A stretch of 64,000 bases of DNA from Promethearchaeota archaeon. Its GTDB lineage: Archaea; Asgardarchaeota; Lokiarchaeia; Sigyniarchaeales; SOKP01. The position numbers and the translations under genes were made by a program. The stretch is taken from positions 440,142-504,141 of the forward strand of contig JAEOUA010000010.1 of assembly GCA_016839555.1 (NCBI GenBank), given 5' to 3'. The notes beneath the pieces are model-generated. The model did no database searches. It was not told the origin of the DNA and saw only the letters and a list, made by a program, of their open reading frames with translations. This document shows positions 1 to 64,000 of the stretch, piece after piece (the stretch's first letter is position 1; each line of letters begins with the position of its first letter).

Positions 1-583
1 TTACACCAAGAACTAGAGATTCAAATATTGCTGTAAAGCTTGAACCGATTAATGCTTGAAGTGAAGCTTTTGCGGTTTGCCCCATTCCAATTTTATCCCC
101 AATATAGTGGATGTCTTTAGCCACAGCTTCAAAAACTGGTTTACAATCCTCAAAAACTTCTTTTTTAGCTACTGTCATGAAGGTTAAAGTCCCATTCTCA
201 GCACCGGATTTACCGCCACTGACAGGCGTATCAACAAGATTAATACCCTTACTAAGGATTGGTTCTTCAAGCTCAATCACTTCAGGTGGATTAATTGTTG
301 CGGATACAACAATAGTAGATCCTTCCTTCATGCCCACAAGCAATCCATCTTTTCCAAAGACCACTTCTTTCACTTGGGCGCCATTAAGAACCATAATAAA
401 TACGATGTTTGATTTTTCACCAACTTCTCTGCAACTTGCAGCAGGTTTACCTCCTAATTTAGATAACATCTCAAGACGATCTGCTTTAAGATCATATCCT
501 GTGAGTTCAAATCCGTTTTTAATGAGATTTTTGGCCATTCCGATACCCATATTGCCAAGACCAATTATACCAACTTTTTTCAT
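1..583 (-). CDS. NAD(P)-dependent oxidoreductase, 3-hydroxyisobutyrate/tartronate-semialdehyde/L-threonate dehydrogenase family (3' end outside window)
   Basis: Manual translation from CAT at 581-583: MKKVGIIGLGNMGIGMAKNLIKNGFELTGYDL..., Rossmann GxGxxG, later DTPVSGG motif; not in ORF track because it runs off the window. Confidence 0.9.
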   Translation of the reverse strand, partial: MKKVGIIGLGNMGIGMAKNLIKNGFELTGYDLKADRLEMLSKLGGKPAASCREVGEKSNIVFIMVLNGAQVKEVVFGKDGLLVGMKEGSTIVVSATINPPEVIELEEPILSKGINLVDTPVSGGKSGAENGTLTFMTVAKKEVFEDCKPVFEAVAKDIHYIGDKIGMGQTAKASLQALIGSSFTAIFESLVLGV

Positions 584-710
584 AAAATCACGCTAAAATT
601 GTTATTGAGATATAAATTTTTCAGTTGAATTAAATTTAAGCATTTTGAAGTCAGTTAAGAAGTTAAAAATATAAATTTTTTATTGATAAAAAATTACATC
701 TGAAATAATA

Positions 711-1871
711 ATGAATAAGTTTAAAAGGAAATTAATGAACCTCGGTCTTAAATATGTAAAACCAAGGATCCATGATAAAAAGGTTCAACACATAATTAAG
801 GACTACAATCTGCCAGATCCTCTAATTTTCCAAAATGGAGAGAAAGTCATTGATAAAAAACAATGGATCGAGAAGAGAAGGGCAGAAATCTTACACTTAT
901 TTAAAGAAAATGTATATGGAAAAATCCCAACTGAAGCGGTTGAAACCAATTATAATATTATAAATGAAGATAAAAAAGCACTAAATGGATTTGCTACAAG
1001 AAAGGCAATCAAAATAACTTTTAGGCGTGGTAGACGACAGATTGATGCCAAATTGCAAATATATGTACCAAATAATGTAGATAGGCCTGTCCCTGCTTTT
1101 GTAGGCCTACCAAATTGGTGGCTTGGTTACAAGAGAAGTCTTTGGCCATTCAAGCATGTTATCCAAAGGGGATATGCACTCGCAACAGCAAGATTTGGGG
1201 ATTTTGATCCTAATAGTGATAATTTTAAAAATGGTGTTCATCCTTTGTTTTACAAAGAAGGACAAACTCGACCATTAGAAAATGAATGGGGTACTATTGG
1301 AGCATGGTCTTGGGGGCTAATAGAACTCATGAATTATTTTGAATCGGATTCTGATATTGATCAGAACCGTATAGCCGTGTTAGGGCACTCTCGAATGGGA
1401 AAGGCCGCTTTATGGGCTGGTGTTAATGATGAACGTTTCTCAATTGTCATATCAAATAATTCGGGCTGTTGTGGAGCTGCGTTATTTCGTAGAAAAATTG
1501 GAGAGACGATTAAAATGATTAATGAATGTTTTCCACATTGGTTATGTTTTAATTTTAAGAAATATAATAATAGAGAATTTAATCTTCCTGTAGATCAGCA
1601 CATACTTATAGCTTTGGTTGCACCTCGACCCGTTTATATTGCTAGCGGACAAGACGACATTTGGGCTGATCCTATAGGGGAATTTCTTTCTGCAAAGCAT
1701 GCAGATCCTGTATATAAATTGCTCGGAACTACAGGATTGGGTACTGATAAAATGCCTAAAATTAATGAGCCTATAATGAGTACGATTGGTTATCATATTC
1801 GGCAAGGAGGACATAAATTATCCTTATATGATTGGCATAGATATATGGATTTTGCTGATTTGTATCTTTAA
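711..1871 (+). CDS. CE15-family glucuronoyl esterase-like alpha/beta hydrolase
   Basis: GHSRMGKAALWAG nucleophile motif, WGTIGAWSWG, SNNSGCCGAAL, LPVDQH..ALVAPRP, WADP.GEF. Confidence 0.88.
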   Translation: MNKFKRKLMNLGLKYVKPRIHDKKVQHIIKDYNLPDPLIFQNGEKVIDKKQWIEKRRAEILHLFKENVYGKIPTEAVETNYNIINEDKKALNGFATRKAIKITFRRGRRQIDAKLQIYVPNNVDRPVPAFVGLPNWWLGYKRSLWPFKHVIQRGYALATARFGDFDPNSDNFKNGVHPLFYKEGQTRPLENEWGTIGAWSWGLIELMNYFESDSDIDQNRIAVLGHSRMGKAALWAGVNDERFSIVISNNSGCCGAALFRRKIGETIKMINECFPHWLCFNFKKYNNREFNLPVDQHILIALVAPRPVYIASGQDDIWADPIGEFLSAKHADPVYKLLGTTGLGTDKMPKINEPIMSTIGYHIRQGGHKLSLYDWHRYMDFADLYL

Positions 1872-2472
1872 TGCGCATCTAATTGGAAAAAGATTTTCTG
1901 GGAATTTTACGTCCTACCTTCTGGGTGTCAATTTTTTCATTCATTTTATTTTTATTTCACCTGTTTACCGCATTTTACCATAAATTTACTCTATTTTCTT
2001 ATTTTTCTTTGCCCTACTATTTTTTCGGTTTTCATCTATAAAAATATTAAATTTTAGTTTGATTTTTTCTTATATTTTCGTATTTTACTCAAAATCAAAA
2101 TCTACATTTGAAGAATAAAGGTATAATTCCGATAAGCTTCAATAATAAATTCAACTACAGTATCATTAATTCTTTTGAATTATAAATTATAATTTTAAGT
2201 TAACTTTCTCTCCTTGATATTCTATCGTAGCCCCAATTCTACCTGATGGTGAAATTCCAAAACCATTCTGTTCATTCACCAAAATTATATTTGATAGTTT
2301 TGACATCTTAAATCAGAACTCTTTTCTTTTTTTCTAAACTAATAGTCTTAAATAATACTCTTAAAATATTATTAAATTTTTGGTTATATAATCATAGATC
2401 TAATTAGAAATAATTTTTTATTAAAAAAAGGAAAAAGAATAAAATAACATAAATATTTAAGAATTGATTACA

Positions 2473-3278
2473 ATGTCTAAAAGAAAGAATAACAGTAGGC
2501 AAGAAAGAGATAGTACAATCCATAAAGTTCCATTTAGTCAAAAGGCTTATTATGGAATTTCAATGGCAGGATTTACATTTATAGGGAGTATGATTGATGG
2601 GGCAATGTTAAAATTATATACCGATTTTATATTATTTCCCGCTCTTTTGTTTGGAATCGTGCAATTATTATTTTCAATTATAAATGCCATTAATGATCCG
2701 ATAATAGGATATTTTTCAGATCGAACTACACCTGTTGAAGGGAAAGGAAAACGAAAGATATGGTTATTTAGAGCCATTCCTCTAGTGGCTATTGGATATT
2801 TTTTAATGATTTTCATGAATCCCGACGTTCCTCACATGGCAATCTTTATTTTTTTACTTATTGGCCTAGTTCTTCATGACACTGGACATGCCATGAATAG
2901 TATTAATAGAGGAGCCCTTATGATTACGGTCACGGATGATGATATTGAGAGAGCTTCATTTGCAACAATAAGCTTAGTATTCCAAACAATTTTAGGTATT
3001 ATTTCTTACCTGTTAATATTGCTATTTGTTATAGGAACTACTCCTTTATGGGTTCTCTATATCTTGTTTACTATTGTGGGAGTTATTGGTATGGGAGTTG
3101 CATTTTTAGGTGTGAGTGGGATAAAAGAACCTTCCAAATTATACTACGGACAAACATTTCCTAAATTTAAACAATTAATAAAGGAAGTTTTTAAATCGAA
3201 ATCATTTATTTTTTCATCATTCTTCAATTTGTAGTGGGTGCCGTTACCTCGACAGTTATAACCTTTCAGGTTTTTTAA
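2473..3278 (+). pseudogene. GPH (MelB-like) MFS sugar transporter, frameshifted and truncated after about TM7
   Basis: NAINDPIIGYFSDRT and GKRKIW motifs; only N-half present; adding one T to T6 run at 3209-3214 gives FIFFIILQFVVG, matching FRYFVLVQFLL of the intact paralog at 54641-56005; that frame stops at 3276-3278. Confidence 0.75.
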
Positions 3279-3285
3279 CGCTCAG

Positions 3286-4335
3286 ATGATTAGCATGTTT
3301 CAAAAAAATCCTTCTTTTTTCATAAAAATCCTTCAAGATCCTCGTATTCTTGAAAAAATTGTGGGAGGATCGTTTAAAAAAGCTACTAGCCTTCATAAAA
3401 AATTTAATTATGATATGTTTATGGCTCTTCCTGGTGTTCCAATGATTTGTTCATTCGAAAAAATAATGCAAGATTTCACTATTGAAGAAAATAATAAAGT
3501 GATAAGAGGACCAGATGGGAGACTTGTATGGCGTACCAGCCCTGATGGAGCACATACAAGACATGGATTTATGCAATCTCCTGAAGATTGGGAGAAATAT
3601 ATGGAATTTGATGCTGATCATCGTGGAAATTATGCCTTAGTAAAAAGCACAGTTAAAGCGTGTAAGGAAATGTCAATTTGTCCTTTTTTTTTCCTATTTG
3701 GATCTGGCTTCTTTGAAGAATTATGTGGCATGTTTGGATTTGAAACATTATTCAAGCTATTAATAAAGGATAAGAACTTCATTAAAAAAGCTGTTAAAGA
3801 AATGAGCGAATATACCATCTCAGTAGGAGAGAAAATTATTGAAGAAGGGGGCGAATATGTATATATGAGCAATGATTTAGGACTTAAAGGAACAAGTATC
3901 ATTTCACCTCGCATGTTCAGAGAACTCTTCAAACCAAGTATCAAGAAGTTCTGCAATAAAATACATAACTGTGGGGGCAAGGTATTGATGCATTCTTGTG
4001 GGTATGTGATGAACCTGCTTCCAGATTTTGTTGAGATGGGAATTGATGCCCTCCATCCAATAGAAAAGGCTGCGGGAAATGATATAGTAGATATAAAGAA
4101 AAAATATGGAAAAGACTTAACATTAATAGGAAATGTTCCCATTCCTCTATTAAGTCATGGAACTCCAGAAGAAGTCACTGAATACGTGAAATATCTGTTA
4201 GAAAATGTGTCTAAAGAGGGGGGGCATATTTTTTCTTCATCACATTCCATAACCAAATGGTGCAAGTTAGAAAACTTTTTAGCCTACAGCAAGGCAGTTA
4301 ATGATTTTGGAACATATCCCATCAAAATTAGTTAA
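3286..4335 (+). CDS. Uroporphyrinogen decarboxylase/MtaA-CmuA family TIM-barrel protein, probably N-terminally truncated
   Basis: SNDLG, ISPRMFRELFKP, MHSCG, DALHPIE, LIGNV, GGHIFSSSHSI motifs; typical N-terminal segment absent. Confidence 0.85.
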   Translation: MISMFQKNPSFFIKILQDPRILEKIVGGSFKKATSLHKKFNYDMFMALPGVPMICSFEKIMQDFTIEENNKVIRGPDGRLVWRTSPDGAHTRHGFMQSPEDWEKYMEFDADHRGNYALVKSTVKACKEMSICPFFFLFGSGFFEELCGMFGFETLFKLLIKDKNFIKKAVKEMSEYTISVGEKIIEEGGEYVYMSNDLGLKGTSIISPRMFRELFKPSIKKFCNKIHNCGGKVLMHSCGYVMNLLPDFVEMGIDALHPIEKAAGNDIVDIKKKYGKDLTLIGNVPIPLLSHGTPEEVTEYVKYLLENVSKEGGHIFSSSHSITKWCKLENFLAYSKAVNDFGTYPIKIS

Positions 4336-4680
4336 AAAAAAGGATAAATATTTCCCATAAAACAAATTATTTTTTATCATTCATTTTCTTGATTTTATAA
4401 GATAATTTTAGAAATTCATTAAAAAATCATTAACTTCTGGTTTTTTCTTTAGGAATGCAAAAAGACTCGATCTTTTCTAATTAAAGGAGTTAAATGAAAA
4501 TTATACTAAATACATAAATCCAATCCCCGCCTAATTATTACTTTAAATGATTTTTAAATGAAAAACCCTTACTTAACAAAATAGTTATAATTAACAAGAT
4601 GTCTGGTTAATTGGACAAAAATTAGACAATCACGAAAGATAGCTTCGTCAGTTTTGAATTAGTAAGGTAAAATAAAAACA

Positions 4681-6006
4681 TTATTTAAAATTAGGTAAAT
4701 ATTTTTTTTGTACTCCCTTCATCTCATTAAATATTGCTTCAGCCATTTCAAAACTGCCACAATTCACATCAATTGCTAAACAATCAATTGCTAGTTGCTT
4801 CGATTCTTGCAATATAGCCTCAACACATAAATCTTGAATAGAAGCTTCTATACGTAAGATTGCCGCAATATTTTTAGGAATGTTCCCCAATTTTACTCCA
4901 TGAACCCCCTCCTTATTTACAGTTCCGGAACATTCGATTACAAGATCTTGAGGAAGGTTGTCGATAATCCCATTATTGGGTATATTAACAGCAATTTCAT
5001 AAGAATTACTATCTTTTATTATAGCTTCGATTATGGGGATTGCTCTCTCTCCAGATGGTTCTTTCAATAACATACCTTTTTTAGGATATCTTCCTTTCTT
5101 TAATCTTTTATGATACCTCTTGAATCGATCAGTACCCCCTTTATTGGCTTGTTCCATCATTGTAATCCAGTCTGTTAAATCTTGTTGTGTAGTATATTGA
5201 GATCCTATCTGTAAATATTCACAAATATGATTATCGCCGACATAAGGAAACCATCCAAACATTTTATATATCTCAAATGTAAGATCAGCAAAATGAAATC
5301 TATCCCACTTATCTTTAAAATACTCCATACATTTTATATTAAATTCAGGGATTAAATCAACACCGGATTTTAAATCTTTTAATCCAAGTAAAAAGGCAAA
5401 ATGATTAAGTCCTCCAGTAATTAGCTGCATCTCATTTAAATCTCTATTCAACATAGCTTGTATGTGATGCGAAGTTAAAAGTCCTATTTGGTGGCAAAGG
5501 CCAAGCATTTTCAATTTAGGAACCTCTCTTTTCAACGCAAGACATATACGTGATACAGGATTTGAATAATTTATAAAGAAAGCATCAGGACATATTCTTT
5601 GAACATCTTTAGCTATCTTGACAATTTCTGGAATTTGACGGGCACTATGGAAGAATCCTCCCGCACCACCATTTTCACCCATTCTTTCAGTAGTCCCATG
5701 TTTTCTTGGGATTGTATTATCTTGCCAACGTAATTCAAATCGATCTCCATGTTCTGTAGAATTAATAATAAAATCTGCTCCTTTTAAAGCTTTTTCTCTA
5801 TTTGTTGTAGATTCTATCGTAAATTTATTTCCAATTTTCTTATTATCTTCTGATACAACCTCGTACACCATCTGTAATTTATTTTCGTCTGTATCGACGA
5901 GCGTAATTGTAGAACCATCCAAAATCTCACTTCGGTTCAAGTCAATGAAGGTGGGTGGGCCAAAAGCAGGGCTCCCTGCTCCAATTAAAACAATTTTTAT
6001 ATCCAT
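4681..6006 (-). CDS. GH4 NAD+-dependent alpha-galactosidase/alpha-glucosidase
   Basis: IGAGS, GENGGAGG, INYSNP, GLCH, GLNHF, VNIPNNG.I.NLP motifs. Confidence 0.92.
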   Translation of the reverse strand: MDIKIVLIGAGSPAFGPPTFIDLNRSEILDGSTITLVDTDENKLQMVYEVVSEDNKKIGNKFTIESTTNREKALKGADFIINSTEHGDRFELRWQDNTIPRKHGTTERMGENGGAGGFFHSARQIPEIVKIAKDVQRICPDAFFINYSNPVSRICLALKREVPKLKMLGLCHQIGLLTSHHIQAMLNRDLNEMQLITGGLNHFAFLLGLKDLKSGVDLIPEFNIKCMEYFKDKWDRFHFADLTFEIYKMFGWFPYVGDNHICEYLQIGSQYTTQQDLTDWITMMEQANKGGTDRFKRYHKRLKKGRYPKKGMLLKEPSGERAIPIIEAIIKDSNSYEIAVNIPNNGIIDNLPQDLVIECSGTVNKEGVHGVKLGNIPKNIAAILRIEASIQDLCVEAILQESKQLAIDCLAIDVNCGSFEMAEAIFNEMKGVQKKYLPNFK

Positions 6007-6207
6007 TATATATCTTCAAATGAGAATAGAAAAATAAAATTCCTTAATTCTATTAAAATGAAAAAAATAGTATCTAAAAACCTCTAAAAAATATAATTTA
6101 TTTAATCTAATAACTCTCATAAATGTATCTTTATTTTATAACCGATTGATAAATAAGCAATCAAATTATGATGAAAATGAATAATAGAAAGAGATAAGGT
6201 TAAAATT

Positions 6208-6723
6208 ATGTCGATAAAGAAAGGAGATGTGATAAAAGTAGCATATACCTTATGGGATGGAGAAGGGAGATTACTTAGCTCTAGCGATGAGAGAGAAGAA
6301 AAACAGATAAAAATCCACATAGGAAGAGGTCAAGTTATACCAGAATTTGAACAAGCTCTCATTGGCATGGAAAAGGGAGAAGAAAAAGAATTTGTTTTAC
6401 AACCAAACGAAGCTTACGGAGAATTTAATCCATTATTAGTTGAAAAAATTCCCAGAGATAAATTATCAAATAAAGATGATGTGGATATGAAAATAGGAAA
6501 CAAAGTGGAAGTGATCGCTCCTAATGGAATGTCCTCTATGGGCTGGATAAGATTAATTGAGGATGATTTTATTATTGTCGATATGAATCCACCTTTAGCG
6601 GGAAGGATTCTAAAATTTAAAGTAAGAATAATTGATACTAATTTGGAGCCAGAACCGACCATCAATCCTTTTCTTTTTGGCATGAGCTGTGGAGATTCAT
6701 GCGATCATGACCAAAATCATTAA
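6208..6723 (+). CDS. slyD: FKBP-type peptidyl-prolyl isomerase, SlyD type
   Basis: G.GQVIPEFEQAL.GM, P.EAYGE, DMNPPLAG.L.F, short Cys/His tail. Confidence 0.9.
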   Translation: MSIKKGDVIKVAYTLWDGEGRLLSSSDEREEKQIKIHIGRGQVIPEFEQALIGMEKGEEKEFVLQPNEAYGEFNPLLVEKIPRDKLSNKDDVDMKIGNKVEVIAPNGMSSMGWIRLIEDDFIIVDMNPPLAGRILKFKVRIIDTNLEPEPTINPFLFGMSCGDSCDHDQNH

Positions 6724-6784
6724 ATTAAAGAAAAAGACTAATTAAATATTAATAAGATTTATAATATTAAAAATTTCAATTTAT

Positions 6785-7585
6785 TCATTTAAATCCTTGT
6801 AAAAACGAATCAACATTCTTACCCAGCACATCATGGTTATATCCGCCTTCCATTAGAGCAAATCTCCGTCCCTTACATAATTTTTCTGAATATTTCTTCA
6901 TCAATTCTCCTAAATGAGTGTAGTCCTCCGGATATAATAAACCACCCCAATCATCTATTCCCTGATCGAATCCCGCTGATGCGGCGAAAATATCAATATC
7001 TTTAAGATTATTCATATAAGTTTCTACTTCTTCAATATATTGTTGATTAGTAGAGGCATCAGGATTCAATATCTCAACTTTAAACCTATCTTTTCGATTT
7101 GCAAGAATGTTAATATTTCCATTTCAAGAGATTATATGAAAGATATAATCTTCCCCTGTGTGCAAATCGAAATCCAATATGAACGCAGATTTGATCTTAT
7201 TTTCAGAAAATAGTCTTAAGAGACTGATACTCATATTGTTAAAGAAGCAAAACCCCCAACAAGAATTGGCAGAGGCATGGTGTCCTGGAGGTCTTATTAA
7301 AGCAAATGTTGGATTTCCTTCATATGCCTCTTCAGCAGCCAAGATGGCACCTCCAGCAGCTAAAGAAGCCATTTCAAATAAGAGATCTCTTCTTTTTATA
7401 TAATTATAATGACTTTCTGTATGCGCTCTGAGAATATTTTCTTTTGAAGCGGGTTCTGGAGTAATTATTTCATATTCGGGGTTTTTAGAGAGTACATTCA
7501 TTATGCTTTGAATCCTTCCGCTTGATGCGGCAGGGTCCATTGCATAGTCAGAAGTATAAAATTTTTCATGAAAAACAATTTTCAT
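6785..7585 (-). CDS. Zn-dependent histone deacetylase-family protein; two exons join(7153..7585,6785..7122), 256 aa after removal of a 30-nt intron
   Basis: RPPGHHA, GFCFFNN, DFDLHTG|DGN, SAGFD, EGGYN motifs; both track ORFs are in the same frame and separated only by a 30-nt insert containing TGA. Confidence 0.9.
7123..7152 (-). other. Putative bulge-helix-bulge (tRNA-type) intron in a protein-coding gene
   Basis: mRNA: ..UUGCACA CAGG GG^A AGAUUAUAU CUUUC AUAUAAUCU CUUG AA^A UGGAAAU..; 4-bp central helix CAGG/CUUG, 3-nt bulges GGA and AAA, 9-bp inner stem; canonical cuts give GGG GAU GGA AAU (G-D-G-N). Confidence 0.82.
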
Positions 7586-7674
7586 CTATAGTCACTAATT
7601 TCTTTTATATATGGGTTCTAAAAATATTTTAGGAATTTTCTAATTATTTTTATGGTTAATTATAATTTTAAATT

Positions 7675-8898
7675 TTAAAATTTCATGACTTCAATGGGAA
7701 AATGTTCCTTTAATTTTTTCAATATCTCATTTATATGGTGTTGGTTTCGAGTTTCAATCTCTAAAATTACTTCTGCTTGTTTATACTCTAATTCTAATTT
7801 TTCTCGTTCATGAATAATTGAAATAATATTTCCTTTTTCTTCCGCAATCACTCTTAAAACATTCAATAATGCTCCAGGAACATCTGAAACTTTAGTTTTA
7901 AATTTTAATAATCTTCCCGCTTTTATTAAGCCTTTTTTAATAATTCGATTTAAAAGATTGGGGGTTAAATTTCCACCGGAAATAATAACTGCTACATTTT
8001 TATTTGTAATATTCAATTTCTTACTCAATAATGCCGCAAGTCCCGCAGCGCCCGCACCTTCCACATATATTTTAGACCGCTCTAATAATAATAAAATAGC
8101 ATTAGCCACTTCTTCATCTGACACTAAGAGAATATCATCTACATATTCTTTAATCATCTCTAGAGTCATATCTCCTGGTTTTTTCACAGCTATTCCATCG
8201 CAAATAGTATCCTTCATTTCTAATGGTTTTAAGTCTTTACCTTTAAAAGCTTCAAACATAAAAGGAGCTTTATCAGATTGAACTCCTATTATTTTAATAT
8301 TTGAATTTAATTTTTTACAATAAGAACTAATTCCACTAATCAATCCCCCTCCTCCTATTGGACAGAGAATATATTCGATTTCTGGAAATTGTTCTAAAAC
8401 TTCTAAGCCAATAGTTGCTTGTCCTTTTATAATATTCATGTCATTAAACGCATGAATGAAGATGAGATCCTCCTCATTTTTGATTTCAAGTGCTTTTTGG
8501 TAAGCATCATCATAAGTCATGCCATGTTCTACAACTTTCCCTTTATCATTGTAATTTTTAATCGCTTCGATTTTAACGATTGGTGAATTTTCAGGAACAA
8601 CAATTGTAGAATTTATATCAAATAATTTTGCTGCCAAAGCTACCGCTTGTCCGTGATTTCCCGCAGATGCTGTAATGACTCCCTTTTTTCTCTCCGTTTC
8701 TGGGAGGTTTGAAATTTTATTATAGGCCCCTCTTATTTTAAACGATCCTGTTCTCTGAAAATTTTCTAATTTTAGAAAAACTTGGTTGTTTGTCAATACA
8801 GAAAAGGTATGGCTTCTTTCTAATGGGGTATAATGGATAATTCCAGTCAAATTTTTTCTTATAGTCTCAATTTCTTCAATATAATCCTTTTCACTCAT
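7675..8898 (-). CDS. ilvA: Threonine ammonia-lyase with C-terminal ACT domain
   Basis: KLENFQRTGSFKIRGA PLP-lysine, ASAGNHGQA, PIGGGGL, SGGN, ACT-like DVPGAL. Confidence 0.93.
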   Translation of the reverse strand: MSEKDYIEEIETIRKNLTGIIHYTPLERSHTFSVLTNNQVFLKLENFQRTGSFKIRGAYNKISNLPETERKKGVITASAGNHGQAVALAAKLFDINSTIVVPENSPIVKIEAIKNYNDKGKVVEHGMTYDDAYQKALEIKNEEDLIFIHAFNDMNIIKGQATIGLEVLEQFPEIEYILCPIGGGGLISGISSYCKKLNSNIKIIGVQSDKAPFMFEAFKGKDLKPLEMKDTICDGIAVKKPGDMTLEMIKEYVDDILLVSDEEVANAILLLLERSKIYVEGAGAAGLAALLSKKLNITNKNVAVIISGGNLTPNLLNRIIKKGLIKAGRLLKFKTKVSDVPGALLNVLRVIAEEKGNIISIIHEREKLELEYKQAEVILEIETRNQHHINEILKKLKEHFPIEVMKF

Positions 8899-9019
8899 CT
8901 TTTTTTATCTATTCAAAATATTAGTTTTGAAAACATCTATACAAATTATAATAATAGAAAGTAAGTAATAAAAAAATAGATTTTAGAGTTTTAATAATTA
9001 TATTTCGATATGAATAACC

Positions 9020-9604
9020 TTATAGAGGTTTAGCAAGAATCGCTTTTACCCGTAGTTTATCAAATTCACTTGTAGGAGCAGGCTTTATCAAGCAAACAGT
9101 ATCGGCCCCCCTCCCTGTACCTCCTATACATAGAATATCCCTATCAAGGTCGGAAATTAAACCTCCATCCACCGCCATTGAAGCGATCTCGATACAAACT
9201 TTAACACCTTGACTAAATTGTGCACGTAAAAATTGCGCAAGGAGTTCAATAAAGCCCCATTGGTTAAAATTCTTTCTTATCCCTCGTTCAATGCCACCCA
9301 TTGAATGGGTTCCAGTTATTATTTTAAGTCCCTTGCTTTTTAATATTTCTAATTTATCTTCGGGAAGCTCTTGTCTCTTCTTAGAGCCCATAAAATAATA
9401 TGAATGGGTAACAGTAATAATATTATAGTTTTCAAGATTGAATAATTCTGCTGCTTTTTCTGCTGTAGTCCCTGTTGTACTTGCTATAACTATATCGTTT
9501 ATATTAAATTTATCCGCGTATTCTTTCGCAATCGCTAATGTTTGATCTGTATTATGAGGGCCTCCTCTCTCAAAATATGTAACTTCACATTTTAAATCTG
9601 CCAT
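9020..9604 (-). CDS. Pyruvate-kinase C-terminal-like alpha/beta domain protein (MTH1675/AF0103 type)
   Basis: YF..GPHNT..TL, VIASTTGTTA, GVKVCIEIASMAVDGG, GGTGRGADT. Confidence 0.85.
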   Translation of the reverse strand: MADLKCEVTYFERGGPHNTDQTLAIAKEYADKFNINDIVIASTTGTTAEKAAELFNLENYNIITVTHSYYFMGSKKRQELPEDKLEILKSKGLKIITGTHSMGGIERGIRKNFNQWGFIELLAQFLRAQFSQGVKVCIEIASMAVDGGLISDLDRDILCIGGTGRGADTVCLIKPAPTSEFDKLRVKAILAKPL

Positions 9605-9916
9605 AAGGAATTCACTAATCTGTTTTATTTTCTTGTGAATAAACTAGTCTTTTGTAATTAAATAATTTTTATGAGTCCTAAACTTAATTATTTTAAATAA
9701 TAAAAATAATATTTCAATAGAATTAATTTTGGTGAACAACAAATCCTAAATCTCATAAATTTCATCTCTATCATGATTGGGGGTGATTTTCATAGAATAT
9801 ATACTCATCATATCTTAATCTGTGGGAATCTTTAATTTTTAGACCTAAGATATAAATATAGTGTTTAAATTCTACTATTAACCAAATATATTATTTAAAA
9901 ATATTTAATTCGGATT

Positions 9917-10582
9917 ATGAAATATAGGAACAGAAAAGAAGCAGGAGAAAAATTAGCAGATGATTTAAAAAAGCATCCAAAATTAATGACCAACTCTGTT
10001 ATTATGGCAATACCTCGTGGAGGAGTTCCAGTGGCATACGCAATTTCAGAAATAACAAAAATACCCTTTTATTTAGCTATTACAAAAAAATTATCACATC
10101 CTAGTAATCCTGAAGTTGCGATCGGCGCTATAGCGGCTGATGGCTCTTATGAAATTAATCAAGGGATGCAATTTTATGGAATAAATAGTAATTTAATTGA
10201 AGATATTAAACAAAAAGCAATGGAAAAAGTTAAGAGTAGACTAGATAAATATACCAACGGACATGAACCTATTGTTTTAGGAAAAAAGGTGATAGTTGTC
10301 GATGACGGTATAGCAACTGGATATACAGCATTAGTTACTGGAAAATACGTGAAAAATAAGGGCGCAAAACACACAGTTCTTGCAATTCCCGTTTGTCCAC
10401 AAAATAGTATAAACCGAGTCAAAAAAGTTTATGATGAATTAATTTGTCCATTAAAGATAGATTCTTATGCGTTTGCTGTCAGCGCATATTATGAAGATTT
10501 TCATCAAAATACAGATAAAGAATTATACGATTATCTTGAAAAAGCAAAGCGTGAAAAATTATTATATAAAGACCTTGATTAG
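9917..10582 (+). CDS. Type I phosphoribosyltransferase
   Basis: NR.EAG..LA, IPRGGVPVA, VIVVDDGIATG PRPP motif, AV..YYEDF.Q. Confidence 0.9.
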   Translation: MKYRNRKEAGEKLADDLKKHPKLMTNSVIMAIPRGGVPVAYAISEITKIPFYLAITKKLSHPSNPEVAIGAIAADGSYEINQGMQFYGINSNLIEDIKQKAMEKVKSRLDKYTNGHEPIVLGKKVIVVDDGIATGYTALVTGKYVKNKGAKHTVLAIPVCPQNSINRVKKVYDELICPLKIDSYAFAVSAYYEDFHQNTDKELYDYLEKAKREKLLYKDLD

Positions 10583-10600
10583 CTAAAGTTCATAAGTTTC

Positions 10601-10885
10601 TTATATTATCTTAAAATTAATACTCTCTTCTGATAATTGTTTTTTCTTACGAATATCATATTGTATCATCTTTTTTGCAGCTTCAGGGTCCTTCTTTTCT
10701 AAATATTTGAGCTGTAATTCTCTAATTGTGGAACTGGAAACTTTATACAGTTCTTCAGCAACTTTATCAGCAACTTGTTTAGCAACCTCTTCAGACGCCC
10801 CGGCAGCCTTACATGCTTCAAAGATTCGTTCCTTTTTGAATTTCTCAATTTTTCCATCTTTCTTTACAACTTGTAAATCAACCAT
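10601..10885 (-). CDS. Stand-alone ATP-cone domain protein
   Basis: VVKKDGKIEKFKKERI..AC...SSSTIRE; ATG at 10885 with GTGAGG upstream. Confidence 0.8.
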   Translation of the reverse strand: MVDLQVVKKDGKIEKFKKERIFEACKAAGASEEVAKQVADKVAEELYKVSSSTIRELQLKYLEKKDPEAAKKMIQYDIRKKKQLSEESINFKII

Positions 10886-11153
10886 TTTCTTTTTATTTCC
10901 CCTCACAACCAAAATATAAGAGATTTCAATAAAATTGAAATTTAGTGATAAAAATTTTATACTAAATTAATAACCTTTTTGTAATATTTAAATATAATTT
11001 TTAAAAATTATATTCTTTAATTTATTAATTCTTCTTGTTCCTTTGAAGGGAATTAATAGAAAAAAAGAAAATTAAGAAGAGTTAATTTAAACCGATAAGA
11101 TCCTCTATAAAGAGAGTAAATCCAATTAAGGAGATTATATATCAGTAATAATT

Positions 11154-11441
11154 TTACTCTTCTGGTGGAGCTAAGACGATTTCTATAGAAGAAACATTGT
11201 TAGTTGTACCATCATCACCCTCTAATTTCTCAGTATCTATTCGAATATCTTGATATGTGGTTCCCTTCAAGAAGCGATTTTTCAAAATTTCACAAACATC
11301 GACCGCATGAGAAATTGCTCTACCACGGGCTTTGACCACAACATCTTCACCTTTATTAAGTATCATCATAGCTGCCATTACGTAATTCATAGTAGGGCGG
11401 CGTCCGATATAAACCGCGTTTTCATCCTTATTTTTCGACAT
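11154..11441 (-). CDS. albA: DNA/RNA-binding chromatin protein Alba
   Basis: VYIG.RP.MNYV.A, KARGRAIS.AVDV, VSSIEIVL. Confidence 0.95.
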   Translation of the reverse strand: MSKNKDENAVYIGRRPTMNYVMAAMMILNKGEDVVVKARGRAISHAVDVCEILKNRFLKGTTYQDIRIDTEKLEGDDGTTNNVSSIEIVLAPPEE

Positions 11442-11699
11442 TTTATTTTTCTCTGTGTTTTATTTTCTATTCATTTAAAGTTCGGGTATTATATATATAA
11501 ATAATTCAAATTTTTTTTTATTTTTAATTGATTTTCCAAAAATAAAGTTAAAGTTAAAAATTTAATAAAGAGTTCTTTTAAAGAATATGATAAGTCTTTT
11601 TATAATAATATTTCTTGAGAAAAACGAGAATAATTCTTTATTTGGAGGTTTTTGAAAGATCTTTCCCTTTTTACCTTTGAAGATTTGAAAATACAATAT

Positions 11700-12218
11700 T
11701 CAATTAGATTTGTTTTTAGCCTTTTTAGCTAATTCTAAAACTTTTTTAGGAAAAGTTAAAGTAGGATCTATTTCTAATGCTTTATTACAAGCTTTAATCG
11801 CCTTATTGTAATGTTTTTGATTATAATAAGCAGAACCTAAATTTGTTAAAGCATCCGTATCTTTTGGATTTAATTCAAGTGCTTTTTGAGCCGCGCTAAT
11901 TGATTTATCAAATTCATTCATATCAATATAGACAGTGCTTAATTCACTATAAGAGACTGCTAATTTTGGATTTATTTCTATCGCTCTTGTTAAAGCTTTA
12001 ATTGCATTAGGGTAATCTTCTAATTCATAGTATATATACCCTAAATTATGCCAAGTAATCGCATCTTGGGAGAAAATGTCAAGAACTTTTTTATAGGTTT
12101 CTATAGCTTTCGAAAATTGTTTATTCTTATAATATGCATATCCTAAATTAATCCATGCATTAATATCTTTAGGATTATTATTTAGGATTTGTTTATAAGC
12201 TTTAATTTCATCATTCAT
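11700..12218 (-). CDS. Tetratricopeptide-repeat protein
   Basis: About 4 repeats of 34 aa with AW.NLG..Y...A...Y.KAL..NP consensus. Confidence 0.9.
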   Translation of the reverse strand: MNDEIKAYKQILNNNPKDINAWINLGYAYYKNKQFSKAIETYKKVLDIFSQDAITWHNLGYIYYELEDYPNAIKALTRAIEINPKLAVSYSELSTVYIDMNEFDKSISAAQKALELNPKDTDALTNLGSAYYNQKHYNKAIKACNKALEIDPTLTFPKKVLELAKKAKNKSN

Positions 12219-12614
12219 TAGTCATTAAATCAAATTTAAGGGGTTATAAATATATTATTTATACTATTTTTTGATAAAAAATATTAAATAGAAAGATTAT
12301 TATACCAAATTCTTCGATTTAATCTGTTTTAATTTTTAATAATGAAAGTTTTAAATAGGTATCCATCGAATTAAAAAATAAGAAGAATTAAATAAAACTT
12401 TAGAACCAAGATCTGATTCTATATTTTATTTAATACTTCTTAAATTCTTTCCAACTTGAATTCATTAGGAAGTATAGGATACATTCAAAATTTAGACCGA
12501 TCTTCCTATGCTTCCTTTCTAACTTTTTATGAAACATTTATTATAAATTTATTGTATAACAGAGCATATTATGAGGATTTTATTTTCTTATATGAGTTTG
12601 TTTTATTGATCTCT

Positions 12615-13397
12615 TTAAAATAATTTCATAAAAGAGAGAAATCGTGTTAAATCATCAATATTTATAGCTTTTTGGCCATTTTCTGATAATTTTTGCCATA
12701 TATAAAACATAGTTTCTAAATATTGTCGATATTTTTTTGTTAAATTCTCTCCATAATAAGAATATTTACCCGTATGAGAGCGAAATAAATCGGCAATATT
12801 ATTCTTCCAACTTTTGTACGCTTTGGTCTCTGAATCTCCCCAAACCGCTTTTTTTCCAGAAATTTGTTCAAAAATAAATGATTCTAAATTCATGTCTTGT
12901 ACGTCTTTTGGATTTATTAGAGCTGCTTTTGAGTCAAATTGTTCAAAAATCTCTATAATACTCGTATAATCTAACTCATCTCCAGTATTACTTAAAAATA
13001 CCGGATTGCTCGTAGAATCAAGCATAATAATAAAATCAAAACAATCTAAATCCATTTCATTTGTGATATCACTCATATATTTCGCGAAAAAAATAATCGC
13101 ACTTTCATTTTTAGTGAGATATAAATTGTTTTCATAATACTTGTTGAATTGATAAATAGAAATCGAATTAAATTCTTTAATCTTATCGATATAGCTTATA
13201 TCCTTTTGATTTTTGATTTCATAGGTTATTACAGATTCTTCTTCATTTTCTTTTTTCTCATCGTCTAAAATTATCAAATTATATGGCAAATCTTTTTTTA
13301 GCGTTAATTTTATGAAATTCTTAAGAAACACCTTAACATCTTTCCAATTTGATTTCCTTGTTAGAGCTATAATTTCTTTCGGTAACGATGTGCTCAT
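12615..13397 (-). CDS. Hypothetical protein with two short C-terminal F...GK...G..TK.Y repeats
   Basis: 260-aa ORF; FEQISGKKAVWGDSETKAY / FRSHTGKYSYYGENLTKKY. Confidence 0.7.
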   Translation of the reverse strand: MSTSLPKEIIALTRKSNWKDVKVFLKNFIKLTLKKDLPYNLIILDDEKKENEEESVITYEIKNQKDISYIDKIKEFNSISIYQFNKYYENNLYLTKNESAIIFFAKYMSDITNEMDLDCFDFIIMLDSTSNPVFLSNTGDELDYTSIIEIFEQFDSKAALINPKDVQDMNLESFIFEQISGKKAVWGDSETKAYKSWKNNIADLFRSHTGKYSYYGENLTKKYRQYLETMFYIWQKLSENGQKAINIDDLTRFLSFMKLF

Positions 13398-13649
13398 ATA
13401 AAAAATTAATAGTTTAATACAATTAAAAATCTAAGCATTACTCATTAATGATTTTAATTCCATATGAATATCATCAAAAAGTAGTATATAATAAAAAAAA
13501 GATTTGATGTGAAATTTAAGTCTTAAAGTCTTCTAACTTTAATGATAATTCCACTTCTTGAGTTAAAATTCCTAGTTCATAAAAAAAGAGGTTAAATTAT
13601 CTACTAAGGTAAAATTCTTTCTTTACAAACGTATATTTTTGGTTCTTAC

Positions 13650-13916
13650 TTAGTAAAAGTATCCACCAGATTGAGAACTTCTTCCGGCTTTTTCGATAAC
13701 TTCTACATTTGCGGCTTGAGGCCCTTTTTCGCCATCAACGACTTCAAATTTTACTTTGTCGCCTTCATAGAGGGTTTTAAACTCATCATCTTTACCTTCT
13801 ATGGCACTATAATGAACAAAGATATCATTTTCTTTGGATTCTTTGTCCTCAGTACCCTCAGGCATGATAAAGCCATAGCCTTTACGATTGTTAAACCACT
13901 TTATAGTTCCTTCCAT
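13650..13916 (-). CDS. csp: Cold-shock domain protein (CspA family)
   Basis: GTIKWFN..KGYGFI (RNP1), DIFVHYSAI (RNP2), FKTL.EG..V.F, GPQAANV. Confidence 0.95.
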
Positions 13917-14213
13917 CTTACTAAAACCTAACTTACTTCTGACTTTTTATTTCTTATTTTGTATGTAATTCATATAATTTTTTGCCATATCCAAAATTAA
14001 CAACACATTTCTTCAACGGCATTTAATATAGTCAATAAGAATTATTAAACTTTATTCATTTAATTATGAAAAATCAAATCTACTCGACACAAATCGAGTA
14101 AAGACCAACTCTCATTAGAAAAAAATTGGAAATATTCAATTTTGAGTTTGATATGATATTATAAGAAGTAAAAAAGAAATTTTATGTAAAAATAAAGCAT
14201 AACAATATCTTTA

Positions 14214-14948
14214 TTATTTTAATAGTTTCTGTTTAATTTTTGGAGGCATAATAAACCCAAGATAATATAAAAAAGCACTAATAATCAATAATATTCTGGT
14301 AATTGGCAAAGTTATAAGGTTTAAGGGGATGGAGGTATCTAACATAGCTCCTATAACCCATGAGATCACGGCGATCATTAAAAATTTACCTTTTAATTTA
14401 ACTATTCTATCGTCTGTCATTATAGAAATTCGTGCAAAAACCATTCCTGTTATCAACACAGTTAAAATAATAAGAAGGAGATATCCCAAAATAAATGTTT
14501 TATACTCTATATCAATATGGACCATCACATTCTCAGCACTAAACACACCGATTAATGAGGGATTTACGAATAGAAGAATAAAAAATATAATCTCAAATAA
14601 GATTCCAATAATAATATAGATTAAAAGAATTTGCTTTTGGTTTTTAGGACTTATCAAATCAGTAAACCCAACTAGCCAACATAAGATACTTATAGGGACA
14701 AAAATATTTCCAATTATAACATAAATTTCAAGAGATAATCCTTCTCCAAGGATGATATTCCATAAAAAACTAAGCCCACTAGGGATCCATGGTTCACTTA
14801 TTCCAATCAAAGCCAATCCGATAAAAAGGAAAGTCCGCTCTTTTAATTTAATATAATTTAAAATAATGATTAATCCAATTACTATTGTTATACTAACATA
14901 TATTAAACTGGATATTCCATTAACATAATCAATTGGTTTTAGTGTCAT
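14214..14948 (-). CDS. Seven-TM membrane protein, paralog A
   Basis: 244 aa, about 7 hydrophobic segments, no soluble domain. Confidence 0.8.
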   Translation of the reverse strand: MTLKPIDYVNGISSLIYVSITIVIGLIIILNYIKLKERTFLFIGLALIGISEPWIPSGLSFLWNIILGEGLSLEIYVIIGNIFVPISILCWLVGFTDLISPKNQKQILLIYIIIGILFEIIFFILLFVNPSLIGVFSAENVMVHIDIEYKTFILGYLLLIILTVLITGMVFARISIMTDDRIVKLKGKFLMIAVISWVIGAMLDTSIPLNLITLPITRILLIISAFLYYLGFIMPPKIKQKLLK

Positions 14949-15068
14949 ATTTACTTTATATATTAATAATAAAATTATAATTTTTATTATTATCTCATAA
15001 TTTTAAATTTCTTAATATTAAATAAACTATTCTGATTTTGGAAAAAAAAAGAGATTAAAAAGATTTTA

Positions 15069-15803
15069 TTATTTTAACAGCATCTTTTTAATTCTTGGAG
15101 GCATAATAAAAGCCAAATAATATAAAAACGCACTCAAAGCTAATAATATTCTTGTTAATGGTAGTGTTATGATATTTAGGGGAATAGCAGTATCTAATAG
15201 AGCCCCTACACTCCATATTATAGGCGCCCCCAATAAAAATATTCCTTTTAATTTAATTTCTGGATCTGAGGTCTTTAAAGATTTTCGACCAAATATGATT
15301 CCTGTTATCAAAATGGTCAAAACCACAAATAAAAGATAGCCAAGAAGAAATGTTTTATATTCAATATCTATATGGACCATCACACTTTCAGCACTAAACA
15401 CACCGATTAATGAGGGATTTACGATAAGGAGACTCAAAAATACTACTTCGAATGCTAATCCAACAATGATATATATTGTTCTAATTACATTAGTTTTTTC
15501 TGGATAAACCAAATTGGTAAAACCAATTAACCAGAATAAAAGAGTAAGAGGAATAAAAACATTTCCAATTATAACATAGCTCTCAAAAGATATTCCTGCC
15601 CCTGTTATTAAATTCCATATGAAACTTAGGCTACTAGGGATCCATGGTTCACTTAATCCCATAATACCAATTCCGATAAATAGAAAATTCTTATCTTTTA
15701 ACTTAAAATACTTTAAAAGAATTACTAATCCAACTATGATGGTGATAAAACCGTATATTAAACTGGAAATTCCATTTACAAAATCAATTGGTTTTAAAGT
15801 TAT
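15069..15803 (-). CDS. Seven-TM membrane protein, paralog B (probable AUA start)
   Basis: Frame open upstream of the track ATG to ATA ACT TTA AAA CCA ATT GAT, aligned with ATG ACA CTA AAA CCA ATT GAT of paralog A; identical 735-nt length; GAGGTG 8 nt upstream. Confidence 0.8.
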   Translation of the reverse strand: MTLKPIDFVNGISSLIYGFITIIVGLVILLKYFKLKDKNFLFIGIGIMGLSEPWIPSSLSFIWNLITGAGISFESYVIIGNVFIPLTLLFWLIGFTNLVYPEKTNVIRTIYIIVGLAFEVVFLSLLIVNPSLIGVFSAESVMVHIDIEYKTFLLGYLLFVVLTILITGIIFGRKSLKTSDPEIKLKGIFLLGAPIIWSVGALLDTAIPLNIITLPLTRILLALSAFLYYLAFIMPPRIKKMLLK

Positions 15804-15922
15804 TTAAAATACACCTCGTCATTAGATACTATTAAATCTATAGTCTATTTAATATATTTAAATCTTAACTTATCTAAGTCAAGAAAAAATTACCAATCTT
15901 TTAAGAAATAGAAAAAGAAAAA

Positions 15923-18319
15923 TTAGTATTCCGTGCGTGCGATAATCTCATCTTGGGCAGCTTTACTCAACTCAGTAAAATAAACTGTGTATCCGGCTAT
16001 TCTCACGACTAATCCCTGATAATTATCGGGATTTTCTTGGGCATCACAGAGAATTTTTTTTCCAACCACATTAAATTGAACTTGATATCCTCCTTTTGGT
16101 TCAAAGAAGGTCCTAATAAGGGGTAAGAATATATCCTTCGTCATAGATTTTGGATGGAAGGCAAGTATTAAGGAATTCCCATTAGTCATCAATTCATTGT
16201 CTAGCTTTTTCACCGAATTACATATTGCGGTTGGTCCATTCTTATCTCTTTCATGAGTGGGGCCCACTCCATTTGATAAGGGATCTCGTGCTTTCCTGCC
16301 GTCTGCTGAGGCACCTGTTAATGTTCCAAAAGCTAGATGCAGGGAAGTAGAATAGATGCCTGGGTTGAATTTACCTCCTCTGAAATTATTATATTTAGCA
16401 ATTTCTTCACAAAATAATTTGTTGATATCCACAGCAATCTCATCTACATAGTCGTTGTCGTTTCCGTATTTAGGCACTTTATTAATAAAAATTTCTCTCC
16501 AGACGGATCCCTCTTTGCCATTATAACTCCGTCGATAATTTTTCTTAAGCATCTCAACTAAATCATCAAGCGATAATTGTTGCTCTTCAAATACCATTTT
16601 TTTAATAACAGCGAGACTGTCGGCACACGTAGCTAAGCCAATTAATTGAGGTCCTGTAAAATTATAAATTGCACCTCCACGAGTTACATCAAGGCCTTTC
16701 TTTAGACAATCATTTGTGGTAGCCGATAAAAATGGTTGAGGATTCAATTCTGCGATTGCTTTATCCATAGCATTCATATTAGAAACCATATATTTGATGA
16801 AGTGTTTCACTTGATCGGAAAATGTTTCCCAGAGTTGTTGATATGACGTGATGGGCTCTTTATATTCAAGTCCGTATTTTTTCCTGGTTGCCATATCCAC
16901 TCCATTGGTTAAAGTCAACTCTAAGCACTTCACTATGTTTAATTGATTAGAATTGGTAGACCCAAATGATTTATATGGATGTTGTGGTTCCACACATCCT
17001 ACAGGAGCGTACTCCCTGGCGTCTTCTAAGGTAAATCCTCGATTCATCAATCCTGATATCATAACTTGATCATTAAACAATGCGATGCTTGTTCCCACTT
17101 TTAAAGATTCCACTATTTTAATGAGAAATCTTTCGGGAGTTTTATCGGAAATCCGGATTGAAAAAGATGGTTGGACTGTTTGCACATCTGTATAGGCATC
17201 TAATATGAGATAAGATAATTCATTTGTGGCGTCTTTTCCTTCCTTTGTAAGACCACCAATTGTTAGGTTTTCTGCAAGTGGAGGTCCTTCTCCGGCATTT
17301 ACCGCTAATGAAAAAACATAATTATAGATACTTGTTAATTTTATAAAAAAGCATTTTAGTAGAAAATCTACTTCTTTTTCGTTTAATTTTTCCTCTGCTA
17401 TATCATTTAAATAATATGCATAAAGATCTTGATCTAACCGCCCGACACTTATCGCAAATCCACCATCTTCTAATCCACAAATCAATTGATTGAAATATAT
17501 GAGTTGGAGGGCTTGTCTGAACGATTCTGGGGGTTTCTCTGAAATATATTGGCAAATATCGGCAATCTCTAATAATTCATTTTTTCTCAGATAATTCGTT
17601 TCTTTTGATGCCATTTGGGATGCCAATGAAGAAAATCTTTTAATAAAATCTCTAGCAGCATTTAAAAGGATAAGCACTGATTCATAAAAGAGAGCTTTGT
17701 CAGCATCACCTTTATTATCACTTTCAGTCAATTTTTCTTGAGCTTTTTTTAATAAACCTTTTATTCCATATTTTAAAAGATTATGATGCCCTGGAAAAAA
17801 ATGACCTATTCCATTAGTTAATTGAACGTCTACTGTAAATACAATCCTTTCCATAAGATCGCGCTCCGTTTCATTCAGATATTTCAAATATCTGCTACGA
17901 ACCGTATCTTCTTCATTCATCCAATAGGGAATCACCTCATCTTTTAAATATTGTATTTCTTCTTCTGTAATAAGAATTTTTTGAACGGGGCGATTATTAT
18001 AAGTGTCAATATCTTGATTTATAGCATCGGTTCGAACTTCGGGGTATAAAGGTGTGCCCACTAATTTAGTTGTACGATTTCCTACGATATATTCATCTGG
18101 CCATATTTTAATTGTCATATTAGACAAATAATACTCCATCGCTTTTGCAAAACGTATTATTGGAGATTCTCCCTTTGTCGTTTTATAAGATTCTGTAAAT
18201 AATTGTGCCCTTTCGATACAAATTTCGTGTGATGCATTTAAAACTTGATTCTTCATCCTATTTATACGATCATCGTAATATGAATCATCAATCTCTTCAA
18301 TTTGCATTTTTTCTACCAA
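15923..18319 (-). CDS. Glycyl radical enzyme, PFL2/eliminase-like
   Basis: Single-Cys loop GCVEP, glycyl motif LVVRIAGY.VYF, EIIARTE C-terminus. Confidence 0.92.
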   Translation of the reverse strand: MVEKMQIEEIDDSYYDDRINRMKNQVLNASHEICIERAQLFTESYKTTKGESPIIRFAKAMEYYLSNMTIKIWPDEYIVGNRTTKLVGTPLYPEVRTDAINQDIDTYNNRPVQKILITEEEIQYLKDEVIPYWMNEEDTVRSRYLKYLNETERDLMERIVFTVDVQLTNGIGHFFPGHHNLLKYGIKGLLKKAQEKLTESDNKGDADKALFYESVLILLNAARDFIKRFSSLASQMASKETNYLRKNELLEIADICQYISEKPPESFRQALQLIYFNQLICGLEDGGFAISVGRLDQDLYAYYLNDIAEEKLNEKEVDFLLKCFFIKLTSIYNYVFSLAVNAGEGPPLAENLTIGGLTKEGKDATNELSYLILDAYTDVQTVQPSFSIRISDKTPERFLIKIVESLKVGTSIALFNDQVMISGLMNRGFTLEDAREYAPVGCVEPQHPYKSFGSTNSNQLNIVKCLELTLTNGVDMATRKKYGLEYKEPITSYQQLWETFSDQVKHFIKYMVSNMNAMDKAIAELNPQPFLSATTNDCLKKGLDVTRGGAIYNFTGPQLIGLATCADSLAVIKKMVFEEQQLSLDDLVEMLKKNYRRSYNGKEGSVWREIFINKVPKYGNDNDYVDEIAVDINKLFCEEIAKYNNFRGGKFNPGIYSTSLHLAFGTLTGASADGRKARDPLSNGVGPTHERDKNGPTAICNSVKKLDNELMTNGNSLILAFHPKSMTKDIFLPLIRTFFEPKGGYQVQFNVVGKKILCDAQENPDNYQGLVVRIAGYTVYFTELSKAAQDEIIARTEY

Positions 18320-18515
18320 GAGTTAGTTAATTTTTAATAAAAATAGAAAAGAATTCTAATTTATATTATATACATTTTATTATTTCAATATATCTATAAA
18401 TCTTTAGAAATTTAAGAATAGTTAAAAAAGTATATATATTATAAAAAAATTAAAAAAAATGTTAAAAATAGATTATAAAATTATATTAGCTATAAATAAA
18501 TAAAAAATATTTTTC

Positions 18516-19673
18516 TCACATTCGTGTAATTGGAAAGCCCCGTCTTGCTTGTTGATTGTGCAAAGTTTTTTTCCTAATTTCTTTATTAATTAACCCTTCA
18601 ATTTTACAAAGATACTCATATTCATCTTTTAAACATAACGTAATAGCCACACCGTGTTTATTCATCCTTGATGTACGTCCAATTCGATGGACATACACTT
18701 CTGGGTATTTCGGCAAATCATAATTGAAAATATGAGATATCCCTTCAATATCAAAACCTCTTGCAGCTACATCAGTTGCTATTAATAAATCAATTTTATT
18801 ATCCCTGAAATTCTGTAGAATTCTTTCTCTTTGGTGTTGAGATAAATCTCCTGAAAGATACCCTATTCGATATGGCAATTTATCAGATTTAAGCCTATTA
18901 AATAACCAATTTCCTGTTTTTTTCGTGTTTATAAAAATTAAAGCACTCTCTGGCCTTTCTTTTTGAAGGATTTTCCGAAAATAATTATATTTCTGTTTAT
19001 AGTGATCGATTAGATAATAAAATTGAAGAGTATTCTCAACCGATAAATCATCTTTACTTAAATTTAGATATTCAAATTTATCATTAGTATATTTTTTAAT
19101 GATATCTTTGAGTTCATATTCTAATGTTGCGGAAAAAAGTAGAAATTGATAATTACTGTGAATTTGGTTTAGGATGTACGTAATATCTGGTAAAAAGCCC
19201 ATATCTAAAAGTCGATCAGCCTCATCTAAAACAAGAAACTTTAATTGATCTAATTTTAAATGCCCTCTTTTATAAATATCTATTAATCTTCCTGGAGTGC
19301 CGATAATTATATCTAATCCTTTACTTAATTTGCTGACTTGTTTATTAATAGAGACTCCTCCGTAAATTGGATATGAGCGCACTTTATAATGTCCCAAATC
19401 CTTTATAAATCTATGGACTTGTTTGGCTAATTCCCTCACGGGAACAATAATTAGGCATTCATTTTTAGTATGCTTTAATTTTTCAATAATAGGTATTAAA
19501 TAAGCATAAGTTTTACCAGTACCAGTTTTTGCTTGAGCCATAATATTCTTCCCTTGTAAAATTAAAGGAATAGCCTTTATTTGAACTGGTGTGGGTTTTA
19601 TAATTTCTAAATTTTCTAAAGCTTCAACATTTTTATCGCTAATATTAAAATTGTCAAAAGTAAATTTTGTCAT
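18516..19673 (-). CDS. DEAD-box RNA helicase
   Basis: Q motif PTPVQ, AKTGTGKT, TPGRL, DEAD, SAT, ARGFD, HRIGRT. Confidence 0.95.
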   Translation of the reverse strand: MTKFTFDNFNISDKNVEALENLEIIKPTPVQIKAIPLILQGKNIMAQAKTGTGKTYAYLIPIIEKLKHTKNECLIIVPVRELAKQVHRFIKDLGHYKVRSYPIYGGVSINKQVSKLSKGLDIIIGTPGRLIDIYKRGHLKLDQLKFLVLDEADRLLDMGFLPDITYILNQIHSNYQFLLFSATLEYELKDIIKKYTNDKFEYLNLSKDDLSVENTLQFYYLIDHYKQKYNYFRKILQKERPESALIFINTKKTGNWLFNRLKSDKLPYRIGYLSGDLSQHQRERILQNFRDNKIDLLIATDVAARGFDIEGISHIFNYDLPKYPEVYVHRIGRTSRMNKHGVAITLCLKDEYEYLCKIEGLINKEIRKKTLHNQQARRGFPITRM

Positions 19674-19948
19674 GTTATTTTCATTTAAAAGTTCTTTTTC
19701 TGTTAATTTGGTTAAAATAAGCAACTTATAAGAAAAAGTAATTTTTTCCTTTTGATTAAATTTCTCTCGTCTTTTAATTCTCTTATTTTAACTTTTTATT
19801 TTCATATATTTTGTTCTTATTATATAAAAAACTTTAAAACTATTAAATTTTGACAAATTTTTATTTCATTTGAAATACATCCATATGATGAGAATAAATT
19901 AAATTTCTTATATAGTATAATACTTTAAGAGTTGTTAAAGAACCAATT

Positions 19949-21394
19949 ATGAGTGAAAATTACCAAAAATGGATTGAAAATAATAGAGATTTTTTAATAG
20001 AGATTTCCGATAAAATTTGGGAATTTGCTGAAACAGGATTTCAAGAATTTAAATCATCAAAGCTCTTGGCAGATACTTTAGAAGATTATGATTTCAAAGT
20101 CTTTAGAGGAGTGGCGGAAATGCCCACAGCTTTTTATGCTACGTATGGAAATGGAAAACCCGTCATTGCAATATTAGGTGAATATGATGCTCTTCCTGGT
20201 TTAAGCCAGGTCGCCGAACCAATAAGAAACCCAATTATACAAGATGCTCCTGGACATGGATGCGGACATAATTTATTAGGGGTTGGTTCATTAGGTGCAG
20301 TAATAGCTGTAAAACAAGCTTTAGATGATGGCATAGCTAATGGCACAATACGATATTATGGATGTCCAGCAGAGGAGATATTTAATGCAAAGGGTTATAT
20401 GGTAAAACATGGATTATTTGAGGATGTCGATATTTCTCTAACCTGGCACCCCAGCTTTTTAAACATGATTAATCTAATGTCCACATTGGCAATGAATTCT
20501 GTTGTTTTTAGATTCCATGGGCAAACGGCTCATGCTGCTGCTGACCCCCAGAATGGGCGAAGTGCTTTAGACGCTGTAGAGCTTATGGATATTGGTGCGA
20601 ATTACTTAAGAGAACATATTATCCCAGATGCACGATTACATTACGTTATCACAAATGGTGGAAAAGCACCTAATATTGTACCTGATGAGGCTGAAGTATG
20701 GTACTTTGTAAGAGCCCCAGAACGTCATCAAGTAGACCATCTTTATGAACGTTTAATAAAGATTGGAAAAGGAGCGGAATTAATGACCGAGACTCAAATG
20801 GAGATTGACTTTCTAAGTGCTAGCTATAATACTAAATTTAATAGTGTAGTACAAGAAGTGGTTTATTTAAATTTAAAAAAAGTTGGACCTCCTAATTTTA
20901 AGAGTAAAGAAAAACAATTTGCAAAAGAACTAAGCAAGACTCTTTCCGAAAATTCTATAGAGGGATATCTTAGATTTGTTCCTTCTGAATATATGGATTT
21001 AGCAAAAGCAGTTTTAAGTCAACCTCTTAATAAAATCATAGTTCCTCCGATAGGAGAGGGAGCCGTGGAACCAGGTTCGACTGATGTTGCTGATGTATCG
21101 TGGGTAACGCCATTAGCAGAATTCAATACAGCATGTGAGGTAATAGGTTCACCGGGCCATTCATGGCAGAATGTAGCAACGGGAGGAATGGAAATTGGAC
21201 ATAAAGGGATGCTTGCCGCAGCAAGAGTTTTAGCTTTATCGGCCTTAGATTTTATGAGAAATCCCGACTTAGTTGAGAAAGCTTGGAGGCAATTTGAAAA
21301 AGATCATCAAGACAAAAAATATTCCTTTCCATTTCCGAAAGATCAAAAACCCTTATTTAATAAGCTTAAAGAAGTGAATTATATGTTAGAATAA
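19949..21394 (+). CDS. abgB: M20 amidohydrolase, p-aminobenzoyl-glutamate hydrolase subunit B-like
   Basis: GEYDALPGLSQ, GHGCGHNLLG, GCPAEE, GRSALDAVELM, GSTDVADVSW, PGHSWQ. Confidence 0.88.
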   Translation: MSENYQKWIENNRDFLIEISDKIWEFAETGFQEFKSSKLLADTLEDYDFKVFRGVAEMPTAFYATYGNGKPVIAILGEYDALPGLSQVAEPIRNPIIQDAPGHGCGHNLLGVGSLGAVIAVKQALDDGIANGTIRYYGCPAEEIFNAKGYMVKHGLFEDVDISLTWHPSFLNMINLMSTLAMNSVVFRFHGQTAHAAADPQNGRSALDAVELMDIGANYLREHIIPDARLHYVITNGGKAPNIVPDEAEVWYFVRAPERHQVDHLYERLIKIGKGAELMTETQMEIDFLSASYNTKFNSVVQEVVYLNLKKVGPPNFKSKEKQFAKELSKTLSENSIEGYLRFVPSEYMDLAKAVLSQPLNKIIVPPIGEGAVEPGSTDVADVSWVTPLAEFNTACEVIGSPGHSWQNVATGGMEIGHKGMLAAARVLALSALDFMRNPDLVEKAWRQFEKDHQDKKYSFPFPKDQKPLFNKLKEVNYMLE

Positions 21395-21547
21395 TCAATA
21401 CAGTTTAATGTTAAGCGAAATTTATTTAGATAAATTTAGCATAAATTATTTTTAGTCGAACTATTCTTTTTCATTTTTAAATTTAATAGAAATCAGAATA
21501 TTTCTATTTATAATTTTAATATGATATTAATTTAATTTTATTAGATT

Positions 21548-22129
21548 TTAATAAATCTTTTGAATAATATCCTCTCTAGATCGTTTAGGAACATGCATCA
21601 TTCCTTTTTCATCTTTCCAATATTTAAAAGAGTCCTTAAAAGGTTCAACTATGGATATTTCATTGGGAAGTCCTAAGCTTATCACATGAGAGATTTTATA
21701 GTGGTTAGGGATTTTAAAGAGCTCTCTTATTTTAATCTTATCAATGGAACCCATCCAACAAGCTCCTAAACCAAAGTTAGTGGCCCCTAATAAGATATTT
21801 TCAACCGCCGCACCTATATCATATTGAGCATTTTTTTTTATTTTTATATTATTAAGAACAATTATATAAGCCTTAGGTCTCTCCCCTTCTTTTGGTGTTC
21901 TTTGATCTCTTGGTAAATGTGCTGCCCATTTTAATAAAGGAAATAATTTCTTTCTCATTTCACTCTTTTGCACTATTATATACTCTAGGCTTTGTATGTT
22001 TGCTGCTGCAGGTGCCAGCCTAGCATAGTCTATTAATTTTTTTAATATATCCAGTGAAATTGGCTCATTTTTGAATCTACGAATAGTCCTTCTTTCATAA
22101 ATGATTTTTTCAAACTCGATTTTAATCAC
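21548..22129 (-). CDS. Nitroreductase family protein
   Basis: RRTIRRF, ARLAP.AANIQ, D.GAAVENILL.A...GLGACW. Confidence 0.9.
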   Translation of the reverse strand: MIKIEFEKIIYERRTIRRFKNEPISLDILKKLIDYARLAPAAANIQSLEYIIVQKSEMRKKLFPLLKWAAHLPRDQRTPKEGERPKAYIIVLNNIKIKKNAQYDIGAAVENILLGATNFGLGACWMGSIDKIKIRELFKIPNHYKISHVISLGLPNEISIVEPFKDSFKYWKDEKGMMHVPKRSREDIIQKIY

Positions 22130-22192
22130 TTTTTTTAGTAATATCTAGTATAATTACATTTAAAAAATAAGTATTTTTAAAGTTTGGATAAA

Positions 22193-22296
22193 TGGGAAAG
22201 GGGGGATATATTCTCTCAGGAATAGGTTTTCAGAGATTTGAACCCCCGATCTCTTGGTTCCGAACCAAGAATCATACCAAGCTAGACTACCTTCCC
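22193..22296 (-). tRNA. tRNA-Pro(CGG) with 30-nt intron at position 58/59
   Basis: Acceptor GGGAAGG/CTTTCCC-A73, anticodon arm CTTGG-TTCGGAA-CCAAG, T-arm GGGGG-TTCAA^AT-CCCCC after removing 22208-22237; 74 nt spliced, no encoded CCA. Confidence 0.92.
22208..22237 (-). other. BHB tRNA intron in the T-loop (58/59)
   Basis: Central helix GUUC/GAAU, bulges AA^A and AU^A, inner stem UCUC/GAGA. Confidence 0.88.
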
Positions 22297-22427
22297 AAAA
22301 ATACTCATGATGTTAAAAAAAAATGATAAATAAAATGTAATAGGAATTATATTGAATAAAAGTTAAAAAAATGTTAAAAGTTTTTTTTGAAGTGGCTATT
22401 AAATTATTTTTAATAAAAGAGATACTT

Positions 22428-22709
22428 TTAATCTTTAATTTTTTCTAATAACGAAATTATCCGATAAACGTTTGTTCTAATATGGAAAGGAATATTCGGA
22501 TCTTGGGAGAGATCATCGACCAAATAAATAATATTACTTGCGATAATCCCTGGGCTCTCATCTTCATTGTGAAGTTCATCTATTCCTCTTTGTGCTTTTC
22601 TTTTAATGTTTCTTGGAACTGCTCGGTCTTTGATCATCGCATTTAATAATTTCTCAACGTTTACAAATGTTTTTTCTATTTCTTCCGTAAATCCCTTTTC
22701 CCTTGACAT
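22428..22709 (-). CDS. UPF0147 family protein
   Basis: D..VPRNIKR.A, L.DDLSQDPNIP.H.RT..Y.IIS.LE. Confidence 0.9.
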   Translation of the reverse strand: MSREKGFTEEIEKTFVNVEKLLNAMIKDRAVPRNIKRKAQRGIDELHNEDESPGIIASNIIYLVDDLSQDPNIPFHIRTNVYRIISLLEKIKD

Positions 22710-22851
22710 AGTAATCTCCCTAAAAATAATCTTATTAATACACTATTAAATTAATTAAAAGTCTGCTTAAGCAAATATTTTATTTTTTAAATTTTTTTTG
22801 TTTTTTGGCAATTAAAATACAAAAATACAAGATTTTAAAAAGATTCTGAAA

Positions 22852-25764
22852 TTAAAAGATACCAAATTCTCGAATAGTTTTTTTAAGAGAAGGAATGGTC
22901 TCCTTATATTGATTCAATTGATTTTTATATTCAGAGAAAATATTCTCAAAATTTGCTGCATTCTCATCAATTATTCGGACGAAATTATAGGCAATACTTT
23001 GAATACTTTCGAAAATTTTATCATATTGTTTAGCCGATTCTTTTAATTTTGGTGGGGCTTGTTTACGCTTTTTTCTAATTAAATTTCGGACTCTTCCTCG
23101 TGGGATTCTTATTCTTTCAATGAAATCATCACAATCTGCTAAGAAATTATATGCTTGTTCTTTATTTTGAGCTTGCAGCTTAGTTTCAATAATCTCTGTT
23201 CGCCAAGTATTTATTCGTCCTTTCGCATAAGTATCAAAATTTAATGAGATTGAATCAATTCCTTCTTGAACAAGAAATCTTAAAAAATCAGGGTAATCGC
23301 TGGGTGCTTGTCCACATATTCCAACTTTTTTACCATATTCATGCGCTATTTTTATAAGTTGAGAAATTGAGCGTTTCAGCGCTTCGCTATTTGCATTATA
23401 GCCGAATTGGTCTGCAAGTGGGATAAGTTTTTCATTATCTCTTCCAACCCCATAGGTCAGTTGAGTTAAATCATTGGACCCTATAGAAAATCCATCAAAA
23501 TACTCACAAAATAGGTCAGCGCATATTATATTTGAGGGGATCTCTGCCATACAAAATATTTTTAATCCATTTTCACCTCTGACTAATCCCTCGGATTTCA
23601 TTATGTTTATGATTCTTTCAGCTTCTTGGGGAGATCTAGTGAATGGCAGCATTGGAATAATATTGTTTAATCCCCACTCTCTTGCCTTTTTAATTGCTTT
23701 TAATTCTAAAATAAAGGCATCTTGAAATTCTTCATGAACATATCGAGAACATCCTCGAAATCCCATCATTGGATTAGCTTCAGTGCCTTCATATATCCAT
23801 CCTCCTAGTAGATTTGCATATTCATTAGTTTTAAAATCAGATAATCTTACAATACAGGGGGCTATTGAGCCATCCGGAAGTTCTTTCCATACTCCTGCGG
23901 CAATAGTAGCGATGCCTTCAGCTAATTTTTCTATATAAAATTCTTCTTTGTCATCATAATGAAATGTTATTTCTTCTATTTTATTTAAAGTTTCTTTTAA
24001 CTTCCTAATTTCTTTATTGAAGGGATCATTTGCGTGTAATTCACTTTTTTTTATTCGTTCAATCTCTTTTCTCCGTTCTAAAAGAATTTCATGTCTTACT
24101 AATAATCTATCGTAATTAATTAAAGCACTTGGATGAATTTGTATCTCATCATTTATAATAAATTCAAGTCTAGCTAATCCAGTACCATCAGGATATTTTC
24201 CAGCAGAAAGAGCTCCTTTTGGAATTCCTAAATTAACTAAAACTTGAGTTTTGGTGCTGGGAAGTTGAGAAAATTCAATAGTATCAAAATCATATTCCAC
24301 TTCCTTAGCCCATATTCTCGCTTCTCCTTCGCTACAGTCAATTGTTAGACTTTCTAAATTTTGATCGCGCTGTTTCTCTTTAAGTGTTTCCACTATATTA
24401 TCGGCACCTACAATTCCTGCAATATTTAGTTCTCGGGAAACAATAGCAGCATGACACGTGGGTCCTCCCCTTTCAGTAATAACTCCACCTAAATTTTGCA
24501 TATAAGATGTCCAATCGGGATTGGTTTCTTCTGTAACGAGAATGTCTCCATCCTTTAATAAATGAGCTTCATTAATTGATTCAATAATTTTTAATTTTCC
24601 ATACCCAATTCTTCGTCCTATAGCTGTCCCAGTATTTTTTATTAGTAAATTTTTTTGCTTTAATTCTTCTGGATCTTCTATAAGATAAAATATCTCTTCT
24701 TTATCTCCTTTTTGACTATGCACCGTCTCTGGTCTCGCTTGAACAATATATATTTTATCCCCTGCTAATGCCCATTCGATATCCATCCGTTTTCCATAAT
24801 GTTCTCTTATTTTTTTAGCATATTCTGCCAATTTTAATACTTGTTCATCATTTAAACAAAATTCTCTCTCTTTGTTCTCTGGTACAGAAACAGTAATAGT
24901 ACCTCCTTTTTCTTCATCAAACTTCATCATTTTGAGCTTTTTAGTTAATGTTCTATTGATGATTCTCATTTGCCCTGGACTATGCTTGAAAACTATGAAT
25001 TCATCTCCTTTTTCCACTCCTTGAACTATTAATTCTCCTAAACCCCAAGTACCTCTTATTATAATAACATTTGGATTTCCAGAATCCGGATCTTCTGTAA
25101 ACATTACCCCAGAAGCCTTTACCCCTTCTCTTCCACCTGCCATCTCTTGAACTCCAACACTTAATTTCACCGAAAAATGATCAAATCCCGCTCTCTCTCT
25201 ATAAAGTGTTGCTCGTGTGGTAAAAACGGATGCCATATCTTTTAAAATATAATCCACGATTTCCTGTTCTCCACTAATATTAAGGTGAGTATCTTGCTGT
25301 CCAGCAAAGGATGCATCTGGCAGATCTTCTGCGGTTGCAGAACTTCTCACAGCAAATGTAGTATCGTTTCCAATTCGCGATATTATTTTTCTATATGCAT
25401 CAATTATCTCATCCTTTATTGAATCAGGCATTTTCGCCTGCTCAATGTGGGTTCTAATATTAGCACAAATTTTGTCTACAGTGCTAATTGATTTAATATC
25501 TTCTTTTTGTATTTCTTCAGAAATATTATCTATTTGGTGTTTTATATATTTTTTTAAAGTAACTAATTGTCCATTATATAATATATCATTACTGTCCAAT
25601 ATATAATCAAAAGCTTTTGCTGTTACTGCAAAGCCGAGCGGTACTGGAATTCCAAATGATAATAACTCGCCTAATGATGCATTTTTTCCCCCAACGATAC
25701 TCACATCTGAAGATCTCACATCATCGAAGAACTTAATATAATGATAATTATTCCTTGTTGCCAT
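22852..25764 (-). CDS. ppsA: Phosphoenolpyruvate synthase (pyruvate, water dikinase)
   Basis: VGGKNASLGEL, AVRSSATAEDLPDASFAGQQDT, QARPETV, GGPTCHAAIVSRE, GFSIGSNDLTQL, GICGQAPSD. Confidence 0.95.
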   Translation of the reverse strand: MATRNNYHYIKFFDDVRSSDVSIVGGKNASLGELLSFGIPVPLGFAVTAKAFDYILDSNDILYNGQLVTLKKYIKHQIDNISEEIQKEDIKSISTVDKICANIRTHIEQAKMPDSIKDEIIDAYRKIISRIGNDTTFAVRSSATAEDLPDASFAGQQDTHLNISGEQEIVDYILKDMASVFTTRATLYRERAGFDHFSVKLSVGVQEMAGGREGVKASGVMFTEDPDSGNPNVIIIRGTWGLGELIVQGVEKGDEFIVFKHSPGQMRIINRTLTKKLKMMKFDEEKGGTITVSVPENKEREFCLNDEQVLKLAEYAKKIREHYGKRMDIEWALAGDKIYIVQARPETVHSQKGDKEEIFYLIEDPEELKQKNLLIKNTGTAIGRRIGYGKLKIIESINEAHLLKDGDILVTEETNPDWTSYMQNLGGVITERGGPTCHAAIVSRELNIAGIVGADNIVETLKEKQRDQNLESLTIDCSEGEARIWAKEVEYDFDTIEFSQLPSTKTQVLVNLGIPKGALSAGKYPDGTGLARLEFIINDEIQIHPSALINYDRLLVRHEILLERRKEIERIKKSELHANDPFNKEIRKLKETLNKIEEITFHYDDKEEFYIEKLAEGIATIAAGVWKELPDGSIAPCIVRLSDFKTNEYANLLGGWIYEGTEANPMMGFRGCSRYVHEEFQDAFILELKAIKKAREWGLNNIIPMLPFTRSPQEAERIINIMKSEGLVRGENGLKIFCMAEIPSNIICADLFCEYFDGFSIGSNDLTQLTYGVGRDNEKLIPLADQFGYNANSEALKRSISQLIKIAHEYGKKVGICGQAPSDYPDFLRFLVQEGIDSISLNFDTYAKGRINTWRTEIIETKLQAQNKEQAYNFLADCDDFIERIRIPRGRVRNLIRKKRKQAPPKLKESAKQYDKIFESIQSIAYNFVRIIDENAANFENIFSEYKNQLNQYKETIPSLKKTIREFGIF

Positions 25765-25852
25765 CTTTTATCAATCCCTTCTCTAGATACTGATTAACTA
25801 CTATAGAAATAAAATTAACTTATATACTAATAAATTATGATTAAATAAAAAA

Positions 25853-28300
25853 TTAGTCTGTTTTTATAATTAGAGTTTGGGTTTTAGATTCTTTAAAGAA
25901 TAATAAGATGATTAATCTTTTACTACCTTCATCATAATTCCAATTATTCCTTTCATTTCCTTCTTTTAATTCAGAACCATTTTCAAGTTGAATAGAAAGC
26001 GGTTTTTTTTCAGAATAGAGCAAAATTTTATTCAATTTTCCTTTTAAATCTTCTATACTTAATTTCAATGTTTTATTATCTGCTCTTATAGTTGGAAATT
26101 GTTTTTTTGAACAAGGGATAAATTTATCAGTGCATCCTATTAATGCCATACCATTTGAGAGAATTGGATTGAATATATAATATTTATATTCGTATTTCTT
26201 AAGATTTCCTATCTGTATTTTTTGGGTTTTTGTGATTTTTAATATTTTATCTTCAAAATAATCATAGAGAATATAGGCATCCTGTTCAAAGCCCAATTCT
26301 TGAGGCGTAATAAAAGTCTCCTTCACACGCCTTGGCCAGATATTGGATATAAGCACAAATCTCCAAATGATTCCTTCTCGATTTATATAAGTATCGCAAA
26401 TATAATATTTCCTATGCTTTTTGAACATAAAATCATTAGCAGTAAGAGGTTTATCGGGTTTAAAAAGAAGACCATCATCCCTACAAGTTTTATTTAATAG
26501 AGGCCAATTCACATTTTCTTTTTTATCACCAGGAGCAACCAGTCCCGCATTTAAATTTTGATAGAGACATTTAAAAATAGGATGCTTTTCTCCAAATGGA
26601 CGAATGAAAGAATCTTCCATCGAGCGTGAACGAAATACATCAGGATGGGAATTAAGGCCTATAGCATGAATTAAAATATTCGATTGAGTAGAATGGACAT
26701 ATCTATAGGTGAGCGGCCATCTATGATTATAATCTCCGGAACACCTTGTTATTGTAATATTCGGATGTTTAATACTATATAAAAGTATAGCAGGTGTTTG
26801 CATGCAGTAAAACACGTTGACTCCATTTTCATTTGCAGCCATAGCCATACTATTTAACCATTTCTCCATAGTAGTTATATCTTCTCGCAATTGGGGAACG
26901 CTATCTATCTGATTTTTCATCCAATCTTGCTCATATACTACTATTCCACTCTCTTTCGCATGACGCATTAACCAATTCCAAAAATCTTTCTCCAAGGGGC
27001 AGGCATGATTTTTATAAGTTATAAAATTATATTCTTCTAAATAAGGAGATCGAGAATCCCAGCGTCTATTATGAGCTGTGATGGGTTTTTGAAAACGTCT
27101 CTCATAAAAAGTTTTCAAATCAGTTGAGAATCTTTCGGGATCTGTTTCCCACCTAAGCGTATTACCATATAAACCCCCTCCCATTAATCTTACTATGGGA
27201 CGAAATATGGTGGTAAAAGCTTTATTGGTATGCTTTAGATACCACCATGAATCAAAATTATAATATCGAATAGGGATGTTATGTTCTTCAAAATATTCTT
27301 TTATTGCGACTAAAGTTTCTTCATAATTCATCCCTTTCTCTGTTTTATAATAGTAATATGCCCCGTTATCGTTCCAAAAGCCTAAATGCGATGAAACTAT
27401 TTCGGAATATAAACTTTTTCTACTTGAATTGTGGTACTTTAATAGAAGATCCCCTAATTTTTCCATAGGTTTATTGATTCCTTGACTAAAATATAAAACA
27501 AATTTTTGTGAATAATTTTTCGGGATCTCTTTTATTTCCCCTTGAATCCCACAATTAATTCGTGCATTCTTCTCCTCAGAAATTGCTGCATTCAAAAACT
27601 TATCTAAAGGAGAAATGATTACACAGTTCAAATTATCATCATAAAGCAATACAGGCGCCGAAGTAGCCTTTATTTTTCGCGATGGAAGGCAAAAAATAGC
27701 GTGTCTATAGGTAAATGTCTTTTTATTCGGACTTTTATTTAAAAAGGACGGAAATCCTGATATTAAATGCTTGTAATTCCCGGTCGCTGTATTTCGTAAT
27801 CCATCTGGGAAGTTTAATTCGAATATTACATAATTTTTATCAAAAAATTGTTTTATGGCACTTATAATATTAATATTTTCATCTTCTATAGAATATTCGA
27901 TAATTATTTTTTTAAATTTTCCTAATATATCTTCAGATTCTTGTTCATTTATTTTATTCAATTTCAATAATTTCGTTTTTCTGCCCAAACCTTTAATATT
28001 TGAAAAGATTTGACCATTATGATGGAGTTTAAGCGCTCCTTTTATGATTTTTCTATCTTTTCCAAATGAAATCTCAAAACTCCCGTTTTCTTTATTAATA
28101 TTTAATTTTGGGCGATTTATTTGCTCCGGAATATCTTCTCCCACTTTTTTCTTAAAATCTCTTGATTTGTATTTATAACTAGCATTAATTAGGGGAGAAA
28201 CAAAAATTTTAAAAATCCATGGAAGAAATAAATATGTTCCTATACAAAGTAACACAAATCCTAGGACAATTGCTAATAATATTTTTACTATAAGCATCAT
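25853..28300 (-). CDS. Membrane-anchored putative glycoside hydrolase (clan-D/GH36-like TIM barrel)
   Basis: N-terminal TM; W.DNGAYYYY, YYNFDSWWY, YEQDW, YCM, RCSGDY, GLLFKPDKP. Confidence 0.6.
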   Translation of the reverse strand: MMLIVKILLAIVLGFVLLCIGTYLFLPWIFKIFVSPLINASYKYKSRDFKKKVGEDIPEQINRPKLNINKENGSFEISFGKDRKIIKGALKLHHNGQIFSNIKGLGRKTKLLKLNKINEQESEDILGKFKKIIIEYSIEDENINIISAIKQFFDKNYVIFELNFPDGLRNTATGNYKHLISGFPSFLNKSPNKKTFTYRHAIFCLPSRKIKATSAPVLLYDDNLNCVIISPLDKFLNAAISEEKNARINCGIQGEIKEIPKNYSQKFVLYFSQGINKPMEKLGDLLLKYHNSSRKSLYSEIVSSHLGFWNDNGAYYYYKTEKGMNYEETLVAIKEYFEEHNIPIRYYNFDSWWYLKHTNKAFTTIFRPIVRLMGGGLYGNTLRWETDPERFSTDLKTFYERRFQKPITAHNRRWDSRSPYLEEYNFITYKNHACPLEKDFWNWLMRHAKESGIVVYEQDWMKNQIDSVPQLREDITTMEKWLNSMAMAANENGVNVFYCMQTPAILLYSIKHPNITITRCSGDYNHRWPLTYRYVHSTQSNILIHAIGLNSHPDVFRSRSMEDSFIRPFGEKHPIFKCLYQNLNAGLVAPGDKKENVNWPLLNKTCRDDGLLFKPDKPLTANDFMFKKHRKYYICDTYINREGIIWRFVLISNIWPRRVKETFITPQELGFEQDAYILYDYFEDKILKITKTQKIQIGNLKKYEYKYYIFNPILSNGMALIGCTDKFIPCSKKQFPTIRADNKTLKLSIEDLKGKLNKILLYSEKKPLSIQLENGSELKEGNERNNWNYDEGSKRLIILLFFKESKTQTLIIKTD

Positions 28301-28525
28301 TTTTTTAATACCACAAAATTATTTTTTTTGCGATAGTTTTTAATTTTTCCTCATTAAAAAATACTAAACAAAAGAGAAGATCTTATTTTTAAAAACTATT
28401 TTTTTATAACAGAAATTATATTTTTTTCATATTAAAAAGAAGAAAATTAAATAAACTCAAATTAGCATTAGAATAAAATGAAAAATTTAAATACAAAATT
28501 AAAAGAAGAGAGAAAAAAAGTTTTA

Positions 28526-29224
28526 TTAAGTGGGTTGCTCTTTTTGTGCTTTTTTAAATATTTCATCTAGTTTTTTGCGATCTTCCTCGCTCATTTGACT
28601 CATTGCTTCTATATTTTGCCTCATTAAGTCCATCATAACATTTCTCGAAATAATTTGATGTAAAACAGGCAGAGCTATTCGAATTCTTGTAAGTTCATAA
28701 TTCATCCTTTTTGCCGTCTCTCGCATTTCCTTTAATTCTTCCTTGGTCATGCCCTCTTCTCCGATTCCAGGACAATCTAAATCAACAATTTTAAAATTTT
28801 TTCCGTCAAATTCTAAAGGATATGTTCTGCAACTTAAAGGGCGATTTTCATACACTAAACATTTTTTTTGCTCTTTATTATATAATGGACATTTTTCGTT
28901 TAATAGCTCCTCTAGAGGTGTTTTCTGGAGTGCCTTAGTGGGATCTTGATTTATTTGATCTTGTTCTTTATCTTTAGAGGATAAAGGTTTTAAAATTAAA
29001 TCCATCGAACCACTTGGTTGTGCATATATCTCCAAATAGGGTAAAAAATTTGCGAGCACTTCATTTCTCGCCCACATTTCTAAGTCCCATAAAGTGATGG
29101 GGATTGGCCCTCGCTCAAGACAGCATGCATCACATCGAGTACATTTGAAGGTAAACTTTTTTCTTTTTTTCTCTTGAGATTCTTCCTCATTCTCATTTTT
29201 TGAATCATTTTCGGTTTCTGACAT
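28526..29224 (-). CDS. YkgJ-family CxxCxxCC cysteine-cluster protein
   Basis: FKCTRCDACC, CPLY...CLVYENRPLSCRTYP, CPGIG. Confidence 0.9.
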   Translation of the reverse strand: MSETENDSKNENEEESQEKKRKKFTFKCTRCDACCLERGPIPITLWDLEMWARNEVLANFLPYLEIYAQPSGSMDLILKPLSSKDKEQDQINQDPTKALQKTPLEELLNEKCPLYNKEQKKCLVYENRPLSCRTYPLEFDGKNFKIVDLDCPGIGEEGMTKEELKEMRETAKRMNYELTRIRIALPVLHQIISRNVMMDLMRQNIEAMSQMSEEDRKKLDEIFKKAQKEQPT

Positions 29225-29436
29225 TTTTGAGTTTCCTCTTTTGTTAAATATTCTAATTTGATTAGCTTATCTCATACCTTTTAATTAATTATATAAAAAA
29301 AATTTTTTCCCAATTTTTCTAAATTATTGGAAATTATTGATAAGACTTCTTATATAATACAAGAAAATTCTTAAAGAATGAGATGTATTCTTTCTTAGAT
29401 TAATTATTAGAAAGATAATTAAATATTCTTATAACA

Positions 29437-30519
29437 ATGTCATTTGAAAAGGATTTTAATCTATTGAAGAAGCTCACTGAAATTCAGAGCTGTAGCGGCA
29501 ATGAAAAAAGCATTAGAGAATTCATTGAAGATAATATAAAAGATAAATGCGATAAAATCGAAACTGATTCTTTAGGTAATTTAATTTGTTATTATAATCG
29601 TCCCTCTGAAACTGAGAAAAAATCATTTAAAATTCTATTAGATTCACATATTGACGAAATAGGCTTTATTGTCAGAATGATTAATGAGAAAGGATTTATA
29701 CGATTTTCTAATGTTGGTGGACAAAACCCACGGATTCTTCCTGGACAAAAAGTTACTATTCATTCCACATCAGGAGAGGATATCATCGGAATAATTGGAG
29801 AAAAACCAATTCATCTACTTGAGAGAAAAGAGAGGGAAAAAACGACTAAATTAGAAGATCTCTTTATTGATGTGGGGATGAGTGATTCTAATGAAGTAAA
29901 GAAATACATTTCCGTGGGAGATTATATCACTTTAAAACAAGAATGTACAGCATTTAAAGGTAATAAAAGACTTTTTTCAAAAGCGTTTGATGATAGAGCA
30001 GGCTGCTTTGTTCTTATAAAGTTAATAAATGAATTATATGAATTGAAAGAAAAATTGCATGGGGAATTGATATTCCAGTTTGCTGCTCAAGAAGAGATCG
30101 GTGTAAGAGGCGCTACAGTAGGATCTTATAGAATCACCCCAGATATAGGAATTGCTATAGAAGTCACACATGCAATTGACTTTCCAGGAGTAAATAAAGA
30201 TAAATTTTATGAGTGTAATCTTGGATCTGGTGTTTCTATTTCTGTTGGACCGAATCTTTATCCAAAATTAACAAAATCACTAATTGAAACTGCAAAAGAG
30301 GAGAATATCCCTTTTATATTAGAAGCAGAACCAAGACCAACTTCCACAGATGCAAGAGCTATTCAAATGACAAAATCAGGAATACCTTGTGCATTAGTAT
30401 CAGTACCTCTTCGCTATATGCATACAAATATTGAAACTATTGAGTATCAAGACCTTATTTATTGCGTGCAATTGCTTAAATCATTCTTATTAAAAAATAT
30501 AAAAGAGTTGATATTATAA
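29437..30519 (+). CDS. M42 family (TET/FrvX) aminopeptidase
   Basis: SHIDEIG, KAFDDRAG, QEEIG.RGA, STDA, PLRYMHT. Confidence 0.93.
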   Translation: MSFEKDFNLLKKLTEIQSCSGNEKSIREFIEDNIKDKCDKIETDSLGNLICYYNRPSETEKKSFKILLDSHIDEIGFIVRMINEKGFIRFSNVGGQNPRILPGQKVTIHSTSGEDIIGIIGEKPIHLLERKEREKTTKLEDLFIDVGMSDSNEVKKYISVGDYITLKQECTAFKGNKRLFSKAFDDRAGCFVLIKLINELYELKEKLHGELIFQFAAQEEIGVRGATVGSYRITPDIGIAIEVTHAIDFPGVNKDKFYECNLGSGVSISVGPNLYPKLTKSLIETAKEENIPFILEAEPRPTSTDARAIQMTKSGIPCALVSVPLRYMHTNIETIEYQDLIYCVQLLKSFLLKNIKELIL

Positions 30520-30633
30520 AAATAATTAATTTACAATTTTCTAAAGTTAATTTCTTTTAATTAAAAAAAAAATATAAAAAATTTAAAAAAATTGGATTAT
30601 TTTAATTTTTATTTGAAATTTTTCTAATTATTT

Positions 30634-30873
30634 CTAGATAACCCATACAAGTAAGGCCCCAATTGTAGTGATTAGCGAAATAATCAACCCTACGACCCCA
30701 GGTCCTTTAGAATCATCACTAGCAATACCAACAATCGAGAAAACTATTCCAACTCCACCTAAAATAAGCCCTAAATATAACCAGACACTCAATATATTAA
30801 GCCAAATCATTATATTAAAAAAAAGTCCAAAAAGACCACAGAGAAGTCCTAATGTTCCCCAAAATTTACCCAT
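30634..30873 (-). CDS. Small 3-TM membrane protein, paralog 1
   Basis: 79 aa hydrophobic; AGGTGA RBS; similar to 31135-31413. Confidence 0.75.
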   Translation of the reverse strand: MGKFWGTLGLLCGLFGLFFNIMIWLNILSVWLYLGLILGGVGIVFSIVGIASDDSKGPGVVGLIISLITTIGALLVWVI

Positions 30874-31134
30874 TTATTTCACCTTTTTATAATGTTTTTT
30901 ATTTGTTCAAAATAGAATATTAAAATATATAAAAATTATTATTTTTTTTAATTATAAAACTCTATTTTGTGTTAGATCTTAAAGTTTATATTATTTTCAT
31001 GAATTAATATATTTTTCTCTCTTTTTATCTTTATGAAAAATTAAAAATATTTTATGTTATTTTTGAGAGATTATAGGATTCTTTAGTAAAAAAATGAAGA
31101 AAAAAAAATTAAAATAAAAGAAAGGAATAAAATT

Positions 31135-31413
31135 TTAAAACCATGAGGTTACTTCACTTTTAATTTTACTAATAAATGGTATAGCAATATAAGCAGCAAT
31201 AGCGATGATAAGACCTATGATTGAAAAAATTAATCCTACGACTGCTACACCCGGGGAACTATCAGATGCAATCCCCACAATCGAAAAAATTAAACCACAT
31301 GCAGCGGCAATCAAACCCCAAATTGGACTTAGTATCGCAAACCATGCCATAATACTTAAGACGATTCCAAAAAGTGCACAGAGTAGCCCAAGTGTACCCC
31401 AAGCTTTTCCCAA
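31135..31413 (-). CDS. Small 3-TM membrane protein, paralog 2 (TTG start)
   Basis: Shared GK.WGTLGLLC.LFG and FSIVGIASD.S motifs; AGGTGA RBS. Confidence 0.75.
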   Translation of the reverse strand: MGKAWGTLGLLCALFGIVLSIMAWFAILSPIWGLIAAACGLIFSIVGIASDSSPGVAVVGLIFSIIGLIIAIAAYIAIPFISKIKSEVTSWF

Positions 31414-31733
31414 ACGATTTCACCTATTGTTTCTTATTTATTTTTTTTTTATTAAAAAATAAAACTATATGTTCTTTTTAAATATTGTGTTTTTAAGAGA
31501 TTTATGTTGCTTTTCTCTTTCAATTTATAATTTACGGCTTTATAATCTAAAATAACACTCTATAAAGAGAAATTAAAGGAATAGTGGGAAAATTGATTAT
31601 CTTTGAGCTTTCTTTTTAAATATATAATCTTGGAGAAAATCTTATTAATAATATATTTTTACCATAGTAAATTTATAATGAAAAAAAAAAGAAACTATAA
31701 TAAAAATAGGAGAAATAGAACAAGGTTAAAAAG

Positions 31734-32822
31734 ATGAATGATTTATATCAAGATCAAATAAACCGACAAAGGATTAAAAAAATTCTCAAGAATTTTTTAT
31801 TTTGGGGAGAATTTTCTGCAAATATGATTTTGATATTCGGCATTGGGTTTTTCTTGTCTTCAGATCTTTCATTTCTAAGCATCTTTTTAACTATAATTCT
31901 CATTCCAATTACCATAACCTTGGATTTTGTCTTAATTCATTTATTTTCAAAAAGAAATACTCTAAATATTAAGAAAAAATTACTAATCTGGTCTTATTTT
32001 ACCTTAAATTTATTATTTAGCTTTACTATAGGAATTACTATTCCATTAATGGAATCCATTTCTCGAATGAACTATGCCCTTTTTATGTTTCCAATGCTCT
32101 TTCTATTAAACTACATACTTCTGAGAAAATTAAATTTTTATATGGAAAACCAGTTAGATAAAAAGGAGTTTTCTAAAAATGGAAAAATTAACCGTCCGAT
32201 TATTGAATTCGAAGGAAAAAATTATACATTTTCTCTATATTCCTTAGGTTTATTGGCATTAGGAGCCCCTCTACTTGCGCTCGCAATATACTTTTTTTTT
32301 GATTGGAATATTAATTACTGGCTCCATGAAATTGTCGTTAAGCAAACAACATTTCTCTTAAATTACTTTTTTGATATGGGAGTTTCTAATAGCTATGTCC
32401 CTATTGGAAAATTTCATTGGAATTTTAACATTCCAGGGAAAGGATCTATTTATTTTGAAACCTTTTGTACTGGAGTTCAGGCGATCTGTATTTTTGCGGG
32501 GATTATTGTATTTACACCCCATAGTAAAGATCCTTACACAAATAGAGATATAATCTGGAGGAAAACGAAATCTTTGATTATTTCCTCTGCCATTTTTTAT
32601 ATAGTGAACATTTTTCGTATGGTAATTCAAATTTATCTTTACTATATAGGATATGCTTGGTCCGACATTCATTATTCTATAAGTGCCGCAAGCAGTTTTA
32701 TTGCAGCGATAATTGTTCTTTTAATGCACAAATGGATACCAGAATTTATTATAAGCTTGATATGGACTTATACTTTAATTAAGAAAAAGATTAAAAAAAA
32801 TAAGAAGATTGAAAAGAAGTAA
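31734..32822 (+). CDS. Archaeosortase/exosortase-family transpeptidase (archaeosortase H-like) with extra N-terminal TM domain
   Basis: Multi-pass membrane protein with Cys (FCTG), Arg (NIFR) and His (SDIH) triad in exosortase order. Confidence 0.8.
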   Translation: MNDLYQDQINRQRIKKILKNFLFWGEFSANMILIFGIGFFLSSDLSFLSIFLTIILIPITITLDFVLIHLFSKRNTLNIKKKLLIWSYFTLNLLFSFTIGITIPLMESISRMNYALFMFPMLFLLNYILLRKLNFYMENQLDKKEFSKNGKINRPIIEFEGKNYTFSLYSLGLLALGAPLLALAIYFFFDWNINYWLHEIVVKQTTFLLNYFFDMGVSNSYVPIGKFHWNFNIPGKGSIYFETFCTGVQAICIFAGIIVFTPHSKDPYTNRDIIWRKTKSLIISSAIFYIVNIFRMVIQIYLYYIGYAWSDIHYSISAASSFIAAIIVLLMHKWIPEFIISLIWTYTLIKKKIKKNKKIEKK

Positions 32823-32875
32823 AGGTCTATTTTATTATAAAATAAATCAATTTTAAACTAAAAGATCTTCTAAAA

Positions 32876-34915
32876 ATGACGAAGGAATATTCAAAAGAAG
32901 AATTAAATGGATTTCCCTTTATGAATAATACTCTTCCTCTCGAAAAAAGGGTGGAAGATTTATTAAATAGACTTACTTTAAACGAAAAATTTAAATTATT
33001 AACTGGAAGGCATCGATGGGAAACAAGTCCGATAAAAAGATTAGGAATTAGACCCTTTTTAATGACAGACGGTCCGAATGGAGTAGCCCCTCATAGTTCA
33101 AATGGAAAACAAGCTACCTATTTTCCAGTCGGTATTTGTAGAGCTTCCACTTGGAATAGATCACTCTGTTATGAATTTGGTAAAGCGATTGCAGCAGAGG
33201 TTAGAGAGATAGGAGCTCATATGATCTTAGGTCCTGGAGTGAATATAATTAGAACACCAATGTGTGGAAGGAATTTTGAATACCAAACTGAAGATCCTTA
33301 TTTAAATAAAGAATTAGCAGTGGAATTTATCAAAGGAGTGCAGAGCGAAAGAATTGCTGCATGTATTAAACATTATATCTGTAATAATCAAGAAACAAAC
33401 CGATATTCTTATAGTGCTGAAGTTTCTAAAAGAGCTCTCAAGGAAATATATTATCCGGCATTTAAAGCGGCAATTAAAGAAGCAAATGTTTTGTCCGTTA
33501 TGGGAGCGTACAATAAAATAAATGGCATATATGCTTGTGAGCATGAAGAATTAATAAAGCAGGAAATGATAAATAAATGGGGATTTGAAGGATTTGTCGT
33601 ATCAGATTGGAATGCTACACAATTTATAAAAAACCCAGAGAATGCTTTAAATGCTCTTTTAACGCTGGAGATGCCAAGGGCAAAAATTTATAAAAGAAAA
33701 GATTTAGAAGAAACGTTTTTAAAAGAAAAATTTTCGATAGAAACTTTAAACGAAAATATAAGAAGATTATTACGAGTTATGTTTTATGTTGGATTGTTTG
33801 ACAAACAAGAAAATCTTCCTAAAGGAAGTCGAAATACTGAAGTTCATCAGAGACTTTCACGTAAGATGGCAGAGGAAGGAATAATTCTTTTAAAAAATGA
33901 AAATAACCTATTACCCTTAAACAAAGCAAAATTAAAAAAAATAGCAATAATAGGACCAAACGCGGATAGAAAATTGGCGGAAGGTGGAGGTTCCTCAAGT
34001 GTACGACCACCTTATGAAATTACCCCTTATCAAGGAATTAAAGAAAAATGTGGAGCTAATATAGATGTTATTAACACTGTTTCTGAAGCTGATGTGGTCT
34101 TTTTAGTTATGGGACTTAATCATGAGCCTGGAAACGATTGCGAAAATGCGGATCGAATTTCTTTTGAACTACCTTCAGACCAAATTGATTTGATTAATAA
34201 TACCCTTGAAGTTAATTCAAATACCATCATAATCTTAATAAATGGCAGTCCAATCTCCATGAAAGGTTGGATTAAAAAAGCTCCAGTAATTGTAGAAGCA
34301 TGGTATCCCGGGTTAGAAGGAGGACGAGCATTAGCAGATATCATTTTTGGAACCGTCAATCCCTCAGGAAAATTGCCAATAACCTTTCCGAAAGAGCTTT
34401 CAGATTCTCCGGCTCATATTTCTCAAAAATCTTATCCCGGAACTGAAGATAGGAAGGTTTTCTATGAGGAGGATATTTTTGTGGGATATCGATATTTTGA
34501 TACTAAAAATATAGATCCTCTGTTTCCCTTTGGATTTGGTTTATCATATACCTCCTTTAATTATGAAAACATTCAATTAGACAAAAAATATCTTTCTGGA
34601 AATGATGTGCTAACCATTAAGATGGATATAATCAATACTGGAAATCGAGAAGGCGCTGATATTATCCAATTATATATCCAAGATATAGAATCAGGCTTAA
34701 AAAGACCAGTAAAGGAGTTAAAAGAATTTTCTAAAGTTAATTTGAAACCTAACCAAAAAAAAATAATATCATTCAAGATTGATAGAAATGATTTGGCTTT
34801 TTATAATCAAGATACTAATACTTGGACTATAGAGGATGGAAATTTCAATATCTTATTGTCAAAATCATCAAGAGATATTTGGCTTAAAGGAGATATTGAA
34901 TATGAACAAAAATAA
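32876..34915 (+). CDS. GH3 beta-glucosidase/beta-xylosidase
   Basis: MTDGPNG, GRNFEY..EDP, IKHY, VVSDW nucleophile, NPSGKLPITFP, FPFGFGLSYT, Fn3-like C-terminus. Confidence 0.95.
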   Translation: MTKEYSKEELNGFPFMNNTLPLEKRVEDLLNRLTLNEKFKLLTGRHRWETSPIKRLGIRPFLMTDGPNGVAPHSSNGKQATYFPVGICRASTWNRSLCYEFGKAIAAEVREIGAHMILGPGVNIIRTPMCGRNFEYQTEDPYLNKELAVEFIKGVQSERIAACIKHYICNNQETNRYSYSAEVSKRALKEIYYPAFKAAIKEANVLSVMGAYNKINGIYACEHEELIKQEMINKWGFEGFVVSDWNATQFIKNPENALNALLTLEMPRAKIYKRKDLEETFLKEKFSIETLNENIRRLLRVMFYVGLFDKQENLPKGSRNTEVHQRLSRKMAEEGIILLKNENNLLPLNKAKLKKIAIIGPNADRKLAEGGGSSSVRPPYEITPYQGIKEKCGANIDVINTVSEADVVFLVMGLNHEPGNDCENADRISFELPSDQIDLINNTLEVNSNTIIILINGSPISMKGWIKKAPVIVEAWYPGLEGGRALADIIFGTVNPSGKLPITFPKELSDSPAHISQKSYPGTEDRKVFYEEDIFVGYRYFDTKNIDPLFPFGFGLSYTSFNYENIQLDKKYLSGNDVLTIKMDIINTGNREGADIIQLYIQDIESGLKRPVKELKEFSKVNLKPNQKKIISFKIDRNDLAFYNQDTNTWTIEDGNFNILLSKSSRDIWLKGDIEYEQK

Positions 34916-34977
34916 ATATATTAATAAAAAATTAAAAAAAAAATAGTATTTTAAATTTAATAGATAGTTAAATTTTT

Positions 34978-35679
34978 TTAAGGTGTTCCGGTTGTAGTGG
35001 TTTTTGGAGTTGTTGTTCTTTTTGGAAGGGGTGCAGCTCCTTGAATTGAAATAACAAGTAAGAGGATTGATATTAATACTACGACAAGTGCCGGGATGCT
35101 AATCAAATAGAATCCAAAAGAAGGTAGTGTTTTTGTGGTTAATAAGAAAAATGATAAGCTGTTATAATTTAGTAGAAAAACTTGGAATATCAAATAAAGA
35201 TTTTCTACTCCATCAACTAAACGTCCCCTAAAAATAAAATATTCGATAAGTGCAAAAATAATCGCCGCCCCTCCTAATATGAGATAAATAATCGGGATAA
35301 TGATTGATTTATTCTTTAAGAATCCTAGAAATTCTACTTTATCTTTTAATAACTCTAAAAGACCAAAAATGGCAATTACTGCTCCCAATATTAATATTAT
35401 AATTGATAAAACACTAAAAGATCCAGGAACTATTCCCGAAAAAAGTGAAGTATACAAAGTAGAACCAAGTAATGGAATATCTTGATACGCTATCGCAACT
35501 ATCTTACTAAATAAAGGATTAAATGTTATATCTATTTTTGAAAATATCACATCTATCGTAGCCATGCTAAATGGTATTAATGTTCCAATTACTGCTAATC
35601 CTCCGGCGATTATTAGAAATATTCCGATATATTCAATAAATATATCTAAAACTTTTTTTAGAGAATCTTTTAAACTCAT
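34978..35679 (-). CDS. Hypothetical 4-TM membrane protein with Thr/Pro-rich tail
   Basis: Hydrophobic segments; ends PKRTTTPKTTTTGTP. Confidence 0.7.
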   Translation of the reverse strand: MSLKDSLKKVLDIFIEYIGIFLIIAGGLAVIGTLIPFSMATIDVIFSKIDITFNPLFSKIVAIAYQDIPLLGSTLYTSLFSGIVPGSFSVLSIIILILGAVIAIFGLLELLKDKVEFLGFLKNKSIIIPIIYLILGGAAIIFALIEYFIFRGRLVDGVENLYLIFQVFLLNYNSLSFFLLTTKTLPSFGFYLISIPALVVVLISILLLVISIQGAAPLPKRTTTPKTTTTGTP

Positions 35680-35998
35680 TTTTTTTCACCATTAAATTTA
35701 TAAATGATTTCAATTACAAATAATATTTTAATTATATTTAAACTTTATTATTATAACTTCAAAATTCATTTCAATTTAAAATTGGGTTAAAATCTAACAA
35801 ATACTTTATCTAATAAATTCTTATAGGAAATTCTAATGTTTAGATTGGATAAAATTTTTTTTTCTATATATTTATATATCAAAATAAGACAAAGCTAATA
35901 ATACTTGGATAAATGATTTGAATATTTTGAACTAAATAAGAACAGTACTTATTAATTTTATTTAAATTAAAAAATTATATTTTTATACTAATATAAAA

Positions 35999-36808
35999 AT
36001 GATTATAGAGAAAACAATCAAATTAATAGAAGAATTTTATCAAAATCAAGGTATATCAGAGCCAAAAGTTAGTAAGGTAGTAATAGGCTTAGGATATACG
36101 GGTGTGGAACTACTTACTGAATCTTATGGACCAATTTTAGGAGTCGCCCATACACTGCCAGAAGTCATTAAAAAAGATGAATGCAGTAAGATTAACTTTC
36201 CTGGAAAATTAACAGAAAAAAATCTCTATGAGCTATTACATTGGGGGCAAAAAGCTCCAAGTTTAAATAAAATAATTGGGATAGCAACTATTAATGCAGC
36301 TTCACAAGATATAATAAATGTCTATAATCCATATAGATCTCTCAAAGAAGGTTTATTGGAGTATTTGGATATAAAATCTGATACAAAAATAATTTTTATC
36401 GGATTAATTAAACCTATGATACGTCAAATGGCGCAAAAAACAAATAATATAATTATTATAGAAAAAGAATTACCTTTTAATCAAATTTTTAACCAATTTA
36501 AGACCAAAAGAAAAGTGAATGAATTAAAAAAGAATGAGAAAAAATGTGATATATTATTTTGTACGGGAACGACATTAATTAATGATACTTTAGAAAAAAT
36601 ATTAAATCTATTCAGTAGTCATACAAACTTTATTGGAATAATTGGTCCGACGGTAAGTATGATTCCGGATGTTTTATTTGAGTCTGGTGTGGATCTCGTA
36701 GGAGGGATGAATATTAAAAATTCCCAAGAGACATTAAAAATACTCCAAGAAGCGGGAGGGACTAGATTTTTTAAAATTTATGGAAAGAAATACAATTTTA
36801 TAAAATAG
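35999..36808 (+). CDS. DUF364 Rossmann-like (putative metal-chelation) protein
   Basis: VVIGLGYTGV, IGIATINA, TGTTLINDT, IIGPT, G.DLVGG. Confidence 0.8.
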   Translation: MIIEKTIKLIEEFYQNQGISEPKVSKVVIGLGYTGVELLTESYGPILGVAHTLPEVIKKDECSKINFPGKLTEKNLYELLHWGQKAPSLNKIIGIATINAASQDIINVYNPYRSLKEGLLEYLDIKSDTKIIFIGLIKPMIRQMAQKTNNIIIIEKELPFNQIFNQFKTKRKVNELKKNEKKCDILFCTGTTLINDTLEKILNLFSSHTNFIGIIGPTVSMIPDVLFESGVDLVGGMNIKNSQETLKILQEAGGTRFFKIYGKKYNFIK

Positions 36809-37056
36809 TAATTAAATTATTAATTTTTATACTGAACCGGAAATCTTAATTTTATTTTCTCTAATAGTTATAAAAATTATAAGATACAAAATAATACGTT
36901 TTACAAAAAAAATACCATTACTAAATCAATTAATTATTTCAAAAACTTTAAAACAAATTCAAAACCATCAAAATGCTTATATATTACTTAAAAATAAATA
37001 TATAATTAGTTTTTAACAAAAATTTATTATAAACATAAAAAAATGGTTATAAAGAA

Positions 37057-38550
37057 ATGCGAACTTATTTTCAAAAAATAAAAATTCCATTAATATTGAT
37101 TCTTATCTCAGTAATCTTAATGATTTTCTCGGGAGTCGCAAATTACTTTAACTTTTATAATTCTGGACCTTTTAATATTTGTCTTTTTGGCGCAATAATC
37201 TTTGCTGGATTGTTTTTCGTTGCAATTTTTATAATCTTATATATCTATTTCCATGATTATGTATTTACAATCAAATCATCATCAACAATAAAAGGAAAAA
37301 TCAAAACAATTCTTCGAAATATTTGTATATTTATCTTCGCTTTAGTTATCTCTCTGACCACATTATTAGGAGTTATGCTTTCTTATTATTATACGCGTCC
37401 TGCACCCTCTTTCGAAAGCCCCCCATTTGTATACTTAAATACATGGACTGCAATTCCAAGTGGAGATCAAATAGAGAAACATCATAAATCCAATACGGAA
37501 TTACTTTATTATAACAACAGTTTTTGGATGGTCTATCAAAATAGTAAATGGCATCTAGAGGATAAAAACGGTGAGCTCGTGGTCGCTTGGTCTCCGAATG
37601 CATTAGAAGGAACATGGATCACTGTCGCAAAAATAAAAGCACCTGGATATGATGTACGAGATCCACTGCTTACTGTCATCAATGATACTATGTTTCTGTA
37701 TTTTCTGCCTAATTTTGAGTTTGACCCTGAACCAGAGGTGACTTATTGGTGTAAATCTAAGGATGGGATTCGCTGGACGATACCCCGATTAGTAACAATC
37801 AATGTTTCATATTCAGATGATTCTTGGGGTACCGAATGGCAATGGTGTTTTGGCAGAACAGAGCCTATCACAAATGATAATAAAACTTGGTATGTCATGG
37901 CCTCAGGAAAGAAAGCAATGATAAGAGCTCAGACTATTTTATTAAAAACTAATGATGGTATTTATTGGGAAGAAGTATCAGTGGTTCATGATGCTTTGTA
38001 TTATGAACATTATCAAGGATCAGAAGCTTGTATCGAATTTCTTCCTAATGGAGAGTTGATTTCAACGATACGAATAGCTTCGATGAGTTCGTGGACAGGT
38101 TACATCTTTGGAACACCTCATGCTGGTACAAGTATCGCAAAATCATATGATAATTTAACTAAATGGTCATATGGTGCTGATTTTCAAACTAGACTGGATG
38201 GTGCTCGATTATTCACAATTAATAATAGAACATTTGCGGTAGGTAGAAATCATTTAGGACCTGGCTTGGTTGGGAATCATCTTGGGAGAAAGCGTACTGC
38301 AGTCTACGAAGTAAAACCAAATCGATTGATTCATTTATTTGATCTGCCAAGCAACGGAGACACAGCATATACGGGCGTTTGTGTAGTAAATGGCATTGTG
38401 TATGTAAGCTATTATACTAATCCGATTCAGCATGATCTTCCATGGATTATAGGACTGGCATTTTTTTCTGAATCGGAGATAAGAATAGCAGCATTTAGTG
38501 CTGTAGGTTTATTATATTATGCAAATACGAAAGGTGGGTTGATTGGCTGA
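37057..38550 (+). CDS. Membrane-anchored sialidase-like (BNR/Asp-box) beta-propeller protein
   Basis: 3 N-terminal TMs; H.SNTEL, DVRDP, SKDG.RW and TNDG.YW Asp-boxes, LPS.GDTAY, VSYY. Confidence 0.7.
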   Translation: MRTYFQKIKIPLILILISVILMIFSGVANYFNFYNSGPFNICLFGAIIFAGLFFVAIFIILYIYFHDYVFTIKSSSTIKGKIKTILRNICIFIFALVISLTTLLGVMLSYYYTRPAPSFESPPFVYLNTWTAIPSGDQIEKHHKSNTELLYYNNSFWMVYQNSKWHLEDKNGELVVAWSPNALEGTWITVAKIKAPGYDVRDPLLTVINDTMFLYFLPNFEFDPEPEVTYWCKSKDGIRWTIPRLVTINVSYSDDSWGTEWQWCFGRTEPITNDNKTWYVMASGKKAMIRAQTILLKTNDGIYWEEVSVVHDALYYEHYQGSEACIEFLPNGELISTIRIASMSSWTGYIFGTPHAGTSIAKSYDNLTKWSYGADFQTRLDGARLFTINNRTFAVGRNHLGPGLVGNHLGRKRTAVYEVKPNRLIHLFDLPSNGDTAYTGVCVVNGIVYVSYYTNPIQHDLPWIIGLAFFSESEIRIAAFSAVGLLYYANTKGGLIG

Positions 38551-38833
38551 AGAAGAAAGAGATAGAGAACTAAGCAAAACTCGACAATTCATAATTGAAC
38601 TTATCATCATGTTAATTGTTGGGTTTTTAGTGATTTTTCCATTTTCATTATATGTATATCATTTCTTTATATAATACGGAGGAGATATTCAAATGGGAAG
38701 AAAAGAACTATGGGAATCAATTAAAGAGAATAAATGGACGATTTGGAAATATTTCAGAGCGATTTATTGGATAGCAATATTCACTATATCTGTAGTGTTT
38801 ATACTCATACTTGTAGTCACACTTTTTATCTAA
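38543..38833 (+). other. Small membrane ORF(s): 43-aa and 46-aa in-frame ORFs separated by a single TAA
   Basis: TTG at 38543 overlapping upstream stop, TAA 38672-38674, ATG 38693 after GGAGG, stop 38831-38833; each half has one TM helix. Confidence 0.5.
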
Positions 38834-38926
38834 TTAATTAAATCCTTTTTTTTTATCGTTCTTTTTAATAAAAAATTTTTTAATATCAAATCAATTTTTA
38901 ACGAATATTAAATTAAATAAGTAGGT

Positions 38927-40498
38927 ATGAAAGATTTGAAAAATAACTATATAATTGCTTATGATTTAGGAACAACTGGAAATAAAGCAGCTTTATATGA
39001 TTTAGAATTAAATTTAATTTGTAGTACGACCGGGGATTATTCTCTTTATTATCCTAAAAAAGGATGGGCGGAACAAAACCCAGAAGATTTTTGGAATTCC
39101 ATGATTAAAACCACTAAAGAAATCTTGAATACTTCAAATATTGAGCCAGAGAGCATTCAAGCAATTATTTGCGATTGTCAAATGAATTCAACCATTCCAA
39201 TTGATGGAGATGGAAATCCCTTAATGAATTGTATTAGTTGGCTTGATACAAGAGCAGCAGAAATAACCAATGAGTTTAGAAAGGGGCTAATAAAAATTTC
39301 TGGTTTTGGTCTTAGAAATTTATTCATGTTTCTAAAAATTACTGGAGGTGCGCCTGGTACAAATGGGAAAGATCCAATTTCTCATATTCTATGGTTAAAG
39401 AAAGAAAGACCCGAAATTTATAAAAATACTTTCAAATTTCTTAGCGTTAAGGATTTTATTATTTATAGATGTACTGATGCTGCCGTCACCTCACGTGATT
39501 TAGGAAATACAAGTTGGTTAATGAATACCCATCCAGATATATATACTTGGTCTGATAAAATCTTAGATAAATTAGATATCGATAAGGATAAACTGCCTGA
39601 GATAAGGCTATCTACAGAAGTTGCTGGAAAATTAAATAAAGATGCCGCTAATAATTTGGGGCTGCCTCAGAATTTACCGGTCTATGTAGGTTCTGGAGAT
39701 ATCGCTGCCGCAGCAATCGGTTCGGGAGCTGTAATTGAAAATCAAATCCAAATATGTCTAGGTACTGCTGACTGGATAGGTGCACACACATCAAAGAGAA
39801 AAAAAGATTTACTTCATTATACAGGTTCCATTTGTTCTGCGAAAGAAGATTTTTTATGCCTTTCAAAACAGGAAACAGGAGCTTCTTGTATGGATTGGCT
39901 TTTAAATATTGCCTTTAAAGATGAATTAATTCGATTTAAAGGAGATAAAGCGGGTTTATATTCGCAGTTAAATAAGATAGTAAATGAAACAGAACCGGGC
40001 TCAAAAGATTTATTATTTGCTCCTTGGTTATTTGGCGAAAGAAGTCCATTAAATGACCCCAATGTGAGGGGAGGCTTTTATAATTTAAGTCTCAATCATG
40101 AAAGAAAGGAACTCTTAAGATCAGTATATGAGGGAACCGCATTTAATATAAAATGGGGTTTAACATATATCGAAAAATTGGTAGGAAAAGCGGAAAGTAT
40201 CAGATTAATGGGTGGAGGTGCAAACTCGGATGTCTGGTGTCAAATTTTAGCGGATATTACAAATAGAGAAATTAAGCAAGTAAAAAATCCAGGATTAGCT
40301 AGTGCTCGAGGTTCGGCAGTAATAGCTTTAATTGGGTTAGGAATATTAAAAGATTTTACAGAGGCAGTAACTTTAATTAAATTAGAGCATATATACACCC
40401 CTAATAAAGAAACTCAGGAGATTTATGATACTTTATATAAAGAATTTTTAGAGATATACAAGAGAAACAAAAAAATGTTCAATAATTTAAACAAATAA
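38927..40498 (+). CDS. xylB: FGGY carbohydrate kinase (xylulokinase-like)
   Basis: DLGTTGNKA, GWAEQ.P, WLD.RA, GSGD, P.L.GERSP, EG.AF, GGGA.S..W.QI.AD. Confidence 0.85.
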   Translation: MKDLKNNYIIAYDLGTTGNKAALYDLELNLICSTTGDYSLYYPKKGWAEQNPEDFWNSMIKTTKEILNTSNIEPESIQAIICDCQMNSTIPIDGDGNPLMNCISWLDTRAAEITNEFRKGLIKISGFGLRNLFMFLKITGGAPGTNGKDPISHILWLKKERPEIYKNTFKFLSVKDFIIYRCTDAAVTSRDLGNTSWLMNTHPDIYTWSDKILDKLDIDKDKLPEIRLSTEVAGKLNKDAANNLGLPQNLPVYVGSGDIAAAAIGSGAVIENQIQICLGTADWIGAHTSKRKKDLLHYTGSICSAKEDFLCLSKQETGASCMDWLLNIAFKDELIRFKGDKAGLYSQLNKIVNETEPGSKDLLFAPWLFGERSPLNDPNVRGGFYNLSLNHERKELLRSVYEGTAFNIKWGLTYIEKLVGKAESIRLMGGGANSDVWCQILADITNREIKQVKNPGLASARGSAVIALIGLGILKDFTEAVTLIKLEHIYTPNKETQEIYDTLYKEFLEIYKRNKKMFNNLNK

Positions 40499-40632
40499 TT
40501 CTTTTTTTTAATTTTAACTATTGAAATTTGATGTCTCGTAGTTGGTAAGATTTAAATAATATTGAAATAATTATTTTATTTACTCAAATTCTATATTTAT
40601 CACGAATTAAATAAAAGAGGGTAAAATTAAAA

Positions 40633-40938
40633 ATGATCATTTTAGCTACTCAGTGGACCCCATATAATAAAACTAGTGAATGGTTTAACGTTTTTAAAGA
40701 CGTTCAAGGCAAAATGCCATCATCTATAAGTAAATGGCAAAGTTTCGCTTGTCCTGATGAAGATCGGGGGATTAAAGGATATAATTTGATTATGACCAAA
40801 AAAGAAAATGCTGAAGAAGCTCTGATGGAAATTTCTAAGTTACTCGCTCCTTTCTGGAAGATCGAAGGATTTGCGATGAAATTAGAGATTTTATTCTCTA
40901 TGAGGGACGCTCTTAAAGTAATAGGTAAAAGTTTATAA
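40633..40938 (+). CDS. Hypothetical small soluble protein
   Basis: 101-aa ORF with GAGG RBS; alpha/beta pattern. Confidence 0.65.
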   Translation: MIILATQWTPYNKTSEWFNVFKDVQGKMPSSISKWQSFACPDEDRGIKGYNLIMTKKENAEEALMEISKLLAPFWKIEGFAMKLEILFSMRDALKVIGKSL

Positions 40939-40990
40939 TTAAAAATTAAATATGTTTTTTTTTTTTTCCTTTTTATAGAGAATAATATAA

Positions 40991-43900
40991 TTAATTGCAT
41001 ATATTTACTTCAGAAATCGCTATTAATTCCATAGAAAAGTTCTGTAAATTTCTTTTTTGCATATCATTTTTAAGATCAATATAATGAAATTCTATATCAT
41101 CAAGCTTTTTTTGATTTGATTTAATATCATTTTTAAGAAATTGTATATCATCTTTTAATTTTTTTACCGTTTTCATTTTTCTTTCTTTTTTATCTTTATC
41201 TAATAAGTTATTAATATTGATCATCGATTTCTCTGAAGGGAATTTATTTTTTTTACTAACTAGTTTCTTTTCTAAGGATTTTAATTTTTGAGAAAATAAT
41301 TTTTTTCTATATTCATATAATTTTTTCTTCTTATTTCTTTCTTTTTGGAATATTTTCTCATTTAATTTAATAATTTCTCTTTTCCACTGAGAATATCTGG
41401 AATGAATTAAATTTCTAGCGTTTCTAATTAAATCTTTGATAAAAGATGGTTTAATAACGTTAATGGATTCATTTTTAACTTGATCTTGATAAAAATTATT
41501 GAAATTATTAAACCCCAATAAAAATTCAGCGAGTTTGTCTATTTTATTTCCTTTCTCATCCACTAATAGTGAAATTATTTTTTCTTCTACAATAAATCCG
41601 TGAAATGTGAGTTTAAAAACAATTAAGAAAAAATGATTAAGATCTTTAATTTCCTTTTGATATTTTTTTGGGATAGAAGATTTATTTATATTTAAGATGG
41701 AAAAATTTACAAGACCTTCATCTCTTAAACAAAATTTTATTATTTCATTAATTAAAGGATGGCCTAAAGCAAAAAAATCAATGTCCTCTCTAATTTTAGC
41801 CACCTTTAAATTAAATGTGCCTAAATATTGTTTTTCTAGGGATTGATTTAACTGATTTAATAATTCTTCAAAAATTTCTATTTTTATTAATGAAGATTCT
41901 ACTAGATTATCATCATTTTCATCTGAGTTTTTGATTTTGCTAAATTTTCCATACGTTTTATTAAGATCAAAAAATCGTGAAATAAAGATATACAGTAAAT
42001 CATTTGTCAATATTTCTTGATTATGAGAGCTATATTTTATTAATTCATCCATTTGGAATGATTTTTTATCAATCAATAAATCCTCCAATTTTAATTGCAT
42101 CTCTTTTACCTTTTTTACTCTTTTTTCTAAATCTCTGTTAAATTTAGAGATTTGCTGATGTTTATTTTTATCTATAGAAAAGACTAATTTTTTAATATCA
42201 TCCTCTATTTTTCCTAAAATCGGCTCTAAGTGGCCTATTGATTGTTTAAATAGATTTATTCGCTTATTTAAGGCAAAAATTATATCTGTTTCTATCGTAT
42301 CCTCCATGAATAAATTATAAATATATATTTTCTCTGATCTCTGTCCGATGCGGTCTAATCGTCCAATTCTCTGTTCAAGTTTCATTGGATTCCACGGAAG
42401 ATCATAATTTATAAGAATTCTACAGAACTGAAAGTTTCTCCCTTCTCCGCCGATTTCCGTTGATAATAAAATTGAAAATCTTTTGTTTTTTCTGAATCGT
42501 TTGACAGAATCTGCTTTTTGTTCTTTAGTTAGACCTCCGTAAAAAATCTCAATGGAAAAATTTAGATCTTCTTCCTCTAGAATTGTTTTTAGAAAAAAAA
42601 GAGTATCAACGAATTGAGTAAATATGAGTATTTTTTCTTGTGGATTGTTTTGATAAATCTTTTGTAAAAGTTCTAATAGCTTTTCGGATTTGGAATCATA
42701 AGGAATAGCTTTTAATTTATTATAGAATTCTCTTAGAATTTTTTCTTGGTTTTCAACATTTAAGATGTTGTTATTCATAAGATCAATTTTTACATCAGCA
42801 TCATCGATTGTGCTCGTATCCATTTCAGATTCATAATAATCTGGGTCTTCCATTTTCAATTTTTTTAGTGTTAATAACCTTTTTTCAAGACTTCTTAGGA
42901 AGGCATATTTTGAGCTAGTAAGTAGTTTTTGAAGAGTAGTAATAACAAATCCAAGACCAAGATTTTTATTTGTAGCATTTCCAGCCAAATTATATATTTT
43001 TGCTAAATATAACTGGATTTCATTATGAATATTGAGTTCTTCTTCTTTTGGATTAACCAAGATTGTTTTAACTACTCGCTCATTTATATATTCATCAGAT
43101 ATGACATTTCTTTTTTGATTTCTAATTAAGAATTTTGAGAGCGTATGGTCTTTTTCTAATGCTTTTAGTATTTCTGTCTTTTTGGACAATTTTTTAAGCT
43201 CAGTAATAATTTCATTAAAAGATTTGTTATTATTTATATATTTCAGATCTTTGAGCAATTTTATGGTATTTTTGACTTCAAATGTATTTAATTCATTGAG
43301 TTGAGTAATATTTCTGACAAGTAAATTGATGAATGGAATATTTTTACGAAAATGCTCAAAATCACTAAAATTATTAAATGCTTCAGGATGTACTAGTTCA
43401 ATTAGAGAATAAAGCTCGAATGGATGTAATTGGAGAGGTGTTGCTGTTAATAGTAATAGACTTTCCGTATTTTGACTTAAATTTCTTGCTAATTGAAAAT
43501 TAAGCGTCTCTCTATAATTACCCGTAGATTTATTTAACAAATACCTCCGAAGATGATGTGCCTCATCAAAAACCACAATATCCCATGAAATCTGGGATAA
43601 TAAATTAATATATTTAGGATTGCGGGCAAATTGGAGTGAACATATAATTAAATTATCATAATAAAAGGGATTGTGCAATATATTTAGATGCTCATAATGA
43701 CCTTTTTTCTTCAATTTTTTTAGTTTTAATCCATCATAATAAATAAATTTAATATGAAACTTATTTTCCATCTCAAACTTCCATTGTTTCACAAGAGATG
43801 CAGGAACGATAAGGAGTATTCTTTCAGCTATGTTTCTTGCCATCATTTCCTTTATATATATTCCTGCCTCAATTGTTTTTCCTAAACCTACTTCATCTGC

Positions 43901-44572
43901 TAATATCATTCTTGGAAAATAATCTTCAGATAATCTATGGGCGACATTAATCTGATGAGGCATAAAGGAAAGTCTAGAATTTGTTACACACTTTACTTGG
44001 TGTGAAGTGTAATAAGAATTAAATTGGTATGCCCAATATTTAAGTAGAAAGCTTTTTGGAGGATCTATGGTTTTAATGGATATTATTTCTTCTAATGATG
44101 ATTTATTCTTTAAAATAATTTCAGATTCATTTACCTGAGTTTTAGTTCCATTGGAATATAGCACTTCATAGGAGATTTCTCCATTTTTGGAAACAAAATC
44201 AGCAGAATTAACAATTGCATAGATATTTTCATTTTTTGTAAAAACTTTTTCATTAACCTTGAAAATATAATGAATTAAATCAATTGGGTGAACAATTTTA
44301 ATGATATTTTTTCTAAATAGAACCTTATATTTAGTAATTATATAGATATCATCTTCATCAAGCGATTTGGAAGCAGGAATTTCTAGTTTTTTAATAATTC
44401 TCCCAATACCCAATTTAGGATTTAAACGATATATAACAAAATTATCAACTTGAAATTCTTTTCCTTTACAGTAGATATTAAAACATTTTGAAAATCGAGA
44501 GCTCAACTCATTAGCACAAAATGGACAAAAAAATGATTCTTTAGAAGTGATTATTTTTGTATCTTGAGGCAT
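40991..44572 (-). CDS. SNF2-family helicase, RapA/HepA-like
   Basis: PHQ, LADEVGLGKTIEAG, DEAHH, LTATP.Q, GGEGRNFQF, NYDLPWNP..LEQRIGRLDRIGQ; N-terminal Cys pairs, C-terminal coiled coil. Confidence 0.92.
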   Translation of the reverse strand: MPQDTKIITSKESFFCPFCANELSSRFSKCFNIYCKGKEFQVDNFVIYRLNPKLGIGRIIKKLEIPASKSLDEDDIYIITKYKVLFRKNIIKIVHPIDLIHYIFKVNEKVFTKNENIYAIVNSADFVSKNGEISYEVLYSNGTKTQVNESEIILKNKSSLEEIISIKTIDPPKSFLLKYWAYQFNSYYTSHQVKCVTNSRLSFMPHQINVAHRLSEDYFPRMILADEVGLGKTIEAGIYIKEMMARNIAERILLIVPASLVKQWKFEMENKFHIKFIYYDGLKLKKLKKKGHYEHLNILHNPFYYDNLIICSLQFARNPKYINLLSQISWDIVVFDEAHHLRRYLLNKSTGNYRETLNFQLARNLSQNTESLLLLTATPLQLHPFELYSLIELVHPEAFNNFSDFEHFRKNIPFINLLVRNITQLNELNTFEVKNTIKLLKDLKYINNNKSFNEIITELKKLSKKTEILKALEKDHTLSKFLIRNQKRNVISDEYINERVVKTILVNPKEEELNIHNEIQLYLAKIYNLAGNATNKNLGLGFVITTLQKLLTSSKYAFLRSLEKRLLTLKKLKMEDPDYYESEMDTSTIDDADVKIDLMNNNILNVENQEKILREFYNKLKAIPYDSKSEKLLELLQKIYQNNPQEKILIFTQFVDTLFFLKTILEEEDLNFSIEIFYGGLTKEQKADSVKRFRKNKRFSILLSTEIGGEGRNFQFCRILINYDLPWNPMKLEQRIGRLDRIGQRSEKIYIYNLFMEDTIETDIIFALNKRINLFKQSIGHLEPILGKIEDDIKKLVFSIDKNKHQQISKFNRDLEKRVKKVKEMQLKLEDLLIDKKSFQMDELIKYSSHNQEILTNDLLYIFISRFFDLNKTYGKFSKIKNSDENDDNLVESSLIKIEIFEELLNQLNQSLEKQYLGTFNLKVAKIREDIDFFALGHPLINEIIKFCLRDEGLVNFSILNINKSSIPKKYQKEIKDLNHFFLIVFKLTFHGFIVEEKIISLLVDEKGNKIDKLAEFLLGFNNFNNFYQDQVKNESINVIKPSFIKDLIRNARNLIHSRYSQWKREIIKLNEKIFQKERNKKKKLYEYRKKLFSQKLKSLEKKLVSKKNKFPSEKSMININNLLDKDKKERKMKTVKKLKDDIQFLKNDIKSNQKKLDDIEFHYIDLKNDMQKRNLQNFSMELIAISEVNICN

Positions 44573-44697
44573 CCGCAGTTATTTCTCTATATAAATTTTA
44601 AATATTTTAAATTAATTCTTATGCTCTTAAAGGAAATAATTTTTATTATGAAAAGTGATTTATGGCTTTAATTTTTTATTTAAAATAGGTGAATAAA

Positions 44698-46167
44698 TCA
44701 TTCATATTTTTCTTTTTTTTCTTTTATAACCTGAATCATCTCTTCCCTGCCGGTTTTTTTTAACCTTCTGAGATATTTATTAAGCTCCCCCCTGGTATGA
44801 GATGGACCTCCCTCCTGTATCACGGTCCACATAGGATCAATTCTCGAACTTGATGATTTCATCATATTTTTGTGCCATTGCTCAAGATATTTTATGCCTC
44901 TATTAAGCACTTCAGGATTTTTATCCGCCATATTATTTAGCATATGGTAATCGTTTTTATAATCAAAAAGCATATATTCAGGAAAATTCTTCAATCCGGT
45001 ATGATAAGTTCTGATTAAAATCCAATCATCAAATCTTACTGATCGTTGACAACTCCATGCATTTTGACTTATTATTAAAAATTTTCTTCCATATGGCTCA
45101 TTATTTTCAATATTTGCAAAAAAGCTTTTTCCATCCCAAGATTTTGGCACGCTAGCTCCTATTCCTTCTGTTATTGTGGCAGCCATATCATTTGTATACA
45201 CTAAGTTGTTATATTCATTTTTCCAAGTTTTACCTGGCCATTTAATAATTAAAGGTACCCGATTTGTGAAGTGATCTGCGGTGCCATGATCACCATAAAC
45301 ATTGAGTTCTCCTTGATTTTCTCCATGATCTGCACTTACTATAATTAATGTTTCATCAAACACATTAAAATTTTTTAAAATTTGTATAATTTTTCCGATA
45401 TAAAAATCAGCATATCTAATTCCCGTATCATAGCCGTCAATCCAAGACTTAAAATCATCTACAGATTTCATTTCGGTTATTTTTATTCGTGGAAATGCTC
45501 TCTTAATCCTTTTATTTGATTTAAATCCATGAATTTCTCTCGCGGAATGGGGCCCATAACTCTTTCTATGTTCATTAATTATATCTTCAGTTAGCCATGA
45601 AGGGGGAGGATCATCTTTAAAAGGATCTCCAAACGATTCTGGGGTACGATATGGTGTATGAGGATCCCAAAAGTTAATATGAAGCATCCAGTTATCCTCT
45701 TTAGCATGTTTATTTAACCATTTTTCTGCATAAAAATAAATATCATCGGCGATTTCGTGTCCTTGTTTTCCTGGATTATACATTTCATTCCATCCCGCAT
45801 AAAACCAATATGCTGAATGCCGTTCTGCATATGGCGAAATTGAAACCGTGTAATACCCTGCCTGCCTTAGTTTAAATATCCAAAATTCACTCATTATGCG
45901 CTGGTCAATAAATCCTCTTTCCTTTCCCATGATCCTTAAATCAGCTGCTGTACCGCCGTGTCCAACAATTCCTGTATGTATGCCAAATTTTCCAGTGAAT
46001 AATGAGGCCCGAGAAGGGAGGCAAGGAGCATCAGAAGCATAGGCTTCTTTGAAGATAGTTCCATTTTGTGCAACCTCATCTATTTTTGGGCTTGTTTTAC
46101 GATGATATCCATAACAACCTAAATGATCTGCTCTGAGTGTATCAATATCAATATACAGTATTCTCAT
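44698..46167 (-). CDS. Formylglycine-type (Cys) sulfatase
   Basis: IDTLRADHL, CLPSRASLFTG, WDPHTPY, SADHGE, DHG. Confidence 0.93.
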   Translation of the reverse strand: MRILYIDIDTLRADHLGCYGYHRKTSPKIDEVAQNGTIFKEAYASDAPCLPSRASLFTGKFGIHTGIVGHGGTAADLRIMGKERGFIDQRIMSEFWIFKLRQAGYYTVSISPYAERHSAYWFYAGWNEMYNPGKQGHEIADDIYFYAEKWLNKHAKEDNWMLHINFWDPHTPYRTPESFGDPFKDDPPPSWLTEDIINEHRKSYGPHSAREIHGFKSNKRIKRAFPRIKITEMKSVDDFKSWIDGYDTGIRYADFYIGKIIQILKNFNVFDETLIIVSADHGENQGELNVYGDHGTADHFTNRVPLIIKWPGKTWKNEYNNLVYTNDMAATITEGIGASVPKSWDGKSFFANIENNEPYGRKFLIISQNAWSCQRSVRFDDWILIRTYHTGLKNFPEYMLFDYKNDYHMLNNMADKNPEVLNRGIKYLEQWHKNMMKSSSSRIDPMWTVIQEGGPSHTRGELNKYLRRLKKTGREEMIQVIKEKKEKYE

Positions 46168-46288
46168 AGGTATTATTTATTCTTTTAAGTTTATATAAAT
46201 ACCAGAAATTCGCATTTAATCTTATGATTGAAAATAAGCAAAAGTTTAATTTTATAAAAAAAGTGGTTAAATGAATCTATCTATTATT

Positions 46289-46948
46289 TTATTCTAATTC
46301 TGAAAGCAATGCCATAATCTGTTCACAAACAAAATTATAGGCCTTTATAGAACTCACATTGTATAGTTCAATAGATTCAATAATTTCGGTATTATTATAG
46401 AAATCATATGAAGTCTTTAATTCAGGATAATCTGTCTTTAAATAATTTATAATTTTTTCAGAAATTAATTGCTTAAATAATTCAGAAGTTCTTTGGATAT
46501 TTAATTTATTCGGATTTACAAAAGTAATAAGTATTCTATTAAAATCCAAGAAATTTATGATGGATAACAGTTTATTGTCTTTAGAATAAAATTTTCTCTC
46601 AATTTTAGAAGTAATTACTGTTTCTTTGATTTCAGTAAGAAGATCTAAAATACTTGAAGTGATTAAATTATAATCTTCAATTGATTTGAGATTTTCGATA
46701 TCCATTGACTCTATGATGTCTGTCTCATTGTAAAAATAATATTTTACCTTCATATTTATATTCTGTTTTTCAAGAATATGAATTGTTTTCTGGAGAAAAA
46801 TTGAGACAAACTTTTCAGAGTCTTTTGTGATTTGGAGAAGTTCTGGATTAGGGAAATAAATTCTGACATTTAAAAATTCGATATAACTTACAATACACAG
46901 CAGCTCATTATCTATGCTGTAAAATTTTCTTTTTATTTCCGAAGATAT
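46289..46948 (-). CDS. Hypothetical protein made of two tandem ~108-aa repeats (probable AUA start)
   Basis: Frame open 65 codons upstream of track ATG; ISSEIKRKFYSIDNELL.. aligns with ITSKIERKFYSKDNKLL.. Confidence 0.7.
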   Translation of the reverse strand: MSSEIKRKFYSIDNELLCIVSYIEFLNVRIYFPNPELLQITKDSEKFVSIFLQKTIHILEKQNINMKVKYYFYNETDIIESMDIENLKSIEDYNLITSSILDLLTEIKETVITSKIERKFYSKDNKLLSIINFLDFNRILITFVNPNKLNIQRTSELFKQLISEKIINYLKTDYPELKTSYDFYNNTEIIESIELYNVSSIKAYNFVCEQIMALLSELE

Positions 46949-47257
46949 GACTCATCACATCTTTTTCTTTTATTTTTATAATGGATGTAAATATAAATGA
47001 TATGCAAAAAAAAAATAATGATTATAAGATTTGCTAAAATACCTATTCTTAGTAAAATAAAACCAATATCATTATATAAGAATTATTATTTTTAATCTTG
47101 TATCTTATTGTTTTATAATTAAATTTGATTCACTCTAATTCAATTAAACAATTGAAAAATAATAGTTATATTAAAAATTTAAAAACTATTTTTTATAATA
47201 AGATTGAGACTTTTTAGCAGTATTCATGCTTTTAGAAAAAACCAACTTTTATAAGCT

Positions 47258-50200
47258 ATGGCTGAATTAGAAAGCAGTGTATTGGTTATCGGTGGGGGAA
47301 TAGCTGGGATTCAAACATCATTAGATTTAACCGAATTAGGATTTAAAGTCTATTTAGTTGAGAAAGCACCTACTATTGGAGGGACAATGGCTCAATTAGA
47401 TAAAACATTCCCCACTTTAGATTGTTCTCTATGCATTTTAGCCCCAAAAATGGTTGAAGTATTTCGAAATCCTAATATTGAGCTACTTACCTATTCTTAT
47501 GTGAAAGAGATTAAAGGAACTGCTGGTAATTATACAATCAAAATGATAAAAAAGCCAAGATACATAAATGAAGACCTTTGTAAAGGATGCGGAGATTGTG
47601 CCTCTATCTGTCCAGTAAAAGGTATTCCCAGTGATTTTGATGCTCATTTAAGTACTCATGGAGCGGCGCATATTTCTTTCCCATCATCCGTACCGCCTGT
47701 TTATCTTATCGATGAAAATAAATGCTTATATTTGAATCATGGAATTTGTAAATTATGTTCTAAGAATTGTGAAGTGAATGCTATTGATTTTACTCAAAAA
47801 CCTAAAGAAATAATCATCAAAGTGGGCGCGATTGTAATAGCGACAGGATATGAGCAAAAATATCCTGAATTTTATTCGAGATTAGCTGGATCACATCCAA
47901 ACGTATTATCAAGCCTTCAATTTGAAAGATTATTATCAGCAAATGGTCCTACTGGTGGAGAATTAATCAGATTAGACGATAGAACTCACCCCCATAAAAT
48001 CGCATTTTTACAATGTATAGGATCTCGAGATTTCCATCATCCAGAATGCAAAAAATACTGTTCTGCTATCTGTTGTATGTCTTCTGCCAAGCAAGCAATT
48101 GTGGCTAAAGAACATTCTCCAGAATTGGAATGTTATATTTTTAATACCGAAATAAGAGCAAAGGGTAAAAATTTTTACGAATTTATCGTTAAGAGTGAGG
48201 AAGAATATGGAGTTAAATATATTAACGGGAAAGTTTCAATTGTTAAAGTTAATCAAGAAAATGGAAACTTAATTTTATGTTATGAGGATATTAATAGAAA
48301 TATTGTTGAAGAAGAACAATTTGATTTAGTTGTTCTTGCAAGTGCCTTATTTCCTAATCAATCCTACTATGAATTATTAGAGGATATAGATGTTTATTAT
48401 AATGAATTTGGATTTATTAATGAAGATGGATTAAAGAAATGTGAAGAACACAACATATTTTTCACCGGTTATTCTAGAAAACCAAAAGATATACCCGTAG
48501 CTGTTGCTGAAGGATCTGCATGTGCGGCGAAGATTAGTGAAAAATTATATCCTGTGCGATTTGAAAAAATTGAAGAAATTTCTTATCCTCCAGAAATTCC
48601 TGTTAATCCAGAAGATGAACCAAGAGTAGGGGTATTAGTATGTCAATGTGGAATAAATATAGGTGGTATTGTAGATACCACTGCTGTGGTCGATTATGTT
48701 TCTAAATTACCATATGTAGCTCATGCTGAAGAAAATATGTATTCTTGTAGCTCTGATTCTCAAGAAAGAATTAAAGAGATGATTAAAGAATATAATTTAA
48801 ATCGATTTATTGTAGCCTCTTGTACACCGAGGACTCATGAACCCCTTTTTAGAAATACTTTAAGAGAGGCGGGCTTAAATCCCTTTTTATTTGAGTTAGT
48901 AAATATTAGGGATCAAGATTCTTGGGTTCATCAAAAAGAACCAGAAAAAGCAACTAAAAAAGCTTGCGACTTAATACGAATGTATTTAGCGAAAGTAGTC
49001 AATTTAGCTCCTCAGCAAAAAATTAAAGTCAAAGTAGAGAAATCAACTTTAATTATTGGTGGAGGCATTGCGGGAATTGTTGCAGCTCATAATCTTGCTA
49101 ACCAAGGCTTTGAAGTATATTTAGTAGAAATGAAATCTATTTTGGGAGGAAATTCACTTGAATTTATTGATTTGTATGATTTGCCGATTCATAAGCAAGA
49201 TATATTAAAATATATCAATGATTTAAAAACTAAAGAAAATATGCATATTCTAACAGAATCGAAAATTATAGATATCAATGGATATGTAGGAAACTATAAA
49301 ATTAAAATAGAACACTTTAATAATGATTCTAAATTCGAAGAATTTACTGTTGGAACAATAATAGTGGCTACTGGAACAAATCAATCAGATACAGATCGCT
49401 GGAATGATATACTTCACAAATATTCTAAAAAAGTTTTCACCCAACATGAACTTGAAAGAATTAAAGATACAGAAGTTCCGGGATTTAATGATGCAACAAT
49501 TATTTTGTGTGTAGATCAAAGGAAAAATTCAAATAATACTGGAGAAAAAATAAAAACATATTGTAGTAATATATGCTGTAAAGTGGCACTCAAGAATATC
49601 GAAAAATTATTGAATATAAATCCCGATGCTCATATTCACGTTTTATATCGGGAATTACAATTTTCAGATTTAAATGCAGAAAAGTTATGGCGAGATTTGC
49701 GAAAAGATGTTATGTTTGAGAGATACAGTTCAATTGACAACATAAAAATAACTGATTCTAAAGGACATTTTCATATTAAATATAATAATGTGGGGGCTGA
49801 ATGTGAAATTGAATATGATTCAGATCTCTTAATATTAGCTACTCCTGAAATTCCAAGCAAAGGAACTGCTGAATTAGCAAAGATGTTAAAAGTGCCTTTA
49901 ACAAAAGATGGTTTCTTTTTAGAAGCTCATGTCAAGCTAAGACCCTTGGATTTTGCTACCGATGGAATATTTTTATGTGGGGGAGCGCATTGGCCAAAAT
50001 GGATTGATGAATCAATTACACAAGCCTATGGGGCTGCGGGAAGAGCTGCAACTCTCATGGTAAAGGGAGAAGTTGAAACTGAGGGGATCACATCCTATGT
50101 ATATGAAGAAAAATGCATTGGTTGCGGGGTCTGTGCTGAAATATGTCCTTATAATGCTATTGAAATAAAAGAAATACATAAAAATTTCGGATTATATAAT

Positions 50201-50362
50201 ATCACTGAAAAGAAAGCATATATAATCAATGCTTTATGTAAAGGCTGTGGTGCTTGTGCCGCAGAATGTCCGTTAGGTGCTATTAATCAAAAACACTTTA
50301 CAAAATATCAAATTAAAAAACAAATTGAACTCCTTACTGGAATTGATATAGAATCTTCTTAA
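47258..50362 (+). CDS. hdrA: Heterodisulfide reductase subunit A-like flavoprotein with two FAD modules and ferredoxin domains
   Basis: GGGIAG twice, LDKTFPTLDCSLCIL, QCIGSRD, YCSAICC, CQCG.NIGG, ASCTPRTHEPLF, FLEAHVKLRP, CxxCxxCxxxCP motifs. Confidence 0.93.
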   Translation: MAELESSVLVIGGGIAGIQTSLDLTELGFKVYLVEKAPTIGGTMAQLDKTFPTLDCSLCILAPKMVEVFRNPNIELLTYSYVKEIKGTAGNYTIKMIKKPRYINEDLCKGCGDCASICPVKGIPSDFDAHLSTHGAAHISFPSSVPPVYLIDENKCLYLNHGICKLCSKNCEVNAIDFTQKPKEIIIKVGAIVIATGYEQKYPEFYSRLAGSHPNVLSSLQFERLLSANGPTGGELIRLDDRTHPHKIAFLQCIGSRDFHHPECKKYCSAICCMSSAKQAIVAKEHSPELECYIFNTEIRAKGKNFYEFIVKSEEEYGVKYINGKVSIVKVNQENGNLILCYEDINRNIVEEEQFDLVVLASALFPNQSYYELLEDIDVYYNEFGFINEDGLKKCEEHNIFFTGYSRKPKDIPVAVAEGSACAAKISEKLYPVRFEKIEEISYPPEIPVNPEDEPRVGVLVCQCGINIGGIVDTTAVVDYVSKLPYVAHAEENMYSCSSDSQERIKEMIKEYNLNRFIVASCTPRTHEPLFRNTLREAGLNPFLFELVNIRDQDSWVHQKEPEKATKKACDLIRMYLAKVVNLAPQQKIKVKVEKSTLIIGGGIAGIVAAHNLANQGFEVYLVEMKSILGGNSLEFIDLYDLPIHKQDILKYINDLKTKENMHILTESKIIDINGYVGNYKIKIEHFNNDSKFEEFTVGTIIVATGTNQSDTDRWNDILHKYSKKVFTQHELERIKDTEVPGFNDATIILCVDQRKNSNNTGEKIKTYCSNICCKVALKNIEKLLNINPDAHIHVLYRELQFSDLNAEKLWRDLRKDVMFERYSSIDNIKITDSKGHFHIKYNNVGAECEIEYDSDLLILATPEIPSKGTAELAKMLKVPLTKDGFFLEAHVKLRPLDFATDGIFLCGGAHWPKWIDESITQAYGAAGRAATLMVKGEVETEGITSYVYEEKCIGCGVCAEICPYNAIEIKEIHKNFGLYNITEKKAYIINALCKGCGACAAECPLGAINQKHFTKYQIKKQIELLTGIDIESS

Positions 50363-50375
50363 TTATTTTGTTTAT

Positions 50376-50861
50376 GTGAAAAAAATGAAAAATATTCAAA
50401 TAGAAGGAACAAAAGAACAAAAGCGAAATTTTGAGCCGGAAATTCTGGTGTTTTGTTGCAACTGGTGTTCTTATGCGGGAGCAGATTTAGCGGGTGTTTC
50501 TCGATTTCAATATCCTCCGAATATACGCATAATTAGAGTAATGTGTTCGGGAAGAGTAGAACCTGTTTTTATTTTAGATGCATTTCAAAAAGGCATAGAT
50601 GGAGTGCTTATAACGGGATGTCATATTGGTGATTGTCATTATATCAGTGGTAATGAAAGAACCCAAGAACGAATGGAACATATGAAACCATTATTAAAAA
50701 ATATAGGAATAAATGAGAAACGATTTGAACTACATTGGATTTCTGCTAGTGAAGGAAAACAGTTTGCTGAGTTAATAAGAGACTTTACAGAAAAAATTAA
50801 ACAAATAGGACCATCTCCCTTACCTAAAAAGTTAGGAAAAATTGAAATTAGAAATGAATAG
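50376..50861 (+). CDS. mvhD: Hydrogenase iron-sulfur subunit MvhD
   Basis: FCCNWCSYAGADLAG, RVMCSGRV, GCHIGDCHY, WISASEG. Confidence 0.95.
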   Translation: MKKMKNIQIEGTKEQKRNFEPEILVFCCNWCSYAGADLAGVSRFQYPPNIRIIRVMCSGRVEPVFILDAFQKGIDGVLITGCHIGDCHYISGNERTQERMEHMKPLLKNIGINEKRFELHWISASEGKQFAELIRDFTEKIKQIGPSPLPKKLGKIEIRNE

Positions 50862-50878
50862 AGTAGAGATGAAAAAAT

Positions 50879-51988
50879 ATGACTGAATCATTATTGAAAG
50901 ATGAAGAAGAAAAGATTAAAACATTTAAAGATCTGAAAACAGATATAATTGATAATGATTTATGCTGTAGTTGCGGAGCATGTGTTAGCTATTGCGAGAG
51001 TCAAAGTTTCGATGTATTGAAAATGGAAGAAAATTCGCCTCGCTTCAAATCTAAAGCCAATCAAGATAATTGTACTGAGTGTGGAGTATGTTATTTTATC
51101 TGTCCTCAAACAACCCCTCTAATAGAATTAATGAACCAAAAATATAGTATAAAGGATAAATTGGGTCCTATTAGAGATCTTTTGGCAGGAAAAACAACGA
51201 GAGAAAAAATTAAAGAAATTGGGCAGGATGGAGGTATAGTAACTACTATATTATTATATCTTTTCGAAACTCATCAAATTGATGCCGCCGTAGTTTCCGA
51301 ATATGATAAGAAATTACAGCCTCGACCAAAATTGATTTATAATAAAGAGGATCTAAAAAAATCCGCTGGCACCAGATATTCTGTCTCTTCTCAGCTTTTT
51401 CCATTAAAAGATTTATACAATATACCCTCTCAAATTATAGATGAAAAAAGAATATATAATATAGATCAACTACGTATTGCTTTTGTAGGAACGCCGTGCC
51501 AAATAAGAGCTTTGAGGAAAATGAAATTTTTAAGCATAAAGCCAGCACATGTGGTTAAATATAGTATTAGTTTATTTTGTTTTGAAAATTTTTATTATGA
51601 TAAATTATATGATATCTTGAAGGAAGAAAAAGGAATAAGTCCTTCAGAAATTAAAAAGGCAACTATTAAAGGTCGATTTATTATTGAAACTCGTTCAAAT
51701 GAAACATTAGATGTGGAGCTTAAGACCTTAGATAATGCCGTAAGACCTAATTGTAAAATATGTGATGATTTTACGGGCAGATTTTCTGATATTAGTGTGG
51801 GTTCTAGCGGAGCACCAAAGGGATATTCAATAATAATATCACGAACACAGATAGGTGAAGAATTAATAAAAAAGATGCTCTCTCAAAATTATATTATAGC
51901 ATATATACCTTCCGAAGAGGGCTTAGAATGGAAAGAAAAAAAGAAAAAGCTATTTAAAAAGATGATTTCCTCAAAAGAGAAGAAATGA
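50879..51988 (+). CDS. frhB: Coenzyme F420 hydrogenase/dehydrogenase beta subunit (FrhB-like) with N-terminal ferredoxin
   Basis: CCSCGAC, CTECGVC..ICP, GQDGG.VT, AGTRY, VGTPCQ, LFC.ENF, C..C.DF...SDISVG. Confidence 0.9.
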   Translation: MTESLLKDEEEKIKTFKDLKTDIIDNDLCCSCGACVSYCESQSFDVLKMEENSPRFKSKANQDNCTECGVCYFICPQTTPLIELMNQKYSIKDKLGPIRDLLAGKTTREKIKEIGQDGGIVTTILLYLFETHQIDAAVVSEYDKKLQPRPKLIYNKEDLKKSAGTRYSVSSQLFPLKDLYNIPSQIIDEKRIYNIDQLRIAFVGTPCQIRALRKMKFLSIKPAHVVKYSISLFCFENFYYDKLYDILKEEKGISPSEIKKATIKGRFIIETRSNETLDVELKTLDNAVRPNCKICDDFTGRFSDISVGSSGAPKGYSIIISRTQIGEELIKKMLSQNYIIAYIPSEEGLEWKEKKKKLFKKMISSKEKK

Positions 51989-52059
51989 TAGAGATATTGT
52001 TTTTATTTTTAAGCAAAATCAATAAAAGTATTTACTATATTTGTGAAAATAAATTCTCC

Positions 52060-54567
52060 TCATAATTGGATTGTTTTAATCTCCCAAGGTTTTATTTTTA
52101 TAATATTAGCTTTTGTTTTCGAAATAATATTATACCTGAAATTTAATTCTTTTATAGTATCCTTAACTTTTTTCCCTCTAAGAATAACAGTATGTTCTCT
52201 ATTGTTTGGATTAAATAATCTTAAATAAACTTCACTCCGCCGTCTCCACCAATTTATAACACAAATATAATCTTGACACTCTAAACTAAGAAAAGCCCCA
52301 GAAAGATCCTTTACTTTATGGTGAGAAGCTATTCCTTGTAATCTAAAATTATAGGAATTTACATAAAATAAAGGGTGTTTATCTATTTTCTGGTTTGTTA
52401 TAGAAATAGCAAATTCATAATTTCCTTCTTTCATTAATAATATATTCCGCATTATAGATTCTTTATGGTTGATAATGAATTTTTGGCTATTTTTGACTAT
52501 AAATATTATCCCATTATTTGGGCCTTTTAACCAGAGAAAGTTTAATGCCTGTATTTTTGTTCTTTTTGTTTCTTCTATTCCAAAGGGATAATCAATGAAA
52601 AATTTTTGAACTTTTATTTCAGGAATTAGAAGTAGTTCTTTTAAAGAGCCTGATTCTAAAAAGAATTCCACTCTATTGATTTTGTTATATCGTATTATCT
52701 TTAATTTAAAATCCAGTTTATTATTACTTCCAACAACATAAAATTCTTCTTGTATTTGATTTAAGCTTTTTTTAGTTATTTTTAATTGATAATTCCCATC
52801 TAATTTAAACTTCAATGAATAGAATTTTTCCCCTTTATAATAAATTTCAATTGCCTGTTGATCATTTGAGAGAGCAATTTCATAAAAAAAGTTTGAATTT
52901 ATTAAATTTTTATCAAGTTTATCTTTTTGTTGAATAGTATAAGTTTTATAACCAAATCCAGGAATTTCATCTATCATTTTTAATTTTTCATCTTCAATTA
53001 AATATTTAACTCTCCTATTTTTATGTACTAATACCAGATCGGTGTCAGATTTGATTTCATAATCTTCAATAGGGATTTCTATTATATCTTCTCTTTGATA
53101 AGGTGTGGGATTAAAAACAAATATGCTAGGTTTTTTTTCTGGATTTTTTTTTAATAAAGACTCTTTTGATGCTAATTTTTTTAAAAGTGTATTAAGAGCT
53201 CTTTTTATAAAGTTTTTACTCTCTTGTTGGATTTCTTTATGTTTTTCTACACATAATTCAGAAATTTTAATTTTCTCTTTCTTTAATTCTATTTTATTAA
53301 ATTCTTCTTTTGGTAATTGAGACTCACAATAATCTCCATGTCTTATGAAAGGAACTGCGTAAGAATCATGATTTTGTGTCAAGAGTAAGTTTCTCCAGAG
53401 TTTATCGAAAAATTCATCGTGTTCTTCATTTCCAAAATCAGCTACTATTGAATATAGTATTTCAGCGGTTAATATATTAGTTTCTGAAATTTTATTGTGG
53501 AGAAATAGATTTGATGGTAAAAATATATAATCTCCTAACTGGAAATTATCTCGAGAATACTTAAATTCTCCATTTACGTCTGTTGTTTCCATAAACTCTG
53601 AAAAAAGTTCAAAATTACCGAAAATGTTTGAAAATTGTGAAATCTGCCAAATTTCCTCCATAAGAGGTTGCTCTATTATAAAATCTTCCAATGATGAATA
53701 GACTATTTTATTCATAAAAGGCTTTGCTACTGCTTGAAATAATAGACTAGGCAATTCTTTATAAAATGTACCATGCCAATATTCTCCATTAAATAATCCC
53801 GAAAGATCTATTACTGAGTCAATAGAAGTACCATCCAACCCAATCCAACAGATTTTTGGATCACCTGCGGTAGGGGTCGATCCTAGTAGTCTTGTTTTTA
53901 GAGAGCCGTATTTAATATTAAACCTCCGTAATAATTGAGGAATTTGGGGGTGGAGAGAATTTTCAGAACAATAATATATTGTGGGATTTATCCCAAATTT
54001 ATCTAAAAAATTTATTCCATATTCAAATTGTTTTATATTAGATTCTGGCCCAATAATCAAATTATAAGGTTGAGAATATGTTGGATTTATTATCTCAAAT
54101 TTCCCTTTATGGTAAAGATTAAGAAATTGAAAAAATTTATTTGGATAATTCTTTTGTACCCATTCAAATACACAAATTGAGATTTCGAGATTATAAGAGA
54201 TATTGTTTTTAATTGCCAATTGCATTTTATTAAAGAGTTTTTCTATAGCATATAGAGGTGAATCGAATTCACAAAAACCAATATCATCAATAATTACACC
54301 TCCATGTCCTCCAATTAGATAATAGATTTCAGATTTAACCTCTCCTTGGATGATTTTTTTTAGATCTTTTAAAATTCGAAAAAATAACTTTAATTTTAAT
54401 TTTTCATTCGCATTTTCTACTAATTCATTAAATCTTCTTTCAATTTTTTTAAAATTAATTCTGTCTCTGTAAATAATATTTTTATCAATAAACTTTCTAA
54501 CTAACTTAATAACTTTTGAGAGAGCTTTAATATCTTTTTGATCAATAGCCATTTTTTTGGAATTCAT
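52060..54567 (-). CDS. Divergent GH38/GH57-fold glycoside hydrolase
   Basis: FEIINPTYSQPY...ESNIKQF..G, HPQIPQLL, WIGLDGT, LLLTQNHD, VFNPTP..R, IPGFGYKTY. Confidence 0.75.
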   Translation of the reverse strand: MNSKKMAIDQKDIKALSKVIKLVRKFIDKNIIYRDRINFKKIERRFNELVENANEKLKLKLFFRILKDLKKIIQGEVKSEIYYLIGGHGGVIIDDIGFCEFDSPLYAIEKLFNKMQLAIKNNISYNLEISICVFEWVQKNYPNKFFQFLNLYHKGKFEIINPTYSQPYNLIIGPESNIKQFEYGINFLDKFGINPTIYYCSENSLHPQIPQLLRRFNIKYGSLKTRLLGSTPTAGDPKICWIGLDGTSIDSVIDLSGLFNGEYWHGTFYKELPSLLFQAVAKPFMNKIVYSSLEDFIIEQPLMEEIWQISQFSNIFGNFELFSEFMETTDVNGEFKYSRDNFQLGDYIFLPSNLFLHNKISETNILTAEILYSIVADFGNEEHDEFFDKLWRNLLLTQNHDSYAVPFIRHGDYCESQLPKEEFNKIELKKEKIKISELCVEKHKEIQQESKNFIKRALNTLLKKLASKESLLKKNPEKKPSIFVFNPTPYQREDIIEIPIEDYEIKSDTDLVLVHKNRRVKYLIEDEKLKMIDEIPGFGYKTYTIQQKDKLDKNLINSNFFYEIALSNDQQAIEIYYKGEKFYSLKFKLDGNYQLKITKKSLNQIQEEFYVVGSNNKLDFKLKIIRYNKINRVEFFLESGSLKELLLIPEIKVQKFFIDYPFGIEETKRTKIQALNFLWLKGPNNGIIFIVKNSQKFIINHKESIMRNILLMKEGNYEFAISITNQKIDKHPLFYVNSYNFRLQGIASHHKVKDLSGAFLSLECQDYICVINWWRRRSEVYLRLFNPNNREHTVILRGKKVKDTIKELNFRYNIISKTKANIIKIKPWEIKTIQL

Positions 54568-54640
54568 AATTTATATAAAAATTTTTATACATTCAAAATA
54601 TAAATCAAAAAAATAAAAATAAAAAAAATTATGATAATTT

Positions 54641-56005
54641 TCATTTAATAAGTTCCAAATTTAATTTCCGAACTTGTTCTTTTACTTCTTCCAATCTTTT
54701 TCCTGCTAATGGATATCTATAGAGACAATATAATCCAAGAATAACGAACATAATAGGTATAACACCAAGTAATATTCGAAGTCCAAGCGCATTTAAAAAG
54801 GTTAAAGCCGCGGGATTTAAATTATTTCTATCAATCTGAAACAATTCGATTACTATTCCTAAAACTAGCCAACTTATCGCATTTGAGAGCTTTACAATTA
54901 CACCTGATACACCATTAAATATTCCTTCCCTTCTCTGATTTGTGATTAATTGATCTTCATCAATCACATCACTCAAAAGAATTGTCGGAAAAAGCATCAC
55001 GCCAGCCAAGCCCACACCTGTAATTAAAAGAACTATTAAACTCATAATAGAGTTAAATATTATGAAGATTAACGAAAGTCCAATGCAAAAAGAAATCATA
55101 GAAAGAAATAATGCTTTTTTGGTACCTTGTTCATCTGCAATTTTAACCCATAAAAACAAGCTTGGAATTACTGTTAAAAAGATAAATAATAACTGGATTG
55201 ACCATTCCATAGTTCCTAATCCTAATAATCCCTCGAAAAATAATGGAAGCCCAGATAAGACCACTGAATATGAGAGCTGAAGTAAAAATTGTACAAGAAC
55301 AAAATATCGAAAAGATTTATTTTTTAAAGCAATAACCATTGACTCAAAAAAGCTCTTTTTTTTCTCAGTTATTTGGTATTCTTTTCTTTCTTTGATGAAA
55401 ATCAGAGTTGGAAGCATGGATAAAGCAGTTACTGCTCCTAAAATTAACCCCATCAATGAATATCCTATGAGAGGATCCGAAAAAGATCCAGCAATCAAGG
55501 GTGCGATACCAATCCCTAATATTAACCCAAAAATCCCAAAAATCTGTAAGAATCTTGAAATAACTAATCTCTCTTTTTGATCAAGTGATAATTCTGGAAA
55601 CAACGAATACCAAAGGGTCACGACCATTGTGACAAATGTTTCATATAAAACGAGAATTATAATTAAGTATATCGTACAGAGAACTGAGTTATTAATAGGG
55701 GGTGTATAGATTAATACAGAAGTGATTATAAGTGGAATAAGTCCAATTAGAATGAAAGGTTTTCGTCTCCCCAATCGTGATTTAGTAAAATCCGAAAGAT
55801 GACCTATAAGTGGCTCATTAAATGCATCCCATACTCCGTAGACTACTAGTATCAAACTTATTCCAATTGGGCTTAAAGGAATCCCTAAATACAAAAAATA
55901 ATAAGAATAAAGCAATAATATTGAGGATTGCCCTATTGCCAACCCTCCAATGTTTCCTAGTGCAAATGATATTTTTTTACCTGTGGATAATTTATCTTCA
56001 CTCAT
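54641..56005 (-). CDS. GPH-family MFS sugar:cation symporter
   Basis: 12 TM; WDAFNEPLIG.LSD.T.SR.GRRKPF, DVIDED....RREG.F.G. Confidence 0.92.
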   Translation of the reverse strand: MSEDKLSTGKKISFALGNIGGLAIGQSSILLLYSYYFLYLGIPLSPIGISLILVVYGVWDAFNEPLIGHLSDFTKSRLGRRKPFILIGLIPLIITSVLIYTPPINNSVLCTIYLIIILVLYETFVTMVVTLWYSLFPELSLDQKERLVISRFLQIFGIFGLILGIGIAPLIAGSFSDPLIGYSLMGLILGAVTALSMLPTLIFIKERKEYQITEKKKSFFESMVIALKNKSFRYFVLVQFLLQLSYSVVLSGLPLFFEGLLGLGTMEWSIQLLFIFLTVIPSLFLWVKIADEQGTKKALFLSMISFCIGLSLIFIIFNSIMSLIVLLITGVGLAGVMLFPTILLSDVIDEDQLITNQRREGIFNGVSGVIVKLSNAISWLVLGIVIELFQIDRNNLNPAALTFLNALGLRILLGVIPIMFVILGLYCLYRYPLAGKRLEEVKEQVRKLNLELIK

Positions 56006-56068
56006 TTTCTTTTCAATTTAAAATTTTTTTTATTAATATTTGAATATGTTTTTAATTGGTAATCAATA

Positions 56069-56740
56069 TTAAGGTAATGGTCTCTCTTTTTCAATTTCAG
56101 AAGGTTTTCTTCCCTTTTGTAGTTGTTCAAACCACCATTTATCTGTGGAGATCATTTCTTTTGCTTTTTCCAAGACCGATTCAATATCCTTTGATTTTAC
56201 AACAACTACTCCATTAATATCTCCAAAGATTAAATCACCAGGAGTAATAATCCTTCCACCACATTTTATAGGCTTCATTACAGAATCCATATCAATCACC
56301 ATCCTCCCTCGAATGGATGAGCAAATAATCCCTCTTGCAAATATTGGAAATTTTAAATCCGTTACTTGAGCGATATCTCTAATTGGTCCATCTACTAATC
56401 CTCCTCTGAAGCCTAATTTTTCAAGAATTCTGCTTGTACTTTGTCCCAAACCCGCAGCAATCATATAACCCGACATATCTACGCACATTATGGGAAAATC
56501 TGGAGTTTGTTTAATAAATTGTAACATCTTAGCGATAATATTTCTATCAAGTGGTTCATCAGAAAGATCCATTTTCATAGTTCCCGCTAGACCAAGTACT
56601 CTTGCTCCAGGCCACATTGGTCTTATTTCTGAATCAATGAATCCTGGTTCTAAACCCAATTCGTCTATTGCATCTGAAACTGCGCAGGTATATAAATTAG
56701 AGTATTCTTTAAGTATTGATTCCAATTTTTCTTTATTCAT
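56069..56740 (-). CDS. RraA/HMG-CHA aldolase family protein
   Basis: T.AVSDA, DG.IRD, FP.FARG, PGDLIFGD..GVVVV. Confidence 0.88.
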   Translation of the reverse strand: MNKEKLESILKEYSNLYTCAVSDAIDELGLEPGFIDSEIRPMWPGARVLGLAGTMKMDLSDEPLDRNIIAKMLQFIKQTPDFPIMCVDMSGYMIAAGLGQSTSRILEKLGFRGGLVDGPIRDIAQVTDLKFPIFARGIICSSIRGRMVIDMDSVMKPIKCGGRIITPGDLIFGDINGVVVVKSKDIESVLEKAKEMISTDKWWFEQLQKGRKPSEIEKERPLP

Positions 56741-56892
56741 TCTTCTTGCTTAGTCTATATAAAATTTAATGTCTAAATATAATTTAATATAGTTAGTTAT
56801 TATTTGATTTTTAATGATTATTAATTTTTTTAATCTTATAAAAATCAAATTACATAAAAGGTAAAAATAATTTAATGTAGGTTTTAACAAGG

Positions 56893-58563
56893 ATGAATCA
56901 TAACGAAAATAATTTGAAAAAGAGAAGTAATACCATTTTTGAGAATATAAAATCTACTCCTTTTTATTATGTAAATTTAGGAATAATAGAAAGTGTAGGA
57001 TTGGAAGAAAAAGATATTAAAAACAAACCATTTATAGGAGTGGTAAATACTTGGAATGAATTAAACCCTGGGCATAAGCATTTTAAAACCCTGGCTGAGG
57101 CCGTTAAATATGGAATCGCAGAAACGGGAGGAATTCCTCTAGAATTCTGTACTGTTGGTCCTTGTGATGGATGGGCAAATGGTAATGAAGGAATGAGATA
57201 TATTTTACCACAGAGAGAAGTGATAGCTGACTCAATTGAATTGATGGTGGAAGCTCATAGGTTGGATGCCATGGTGACAATCTCTGGCTGTGATAAAATA
57301 AATCCTGCAGTCTTAATGGCAGCTTTGAGGTTAGATATTCCAACTATATGTGTGCCGGGAGGTCCCAATTTATATGAAATTAGATTTAAACCGGATTATA
57401 AAGGAATTGAACAGAGTATATATGATGATTTTTTCCAAAAGGTAAATTGTATATCAGGTGCCACTTATGGGGCTTGTGAGATTATGGGAACTGCAAATAC
57501 GATGCAATGCTTAATGGAAGCATTTGGAATGACGTTGCCTAACGCCGCAACTATTCCCGCCGTCACTAGAATGAAATATATAATTGCGAAAAATTCTGGA
57601 AAACAGATAATATCATTATTAAAGCATGATATTAGACCCTCTAAAATAATGAATGAGCAATCCTTAGAAAATGCAATTATTGTCGATTTAGCACTTGGAG
57701 GATCCACAAATTCAGCATTACATCTTCCTGCTATCGCGAAGGAAATGGGGATAGATTTTGATTTAGAACTCTTTAATAAGTATAGTGAAAAAATTCCTAC
57801 TATAGCAAATATTTCACCTTCCGGAGATTATGGAATAGTTGATTTATATAAAGCAGGAGGTATTCCTGGCGTTATGAGTAGATTAAAAGAATTTTTAAAC
57901 TTAGAATGCCTTACAGTTTCAGAACAACCAATTAAAAAGCAAATAAGACGAATAAAAATTCTCAATGAGGATGTGATCAGACCTTTAAATAATCCAATTT
58001 ATCCCGAGGGGGGAATTATTATTTTAAAAGGGAATCTCTCGCCAAAGGGAGCGGTGATTAAACAATCTGCAGTAAGAGATAAAAAGATGTTAGAGTTCAG
58101 AGGTCCTGCTCAATGTTTCAATTCAGAGAAAGACGCGCTAAATGCATTAAGTGCACATAAAATATCTAATAATTCTGTTATAATAATAAGATATGAAGGT
58201 CCTAAAGGCGCTCCAGGTATGCCAGAACTATTAGCTTTCACTGCAACACTAATGCTAAGAAAAGACTTGGATAAAGTGGCATTAATTACTGATGGAAGGT
58301 TTTCAGGCGGTACTTCTGGTCCATGCGTCGGTCATGTATGTCCTGAGGCCTATGTTGGTGGACCAATTGCTATTGTTGAAGATGGGGATATGATTAATAT
58401 TAATATCACACAAAAGAGTCTTAATATAGAGTTATCTCAAGAAGAAATTCAACAAAGATTGGATAAATGGAAACCTGTCGAAAGAAAAATTACAAGTAAA
58501 GCTTTATTGAAATATAGGAAACTTGTTTCTTCAGCGTCAGAGGGAGCAATATTCAAGTTTTAA
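56893..58563 (+). CDS. ilvD: Dihydroxy-acid dehydratase (IlvD/Edd family)
   Basis: NPGH.H, CDG, GCDK..P, GAC..MGTANTM, GGSTN..LH, RYEGPKG.PGMPE, TDGRFSG. Confidence 0.93.
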   Translation: MNHNENNLKKRSNTIFENIKSTPFYYVNLGIIESVGLEEKDIKNKPFIGVVNTWNELNPGHKHFKTLAEAVKYGIAETGGIPLEFCTVGPCDGWANGNEGMRYILPQREVIADSIELMVEAHRLDAMVTISGCDKINPAVLMAALRLDIPTICVPGGPNLYEIRFKPDYKGIEQSIYDDFFQKVNCISGATYGACEIMGTANTMQCLMEAFGMTLPNAATIPAVTRMKYIIAKNSGKQIISLLKHDIRPSKIMNEQSLENAIIVDLALGGSTNSALHLPAIAKEMGIDFDLELFNKYSEKIPTIANISPSGDYGIVDLYKAGGIPGVMSRLKEFLNLECLTVSEQPIKKQIRRIKILNEDVIRPLNNPIYPEGGIIILKGNLSPKGAVIKQSAVRDKKMLEFRGPAQCFNSEKDALNALSAHKISNNSVIIIRYEGPKGAPGMPELLAFTATLMLRKDLDKVALITDGRFSGGTSGPCVGHVCPEAYVGGPIAIVEDGDMININITQKSLNIELSQEEIQQRLDKWKPVERKITSKALLKYRKLVSSASEGAIFKF

Positions 58564-58669
58564 GTTTTAATCACATAGGCAAATGTATACTACAGGGGGA
58601 ATAAATTATAACTCTAAATCTTTATCTAAATACCATGTTCCCCACGGAATTTTAAATATTTGAGTCATT

Positions 58670-60553
58670 TTATCTATCTGGGATGTAATATTTTTCTATG
58701 GCTAATTTTTCTAACCTTTGTTTGGTAGGAATCCCATTGCTATTCCATCCACGGAATTTATAATATTCTATTATCATCTCATCTATAGATATTATTCTAT
58801 TTTTGGCTTTTCCAGCATTTAATGGAGAATTTTTTAATTTTATAGGAATATTATCATCTTTTTTTGATATACCACAATGTATATTGTATAATCGTTTTAA
58901 ATTAAATATTCTTTCTCCAACATCAGCAAGCTCCGATACAGTGACTTCTATCCCAGTCAAATAAAAAATTGCATCAACCAATAAATCAAATATATTTTCA
59001 ATAATTTGGGAACCAGAAGAAAAAGTTTGCCGGCATACTCCTAACGAATTATTAATTTCCGAAAGATTTTGAGATATTGCTATATCGCTTGCGAACTTCG
59101 GGTCGTCTTTTGCTCGTAATTTAATAGGCATACTTTCATTAATTTCGAAATTTTTACTTAAATTGGAAAATCCAGAATATATATCACTTCCAAAACCTCT
59201 TAAATGACATGCTCCCCTATTTGATGTAGCATATTGTAACCCTAATGGATAATTGGTTCTTGGCTCATGCATCGGAAGTTCTAAACCTTTTATTTCCGCT
59301 GTATAATTTTCTGCCCCCTTACCAATTAACTTGGCAGCCTCTCTACTTCCTCTCGAAAAAATTTTACCTATTCCTTCATTTTCGCAAATGAGTTTCGTTA
59401 ATTTGATGATGGCATCAGCATCACCCCACTCTAATTTAAATCCTAGTTCATCTTCAGTAATAATTCCTTGATTATAACAGTCCATAGCAAAAGCTACAGT
59501 ACATCCTGTAGAAATAGTATCTACACCCATTCTATTACAATAATCATTGATATATGCAATGGATTCAATATTAGAATTTAAACACATAGAGCCAAAAGCT
59601 CCAACGGTTTCATACTCTGGTCCCGCAGCATTTTCTATCCTATAAGGTTTATTGTCCACTTTAACTTCTCTCCCACAGCTGAATGGACAGAGATAACATG
59701 GTCTTAATCTTACCAAAAGTTTCTCAGCAACCACTCCCCCCGATATATTTTTTACTCCTTTCCATCTTGCTAGTTCTCCCCAATTTTGATGGGGTACATC
59801 TCCAAATACTTCGAAGTAATTTATTCCATTAGTTCCGATTTGCTTCATAGTAGTTGCCATTGCGGATTTACTGAACTCTTTAAAGAGCATTCTTGTTATC
59901 ATCTTAAATTCCTCTTCATTCTGATAATGCACCTTTTTATTGGATTTAACCGCAATTGCTTTTAGCTTTTTAGAGCCCATTATTGCACCCATGCCTGCTC
60001 TTCCAACTGCTCTTCCATGATCATTTAATATGGCTCCTAATGGGATAAGATTTTCTCCAGAAGGACCTATAATTGCTATTTTAAAATCTTTACCGAGTTT
60101 CTCATTTAGTATTTTGGATGCGTTTTTAGTATCTTTACCCCAAATTTCCGATGCATCTCTTAGTTCTATTGATTCGTCATCAAGATATAAATAAACTGGG
60201 TTATCTGATTTATTTAGAAAAATTATTCCATCATATAAGGGTCTTAGCTCGGCACCAAAAAACCCTCCTGATAATCCTTCACCATAAATATTTGTTAAAG
60301 GGGATTTAGCACTTACAGAATAAAAACCTGAACAAGGATATGAAGTTCCCGTTAAAAGTCCTGTCATGATGACTAACGGATTTTCTTTAGTAAAAGGATC
60401 ATAATTATACAATTCATTTTCCATCATATAATGAATTGCTAACCCAGGTCCACCTAAATATTTTCTAACTAAATCACCTTCAAAATAAATCTCCTTTAAA
60501 GTTTTATCTGCTAAATTGACTTCCAGAATATTTTTATCTTGAGTCTCTTTCAT
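58670..60553 (-). CDS. aor: Tungsten-type aldehyde:ferredoxin oxidoreductase
   Basis: KSPLT, IGPSGE, GRAGMGAIMGSK.LKAI, CYLCPFSC, GPEYET, G.DTIS.G, KGLE.P.HEPR, RGACH. Confidence 0.93.
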   Translation of the reverse strand: MKETQDKNILEVNLADKTLKEIYFEGDLVRKYLGGPGLAIHYMMENELYNYDPFTKENPLVIMTGLLTGTSYPCSGFYSVSAKSPLTNIYGEGLSGGFFGAELRPLYDGIIFLNKSDNPVYLYLDDESIELRDASEIWGKDTKNASKILNEKLGKDFKIAIIGPSGENLIPLGAILNDHGRAVGRAGMGAIMGSKKLKAIAVKSNKKVHYQNEEEFKMITRMLFKEFSKSAMATTMKQIGTNGINYFEVFGDVPHQNWGELARWKGVKNISGGVVAEKLLVRLRPCYLCPFSCGREVKVDNKPYRIENAAGPEYETVGAFGSMCLNSNIESIAYINDYCNRMGVDTISTGCTVAFAMDCYNQGIITEDELGFKLEWGDADAIIKLTKLICENEGIGKIFSRGSREAAKLIGKGAENYTAEIKGLELPMHEPRTNYPLGLQYATSNRGACHLRGFGSDIYSGFSNLSKNFEINESMPIKLRAKDDPKFASDIAISQNLSEINNSLGVCRQTFSSGSQIIENIFDLLVDAIFYLTGIEVTVSELADVGERIFNLKRLYNIHCGISKKDDNIPIKLKNSPLNAGKAKNRIISIDEMIIEYYKFRGWNSNGIPTKQRLEKLAIEKYYIPDR

Positions 60554-60810
60554 ATTTATACCTACTTTTCTTGATCGATAGTTAAAATATTCTTTGAAAT
60601 CAAATAAAATATTCTACAATGATGATGATTTCGTTCCGCTATTCGATATGTATTGCTGTACTTATTTTAAAAATAAAATGTAAAGTTATAAAACTATTTC
60701 ATATTTAATTTATTTAATTCATTTCTTTAATGAATAAACTTAAAATAAAAATATAATATTAATACTTGTATACTCAAAAAATAAAAAATAATACTAAGGA
60801 GAATTATCAA

Positions 60811-62736
60811 ATGAGTAAGTCTAAAGAAATAACAATACCAGCAAAACTTAAAGGTTACACTCAAGTGCGACTCGATGTTGATTTGGCTACTGGAAAGATT
60901 GAAGAATCAGTAATAGACCCAGAATTTTGTAAGGATTGGATAGGTGGGTATGGATTCGGAGCCAAAGTATTATGGGACGAATTGAAACCTGGTATTGACC
61001 CCTTAAGTGAAGATAATATTCTTGTATGGGCAATTGGACCTATGCCAACTACTATTTTACCAACAAGCTCTAAATATGGGGTTTTTGCCAAATCTCCATT
61101 AACAGGAATGTTTGGAATGTCTATTTCTTCTGGTTCTGTCGGTGCTCAGGCCCGTCGAGCAGGAGTTAATATGATTGTATTTAAAGGAAAAGCTCCTGAA
61201 CCATCTTATTTTGTGGTCGATGATGATGATAGATATTTAAAACCTTGTAAAGAAACTTTATGGGGAAAAGGATGTTGGGATACCGAAGAAATATTAAGAG
61301 AGGAATTTTCAGATCAGCGCCTTGCTGTAATGGCTATCGGTCCTGGAGGAGAGCGTATGTCACGATTAGGATGTATAACAAATGATAGAAATAGGCAAGC
61401 GGGGCGTACAGGAATGGGAGCTGTTATGGGCTCAAAAAATCTTAAGGCAATAGCATTTCGGGGGACAAAAGGAACACAAGTAGCCAAGCCTGTTGAATTT
61501 TTCAAATTAGCCAAAAAATTATTAAATGTTGCAACAGGCTCTGCAACTTCAAAATATCGGGATTTAGGAACTCCTTCAGGATTAAGATCGTATAATGATC
61601 TTGGTATGATGCCCACATTTAACCATAGAGAAGGTACATGGGAAAAAATTGATGAAGATTTAATTACTGGTGAGCATCTTAATGAAGAATGGGTTGTGAA
61701 AAAGGTTGCTTGTACCGATTGCCCAATTGCATGTGATCATTTGGCAAGAGTACCTAAGACTCATCCAGATTATCCAAATCTCGTATCTAGTGTAGATATT
61801 GAACTTTGTTATAGTTTTGGCACGGCATGCGGAAATTCTGATTGGCCTACTATTTTCAAATGTATTGAATTATGTGATGATTTAGGAATTGATGGAATTT
61901 CTGGTGGTGTCACTGCTGCTATGGCATGCGAATTATTTGATGAAGGACTTATTACCAAAAAGGATTTAGGATATGAATTGCCTTTTGGCTCAACAAAAAA
62001 TTTGGTAAGATTTACTAGGGAAATGATCTTAGGTGAGGGTTTTGCCGGAGAAGTCTTTGGTGATGGAACTAGACAAGCTGGGATTCGATTAGAAGAAAAG
62101 GGAAAGAAAAATGCTAGTTTTTATGGAATGAACATAAAAGGGCTTGAAATGCCAGCATTTGATCTTCATGGCATGACCAGTTTTGCAGTAGGGGAGAGCG
62201 TTTCTATACGTGGAGCATGTCATCTAAGAAATGGTGCGTATGGATTAGATGCAAAAGGTAAATTCGATCGCTTTTCTTATGATAAACCCCTTGAACGAGG
62301 CAAGGCAATTATAGAGTTAGAAGATATGTATTCGTTAATAGATTCCTATATAATCTGCAAATTTACACGTGGAATTTATGAAAGTGACGCGGAAATAGCA
62401 AAGGTATACGAATTAGTTACCGGAATCCCCCATACAGATAAAAGTATTATGGAGAGAGGAGCAGCAATAGTAACCCTTTCAAAGTGTTTTAATATCCGAG
62501 AAGGTTGGACACGGGCTGATGACCATCCACCTGAAAGATTCTTTAAGCAAGCACACACAAAAGGTCCTGCAAAAGGAGTCACCCTAGAAGAAGAGGGATA
62601 TCAGAAATTATTAAGCGGTTATTATGAAGCACGAGGTTGGGATACAGAAACTGGAATTCCCACAGATAAAACACTGAAAGAATTAGGATTAGATTTTGTT
62701 ATCGGTAATCTTAAGCCAAAAGGAGGTAAGAAATAA
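60811..62736 (+). CDS. aor: Tungsten-type aldehyde:ferredoxin oxidoreductase (second copy)
   Basis: AKSPLTG, GRTGMGAVMGSKNLKAI, CTDCPIAC, KGLEMP, RGACH, YY.ARGWD..G.P; ATG 60811 after AAGGAG. Confidence 0.93.
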   Translation: MSKSKEITIPAKLKGYTQVRLDVDLATGKIEESVIDPEFCKDWIGGYGFGAKVLWDELKPGIDPLSEDNILVWAIGPMPTTILPTSSKYGVFAKSPLTGMFGMSISSGSVGAQARRAGVNMIVFKGKAPEPSYFVVDDDDRYLKPCKETLWGKGCWDTEEILREEFSDQRLAVMAIGPGGERMSRLGCITNDRNRQAGRTGMGAVMGSKNLKAIAFRGTKGTQVAKPVEFFKLAKKLLNVATGSATSKYRDLGTPSGLRSYNDLGMMPTFNHREGTWEKIDEDLITGEHLNEEWVVKKVACTDCPIACDHLARVPKTHPDYPNLVSSVDIELCYSFGTACGNSDWPTIFKCIELCDDLGIDGISGGVTAAMACELFDEGLITKKDLGYELPFGSTKNLVRFTREMILGEGFAGEVFGDGTRQAGIRLEEKGKKNASFYGMNIKGLEMPAFDLHGMTSFAVGESVSIRGACHLRNGAYGLDAKGKFDRFSYDKPLERGKAIIELEDMYSLIDSYIICKFTRGIYESDAEIAKVYELVTGIPHTDKSIMERGAAIVTLSKCFNIREGWTRADDHPPERFFKQAHTKGPAKGVTLEEEGYQKLLSGYYEARGWDTETGIPTDKTLKELGLDFVIGNLKPKGGKK

Positions 62737-63174
62737 GTGTCATCAGCAAAAAGAAAAAGTAGACTCCATAAATGTATAATTCAATAACAATTTTATTATT
62801 ATTTTTATCTTTTTTTATTTTTGTTTTTTTATTTTCATCCTTATAATTATTGAGAAATTAAATTTTTTCTATGATTCTCATTTTTATAATATATTTAATA
62901 ATAAATTAACTCTTAACTTATAAAGAGAAAAAAGTAAAACCAAATTATTCTCTTCAACTATGGTTAGATTTGCTTTTCTTCTCTTCTAGTGCCGAATAGT
63001 CTTTGTAAGATTATAATTCTCTCTGCTTTTTAATTGCTAATCTTATGCTCCATCATTTTCTATTTTAAAATTTTATGATATAGTTAATCTTTTTGAAAAT
63101 AAGCTATATCTTTATAAACTTCAAATATATACATATTAATAGAATACAAAAAGTATAAGAAATAGGCAATCCAG

Positions 63175-63861
63175 TTGAATTGTCCATACTGTGGCGAAAA
63201 AATAGAACCCCCTAATTTAAAAGTGTGCCCGTTTTGTAGAACCAAATTAGATATCCCCAGTGAAGATTCTCAACCGAAACAAGATTATAATCTTGCCGAT
63301 TTAATGCAGATGGTCACCGCTCATTCTGCTCAAGAACCCTATCAATCTGATAGATATTATAGTTCATCCCACGAACTTTTATCGAAAGAAATACAACCGC
63401 ATGCTACAAACTTAAAAACGAGTTTTGCTTTTTCTTTAACTTCTTTTCTCATTCCGACAATTCTTGTTATTATAGGAATTCCTTTGGTATATCATATTTT
63501 TTCATCCATCATCCAAGAACAAAATTGGCTGGCATTGCTGCTCTACCTCTCAGATCCAGATTTCCAAGATCGGACACTGTTTCCTACTCCCCAATACACA
63601 CTTTCGGAGGACTTAAAGATGATGGCAGATATTGTGGGAATAATGTTTGTTATGCTAAGCATAGCGGGAATGATCTTAGGAATTATTTCCAAAAAAATGA
63701 GAAATAAAAGTAATAAGCTAAATATTGCTTTTTCAAGAATTGGAAATATATTCTCAATGCTTGGAATTATTTCAAGTATAATAGGGATGATAATTGGTGG
63801 AATCTTATTATATGTTCCTTATTATCTTGTGAGATTAAATATCTATTCGCCATTTATGTAA
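63175..63861 (+). CDS. Zinc-ribbon domain membrane protein
   Basis: CPYCG....CPFC N-terminus followed by 3 TM helices. Confidence 0.75.
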   Translation: MNCPYCGEKIEPPNLKVCPFCRTKLDIPSEDSQPKQDYNLADLMQMVTAHSAQEPYQSDRYYSSSHELLSKEIQPHATNLKTSFAFSLTSFLIPTILVIIGIPLVYHIFSSIIQEQNWLALLLYLSDPDFQDRTLFPTPQYTLSEDLKMMADIVGIMFVMLSIAGMILGIISKKMRNKSNKLNIAFSRIGNIFSMLGIISSIIGMIIGGILLYVPYYLVRLNIYSPFM

Positions 63862-64000
63862 TATCTACACATGAAAATAAAATTCCATAATAAATTTGAT
63901 TATTCTAATTTTTTCGATTTAGTAAGGACTAAAATAATGAGTAATGAATACTTGTATAAAATTAAACTTTAATTTCTATATCATATCTATAAAGATTCAA

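What the first reader, a model, noticed from the sequence alone, without database searches (positions are those of the whole stretch)
7123..7152. tRNA-type (bulge-helix-bulge) intron inside a protein-coding histone-deacetylase gene
Seen: the two HDAC ORFs are in the same frame. A 30-nt insert (AAGAUUAUAUCUUUCAUAUAAUCUCUUGAA) with an in-frame UGA splits the metal-binding motif DxHxGDG. The mRNA folds into a strict BHB: outer pairing CA/UG (plus AUUU/AAAU), central helix CAGG/CUUG, 3-nt bulges GGA and AAA each 3' of the helix, and a perfect 9-bp inner stem AGAUUAUAU/AUAUAAUCU with a CUUUC loop. Cutting after the 2nd nucleotide of each bulge joins CAC ACA GGG G|AU GGA AAU = H-T-G-D-G-N, giving an intact 256-aa enzyme. 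Established: archaeal EndA cuts BHBs at these positions and RtcB ligates them; the well-known mRNA example is crenarchaeal cbf5. Inference: an Asgard-like archaeon splices mRNA with its tRNA machinery in a gene unrelated to cbf5, and annotation would miscall such genes as pseudogenes.
Basis: partly seen in the sequence, partly recalled or inferred. Interest (0 to 1): 0.95.

Follow-up and report, generated by a model that had tools for sequence, protein, structure and literature searches.

The report
tRNA-type mini-intron in Asgard deacetylase gene
A 30-base insert that breaks the active-site codons of a deacetylase gene in a Loki-type Asgard archaeon has the RNA shape that archaeal tRNA-splicing enzymes cut. 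Comparison with relatives shows the gene stays under selection, so its mRNA is almost certainly spliced, which papers document for only one other archaeal coding sequence (cbf5).

Summary
On the minus strand, an HDAC-family gene (6785-7585) is interrupted at 7123-7152 by 30 nt carrying an in-frame TGA. The RNA folds into a bulge-helix-bulge (BHB). Cutting after the second base of each bulge rebuilds the Asp codon of H-T-G-D-G-N and gives a 256-aa protein.

New evidence:
- About 120 orthologues in the class are uninterrupted.
- 16 loci (GTDB genomes and metagenomes, all in one Promethearchaeia family) carry inserts of 28-33 nt at exactly this site, in five unrelated-looking sequence types. Most shift the frame, and all restore it at the BHB-defined cuts.
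- The wobble base of the Thr codon covaries with the 3' end of the intron (A-U, C-G, U-A).
- dN/dS is 0.03-0.10 in both exons, including between two carriers.
- The insert is present in DNA contigs from three studies.
- The genome encodes EndA alpha and beta, RtcB and archease.

No RNA data exist, so splicing itself is inferred.

This scan had already noted this stretch, the copy in another genome (e1-5542100), and similar mini-introns in other genes of this genome. I re-read one of those myself (moxR).

Verdict: a new member of a known kind (cbf5-type pre-mRNA BHB intron), of high interest.

The parts
6785..7585 (-). Whole interrupted HDAC-family gene (256 codons after removal of the insert)
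   Evidence: Orthologues of 256-258 codons without any interruption.
7153..7585 (-). Exon 1 (144 codons plus the first base of the Asp codon)
   Evidence: dN/dS is 0.03 against carrier L039.
7123..7152 (-). 30-nt BHB mini-intron, single copy in the genome
   Evidence: It is 30/30 identical in metagenome locus L039, and near-identical (31 nt) in L021 from another genus.
6785..7122 (-). Exon 2 (last two bases of the Asp codon, 111 codons, and the stop at 6785-6787)
   Evidence: dN/dS is 0.06-0.07.
7124..7126 (-). In-frame TGA inside the intron. It ends the unspliced reading after 153 aa.
7155..7158 (-). Central BHB helix, exon strand (CAGG: Thr codon positions 2-3 plus Gly codon positions 1-2)
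   Evidence: 91.7% of cells are paired across 12 distinct carriers. The second pair appears as A-U, C-G, U-A or U.G.
7125..7128 (-). Central BHB helix, intron strand (CUUG)
7152..7154 (-). Bulge 1 (GGA). Predicted 5' cut lies between 7153 and 7152.
   Evidence: The cut position equals the junction defined by intronless orthologues.
7122..7124 (-). Bulge 2 (AAA). Predicted 3' cut lies between 7123 and 7122.
7129..7151 (-). Inner hairpin h': 9-bp stem (7151-7143 with 7137-7129) and 5-nt loop (7142-7138)
7159..7160 (-). Outer helix h, 5' strand (CA of the His codon). It pairs with 7121-7120 (UG).
   Evidence: 100% paired. C-G becomes U.G where the His codon is CAU.
7120..7121 (-). Outer helix h, 3' strand (UG)
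7161..7172 (-). Exon-exon clamp, 5' strand (codons of F-D-L-H)
   Evidence: In alignment A2, 3 of its 12 pairs change on both sides.
7092..7103 (-). Exon-exon clamp, 3' strand (codons of L-A-N-R-K)
   Evidence: The Ala codon here is found only in carriers of this intron type.

Best explanation
The 30 nt at 7152..7123 form a tRNA-type (bulge-helix-bulge) intron in the pre-mRNA of a short HDAC-family deacetylase or amidohydrolase.

Proposed mechanism:
1. After transcription, the Thr and Gly codons of exon 1 pair with the last bases of the intron to form the 4-bp central helix.
2. A 9-bp intron hairpin sits on one side of this helix. On the other side lie CA/UG and a 12-bp exon-exon clamp.
3. The genome's heteromeric EndA (a catalytic paralogue plus a structural one) cuts after the second base of each 3-nt bulge.
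4. RtcB, helped by archease, joins the exons and recreates the GAU (Asp) codon that follows the D-x-H zinc ligands.
5. The intron is released, probably as a 30-nt circle.

Unspliced mRNA would yield only a 153-aa fragment lacking the later catalytic elements, so enzyme output depends on splicing.

Shown here: the structure, its covariation, the junction, selection on both exons, presence of the enzymes, and reality of the DNA.
Inferred: cleavage and ligation themselves, the circular product, and any regulatory use.
For: 1. Junction. About 120 orthologues in 127 genomes of the class are uninterrupted and read H-T-G-D-G-N at this point. The BHB-defined cuts reproduce exactly this junction.

2. 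Other carriers. 16 loci carry inserts of 28, 29, 30, 31, 32 or 33 nt at the same nucleotide, in five sequence types. Most shift the frame or carry TAA or TAG. After excision at the BHB cuts, every one has open frames running to the conserved C-terminus.

3. Covariation.
- Alignment A1: 95.6% of cells paired, against 22-48% when the partners are slid. 3 of 8 pairs change on both sides, and 0 of 500 shuffles reach the score.
- Alignment A2, the full structure including the clamp: 97.8% paired, and 12 pairs change on both sides.

4. Selection. dN/dS is 0.03-0.10 in both exons, including the carrier-carrier pairs L001-L039 and L028-L045.

5. Real DNA. The insert is present without gaps in contigs from three separate studies, and no intronless joint was seen.

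6. Machinery. Two EndA paralogues match the two halves of the two-domain model. RtcB and archease are present. 17 of 28 detected tRNA genes have introns.

7. Single copy. This is the only copy of this HDAC subfamily in the genome.
Against: - There is no RNA evidence: no RNA run holds this DNA, so neither the spliced junction nor a circular intron has been seen.
- The central helix has a G.U pair here and a mismatch in two intron types (B and E). Those would need a relaxed-specificity endonuclease.
- The outer helix next to the bulge is only 2 bp, and the clamp sits behind a 16-nt asymmetric loop.
- My structure-only genome scan for ORF-joining BHBs gave no excess over a mirror-geometry control, so shape alone is weak evidence. 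The case rests on the comparative data.
Confidence: 0.87

Rival explanations
1. The gene is a pseudogene, and the insert is a dead insertion that is never removed.
For: - The insert carries an in-frame stop.
- Public gene calls hold the two fragments as separate proteins.
- One relative (L029, G059) really is broken at this place, by a 20-nt deletion of the D-F-D-L-H-T codons.
Against: - dN/dS is 0.03-0.10 in both exons, including between two carriers whose synonymous sites are near saturation.
- All 14 non-redundant carriers keep both exons open to the conserved ends.
- All catalytic motifs are intact.
- Exon-intron base pairs covary.
Confidence: 0.03
2. The insert stays in the mRNA and is handled by the ribosome, through stop-codon read-through or recoding of UGA, or through a gene-60-like translational hop over the hairpin.
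For: In this genome the insert is 30 nt and in frame with a single UGA. A stable hairpin follows a Gly codon.
Against: - Other carriers have inserts of 28, 29, 31 and 32 nt that shift the frame and contain TAA or TAG.
- No orthologue has a 10-aa insertion here.
- A hop from the Gly codon to the next Gly codon would drop the conserved Asp-Gly.
- The take-off and landing codons differ (GGA against GGU) in some carriers.
- Covariation of the Thr wobble base with the intron's 3' end is what a BHB predicts. A hop does not predict it.
Confidence: 0.03
3. The two halves are translated separately and assemble into a split enzyme.
For: A 94-aa ORF with a TTG start (7069..6785) is called by gene finders and is held in public collections.
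Against: - That ORF would lose the 18 codons between 7122 and 7070, including the G-D-G motif. These codons are conserved and in frame from the predicted 3' cut in every carrier.
- The break lies inside the Asp codon.
- The exon sequences form the BHB with the insert.
Confidence: 0.03
4. The insert is removed from the RNA, but by a nuclease and ligase pair other than EndA and RtcB.
For: Nothing specific. Types B and E have one mismatch in the 4-bp helix.
Against: The geometry (4-bp helix, two 3-nt bulges each 3' of its strand, cuts after the second bulge base) is exactly the EndA substrate, and it is what covaries. The genome depends on EndA for most of its tRNAs.
Confidence: 0.03
5. Assembly or sequencing artefact.
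For: None.
Against: - Contigs from three independent studies hold the insert (X1 identical, X3 identical, X5 about 91% identical, all without gaps).
- Metagenome locus L039 has the same 30 nt in a diverged gene.
Confidence: 0.01

Closest known systems
BHB intron in the cbf5 (pseudouridine synthase) pre-mRNA of Crenarchaeota (Watanabe 2002; Yokobori 2009, PMC2738675)
   Same: - A short BHB intron inside a protein-coding sequence.
- The host has a heteromeric EndA.
- The intron is patchy among relatives, with lineage-specific loss.
- Gene finders miscall the gene.
   Different: - A different gene (HDAC family) and a different phylum (Promethearchaeia / Asgard).
- Here the intron is rare (about 5% of genomes with the gene) and exists in five sequence types at one site.
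- A 12-bp exon-exon clamp with compensatory changes accompanies one type.
- cbf5 splicing is shown experimentally. This one is not.
BHB intron in the 5' UTR of HVO_1309 mRNA, Haloferax volcanii (PMC7714728)
   Same: An mRNA substrate of the tRNA splicing endonuclease.
   Different: That intron lies in an untranslated leader and does not interrupt codons. It is shown in vivo and in vitro.
[quoted passage not shown]
   Same: - The same motif, the same predicted enzymes and a similar size.
[quoted passage not shown]
   Different: The host RNA is an mRNA. The exon half of the motif is built from codons (His, Thr, Gly, Asp), and synonymous or even amino-acid-changing sites are recruited for pairing.
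HAC1/XBP1 unconventional mRNA splicing in eukaryotes (IRE1 cut, RtcB/tRNA ligase joining; e.g. PMC4282640, PMC4687415)
   Same: - A small non-spliceosomal intron (26 nt in XBP1) cut by a protein endonuclease at paired structural sites.
- Joining by the tRNA ligase.
- The reading frame changes on splicing.
- An exon-exon RNA 'zipper' holds the ends together.
   Different: The endonuclease is IRE1, which recognises twin stem-loops and not a BHB. That splicing is a regulated stress response, and no regulation is shown here.
Phage T4 gene 60 translational bypass
   Same: A short untranslated gap with a hairpin and a stop codon inside a coding sequence.
   Different: Bypass needs matched take-off and landing codons and would skip the Asp-Gly here. 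It does not explain exon-intron covariation. I considered it and rejected it.

Membership tests
Archaeal BHB (EndA-dependent) intron | Two 3-nt bulges on opposite strands, each 3' of its strand of a 4-bp central helix | tested here: met
   CAGG/CUUG with bulges GGA and AAA. The same geometry holds in all 16 carriers, with one mismatch in types B and E.
Archaeal BHB (EndA-dependent) intron | Flanking helices h (exon-exon) and h' (intron) | tested here: met
   h' is 9 bp. h is 2 bp next to the bulge, plus a 12-bp exon-exon helix behind a 16-nt loop.
Archaeal BHB (EndA-dependent) intron | Cuts after the second bulge base give the functional mature RNA | tested here: met
   The junction equals that of about 120 intronless orthologues. 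All carriers become open frames when so cut.
Archaeal BHB (EndA-dependent) intron | Structure maintained by compensatory change | tested here: met
   3 of 8 pairs change on both sides, and 0 of 500 shuffles reach the score; 12 of 27 pairs change on both sides.
Archaeal BHB (EndA-dependent) intron | Host encodes the splicing endonuclease and the RtcB ligase | tested here: met
   EndA alpha-like and beta-like paralogues, RtcB and archease.
Archaeal BHB (EndA-dependent) intron | Spliced junction and excised (circular) intron present in RNA; cleavage by EndA in vitro | not testable with these tools
   No RNA run holds the stretch.
Histone deacetylase / acetylpolyamine amidohydrolase superfamily (Pfam PF00850) | Match to the family profile above the curated cut-off | tested here: met
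   exon 1 scores 92.7 bits and exon 2 scores 29.9 bits, against a cut-off of 27.9.
Histone deacetylase / acetylpolyamine amidohydrolase superfamily (Pfam PF00850) | Catalytic His-His, the zinc ligands D-x-H plus a later Asp, and the catalytic Tyr in the G-G-Y motif | tested here: met
   These can be read. The intact orthologue aligns at these motifs to HDAC6 catalytic domains. Substrate unknown: no NCBIfam model matched.
Pseudogene | Relaxed selection and decay of the downstream part | tested here: not met
Programmed translational bypass (gene 60 type) | Matched take-off and landing codons, with the product lacking only the gap | tested here: not met
   the codons on the two sides differ in several carriers. 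A hop would also delete the conserved Asp-Gly.

The most novel reading that the evidence does not exclude
The HDAC intron may be one visible case of a population-polymorphic, possibly mobile class of 28-33-nt BHB mini-introns in the mRNAs of Promethearchaeia.

On this reading, the introns move between alleles together with about 80 nt of flanking exon that forms their own clamp. They force coding sequence (synonymous and even amino-acid-changing sites) to co-evolve with the splice structure. They also make the output of many enzymes depend on the tRNA-splicing machinery.

That would amount to a spliceosome-independent layer of mRNA splicing in the closest prokaryotic relatives of eukaryotes.
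Probability: 0.35. Interest if true: 0.9.

Novelty: new member of a known kind. Interest (0 to 1): 0.8.

Why it matters
Papers in the held library document only cbf5 (Crenarchaeota) as an archaeal coding sequence interrupted by a BHB intron, plus one 5'-UTR case in Haloferax (PMC7714728, PMC2738675; searches found no Asgard mRNA case).

This locus matters for four reasons:
- It extends the phenomenon to Asgard archaea and to an unrelated enzyme.
- It offers an unusually rich natural experiment. One insertion site carries five intron types, has closely related intron-plus and intron-minus alleles, shows exon-intron covariation, and has an exon-exon clamp that constrains protein-coding sites.
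- It makes concrete questions testable: how BHB introns are gained and lost in genes, how splicing competes with coupled translation, and whether tRNA-type splicing of mRNAs (as in HAC1/XBP1) has deep roots.
- In practice, gene finders split such genes into fragments, so Asgard gene inventories are distorted.

Tried and rejected
1. RNA evidence. No RNA holder was listed for this stretch, so expression and splicing could not be examined.

2. Structure-only genome scan for ORF-joining strict BHBs. It gave 129 hits, against 127 for a mirror-geometry control. After a start-codon filter it gave 32 sites against 28. Most hits are gene boundaries. The scan recovered this intron but missed the moxR one, so it cannot estimate how many such introns the genome holds. 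An earlier decoy with a same-base pairing rule was unbalanced, and one run timed out.

3. Other copies of the intron in the genome. None were found (blastn-short), so it is not a repeat or MITE family here.

4. Exon-exon clamp as a universal feature. Carriers do have stronger exon-exon duplex energies than intronless orthologues (median about -17.5 against about -10.3 kcal/mol). However, the sequences are related. Some intronless genes (for example L016, sister to a carrier) score as well. The clamp register is shared only by types A and E. I therefore claim the clamp only for those types.

5. L030 (G104) and L029 (G059) as further carriers. Both were rejected. L030 has a 1-nt frameshift in a run of C. 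L029 has a 20-nt deletion.

6. Link to the Alba gene 3.6 kb away. Alba is there but is separated by several unrelated genes. No evidence for a functional link was obtained.

Full report
**What is there.** The minus strand of 6785-7585 encodes one HDAC-family protein that is read in a single frame but stopped by a TGA at 7126-7124. Both halves match Pfam PF00850. The intact orthologue aligns to the catalytic domains of HDAC6 and to bacterial HDAC-like amidohydrolases, with the D-x-H zinc-ligand motif just before the break. The extra DNA is exactly 7152..7123, 30 nt. Deleting it joins G at 7153 to AT at 7122-7121.

**The fold.** The RNA forms a central 4-bp helix between exon bases 7158-7155 and intron bases 7128-7125. 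Two 3-nt bulges lie at 7154-7152 and 7124-7122, each 3' of its helix strand. There is a perfect 9-bp intron hairpin with a 5-nt loop, and a 2-bp exon-exon pairing next to the second bulge.

A perfect 12-bp inverted repeat, 7172-7161 with 7103-7092, closes the whole element in the minimum-energy fold. The same holds in the second genome.

**Comparison with relatives.**
- In 161 genomes of the class, 127 have the gene, and nearly all copies are uninterrupted 256-258-codon frames. They carry no extra residues at this point.
- Interrupted copies occur in G009, G154, G116 (two contigs), G065 and G051.
- A pattern scan of all GTDB species found the same five contigs. Their titles name Promethearchaeia, Promethearchaeota or 'Hermodarchaeota' MAGs.
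- A scan of JGI metagenomes added nine more.
- Together there are 16 carrier loci, 14 of them distinct. All are interrupted after the first base of the same Asp codon, by inserts of 28, 29, 30, 31, 32 or 33 nt. The inserts fall into five sequence types with no obvious similarity to each other.
- Most lengths are not multiples of three, and several inserts contain TAA or TAG. Read-through or a translated insertion therefore cannot explain them.
- Excision at the BHB-defined bonds gives an open frame from the conserved N-terminus to the conserved C-terminal motif in every complete locus.

**Covariation.** The exon strand of the central helix is C-N-G-G, where N is the wobble base of the Thr codon. 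The intron base opposite N follows it, giving A-U, C-G, U-A or U.G.
- Over 12 distinct sequences, 95.6% of cells pair, against 22-48% when the partners are slid by one to three columns. Three of eight pairs change on both sides. No shuffle out of 500 reaches the observed score.
- For the five sequences of types A and E, the full model (clamp, outer helix, central helix, inner stem) is 97.8% paired, and 12 pairs change on both sides. Three of these are in the clamp.
- In the clamp, a synonymous change of the Leu codon in exon 1 is matched by amino-acid-changing substitutions in exon 2 (A-N-R against E-G-Q).
- The sequences are related and few, so these counts are supportive rather than a formal probability.

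**Selection.** dN/dS is 0.03-0.10 in both exons for all pairs where dS is measurable. This includes L001 against L039 and L028 against L045, which are carriers on both sides. The downstream exon, which an unspliced message could not translate, is therefore kept by selection. This excludes a pseudogene.

By contrast, L029 (G059) lacks 20 nt covering the D-F-D-L-H-T codons, and that copy is genuinely broken.

**Reality of the DNA.** Logan contigs from three separate studies cover 7123-7152 without gaps. X1 and X3 are identical to the window, and X5 is a relative at about 91% identity. No contig joins across the insert.

**Machinery.** The genome encodes two EndA paralogues. One aligns to the C-terminal (catalytic) half of the two-domain model, and I read a Tyr, His and Lys in it at the expected catalytic positions. 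The other aligns to the N-terminal half, and I saw no His at the corresponding position. From published work on EndA types, this suggests an (alpha-beta)2 enzyme, the kind with relaxed specificity. That assignment is my inference. RtcB and archease are present, and 17 of 28 detected tRNA genes carry introns.

**Evolution.**
- On the protein tree the carriers are scattered within one family. The outgroup families have none.
- Intronless L016 is sister to carrier L045 (dS 0.05-0.17). Intronless L002 nests with carriers L001 and L039. Precise gain or loss is therefore recent and recurrent, as reported for cbf5 (PMC2738675).
- The type A intron is 30/30 identical between L001 and L039, although their synonymous sites differ at about 50%.
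- It differs by one inserted A and one loop base in L021, from another genus. There, a window of about 90 nt around the intron is 87-92% identical, against about 60% elsewhere.
- The X5 relative has no differences from 7088 to 7168 but about 10% outside that range.
- Either the intron plus clamp is under very strong constraint, or this cassette has moved between lineages by recombination. I cannot separate the two explanations. In L044 the clamp has diverged through compensatory changes, which argues for real selection on pairing.

**Context in the genome.** Earlier notes of this scan list the same stretch, the G009 copy, and similar mini-introns in rnhB, moxR, vhuG, porB, dnaG and top6B of this genome. 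I checked one myself. In moxR, at about position 141,100 of contig C10, the Walker A codons G-E-P-G | T-G-K-T are split by 31 nt. That insert has a CUGG/CCAG central helix, 3-nt bulges and an 8-bp exon-exon helix. My own structure-only scan could not count such introns.

**Literature.** Six full-text searches found only two kinds of BHB intron in archaeal mRNAs. One is cbf5 (Watanabe 2002; PMC2738675). The other is the HVO_1309 leader (PMC7714728, which states that cbf5 was the only earlier case). The 2026 preprint on Asgard tRNA introns does not mention mRNAs.

**Annotation.** Public protein collections hold the 153-aa and 94-aa fragments as separate products. This confirms that annotation miscalls the gene.

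[quoted passage not shown] The comparative evidence is about as strong as it can be, but the intron is not yet seen in RNA.

Noticed in passing
L029 (G059:C266), minus strand near locus position 840: This orthologue lacks 20 nt covering the D-F-D-L-H-T codons exactly where other genomes carry the intron, and its frame is shifted. It is a true pseudogene, possibly the result of an imprecise intron loss.
   Followed up: partly
G000 contig C10, about 141,000-141,500 (minus strand), outside the window: The moxR-like AAA+ ATPase gene is split in three places. At the first, the Walker A codons are separated by a 31-nt insert with a CUGG/CCAG central helix, 3-nt bulges and an 8-bp exon-exon helix.
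   Followed up: partly
G000 contig C1 near 235451 (minus strand) and contig C5 near 141595 (plus strand): Two further strict-BHB candidates came from my scan: 29 nt and 35 nt, with a 6-bp inner stem. Each joins long open frames on both sides (575+428 and 355+554 codons). They were not checked against orthologues.
   Followed up: no
L031 and L026 (G116:C15 and G116:C155); also G151:C65 and G070:C34: One MAG holds two interrupted copies, with 32-nt and 33-nt introns of the same type, plus an extra C-terminal fragment. Two other genomes hold extra C-terminal fragments. This could be duplication, decay or mixed bins.
   Followed up: no
L030 (G104:C191), locus position about 797: A one-base frameshift in a run of C, within the P-G-H-H codons of an otherwise intact, intronless orthologue. 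It is probably a sequencing error.
   Followed up: partly
window 11154-11441 (minus strand): An Alba chromatin-protein gene lies 3.6 kb from the deacetylase gene. It is separated from it by threonine-dehydratase-like, PK_C-like, phosphoribosyltransferase and ATP-cone genes. No link is shown.
   Followed up: partly
whole genome G000: ARAGORN finds only 28 tRNA genes, 17 of them with introns, in a genome that is 92% complete. Further tRNA genes are probably hidden by multiple or non-canonical introns.
   Followed up: no
window 7088-7168, against the contig of run X5: A relative about 91% identical over 317 nt has no difference at all across the intron, both splice sites and most of both clamp strands. 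All 22 listed differences lie outside this range.
   Followed up: partly
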